A stretch of DNA of 15,871 nt, taken from assembly GCA_016930515.1 (NCBI GenBank), contig JAFGGO010000143.1:1-15871 (forward strand), given 5' to 3'. The notes beneath the pieces are model-generated. The model was not told the DNA's origin and searched no databases. It saw nothing but the letters and a program-made list of their open reading frames with translations. This document shows positions 1-15,871 of this stretch, piece after piece. The stretch comes from Promethearchaeota archaeon (GTDB taxonomy: Archaea > Asgardarchaeota > Lokiarchaeia > Sigyniarchaeales > SOKP01). Within the stretch, counting starts at the first letter, position 1, and the number at the start of each line of letters is the position of its first letter. The position numbers were made by a program, and so were the translations under genes.

Positions 1-462
1 CACCGACAATAAATCTGAAGTGTAGGTAATTTGTCTATCGGCTTCTGCGGACCAACCAGGATATTCACCAGTCAAGGTAAGAGATTTATTACCAGAACTC
101 ATATATTGCTGGAGCACATTATTATGACCATACTTTTCATCAATTACTTTAGATTCCATCCCTTGATAATCGTTAATGTTCCATGAGTATGGATCAATTC
201 TTCCTATCTCTTTATTCTCAAATCCCAATGATGCAGGATAAAACCCACTCATAGGGTTTAGATAGGTGATATTTCCAGGAGTAATTATCTTAATATCTTC
301 TCCTGCACTTATCATAGTATTAACTAAATTATCGCGATGTGCGCGAAAATTTCCAATAAATGGTGTAAAATAACCAAAAATAAGAGCTGAAGATACAGTA
401 ATAAAAATCAATAAAGATAATTTACTTTTTTTTACACATCTAAATTTGCAGTTTTTTTTCAT
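1..462 (-). CDS. Secreted/cell-surface protein, N-terminal 154 codons (runs off the left window edge)
   Basis: Hand translation from ATG at 462 gives an open frame to position 1: MKKNCKFRCVKKSKLSLLIFITVSSALIFGYFTPFIG...EDIKIITPGNITYLNPMSGFYPASLGFEN... A basic N-region followed by a hydrophobic stretch indicates a signal peptide/anchor. Not in the ORF track, presumably because no stop lies in the window. Confidence 0.8.
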   Translation of the reverse strand, partial: MKKNCKFRCVKKSKLSLLIFITVSSALIFGYFTPFIGNFRAHRDNLVNTMISAGEDIKIITPGNITYLNPMSGFYPASLGFENKEIGRIDPYSWNINDYQGMESKVIDEKYGHNNVLQQYMSSGNKSLTLTGEYPGWSAEADRQITYTSDLLSV

Positions 463-1499
463 TAATATCACTTAAACAAATAACATACTGTAAATAGAAT
501 AAAGGGTTAATTTTGCTAAAGAAGGATCGTTTATAAGATCTATCGATTAAACGTTATAATGCACGACTTTTCCCCTTCTCTTTCGATATTCTCCCTTAAC
601 TAATGCACCCCTTGAGTCCATCAAGCCTCGAATTTTGTCAGATCTAGGCAAGCGCCAAATTTTGAATTCCACATTCCTTAAAGCGCTCTTCTTGCGGCGA
701 TCATCCTTTTATCTTCTCTATCCTTATTAATATACATGATAAAGAATAGTATTTAAAATTTAATGGAAATGTGGAGAACTCTTCGCCATATAGGTCAATA
801 ATTCAATTTTGGATCTGAATGTAGTATGATATTAAATTAACGATTTTATATAAAACCATAAGGGTGAATATTAAACATATTTCTCTAATCAACATATAAT
901 AATTTGAATTTAAAACATTCAAATTTTTAAAAATCATTTAATATGTAATTCACCTCATTCAAAAATTTCACCTTTCATTGACGGAACGTATTGATAATAT
1001 CCAGTGGTAAGCGTTTTTCCGAGAAACTCGTCAAATTCCAGTATTCTCTCGTCTGGCGTTGCTTTTTGAATCATGTGCCGTTGAACCTGCCAAATGTTAA
1101 ATTAACCCCGCTCTACCCTTGTTCTCGAGACCTGAAGATCATGGGGCTTGTGTGGACGATTAATAATAAAAAGAGCAAAAACACCGATTAGGGGGGTTCT
1201 AAAGGCAAAATAAACCAATTATATGGATAATGTTTTTATCAATTTTTAGAATTGTTAAAATAATTTATAGGATCTTTAACCAGCATAAAAACCAATCTGG
1301 TAGAAAAGGGAATCACCAATCTTTCAAATTTTAAATTTTGTTAAAAATATTGGATCTTTTTAGCATTGGGAATATTTTAGAAAGCAGTTTAAGACGAATA
1401 AAAGTCTATTAGAAAAAAGAATTTAAAGAACTAAAAACTCTACAAAGATTTATATCGTATCCAATTAAAACTAGATTTAAATCAATAAAAAGGAGTTAT

Positions 1500-2771
1500 T
1501 TATTCTTTTTTTTCTTTCAGATTATTTAAAGCTATTTTCTTTAATTTAAAACCAAGTTCGCTTTGCATTCCCCAAATAGGGATGAAACCATAGCTAAGCT
1601 TCTGGTCGAAAGTACTTGTTGTATCATACGTGGCCAAATTCAAGTCGTATAGTCCATATGGCGATTCTCGAGCCACGACTTCGGCACTTCCCTTGAAAAG
1701 TTTCACCTTTACTGTACCCGTGACTTTTTTGTTGATTTCGTTAATAAACGCCTCAAGAGCGCCTCTCAAGGGATCCACCCAGAGCCCCTCGTAGGCAAGT
1801 TCCGTCCATCTCTGATCGACATGAGCCTTGAAAGAATTCTCGTGCTTGGTGCAAACATATTTTTCGAGGTCTTTATGAGCTTTTATCAGCATAATTGCTG
1901 CGGGAACTTCGTATGTTTCACGAGATTTCAAACCAATGGCCCTATCCTCCATGTGTTCGATGCGGCCCACTCCGTGCTTGCATCCAATGTCGTGCAATTG
2001 CCCAATCAATTTCACGGCACTCATTTTTTCTCCGTTTAATCCTACGGGAACACCCTCTTCGAAATTAATCATTATATATTCGGGTGTATCGGGTGCACTT
2101 TCGGGTGCCGTCGTCCACTCCCGAGCATCTTCAGGTGGTTCTATTTCAGGATGCTCCAATATATCACACTCGGCACTCCGGCCGAATAAGTTTTCGTCAG
2201 TGCTATATTTCTTGTTTTGGTTCGAAATGGGGATGCCATGCTCTAGAGCATATTTCATCTCCTCGTCCCGTCCCATATTCCATTCGATCATCGGCATTAG
2301 GATTTCGACATCCAGAGCGTGCGCCTTGGCAGTTACGTTGAATCTTATTTGGTCGTTTCCTTTCCCCGTGCATCCATGGGCTATGGCGGGGATATTTTCT
2401 TGTTTTGCAATTTTAACACCTTCTATCATGATAAGGGGGCGCCCTACCGCCGTGCTCAAGGGATATATACCCTGATAAAGCCCATTTGCCTTGATTGTTG
2501 GAAAAATATACTCTTTTAGGAATTTCTCCTTCAAATCAAGCGTGAAGTGCTTGACGGCTCCAAGTTTGTAGGCTTTTTCTTCTATCTCCTTGAATCGACT
2601 TTTGTCAGCGAACTCTTGGCCGAGGTCGGCCGTGAAAGTGTATATTTTTGCTTTATACTTGTCCTGAAGCCATTTTAACATGCAAGAGGTGTCCAGACCG
2701 CCCGAATAGAGCAATAATATCTTCTCGTAATGGCTTTTTTTTGGTCCTAAGGTAGTAATGATAATCTCCAA
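1500..2771 (-). CDS. argG: Argininosuccinate synthase
   Basis: Signature motifs LYSGGLDTS, HGCTGKGNDQIRF, YSTDENLFGRSAE, GLKSRETYE. The exact start is uncertain (TTG at 2771 used). Confidence 0.97.
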   Translation of the reverse strand: MEIIITTLGPKKSHYEKILLLYSGGLDTSCMLKWLQDKYKAKIYTFTADLGQEFADKSRFKEIEEKAYKLGAVKHFTLDLKEKFLKEYIFPTIKANGLYQGIYPLSTAVGRPLIMIEGVKIAKQENIPAIAHGCTGKGNDQIRFNVTAKAHALDVEILMPMIEWNMGRDEEMKYALEHGIPISNQNKKYSTDENLFGRSAECDILEHPEIEPPEDAREWTTAPESAPDTPEYIMINFEEGVPVGLNGEKMSAVKLIGQLHDIGCKHGVGRIEHMEDRAIGLKSRETYEVPAAIMLIKAHKDLEKYVCTKHENSFKAHVDQRWTELAYEGLWVDPLRGALEAFINEINKKVTGTVKVKLFKGSAEVVARESPYGLYDLNLATYDTTSTFDQKLSYGFIPIWGMQSELGFKLKKIALNNLKEKKE

Positions 2772-2850
2772 TTCAGAATAAATTTATAGTATAATATTGA
2801 ATATACCATTATCGTAGAAAAATTTTTACTTCGCTTCTATAACCCTCCTT

Positions 2851-2867
2851 TTCTCCAAAATGGAGAA
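2851..2867. promoter_or_regulatory. Perfect inverted repeat TTCTCCA-AAA-TGGAGAA in the divergent argG/receiver intergenic region; possible transcription-factor site
   Basis: 7-bp arms with a 3-nt spacer seen directly. Function is inferred from position only. Confidence 0.3.
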
Positions 2868-3019
2868 TCATTAGCAGAAGTAAGGTAAAAACATGGAAAA
2901 TGAAATTAATTGTGTGAGAATAATTCGTGGTAAAAAATCAAGGATAAACTTTAAATATTGAAATTCTCACTACTATTTTGTACAAATAGGATCATTTTTG
3001 AGTATATTTGTAGGAGTTA

Positions 3020-3391
3020 ATGAATAAGTTGGTATCGATATTTATTGTTGAGAACGACTTCTCTTTACAGGTGCTTTATAGGAAGATACTCGAATATGGA
3101 GGATTCAAGGTCATTGAAACTGCAATAACAGGAGATGAAGCGATAATAAAGTACAAAAAAATGCGAGAAAAACCCGATCTTGTTTTATTGGATTTTCGAA
3201 TGCCCATAAAAAATGGATTGGAAATTACTAAAGAAATATTGGATATAAATAAAGGTGCAACGATTATAGTAGCTAGTGGAGACGCAAGCGTTAAGGGCCA
3301 AGCTCTCGAAGTAGGAGCAAAAATTTTTTTAAAAAAACCTTTTACTGGCGAGAGGTTACTATGCGAGATCAATGAGCTCATGTTCCACTGA
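3020..3391 (+). CDS. Stand-alone CheY-like response regulator (receiver domain only)
   Basis: IVEND acidic pocket, phosphoacceptor LLDFRMP, ASG switch, KKPF. An SD-like AGGAG precedes the ATG. Confidence 0.92.
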   Translation: MNKLVSIFIVENDFSLQVLYRKILEYGGFKVIETAITGDEAIIKYKKMREKPDLVLLDFRMPIKNGLEITKEILDINKGATIIVASGDASVKGQALEVGAKIFLKKPFTGERLLCEINELMFH

Positions 3392-3538
3392 AACCCAATT
3401 ATGAAAAACGCACAAGGAACTATTTTTATGTGATTAAATAAAATTCTATGTACTCAGCTTCTAAAGGCTATAGATTTAAAAATGATTTATTGTAATAAAT
3501 AATAAATAGGTCAAATTTATAACATTTGTAAGGAATAA

Positions 3539-3649
3539 TTAAACTACCGTAGTTCATGCAAAATACGAATCGGTAAGATGTTTCATCGAATCGATGGAAA
3601 TATTAGGCCAAGTTGTCAAAATTGTCGAAATATATTGACGAAAAAATAA
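3539..3649 (+). pseudogene. Possible degenerate zinc-ribbon microprotein (RxxC-x18-CxxC)
   Basis: Open frame LNYRSSCKIRIGKMFHRIDGNIRPSCQNCRNILTKK*. The first codon TTA and the Arg codon CGT are each one substitution from TTG and TGT. AGGA lies at 3531-3534. Confidence 0.3.
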
Positions 3650-3703
3650 GTTGGTGATGCCATGTGGCAAGAACATCACGCTCACAACTAAAAAAGGAGG
3701 ATT

Positions 3704-4066
3704 ATGGTGATATCTGTATTTATTGTTGAGGACGACAAGTCAATTCAGATGTTATACCGCAAGATATTAGATTTAGTTGGATTTAGCGTGATTGGACTTG
3801 CTAATAACGGTGCCGAAGCCGTTGAAATGTATAAATCCATGGTTGATAAACCCGATATAATTCTCATGGATCATCGCATGCCTGTTAAAAACGGCTTAGA
3901 AGCCACGAAAGAAATCTTAAAGATCCACGCCGTTCAGAAAATTATATTTGCCAGCGCAGATAAAACGATTCGCGACGAAGCACTTTCCATAGGGTCTGCG
4001 GGTTTTATCGATAAACCCTTTAGTTTTGATAGGTTAATAAAGAAAATCAAGGAACTGGTTCCTTGA
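3704..4066 (+). CDS. Stand-alone CheY-like response regulator (receiver domain only), paralog of 3020..3391
   Basis: IVEDD, LMDHRMP, ASAD, DKPF motifs. Strong SD GGAGG at 3696-3700. Confidence 0.94.
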   Translation: MVISVFIVEDDKSIQMLYRKILDLVGFSVIGLANNGAEAVEMYKSMVDKPDIILMDHRMPVKNGLEATKEILKIHAVQKIIFASADKTIRDEALSIGSAGFIDKPFSFDRLIKKIKELVP

Positions 4067-4108
4067 AATTGAAATTCCGATCTAAACTTATAAGAATTTA
4101 TCTTTACC

Positions 4109-5128
4109 ATGAAAGTTAATTATCTTGATAAGTTTCAAGGCACATTCATTGGTGTAGCAATAGGCGACACGCTCGGATATCCTTTTGAGGGGTTCTTAAG
4201 GTCGGATATTTATTCTCGTTTTGTTGATTTTGAAGATTATATTTTTAAAAACAAATCTTTATTCAAGACATATACAGACGACACGCAACTCACGCTTCAC
4301 GTTGCCCAAGCATTAATTCGAGGGAATGGATATAATGCAAATAACCTCGTTAACGAGTTCGTGATGTGGTTGGATGATCCACCCATCGGTCCTGGATATG
4401 GATGCATTTCTTCTATCAGAAAGCTCAAGTACGGCACTCCGTGGAGGGAAGCAGCATCAAACTCAGGAGGAAACGGCGCAGCCATGAGAATCGCTCCTAT
4501 GGGTCTATTTTATTCTAGGGATATTGACTCATTGAAAAAAGCGGTATTGGATTCCTGTTCTTTAACTCATTCGCATCCTGCAGCTTCTGCAGGTGCTCTC
4601 GTGATTGCAAGAGCAATATCATTTCTGTTGTTTCAAGACCCAAAACAACGATTTTCGACGGAAGAATTTATTAATGTAATCTCTGAACCTGTTAACACTT
4701 CGAGCGAAGAAACATGGAGAGAAATGGTTAAAATTCTAAGGAAGGTTCAAAACAGCTTACACCTCAGTTTAGAAGAGGGTTTGGTACGATTCTCCCAAGC
4801 AGGTGTTAAACCACCGTATTTTATTGAAGATTATATCGGAGAAGCTTTCGTGCACCCTTATACGCTTAGCACCGTGGCTTGTTCTATCTTTGTGTTCTTA
4901 AAAAGATTGGATTCCTTCAAGGACTGCATTCTCGAATTATCAACTTCCGGAGGAGATTGTGATACGGTAGGAGCAATTGGAGGAAGTCTTGCGGGAGCTT
5001 TTTTTGGACTCAAAAGAATTCCAAGCGAATTCATCAAGTTAGTAAGAAATCAAAAAAAAATATTGAACACGAGCGAAGAATTATGTAAATCATTTTTAAA
5101 AAGATATTCAAATCAGTATTATAAGTAA
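4109..5128 (+). CDS. ADP-ribosylglycohydrolase (DraG/ARH family)
   Basis: GDTLG, YTDDTQLT, GNGAAMRIAP, THSHP and GGDCDTVGAIGGSLAGA motifs, with the metal-binding acidic residues intact. Confidence 0.95.
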   Translation: MKVNYLDKFQGTFIGVAIGDTLGYPFEGFLRSDIYSRFVDFEDYIFKNKSLFKTYTDDTQLTLHVAQALIRGNGYNANNLVNEFVMWLDDPPIGPGYGCISSIRKLKYGTPWREAASNSGGNGAAMRIAPMGLFYSRDIDSLKKAVLDSCSLTHSHPAASAGALVIARAISFLLFQDPKQRFSTEEFINVISEPVNTSSEETWREMVKILRKVQNSLHLSLEEGLVRFSQAGVKPPYFIEDYIGEAFVHPYTLSTVACSIFVFLKRLDSFKDCILELSTSGGDCDTVGAIGGSLAGAFFGLKRIPSEFIKLVRNQKKILNTSEELCKSFLKRYSNQYYK

Positions 5129-5135
5129 AGAATTC

Positions 5136-5714
5136 TTAATGTTTTTCCGGGAATTTCAAGAGGAAATCTTTTACAACCAAGGAGCAAGATTTGCAGAATG
5201 TTAGTGGTTTCTTGTCCGTGTCTCCAATAGTTTCTGAAAATCGCATCACGCAATCATTTTTGCAATGATTTAGCCCAAAAACATGTCCAATTTCGTGGAC
5301 GGCTTCTTTTAAGGTCCTTAATTCAAGCAAGGATTCATTTTTCTCCCTTCCGTAAAATTGCTCTTTTAAACGGCAGGTTGAAATGATTATATAACCTGGA
5401 AAGTTTAAATAAGATTTTTCAGCGATCCCAAAGATGAAGTTCATCGTTCTGGAATACATATCTTCTTCAAGCAAGCCTAATACGCAAATATAATCTTTTG
5501 ATGATAATAACTTTTTAAGATTTTCCAATATCGAATGAACATCGTATTGTTTTCGAGAGTTATTATAAAAAGATTCGAGTAAGGAAAAAGAATATTTAGA
5601 AATTTCTACCTTGCGAATTAAACCTTTAAAATTCCACTCCAAATTTTTCTTCAGTTTTAATAACTTTCCTTGATCAAACTGATCAATTCTTTGCAATAAA
5701 ATCGTTTTTTTCAT
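5136..5714 (-). CDS. Archaemetzincin (peptidase M54 family zinc protease)
   Basis: HEIGHVFGLNHC..CVMRFS...D.K...FCKSC motif plus NFIFGIA. Start reassigned to the ATG at 5714 (MKKTILL) because the upstream 44 codons of the track ORF look like AT-rich intergenic sequence. Confidence 0.9.
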   Translation of the reverse strand: MKKTILLQRIDQFDQGKLLKLKKNLEWNFKGLIRKVEISKYSFSLLESFYNNSRKQYDVHSILENLKKLLSSKDYICVLGLLEEDMYSRTMNFIFGIAEKSYLNFPGYIIISTCRLKEQFYGREKNESLLELRTLKEAVHEIGHVFGLNHCKNDCVMRFSETIGDTDKKPLTFCKSCSLVVKDFLLKFPEKH

Positions 5715-5867
5715 GGTATAGAATGGAGTTACGTATAGTTGTTTATTCAAATGAATGAAAATCTTAATATAGTAGAGTGACTTAAAAGTAAAATACATTG
5801 GTTTATTTTTTATTATCCAATAACAAGAGATTATTCTCCCACGCAAAAGTTCTTAGAGGTTACTTAT

Positions 5868-7742
5868 TTGTTTAATCTCAATCAAGATATCGATAATGAT
5901 AAGGACGAAAATTCTGATAAAAAACGTCTAAATTTATCTATATCAAAAGAATTCGTTAGATCAGCTCCTTTTCCAATAATAATTCTCAATAATCAATTGA
6001 AGATTTTTGATATTAACAACATAGGAGAAAAATTATTTAAAACGAAGAAAAAAGAAGCTATTGGTAAAAAGTTAAAATTTCTAATCCCATACTTGGAAAA
6101 CGTTGAAATTTTGCCAAAGATATTAGAAGTATTAAAAACTGGCGTTCCTTGCATTTTTAAAACAATAAAATTGTTCCCAGATAGCGTGGATAAATATTGT
6201 ATCCAAGCCTTCAAGAGCGGAAACTTTTTAGGAGTAGTTTTTTTAAACTCCACTGAATGTGACGAAAAGGAAAGGAGTATCAGGTATCAAAGGGATAGAG
6301 CCTTAAAATATTTGGATATCGCTGGAACCATCCTCGTTGCTCTCGACGAGAAAGGAACGATCACGCTCTTAAACAAAAAGGGGCACGAAGTATTAGGATA
6401 CAAGGATGGAGTTTTGGTTGGAAAAAATTGGTTCGACACGTGCCTTCCCAAAACGGAAAGCCATCAGGTTCGAGCCGTCTTTGAGAAACTCATTTCAGGA
6501 GAAATGGAAAGGGTAGAATTCTATGATAACCACGTAATAACGAAAGACGGAACGCTACGAATGATTGCCTGGCATAATTCCTTTATATTAAGCGAAGAGG
6601 GTAATATTATTGAGATCGTTAGTTCGGGCGTTGATATCACTGAAAGGAAAAAAGTCGAAAACCAGGTTAGGTTGCTTGCCTCAGCAGTAGAACAGGCAAG
6701 CGTGGGTATCGAAATTACCGATCTAAGCGGAAATGTGCAATTCATAAACAATGCGTTTGCTTCTGCACACGATTTTTCTCCTGAAGAGTTAATCGGAAAG
6801 AACATTTCAATCTTTCACACATCTGAGCAAATGGATGATGTCAACAATTCAATGGATCACACTCGAAAAAAAGGTGAATTTATTGGAGAAATATGGCATG
6901 TGAAGCGGGATGGGACGATTTTTCCCACTATGATGCATAATGCTCTCCTCCGGGATGAAAATGGCGAGGTCATATTTATGATTGGAACGATGCGCGACAT
7001 CACAGAACAAAAAATTTTAGAAACCGAATTACGCAAAATAAGCGATTTTAAAACAGATTTGCTTCGAAGGACATCTCACGAGTTAAAAACTCCACTAATA
7101 TCGATACTAGGGTTCACAAACCTTCTATTAGAACTCCATTCCTCCAACCTCGATGAAAAAATGATCTCGATTTTGAATGAAATAAGACATGGATGTTTTC
7201 GCATGGAAACAATCGTCAATAGCTTGTTAAAATCCTCCAAACTCGATTCAAAAAGCAAGAAATTAAAAAAAGAGAAAGAGAATCTCTCTTTTTTAGTAAA
7301 GTTTTGCGTGAACGAGTTAAATGGATTGATAGAAGAAAGAAAATTAAACCTCAGCGTTGATCTCCTAGAAGACATGTTCGTCGAGATTGTTAAAGAAGAC
7401 ATTTACGATGTGGTATCTCACCTAATTATTAATGCCATTAAATACACGCCATCAGGAGGTGCGATTAAGATTTATTCTGAAGTTGAAGACGAATTTTACA
7501 TCCTTAATGTCGAGGATTCGGGAATAGGAATCATATTTGAAGAACGAGAAAGGTTATTCCATAAATTTGGAAAAATTGAACACTATGGAAAGGGATGGGA
7601 CATAGGAATAGAAGGATTGGGTTTAGGCCTTTATAATTCGAAAAAGATCATTGAGTTTCACGATGGAGAGATGTGGGCGGAATCGAGAGGAAGGAATCTC
7701 GGTTCGAAGTTTTCCTTTTCCTTACCAATTTTTAAAGAATGA
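5868..7742 (+). CDS. Cytoplasmic multi-PAS sensor histidine kinase
   Basis: One degenerate PAS plus two PAS-PAC units (ending DITERK and RDITEQK). H-box SHELKTPL, N-box LIINAIKYT, G1 DSGIGI, G2 GLGLGL. No obvious TM helix. TTG start. Confidence 0.95.
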   Translation: MFNLNQDIDNDKDENSDKKRLNLSISKEFVRSAPFPIIILNNQLKIFDINNIGEKLFKTKKKEAIGKKLKFLIPYLENVEILPKILEVLKTGVPCIFKTIKLFPDSVDKYCIQAFKSGNFLGVVFLNSTECDEKERSIRYQRDRALKYLDIAGTILVALDEKGTITLLNKKGHEVLGYKDGVLVGKNWFDTCLPKTESHQVRAVFEKLISGEMERVEFYDNHVITKDGTLRMIAWHNSFILSEEGNIIEIVSSGVDITERKKVENQVRLLASAVEQASVGIEITDLSGNVQFINNAFASAHDFSPEELIGKNISIFHTSEQMDDVNNSMDHTRKKGEFIGEIWHVKRDGTIFPTMMHNALLRDENGEVIFMIGTMRDITEQKILETELRKISDFKTDLLRRTSHELKTPLISILGFTNLLLELHSSNLDEKMISILNEIRHGCFRMETIVNSLLKSSKLDSKSKKLKKEKENLSFLVKFCVNELNGLIEERKLNLSVDLLEDMFVEIVKEDIYDVVSHLIINAIKYTPSGGAIKIYSEVEDEFYILNVEDSGIGIIFEERERLFHKFGKIEHYGKGWDIGIEGLGLGLYNSKKIIEFHDGEMWAESRGRNLGSKFSFSLPIFKE

Positions 7743-7862
7743 TACGAGATTTTTTTAGCAACAAATTGAAAAAATTTTTTAAAATTCCTTGAATATATTA
7801 TTTATCACATTATTTCTATCACAGATAAAATAATTATTTTCTACGATAGTACTCTTTCCTAC

Positions 7863-7973
7863 GGGAGGGTAGTCTAGCCTGGTAAGCACAGTCTAACCTA
7901 TTGAATTAGACTAGCCCGGACTGATTCTTGGTTTGGGACCAAGGGGTCGGGGGTTCAAATCCCTCTCCTCCCA
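7863..7973 (+). tRNA. tRNA-Pro (anticodon UGG) with a 37-nt intron (7885-7921) at non-canonical position 21/22; CCA not encoded
   Basis: Acceptor stem GGGAGGG (7863-69)/TCCTCCC (7966-72), discriminator A7973. D-stem GTCT/TGAT. Anticodon arm CTTGG-TTTGGGA-CCAAG (TGG at 7934-36). T-arm GGGGG-TTCAAAT-CCCTC. Removing 7885-7921 yields a normal D-loop AGCCTGGTA|TGAT. Confidence 0.95.
7885..7921 (+). other. Archaeal tRNA intron with a bulge-helix-bulge splice motif
   Basis: Central 4-bp helix CTGG (7879-82)/CCGG (7916-19). 3-nt bulges TA^A (7883-85) and AC^T (7920-22). Flanking pairs C7878-G7923, G7886-C7915 and C7887-G7914. Intron hairpin AGTCTAA (7890-96)/TTAGACT (7906-12). Confidence 0.88.
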
Positions 7974-8034
7974 CTTTTCCCTTTAGTTCGTATTTAAATA
8001 GATTTTTCTTCAGTTCTAGTTTATTAATGCGAGT

Positions 8035-9012
8035 TTAGAGAATTGTGAAAAATATTGCGATCGAAAATATTATTACAAGAATAAAAAACACGAAGCAGAT
8101 TGATAAAGGGATAATCATTATTATAGATCCGTATTTTGTTTTACGCAACTCGCTTCTTTTCAAGAATGTGTGGTAAAATACTAATGTAAAAAACACTTCA
8201 AAAGCAATAACACAAAACAATAAAATAAAATAAGAAATTTTATTTCCCCAGGCATCGGGCGCACCAACGATATTATAATGTATGGGGATAATGTCAGGAA
8301 GAAACAGATAAGAAACTATAATAAATAATACCGTTAAAGTTGATAAAATAATTGAAAAATAATAGATATTGCGGGAACGGCTTGCGTATTTTAAGGAATT
8401 CGATTCATCTTGTGTCAATAACTTTTCAGGATCAAATCTTGTTTCTTCAGCACTAGTACATCTTGATTTTAAAGCAGTTATAAAACCTTCTTCGTCTTTT
8501 GGAGACACACCATACACTCGTTCTGCTCCATTCGAATCTTTTCCTCGTAAGAGCACGAGCTTGTTCATCTTCGTGACAAACAATCGCACAGTTTCCAGCT
8601 TGCCATCGAAAAAAATCTTGAAATGTCCAGCTAAATATCCAGGAATTGCAACGCCGTTAGTCCGTATCCCACTCAATTTATATGAATTTGGTTTGCCCAA
8701 AACCGATACCGTGTTATACACTACTGAGGATTTATAAATCCCACTTTTCAATAAAAGCCGATCTTCGAGAAACTCGTATTTCATATTGTAATAACCGAGA
8801 CCAAAAACCCCAAATATGATAAACATGATTGATGTGATTATCAAGAGTACGATAAAGGTAACGACTTGATTCATTACAAGGACAATTATAAGGTTTACCA
8901 TGAGAATGATCAATAGTATCAAGAAAAAGGTTGAAAAACAAAATCCGCCTTTAGATTTTTCTGGACGAAAAATATTTTGTGTTAATGATGCGTTTTGTAC
9001 CATTAAATGCAA
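8035..9012 (-). CDS. Membrane protein: two N-terminal TM helices, a bacterial-PH-like soluble domain and a C-terminal DUF1648-like TM module
   Basis: GIRTNGVAIPGYLAGHF and YGVSPKDEEGFI resemble the bacterial PH (bPH_5-like) domain. LPDIIPIHYNIVGAPDAWGNK resembles DUF1648. About five hydrophobic segments. Start uncertain by a few codons. Confidence 0.75.
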   Translation of the reverse strand: MHLMVQNASLTQNIFRPEKSKGGFCFSTFFLILLIILMVNLIIVLVMNQVVTFIVLLIITSIMFIIFGVFGLGYYNMKYEFLEDRLLLKSGIYKSSVVYNTVSVLGKPNSYKLSGIRTNGVAIPGYLAGHFKIFFDGKLETVRLFVTKMNKLVLLRGKDSNGAERVYGVSPKDEEGFITALKSRCTSAEETRFDPEKLLTQDESNSLKYASRSRNIYYFSIILSTLTVLFIIVSYLFLPDIIPIHYNIVGAPDAWGNKISYFILLFCVIAFEVFFTLVFYHTFLKRSELRKTKYGSIIMIIPLSICFVFFILVIIFSIAIFFTIL

Positions 9013-9053
9013 TAAATGATCTTAGAAAATTAAAGGATGTGTATTAAATAGTT

Positions 9054-10136
9054 TTAGGAATTCGTGTCAAGATTTTTTTTTAATTCTTTCCTTATCTTGT
9101 CTAATTTCTTGTCCTTTATCCAATAACGAATCTTGGAAGATTTTAAGAGCGCTTGGACCTTTTCGTTTAGTTCAGATAATTTCTGTCTGTCTTCATTAGT
9201 CAATTGTGGGATTTCTTCTTCAATTTTTTCCTTTATAGCTTCTACTTCCTTTTGAACTTGAGGAATTTTTAACGGTACCTTTCCATAAATCAATCTTTTT
9301 CGTAAAATCTCCTTTATGTATTTTATCCAAGCTTGAATCCACGGGTAGTTTCCTGATTTCTTGGGATCTAGTATTTTAATTGACTTTCTTTCGACTTCGA
9401 TCAAATCGTCTGGACACGAGTTTTCGCACGCACCACAATAAAAGCACGCCTCTTCGTTACACGCTATTTTACCGTATTTAATGACGTCTTCAGCGCTTTC
9501 AGGGATGAAAAAAGAGCGAGTTGGACAAATCAGCACGCACGCCTTGCATCCAGCAGGATCGCACTTGTGGAGCTTGCTTTTCTTGATCCGTACCTTTCCT
9601 TCGATAGGAGACGCTATTTTGAAACATTTAGTGGGGCATTGTTCTTGAATCAAGTAATAATCCTTGACATGATGTCTTTCCCTGACGCTCAGGCAAAGCT
9701 TGCAGGTTTCGTTCTTGAGGTCCTCGATACATTTAGTAGTGTCAATTTCGTAAAATTTATCGATAGTCGGATATTGATCCATAACAATTTGGTCGGTAGG
9801 TGTTATATTTTCATGAAAGGCGTCGTTCGGGCACACCACGGCACATAGCATACAATAACAACACTTTTCGTGGTCAATAAGCAGTTTTGGATTTGAATCA
9901 TCTATAATTCCTTGAATAATTTCAGGAATTGGTCCGAGATCAATTGCGTCGACGGGACAAGCAAGCTTGCATAAAGAACACCCAATGCACTTGTTTATAT
10001 CGTACGTGAGTTTTTTGTTAACATCTCCGAACGCCCAGTTCAGCACGAACCTATCAGGTTCTATTTCCAAATCCTTTTTTGCCATTTCTTTTATTTCTTT
10101 AGTGGCTTCAGTCTCATCTCGTGCATCTTCGATCAT
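9054..10136 (-). CDS. 4Fe-4S polyferredoxin, FwdF-like (formylmethanofuran dehydrogenase subunit F family)
   Basis: CIGCSLCKLACP, CCYCMLCAVVCP, CDPAGCKACVLICP and CFYCGACENSCP, plus one stretched motif C..CKLC...QCP. The AIDLGPI..I segment after the first cluster is typical of FwdF. Confidence 0.8.
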   Translation of the reverse strand: MIEDARDETEATKEIKEMAKKDLEIEPDRFVLNWAFGDVNKKLTYDINKCIGCSLCKLACPVDAIDLGPIPEIIQGIIDDSNPKLLIDHEKCCYCMLCAVVCPNDAFHENITPTDQIVMDQYPTIDKFYEIDTTKCIEDLKNETCKLCLSVRERHHVKDYYLIQEQCPTKCFKIASPIEGKVRIKKSKLHKCDPAGCKACVLICPTRSFFIPESAEDVIKYGKIACNEEACFYCGACENSCPDDLIEVERKSIKILDPKKSGNYPWIQAWIKYIKEILRKRLIYGKVPLKIPQVQKEVEAIKEKIEEEIPQLTNEDRQKLSELNEKVQALLKSSKIRYWIKDKKLDKIRKELKKNLDTNS

Positions 10137-10312
10137 CGTTCACACATTCGATTCTTTGTTAAAACTATTTTTTCTTACCCTTGTAAATCTTAAAAAGTAT
10201 AAAAATTTAGTCTGATCTCAATTTTAGGAAAATCATCAAAGGATTTTATTTCTCTAAATTGCATAGTTAAGAGCTATAATTATCTCTAATATTTTTTGAG
10301 ATCGTATAAACT

Positions 10313-10810
10313 TCACGAAAAATAACTCAAGCTCTCTTTATCAAAATCCTTGATGTAATCTACTGTTAACCCGCGAGGATTTAATTCTGGAGGCGCGTAG
10401 ATAAAATTTAAATCCGGGAAGAAAGCACCGATTCCCTTCTCCGCTAAAATTAAGGCGGGATCTCCTTTTTTAAAGAGTTGCTTGCTAACTTTTAAAGTTA
10501 CGTCGCGGCAATCATTTTCGTCAAGAACGCCAAGTGAATGTATGTATTCGTGAAGGAGTATGTGATACGTATAGGCTCTTACTATGTGTTGAGGTTGCTT
10601 TTGGAGCAAGATTTTTAAGGCTGTTTCGTTCATGTAAATATCCGTTCCAGGAGACACATGCAATCCACCAATAAAACCACCTTTGTACATTCCCATCTTG
10701 ACGAGCCCTAATGTTAATCCCGATCGATGCTTCTTAAGTACTCTTTTCACATCCATTTTGACCTTCTCAAAAATTTCTGGAATTTCCTCTTTGAGATCCT
10801 TAAAATTCAA
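10313..10810 (-). CDS. Small HEXXH zinc metallopeptidase-like protein (minigluzincin/SprT-like fold predicted)
   Basis: HILLHEYIHSLGVLDE (H87-E88-H91, candidate third ligand E98). TTG start preceded by an SD-like GGGGTGA. Confidence 0.75.
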   Translation of the reverse strand: MNFKDLKEEIPEIFEKVKMDVKRVLKKHRSGLTLGLVKMGMYKGGFIGGLHVSPGTDIYMNETALKILLQKQPQHIVRAYTYHILLHEYIHSLGVLDENDCRDVTLKVSKQLFKKGDPALILAEKGIGAFFPDLNFIYAPPELNPRGLTVDYIKDFDKESLSYFS

Positions 10811-10848
10811 AAATTATTTCACCCCTTTATATAAAACAAAATAATTTA

Positions 10849-11658
10849 TTAAAAACTGAAAAACCAATCATCGTCCTCTTCGTATAGAAACCCCATGAGT
10901 TTCGATAGATCCCGAAGGAGTGGTTGAACAGAAACTCTATTAATAGCGCGTAAATCATTGTCCATATCGGAGGAAAACAAGTCGTCTAACAAGCTATCGA
11001 TGTTTATCTTGTCAAAATATTTTTCTGGGTTGAAAAACAAGGTAAACATGATCTCTTCTCCAAGGTTGAGGCTTTTCTTAACTAATTTTTCCTTGTTCCT
11101 CCTCTGACGAATGGTTTCTAAGAGTCGATTTTTAAAGCGTTCGTCCATAAGGTTTTTCAATTCAATTATGCAACATTGCTTTTTTTGGAGTAGATCGTTC
11201 CTCTCGCTTTCCAAGTCGTTTATATCGTTTTCAATTAGCTTGATCGTTTCGCCCAAGAATTTTATTTTTTCCTCTGGTTTTTTTATACTCGTATAATCTC
11301 GCGAAAATTCTGTATTTTGAAGAGTTGTTGTTGGTATTGCTTGATTTAGAACATCTTTTGTTGCGTACTTGATGTTATAATAGTCTGGACTTATGTCTAT
11401 TCTCACTAAAATGTCCTTTTTAATCCGATACTTGCTTTTTTTTGGATTCTTATCAATGTCTTCTATAAGTCCATTTTCTTCTAGGAGTTTCAACTGGCTA
11501 TGTACGGCTTGTCTTGAAATATTCAAGCTATTTGCTAATTCAGAGGCAGAGTGAGGCACTTTCGAGAGTTTGGAAAGCAACATCCTCCTCGTGGGATTTC
11601 CAAGCATTTCCAACAACAGATCAAGTTGCATGTTTTGACTCGTTTCTTCAACCGTCAT
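10849..11658 (-). CDS. ArsR-family winged-helix regulator with a coiled-coil extension, Phr/HSR1-like heat-shock repressor
   Basis: LGNPTRRMLLSKLS...ASELANSLNISRQAVHSQLKLLEENGLI wHTH. Heptad-like IKLIENDINDLESERNDLLQKKQ segment. Located in the hsp20-cdc48 run. Confidence 0.85.
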   Translation of the reverse strand: MTVEETSQNMQLDLLLEMLGNPTRRMLLSKLSKVPHSASELANSLNISRQAVHSQLKLLEENGLIEDIDKNPKKSKYRIKKDILVRIDISPDYYNIKYATKDVLNQAIPTTTLQNTEFSRDYTSIKKPEEKIKFLGETIKLIENDINDLESERNDLLQKKQCCIIELKNLMDERFKNRLLETIRQRRNKEKLVKKSLNLGEEIMFTLFFNPEKYFDKINIDSLLDDLFSSDMDNDLRAINRVSVQPLLRDLSKLMGFLYEEDDDWFFSF

Positions 11659-11706
11659 TTTCTAATTCACTCCTTTTAAATTTTTTAAAATAAAATTGTT
11701 AAAATT

Positions 11707-13929
11707 TTATCGATAGAGATCTTCTGAAGCTTCTGTAATTCGTTGCTCCGCTTTCATTGCCCTATCTGCCGTGTTTTTAACTTTTTCTATCGACTTATCA
11801 AACGCTTTTTTATTGACCTTGACTATTTTCACGGATTCGGGATCGCTCGTATCGATATTTGGATTCGCAACGGCATCTCTAATAGTTAACAAGATAGCTT
11901 CCTCGCAGATTGCTTCTATATCTGCGCCTGTATAACCCTCCATATCTTCTGCCATCTTATCGAGGTCTATTTCATCGTCTAGTGGTTTCTTTTTAAGATG
12001 GATTTCGAATATACTCTTCCTAGATTCTTTGTCCGGTTTCGGAATTTCGATGTGCCTTCCAAACCGTCCCGAACGCAGCAACGCTGGATCGAGCATGTCG
12101 GGTCGATTGGTTGCGGCCAACAATATGACATCCTTCAAACCTTCCAGGCCGTCCATTTCGGTAAGCAATTGGGATACGACTTGTTCGGTTACCTGCGATC
12201 CCGCGTGAGAACCTCTTAATCCCGCAATTGCGTCTATTTCGTCAAAGAAGATTATGCAAGGCGCTGCGGCGCGAGCTTTTCTAAATGTTTCTCTCACTGC
12301 TTTTTCGCTCTCTCCAACCCATTTCGATAAAAATTCGGGACCTTTCACGGATATAAAATTAATCTCTGACTCGTGTGCTAATGCTTTTGCGATTAATGTT
12401 TTTCCAGTACCAGGCAGACCATATAAAAGTATGCCGTTAGGAGGATTTGAGTTTAAGTGTGCATAAAGCATAGGATATTTCAAGGGCCACTCGATTACCT
12501 CACGGAGTTGTTGCTTGGCCTCCTCTAAGCCCCCCACATCATCCCATGTCTCTGTTGGTTGGATTATCAATACCTCCCTTAAAGCAGAAGGTTCAATGCT
12601 GCTTAAGGCTGATGTAAAATGGTTCATTTTAATTTGGATGTCATTAAGCACTTCGTTGGGAATAGGCTTGTCTAAATTTATTTGAGGCAGGATTTCTCTA
12701 ATCGAAAGCATCGCAGCCTCTTTAGCTAACGCTTCAATATCGGCTCCTACAAAACCATGCGTTTTTTCGGCAATTAGTTGCAAGTTAACGTCCTTGTATA
12801 AAGGCATGCCTCGAGTGTGTATGAGCAAGATCTCGTAGCGCCCATCGGTATCGGGAACGCCTATCTCTATTTCCCTGTCGAACCTTCCAGGTCGTCTCAG
12901 AGCCTCGTCAATGTCGTTAACCCTATTCGTGGCACCTATAACGATTATTTCGCCCCGTCCTTCAAGACCATCCATGAGCGAGAGCATCTGGGCCACGACT
13001 CGCCGTTCTACTTCACCCGTTACTTCCCCACGTTTCGGAGCTATCGAATCCAATTCGTCTATGAATATAATTGAAGGAGCCATTTCTTTAGCTTCTTCGA
13101 ACTTCTTCCGTAAATTCTCTTCGCTTTGTCCATAAAACTTGCTCATGATCTCAGGACCACTAATAGTTATGAAATGAGCATCTGTCTCGTAAGCCACGGC
13201 TCTTGCAAGTAATGTTTTACCCGTTCCGGGAGGTCCGTGGAGTAAAACGCCCTTTGGTGGATCGATACCTATTCTTTTAAAGAGTTCGGGATGTCTTATT
13301 GGTAATTCTATCATTTCTCGGATTTTCTGTATTTCTTCAGCAAGACCTCCTATATCCTCGTATGTAACTCGAGATTTTTCTAATTCTTTAATTTCCTTAT
13401 GACTTTTTTCAGAAAGATAGATTTTAGTATCGGCGAGAATCCGTACGGCTTCTGCTTTAGGCGTGTAATCAACAACTATGAGGTCGACCCTCCTACCCAT
13501 TGCGTAAAAGCTAAGAATATCGCCTTTAGTAATCACGCGATTTTCGAGCTTTCGAGCTAGTTGCTGCGTGTTCCTCACAATGACAGTTTCCTCCAAACCT
13601 GCGAATGTGATTTTAGTAGCTTCTTCAGCTTTAATTCTCCTTATCTCCACGATGTCGTCGAGCGATGCGTTTAAGTTTCTTCTTAACGATTGATCAATTC
13701 GTATAGAGTTGGTTCCTTGATCTTCGACTTTTCCTGGATATAACAAAGCAGCAGTGGTTTTCTTCGCTATGGGGTGATAGATCTCAATTACGTCTCCATT
13801 TCTCAGATTCATTTCTTCTATCAAGTCGGGATCGATTCTGATTCGACCTCGTCCAGCGTCTTCTTTCAACGCATCTTTCACTCGCGCTTTATGTCCGTCA
13901 AATCTATTATTATCGTTTCCGTCCATCAT
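11707..13929 (-). CDS. cdc48: CDC48/p97/VAT-family double AAA+ ATPase
   Basis: N-domain ([10 protein letters not shown]). D1 [21 protein letters not shown] and D2 [20 protein letters not shown]. Pore loops KFYG and KWVG. C-terminus EDLYR. Confidence 0.97.
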
Positions 13930-14033
13930 ATTTCTGTTAATCTCCTAAATTAAGTTCAAAAATACTTTTCATTGTTCTTTTTAATATCATGAATTTTCTC
14001 ATTGTATGTGTTAAAGGTAAGGCTCTTATTTAT

Positions 14034-14633
14034 TTATTCACTCCTCGATACCTTAATAATAATCAAACCGTTGTTTAATTCCACTGAAATATCGTTATTT
14101 GTAGATTTATAGGGTATTTGTATGTCTTTCAAATACGATTTATCGTCCTTTTCAGCATAGAAAGACAATATATTATTTATTTCGTCGAAATCAGTTGAGA
14201 TTTGGTCCTTTTGAATACCAGGGATATCAATGATTATTTCCGTAAACGAGTCGAAATCATTAATTTCAGTATAAGGTTCGCGAACATTAAAATCGCTTCG
14301 ATTATCACAATCTTCCAATACGAAATCGCTAGCATCAAGGGATCTTTTTTGCTCTTGAGGGTTAGTCTTATTTAATTTAGCTCTTCTCTTATTTGAATTT
14401 TTTATTAAATTTTTTAAATCCCGTTCTTCAATATTTTCTTCAATTTTTATTTCGGGATCCTCCTTTCCTTCTTCGAAATGATATGAAACCTTGAATCCTT
14501 TTGGATTGTTCTCAAACGTGTTAGTTTCGGGGAATATGAACACATCCAAATCGAAATTTTCTGCCCCTACCTTAAACAATTTTCGAATTCTATTAATAAA
14601 ATCGTCAATATCGCTCGACACTTTTTTCACCAA
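14034..14633 (-). CDS. hsp20: Small heat-shock protein (Hsp20/alpha-crystallin domain)
   Basis: REPYTEI...IIIDIPGIQKDQI...NNGLIIIKV alpha-crystallin pattern, directly upstream of cdc48. Start is TTG (14633) or the next codon GTG. Confidence 0.82.
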   Translation of the reverse strand: MVKKVSSDIDDFINRIRKLFKVGAENFDLDVFIFPETNTFENNPKGFKVSYHFEEGKEDPEIKIEENIEERDLKNLIKNSNKRRAKLNKTNPQEQKRSLDASDFVLEDCDNRSDFNVREPYTEINDFDSFTEIIIDIPGIQKDQISTDFDEINNILSFYAEKDDKSYLKDIQIPYKSTNNDISVELNNGLIIIKVSRSE

Positions 14634-14639
14634 TGTTTG

Positions 14640-14691
14640 TATTTATGTTTTGTCAACCTCTAATTTACATAAATAAATTTACGTTTAAAAA
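14640..14691 (-). promoter_or_regulatory. Candidate hsp20-cdc48 promoter/operator: nested inverted repeats downstream of a TATA-like box
   Basis: TATTTATGT (14640-48)/ACATAAATA (14667-75) perfect 9-bp IR. Inner imperfect palindrome TGTCAAC-N5-ATTTACA (14651-69). TTTTTAAA on the minus strand at 14684-91. Confidence 0.5.
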
Positions 14692-14773
14692 TGTATTGGT
14701 TTTATAAAATAATAGAAAATACTACTAATTTTAGCACAAATGCATGAAGAGATATACTAAAAATGTATAGTTG

Positions 14774-15832
14774 TTAAGATTTGATCTCTTGCCTTACTTC
14801 TTGTATGGCTTTAAAAGTAGTTGATAGAAGCTCAAAGGCAACTTCGGGAGGCTTCCAACCAGACAAACCGCAGTCAGGCCCCACATATCTGAGTCGATCT
14901 CTGTAATGACTTAATGCATCAGAAAGATTTTTTTTAATAACTTCCTTGGAATCAATCAAGCTCTTAACGCCTTCTATAGTCTTTAATTCATCGTAGGAGA
15001 CTCCAGAGTCCATTTTCTCAGCCATTATGCTATTAATATTCGTTCTTGTAATACCTACTCGCATGAATTTATCGTATTGGTCGAGTTCTCGCTTGGGAAT
15101 TTTGTTTTTTTTATCTGAGGCGTATTCACAAGTAAGAACATCAATATTCTTCGTTTGAAGGGGGACCTGAGCCAAGTTAAGAGTATGTAAGTGAATTTGA
15201 CTGGTGGCGCTTATGTTTTCCAGTGATTTATCAAAAATCGATGCTATTTCGTCATTATTAATGTTTGCAAGGTCAACATATCCGAAGGAAGGTTCGTCTA
15301 TCGATACGATGGAAGTTTTCATGTATTTAGTGTTAATGATCGAGTTTTTAAGGAATAAATTAACTGATTTTGCGTAATTCAGAGCCATATCTTGATACAC
15401 GGTAAATCCGTGTTTTTTCAAGTACAGTTCAATAGGCCCTGTAATGCAAATTTTCACCTCTATTTTTTTTCCTTCCTTTTCATAATTTTCTTTCGCAAAT
15501 TTCTCAAGCACAAACATTTCTGGGATGAAGGCTTTATCTGATTCCACGAGTCCAGGTTCTTTCTCGTAATCTACGATTGGCTGTAAAAATTGGTTATACA
15601 TATCCATGTGTTGGGGAAAATTGATGATTTCGACTCCCGCTTTCAACTTGTACTGAAAAGATTGAAGAAAAGGACTTATAAAATAATTATAAATGCCTCG
15701 ATTTTCAAATATATCAGATTTTTTAACAAGTGCCTTGTAGGCAATCCAATAATACTTGCTAAAAGCTTCTAGATCAATACTTTCAGAGAGCGGAAAACTT
15801 CCAACATCATCGTATTTAGGAAATTCAGTCAT
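14774..15832 (-). CDS. Core (folate-domain-lacking) methionine synthase, MetE C-terminal-barrel type, probably MesC-like
   Basis: YDDVGSFPL, KICITGPIEL, SIDEPSFG, QIHLH, CEYA and GPDCGL motifs. At 352 aa it is about half the length of MetE. Confidence 0.8.
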   Translation of the reverse strand: MTEFPKYDDVGSFPLSESIDLEAFSKYYWIAYKALVKKSDIFENRGIYNYFISPFLQSFQYKLKAGVEIINFPQHMDMYNQFLQPIVDYEKEPGLVESDKAFIPEMFVLEKFAKENYEKEGKKIEVKICITGPIELYLKKHGFTVYQDMALNYAKSVNLFLKNSIINTKYMKTSIVSIDEPSFGYVDLANINNDEIASIFDKSLENISATSQIHLHTLNLAQVPLQTKNIDVLTCEYASDKKNKIPKRELDQYDKFMRVGITRTNINSIMAEKMDSGVSYDELKTIEGVKSLIDSKEVIKKNLSDALSHYRDRLRYVGPDCGLSGWKPPEVAFELLSTTFKAIQEVRQEIKS

Positions 15833-15871
15833 CGTAATAAATCATAATAAACCATTAAAGAAAAAAATTAG

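Follow-up and report, generated by a model that had tools for sequence, protein, structure and literature searches.

A probable heat-shock operon with a Phr-like regulator in a Lokiarchaeia-type Asgard archaeon may tie a predicted mini-zincin to Cdc48

A run of genes for a small heat-shock protein (sHSP), a Cdc48-type unfoldase, a regulator and a small HEXXH protein raises the question of whether stress control, Cdc48 and a zinc peptidase belong to one unit in this archaeon, and whether the last product is, as originally predicted, a possible counterpart of the eukaryotic proteases Wss1 and SPRTN. In the analysed window (the whole stretch of 15,871 nt), four co-oriented minus-strand genes occupy positions 10313-14633 in the order hsp20, cdc48, Phr-like winged-helix (wHTH) regulator gene and HEXXH gene, and the list of open reading frames (ORFs) agrees exactly with the original prediction in number, orientation and intergenic gaps (104, 48 and 38 nt). 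The corresponding gaps across 61 related loci have medians of 62, 42 and 49 nt. Most likely, the four genes form one co-transcribed operon of a Lokiarchaeia-type Asgard archaeon. The reading we develop here, to which we give about an even chance, is that of a heat-shock operon under a Phr-like repressor, with a last product that would be a stress-induced mini-zincin metallopeptidase tied to Cdc48.

Table 1. Positions of the genes and sequence elements of the putative operon in the window.
Feature	Position	Strand	Basis
TATA-like box TTTTTAAA of the operon promoter	14683..14690	-	read from sequence
Heat-shock operator TGTAAA-N7-TTGACA, imperfect inverted repeat, TGTAAATTAGAGGTTGACA	14651..14669	-	pattern match
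hsp20-like gene, divergent small heat-shock protein, 199 aa	14034..14633	-	sub-threshold NCBIfam archaeal Hsp20
Cdc48/VAT-type double-ring AAA+ unfoldase, 740 aa	11707..13929	-	TIGR01243
Phr-like winged-helix regulator, 269 aa	10849..11658	-	HTH_20, NCBIfam Phr_regulator
38-nt spacer between phr-like gene and HEXXH gene	10811..10848	-	read from sequence
HEXXH protein, predicted minimal zincin, 165 aa	10313..10810	-	AF2 model, fold matches
Active-site motif codons H87-E88-x-x-H91-x-x-G94-x-x-D97-E98	10517..10552	-	conservation among members
Conserved C-terminal tail of HEXXH protein, here VDYIKDFDKESLSYFS	10316..10360	-	kept in nearly all groups

The palindromic element predicted ahead of the operon was found as an operator downstream of the TATA-like box, which itself aligned with a conserved CGATAAGTTTTTATAG element 5' of hsp20 in related loci. 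TGTMAA-N7-TTGACA occurs at this single site in the window (one match per strand, with 0.22 expected from shuffles), and a perfect 9-nt inverted repeat is also present at 14640-14648 / 14667-14675. Judged by its position, the operator lies where a repressor would overlap the predicted transcription start. The genome carries five exact operator copies (one for the reversed control pattern), and four of the five are in promoter position of heat-shock genes, namely the hsp20 operon, grpE-dnaK and two further sHSP genes. Among 52 distinct related loci, the operator with at most one mismatch was located 5' of hsp20 in 42, and no copy was observed in any of the internal spacers (0/52 for each spacer). 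The heat-shock reading of the operon, which had been proposed from gene content, is thus well supported by a Phr-type operator shared across this regulon.

The hsp20-like protein matched the NCBIfam archaeal Hsp20 model below threshold (E 3e-11, 43 bits, cut-off 140) over its alpha-crystallin-like part, residues 115-197, with no Pfam HSP20 match, and its gene is syntenic in 22 of 22 cluster-bearing Lokiarchaeia-type loci. The cdc48 product scored 946.9 bits against TIGR01243 (cut-off 802.65) and contains CDC48_N, CDC48_2 and two AAA domains; its translation shows the pore-loop stretches KFYG and KWVG and a C-terminal LYR, the latter conforming to the [L/M]-[Y/F]-[R/K/Q] ending of all 50 operon orthologues listed. 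It is one of four full-length Cdc48 paralogues in the genome, and the FtsH model scored under its cut-off on this protein. The regulator has an N-terminal HTH_20/ArsR-type wHTH (HTH_20 E 3.6e-12) followed by a long helical C-terminal part, its best NCBIfam match being Phr_regulator (E 7e-13, model positions 3-162 of 191, 48.5 bits, cut-off 320), and it is presumed to be an autoregulated repressor of the operon. Phr of Pyrococcus and HSR1 of Archaeoglobus are autoregulated repressors of genes for an sHSP and a Cdc48-type AAA+ ATPase, Phr binding across the transcription start site, and factors of this type are reported to have been shown in certain Euryarchaeota only (PMC10653856, PMC9133787). 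The window unit resembles these modules in its presumably autoregulated winged-helix repressor, its sHSP and Cdc48-type AAA+ genes and its operator at the predicted start, but differs in the operator itself (TGTAAA-N7-TTGACA versus the published TTTA..TGGTAA..AAAA and CTAAC-N5-GTTAG), in a longer regulator that scores far under the Phr cut-off, in a regulon that adds grpE-dnaK and two further sHSP genes, and in having a fourth gene, for a mini-zincin, and an Asgard host.

The HEXXH protein matched no Pfam or NCBIfam family, and all 317 homologues detected at E<=0.001 in a large collection were unnamed or 'hypothetical'. It is a member of an uncharacterised family of 227 representative clusters with a spread across archaea (median pI 6.6), whose gene was present in 180 of 400 Asgard, 37 of 201 Aenigmarchaeota, 55 of 251 Thermoplasmatota and 73 of 251 Thermoproteota genomes. 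The active-site motif LLHEYIHSLGVLDE is present as originally described and conforms to the family motif HExxHxxGxx[D/N]E, with H87, E88, H91, G94 and E98 each conserved in at least 90% of 74 diverse members. HExxHxxG was retained in 176 of 191 distinct locus proteins, with Glu at +11 in 167 of these 176, while a few members (four of the 191) had no HExxH and thereby lack the zinc ligands. The invariant Glu four residues past the Gly is likely the third zinc ligand, in agreement with the earlier suggestion of Glu rather than His at E98. Outside the active site, F14, V17 and K18 are nearly invariant in the N-terminus, and the C-terminal tail follows the pattern V-x-x-F-D-[K/R]-x-S-x-x-Y-[F/I]-x-COOH. 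This tail, with the protein ending two residues past the Tyr, was observed in nearly all groups, with Cdc48 adjacent or not, and the fixed-length Tyr-[I/F]-x ending probably serves to pack against the active site or to regulate it.

The AF2 model of the HEXXH protein (pLDDT 90.5) is a single 165-aa domain with a minimal zincin fold, in which tail residues 151-160 are confidently placed and no extra DNA-binding or Cdc48-binding module is seen. No sequence match to any solved structure was obtained (best E 0.7, at chance level). The fold matches were selecase (Z 9.0), YbeY (8.7 and 8.0), jannalysin (8.5), SPRTN (8.5; 6mdx, 105 residues aligned), abylysin (8.3), mini-zincin 3e11 (7.6), 2ejq (7.0) and Wss1 (6.9 and 6.1), and the model thus supports assignment of the protein as a minimal zincin. 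Matches to the minigluzincins selecase, projannalysin and proabylysin (rmsd ~3 Å) cover nearly all of their 104-109-residue chains, and these are likewise small soluble single-domain archaeal zincins with HExxH; the window protein, however, is ~55 residues longer, has its own conserved tail and the HExxHxxGxx[D/N]E motif, and lacks any sequence match to the minigluzincin structures, whose fold scores are tied with those of other zincins. The bacterial mini-zincins carry HEXXHXXGXXD, often with Glu as third ligand in homologues, and a C-terminal Tyr that takes the role of a Met-turn in stabilising the metal site (PMC3890501). In Acel_2062/TTHA0227 (Zincin_1, DUF1025) the motif HEXXHXXGXXD is identical to that of the window protein, whereas that family is described from bacteria only, the window family is archaeal and the window Tyr is third from the end. 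Zincin_1 gave weak hits in 14 of 74 HEXXH family members (best E 0.0023) and no match to the window protein, even at E<=1. The nearest structural relatives include 3e11 and 2ejq, which are without demonstrated proteolysis, and the RNase YbeY.

Whether the HEXXH gene is linked to cdc48 beyond this locus was evaluated in a gene-neighbourhood survey. Of 24 loci sampled from the Lokiarchaeia-type family to which the window belongs, 22 had the full cluster, but the metE-like and polyferredoxin genes on its flanks share the synteny there, so this conservation adds little. Within Asgard loci outside the cluster-bearing clade (Heimdall/Hod, Hel and Odin groups included), cdc48 was near the HEXXH gene (±8 kb) in 0 of 18; with the linkage restricted to one Lokiarchaeia-type family among Asgard archaea, the proposed argument from a close kinship with eukaryotes carries little weight. 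Linkage recurred in more distant lineages. A co-oriented Cdc48 gene lay within 1.5 kb in 14 of 30 Aenigmarchaeota loci (upstream in 12, five of them with a DUF3467 gene between, and downstream in two) and nearby in 4 of 30 loci of Bathyarchaeia-type Thermoproteota (three as wHTH-HEXXH-Cdc48, one with Cdc48 upstream), another Thermoproteota locus reading wHTH-hsp20-HEXXH; none was linked in 30 Thermoplasmatota loci. These other gene orders support a linkage to cdc48 that exceeds local synteny. A rough calculation based on the sizes of genes and genomes puts chance adjacency to Cdc48 below 1% per locus. The Cdc48-linked members did not form one clade (delta lnL 452.6, p-AU 0.0103; at least 8-9 state changes), a test weakened by the linkage group having been defined after the first tree had been seen. 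The pairing of Cdc48 and HEXXH genes in two distant archaeal phyla suggests that the two proteins act together.

The same survey bears on two other readings of the adjacency. The HEXXH protein could be a general stress or housekeeping mini-peptidase independent of Cdc48, its adjacency then being a matter of common regulation and not of a common pathway, which we consider rather unlikely. The gene is widespread and Cdc48 was not nearby in 16 of 30 Aenigmarchaeota and 26 of 30 Thermoproteota loci, so its function must be possible without co-expression from a single operon; the tail and active site are alike in linked and unlinked members, and the other neighbours are varied and loosely stress-related (SOD, KatG, Usp, MsrAB, NUDIX, UPF0047, hsp20, and PadR or wHTH regulators). 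However, Cdc48 leads all other neighbours by a wide margin (17 of 90 non-Asgard loci, versus eight for the next cluster), some pairs are closely coupled by a 1-nt gap or overlapping reading frames (L122 and L132), and gene orders vary between three phyla. It is far less probable that the cluster is inherited synteny in one family without shared transcription, with the HEXXH gene transcribed alone from its AT-rich spacer. In its favour are the syntenic flanking genes and, in that spacer, a TATA-like string TTTTATATAAA ~21 nt ahead of the HEXXH start codon. The spacer also contains a Shine-Dalgarno-like GGGGTG, a GGTG of this kind precedes most HEXXH starts in related loci, the spacer is reduced to 2 nt or replaced by overlapping predicted ORFs in some relatives, a transcript from the TATA-like string would lose the conserved N-terminus, and the linkage recurs in other phyla, all of which argues against this reading.

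Two further readings concern the protein itself. Wss1 and SPRTN are functionally coupled to Cdc48/p97 (PMC4559962, PMC9127365, PMC10308373), and the HEXXH protein, also small and minigluzincin-like, with a coupling to Cdc48 that is genomic, had been proposed as their possible counterpart; as a DNA-dependent protease acting with Cdc48 on DNA-protein crosslinks, it seems improbable. In its favour, SPRTN and Wss1 match the model in fold, the Wss1 and SprT domains have been likened to minigluzincins (PMC4559962), the protein-atlas cluster of the HEXXH protein bears the automatic name 'putative SprT-like' (its nearest Pfam-bearing cluster, score 0.84, being SprT-like, as a lead only), just 2 of 151 sampled Asgard genomes gave a canonical SprT-like match, and in one Heimdall/Hod genus the HEXXH gene follows genes for a Y-family polymerase and a 520-aa unknown protein. 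In sequence, no relation to SprT or WLM was seen: the Pfam SprT-like, WLM and Zincin_1 models gave no match to the window protein, and a profile-profile comparison (hhalign) against four archaeal SprT-like/DUF45-like proteins reached a probability of only 5%. In addition, two archaeal genomes carry a SprT-like gene together with the HEXXH family. Orthology with SprT/SPRTN or Wss1 is not supported by these results, and the SPRTN fold match stands level with those to selecase, YbeY and jannalysin. Differences also lie in the Glu (not His) at the third ligand position, the family's median pI of 6.6, the single domain without a DNA-binding or SUMO/ubiquitin-binding module, and an operon and regulon of proteotoxic-stress rather than DNA-repair genes. 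As the original prediction had cautioned, neither an SHP nor a VIM box was seen by eye in the protein. We see an equally slim prospect for a non-protease, either a zincin-fold adaptor or regulator of Cdc48 or another metal-dependent hydrolase, for example a nuclease resembling YbeY. YbeY ranks high among the fold matches and some family members have lost His ligands, but the highly conserved catalytic Glu and the prevalent HExxHxxG are a peptidase signature and not the H-x3-H-x5-H of YbeY. Also in favour of a non-protease, the bacterial mini-zincin proteins are reported to lack demonstrated proteolytic activity (PMC3890501).

For the heat-shock operon with a Cdc48-tied mini-zincin, the following course can be envisaged, in which the gene order, regulon, fold class, conservation and recurring genomic association with Cdc48 are observed, while co-transcription, catalysis and any Cdc48 contact are what we infer. 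The Phr-like repressor would bind the operator over the start site, and heat or proteotoxic stress would release it, allowing all four genes, its own included, to be transcribed together. The last gene would then supply a cytosolic mini-zincin with its active site intact, which may cut polypeptides extracted or unfolded by Cdc48 from damaged Hsp20-held proteins or, alternatively, process a Cdc48 substrate or adaptor. FtsH, an AAA+ protein fused to an HExxH protease, combines an ATP-driven unfoldase with a zinc peptidase in stress proteolysis. The window operon would, by proposal, pair the same two activities, but from separate genes, with a double-ring Cdc48 as the ATPase and with a soluble peptidase that has no sequence relation to M41.

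The original prediction had described four co-oriented genes, hsp20-cdc48-regulator-HEXXH, with gaps of 104, 48 and 38 nt, and this description proved correct by both the ORF list and the family models. The Cdc48 protein carried CDC48_N, CDC48_2 and two AAA domains and scored above its family cut-off, and the hsp20 product had no match to Pfam HSP20. The regulator aligned to positions 3-162 of the 191 in the Phr_regulator model (E 7e-13, 48.5 bits), for which the cut-off of 320 is far higher. Median gaps in 61 related loci were 62, 42 and 49 nt, with a phr-HEXXH spacer down to 2 nt in some and overlapping predicted ORFs in others, and we infer on sequence grounds that the four genes are probably co-transcribed. 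Three metatranscriptome runs from one study contained almost none of the stretch's sequence words.

Features of the window and of related loci. Positions refer to the window unless a contig or locus is named; G000 contigs and L183-L185 belong to the window's own genome, other L-numbers are homologue loci in other genomes
Feature	Position	Strand	Remarks
TATA-like box	14683-14690		upstream of hsp20, 14 nt before operator
Operator TGTAAATTAGAGGTTGACA	14651-14669		upstream of hsp20, 14 nt downstream of TATA-like box
hsp20, divergent small heat-shock protein (sHSP) gene	14034-14633	minus	E 3e-11 to archaeal Hsp20 model (sub-threshold)
cdc48	11707-13929	minus	TIGR01243, 946.9 bits (cut-off 802.65)
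Winged-helix phr-like regulator gene	10849-11658	minus	best NCBIfam match Phr_regulator
HEXXH gene, 165 aa	10313-10810	minus	motif LLHEYIHSLGVLDE; no Pfam or NCBIfam family
Methionine-synthase-like protein	14774-15832	minus	syntenic with operon across family
FwdF-like polyferredoxin	9054-10136	minus	syntenic with operon across family
DUF1648/bacterial-PH membrane protein	8035-9012	minus
Long sensor-kinase-like ORF	5868-7742	plus	by eye
Archaemetzincin	5136-5846	minus	archmetzin 154.9 bits (cut-off 145); Peptidase_M54
ADP-ribosylglycohydrolase	4109-5128	plus
Two small response-regulator-like ORFs	3020-3391, 3704-4066	plus	by eye
Argininosuccinate synthase	1500-2771	minus
grpE-dnaK locus	G000:C168 (L185): operator 1501-1519, grpE 1577-2248, dnaK from 2295		same promoter layout
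sHSP gene	G000:C138 (L183) 903-1448	minus	exact operator in promoter position
sHSP gene	G000:C157 (L184) 1575-2165	plus	exact operator in promoter position
DUF3467 genes between Cdc48 and HEXXH	L156 1158-1496, L157 2000-2347, L159 1454-1816, L162 1161-1499, L164 1155-1496		Aenigmarchaeota
First protein of Thermoproteota clusters	L218 712-1497, L226 1988-2788, L229 716-1465, L228 2655-3407		250-266 aa
HEXXH-KatG open frame	L150 7967-10828		one Thermoplasmata contig; 953 aa
KatG adjoining HEXXH gene	L131 8661-10949		opposite strand; contig related to L150

The operator pattern (TGTAAA-N7-TTGACA) occurred once in the window. Both it and the TATA-like box were kept upstream of hsp20 in related genomes, and an operator with at most one mismatch preceded hsp20 in 42 of 52 distinct related loci; at the same tolerance the three internal spacers each gave 0/52 loci, and 3/52 had it anywhere between the hsp20 start and the HEXXH stop. 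The window's genome held five exact copies against one for the reversed control pattern, located at this operon, grpE-dnaK, two further sHSP genes (E 1e-16 to 1e-21 with NCBIfam Hsp20/Hsp18 models, under the cut-offs) and, in one case, inside a gene. The near-identical operator TGTAAATTAAAGGTTGACA lies upstream of grpE-dnaK, and the predicted Phr-like regulon would therefore include the Hsp70 system. Taken together, the operator and four promoters, grpE-dnaK included, define a putative Phr-like heat-shock regulon of an Asgard archaeon, and we infer that the operon's regulator would sit inside its own regulon alongside the sHSP and Cdc48 genes. The earlier view of the cluster as a heat-shock unit was thereby borne out, with a Phr-like regulator, a single operator at the cluster head and operator copies at other heat-shock genes. 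In the portions of the literature available to us, Phr/HSR1 is described with a repressor site across the start, sHSP and AAA+ genes in the regulon, and autoregulation (PMC9133787, PMC10653856), and dedicated heat-shock transcription factors are stated to have been shown previously only in certain Euryarchaeota (PMC10653856). The window operon resembles that module in placing genes for an sHSP and for an AAA+/Cdc48 protein, together with the regulator's, under one predicted operator, and differs in the predicted inclusion of the Hsp70 system, which those portions do not ascribe to the Phr/HSR1 regulons; we regard the operon as a novel form of that module.

The HEXXH protein had been proposed as a possible counterpart of Wss1/SPRTN, and comparison with the known protease families gave no support for orthology. 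The window protein matched neither the SprT-like model (PF10263, at E<=0.01 or E<=1) nor WLM/Wss1 (PF08325) nor Zincin_1/DUF1025 (PF06262, at E<=1), and none of the three models matched anything elsewhere in the window's genome (WLM being tested at E<=1). Among 74 diverse family members, weak SprT-like matches appeared in five (best E 0.076) and sub-threshold Zincin_1 matches in 14 (best E 0.0023). Alignment of the family profile to four archaeal SprT-like/DUF45-like ORFs by hhalign gave a probability of 5%, a comparison of low power with a four-sequence alignment, and SprT-like ORFs occurred together with the HEXXH family in one ANME-1 and one Hydrothermarchaeales genome. In SprT/SPRTN a His shortly after HExxH serves as the third zinc ligand, and the archaeal SprT-like ORFs showed this pattern as HELAHLxxPxH; the HEXXH family instead carries G at +7, followed by [D/N]-E at +10/+11, without a third-ligand His. 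HExxHxxG was present in 176 of 191 distinct locus proteins, with residues DE (128) or NE (25) at +10/+11 and Asp at +10 in 129; Glu occupied +11 in 167 of the 176 and is therefore the better candidate third zinc ligand, as the original prediction had cautioned. The Cdc48-binding motifs of Wss1 are SHP and VIM, neither of which was seen in the window protein on inspection by eye, and beyond the catalytic domain there is a 30-residue tail and nothing more. Separately, 2/151 sampled Asgard genomes contained a canonical SprT-like domain, with 0/72 among those of high quality.

By motif, the window protein (HEYIHSLGVLD) fits the mini-zincin pattern HEXXHXXGXXD (PMC3890501), and the nearest described analogue in these terms is the bacterial mini-zincin Acel_2062, in which the same pattern occurs, homologues frequently have Glu in place of Asp, and a Tyr at the C-terminus sits at the metal site (PMC3890501). 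The Acel_2062 family differs in being bacterial, with the motif described there at the extreme C-terminus, and its model did not match the window protein, in which 74 residues follow H91. Given these differences and the unmatched SprT-like, WLM and Zincin_1 models, the HEXXH protein is filed as an unassigned mini-zincin family of archaea. H87, E88, Y89, H91, G94 and E98 were at least 90% conserved in the 74 members, and the family ends in a fixed FD[K/R]xSxxY[I/F]x followed by the stop, the conserved Tyr being third from the end in the window protein. The AF2 model (pLDDT 90.5) is a single 165-aa domain with a minimal zincin fold, and its fold matches, all within the tool's tie range, were selecase (Z 9.0), YbeY (8.7), jannalysin (8.5), SPRTN (8.5), abylysin (8.3), Acel_2062 (7.6) and Wss1 (6.9). 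SPRTN (6mdx; rmsd 3.1, 105 residues aligned) was tied with selecase, YbeY and jannalysin and reached a Foldseek E of 2.3. The minigluzincins selecase, jannalysin and abylysin aligned over 101-107 residues of their 104-109-residue chains, which shows, at the level of the model, a shared scaffold and not membership, the match being tied with other zincins. Foldseek of the model against the PDB returned nothing at E<=0.001 (best selecase and jannalysin, E 0.06-0.1), and all PDB sequences, searched by profile, gave chance-level matches alone, such as ribosomal protein L20 (E 0.7).

The family is widespread in archaea. A large protein collection yielded 317 homologues at E<=0.001, of about equal length and unnamed, and there were 227 representative clusters; no fused forms were detected at E<=1e-5 among longer proteins (371-2000 aa), which is weak evidence. 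The gene was present in 180/400 Asgard genomes, including 123/134 of the window's own family, and in 37/201 Aenigmarchaeota, 55/251 Thermoplasmatota and 73/251 Thermoproteota genomes sampled, as well as on contigs labelled Micrarchaeota, ANME-1, Hydrothermarchaeales and Methanomassiliicoccales. Two contigs labelled as Nanopelagicaceae and Krumholzibacteriaceae bacteria (L079, L119) also carried an archaeal-type HEXXH gene or cluster, labels that are likely wrong by misbinning.

A survey of gene neighbourhoods supported linkage to cdc48 in some lineages and not in others. The order hsp20-cdc48-phr-HEXXH was found in 22/24 loci sampled from the window's own family, usually with the flanking metE-like and polyferredoxin genes syntenic too, and both loci of one genus within that family were without the cluster. 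Within 8 kb it was also absent at 16 loci from other Asgard families, among them Hel, Odin, Heimdall/Hod and Sif types; taken alone, the Asgard linkage is family-level synteny. Linkage as a general Asgard trait was discarded, with 8-kb surroundings free of cdc48, phr and hsp20 in all 18 loci beyond the cluster-bearing clade. In Aenigmarchaeota, 14/30 loci had a co-oriented Cdc48 gene within 1.5 kb, 12 upstream and 2 downstream; the upstream ones were sometimes separated by 1 nt or had overlapping reading frames, and 5 of the 12 had an intervening, tightly packed DUF3467 gene (112-120 aa, PF11950 E about 1e-12). DUF3467, on which a limited literature library gave one unrelated paper, may be a third component of the pair. 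Each of two Aenigmarchaeota genomes checked had a single full Cdc48, the one adjoining the HEXXH gene. Thermoproteota showed a nearby Cdc48 in 4/30 loci, three of them ordered wHTH regulator-HEXXH-Cdc48, and one further locus read wHTH-hsp20-HEXXH with Hsp20 above the NCBIfam cut-off; in Thermoplasmatota the count was 0/30. When 438 ORFs surrounding 90 non-Asgard loci were clustered without supervision, Cdc48 made up the largest neighbour cluster (17 loci versus 8 for the next). On the phylogeny, the linkage state changed at least 8 times on a 191-row FastTree tree and at least 9 times on a 112-row tree, and a single clade for all 27 linked rows, a group that was named once the first tree had been seen, was rejected (delta lnL 452.6, p-AU 0.0103). 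That the gene order differs among three phyla indicates selection to keep the Cdc48 and HEXXH genes close, a pattern that usually marks a functional link. One apparent Thorarchaeota case (L130) was rejected as independent, its protein nesting in an Aenigmarchaeota clade and its downstream Laminin_G_3 gene being shared with L164; this contig, with its Aenigmarchaeota-type pair, is probably misbinned.

The genome has four full-length Cdc48 paralogues, of which the window protein is one. Its translation contains aromatic pore-loop stretches KFYG and KWVG and a terminal LYR, and all 50 operon orthologues listed ended in [L/M]-[Y/F]-[R/K/Q], a tail that we take to be of the proteasome-docking HbYX type. 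Eukaryotic Cdc48 has dozens of cofactors, the proteases Wss1 and SPRTN among them, and to our knowledge no partner of archaeal Cdc48 has been described apart from the 20S proteasome. CDC48 has been reported as a proteasomal ATPase in archaea (PMC3493965).

The most economical reading of the sequence evidence is that the HEXXH protein is a predicted stress-induced peptidase in the Cdc48 pathway. Hsp20 would hold damaged proteins, Cdc48 would unfold them, and the HEXXH peptidase, encoded last in the same unit, would act on polypeptides that Cdc48 makes accessible or trim a Cdc48 substrate or adaptor. The peptidase site is intact, and minimal zincins have a small cleft that suits extended chains; the fixed C-terminal tail with its Tyr may act, by analogy with Acel_2062, as a stabiliser or gate of the metal site. 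Counted against a strict HEXXH-Cdc48 partnership are the facts that most lineages keep the gene away from cdc48 and that its other neighbours are as varied as PadR, SOD, KatG, Usp, MsrAB, NUDIX and UPF0047. It is very improbable, in our judgement, that the protein is instead a DNA-protein-crosslink protease: the fold match to SPRTN, though tied with other zincins, an automatic cluster name pointing to SprT-like and a Y-family polymerase gene two genes upstream of HEXXH in one genus would suit that role, but the single-domain window protein has no DNA-binding module, the family pI is near neutral (median 6.6; window protein 8.5) and the regulon is proteotoxic. The polymerase neighbourhood, in one Heimdall/Hod-type genus (L049-L051, L061), comprises co-oriented genes for a Y-family polymerase (IMS/IMS_C), a conserved protein of ~520 aa without a family match and the HEXXH protein, and is one evolutionary observation from a single genus.

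The preferred reading, of a stress-induced peptidase in the Cdc48 pathway, can be extended to an ancient archaeal unfoldase-protease pair in which Cdc48 has a mini-zincin as its dedicated partner, joined in some lineages by DUF3467. In mechanism such a pair would be a precursor to, or an analogue of, eukaryotic Cdc48-Wss1/SPRTN, or else a split soluble FtsH-like machine; we consider this extension unlikely. If true, the mini-zincin would be the first dedicated archaeal Cdc48 cofactor other than the 20S proteasome. A search of a limited literature library found no description of the HEXXH family, its Cdc48 link or an Asgard Phr-type regulon. The genomic link of this mini-zincin family to Cdc48 is new and can be tested, and, as a repeated neighbour of cdc48 in genomes of Asgard, DPANN and the Bathyarchaeia type, the small, widely conserved protein offers a clonable candidate Cdc48 partner that makes the origin of Cdc48-protease cooperation open to bench tests.

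Several further observations were made. The protein encoded first in the Thermoproteota clusters weakly matches the wHTH model HVO_A0261_N in its C-terminal part, below cut-off, and is possibly a heat-shock regulator of another kind, whose HTH lies at the end opposite to that of Phr. One open frame joins the HEXXH domain to the catalase-peroxidase KatG (L150) and is a genuine fusion or else an artefact of assembly; KatG adjoins the HEXXH gene in L131. The window itself encodes a second, unrelated zinc protease, an archaemetzincin.
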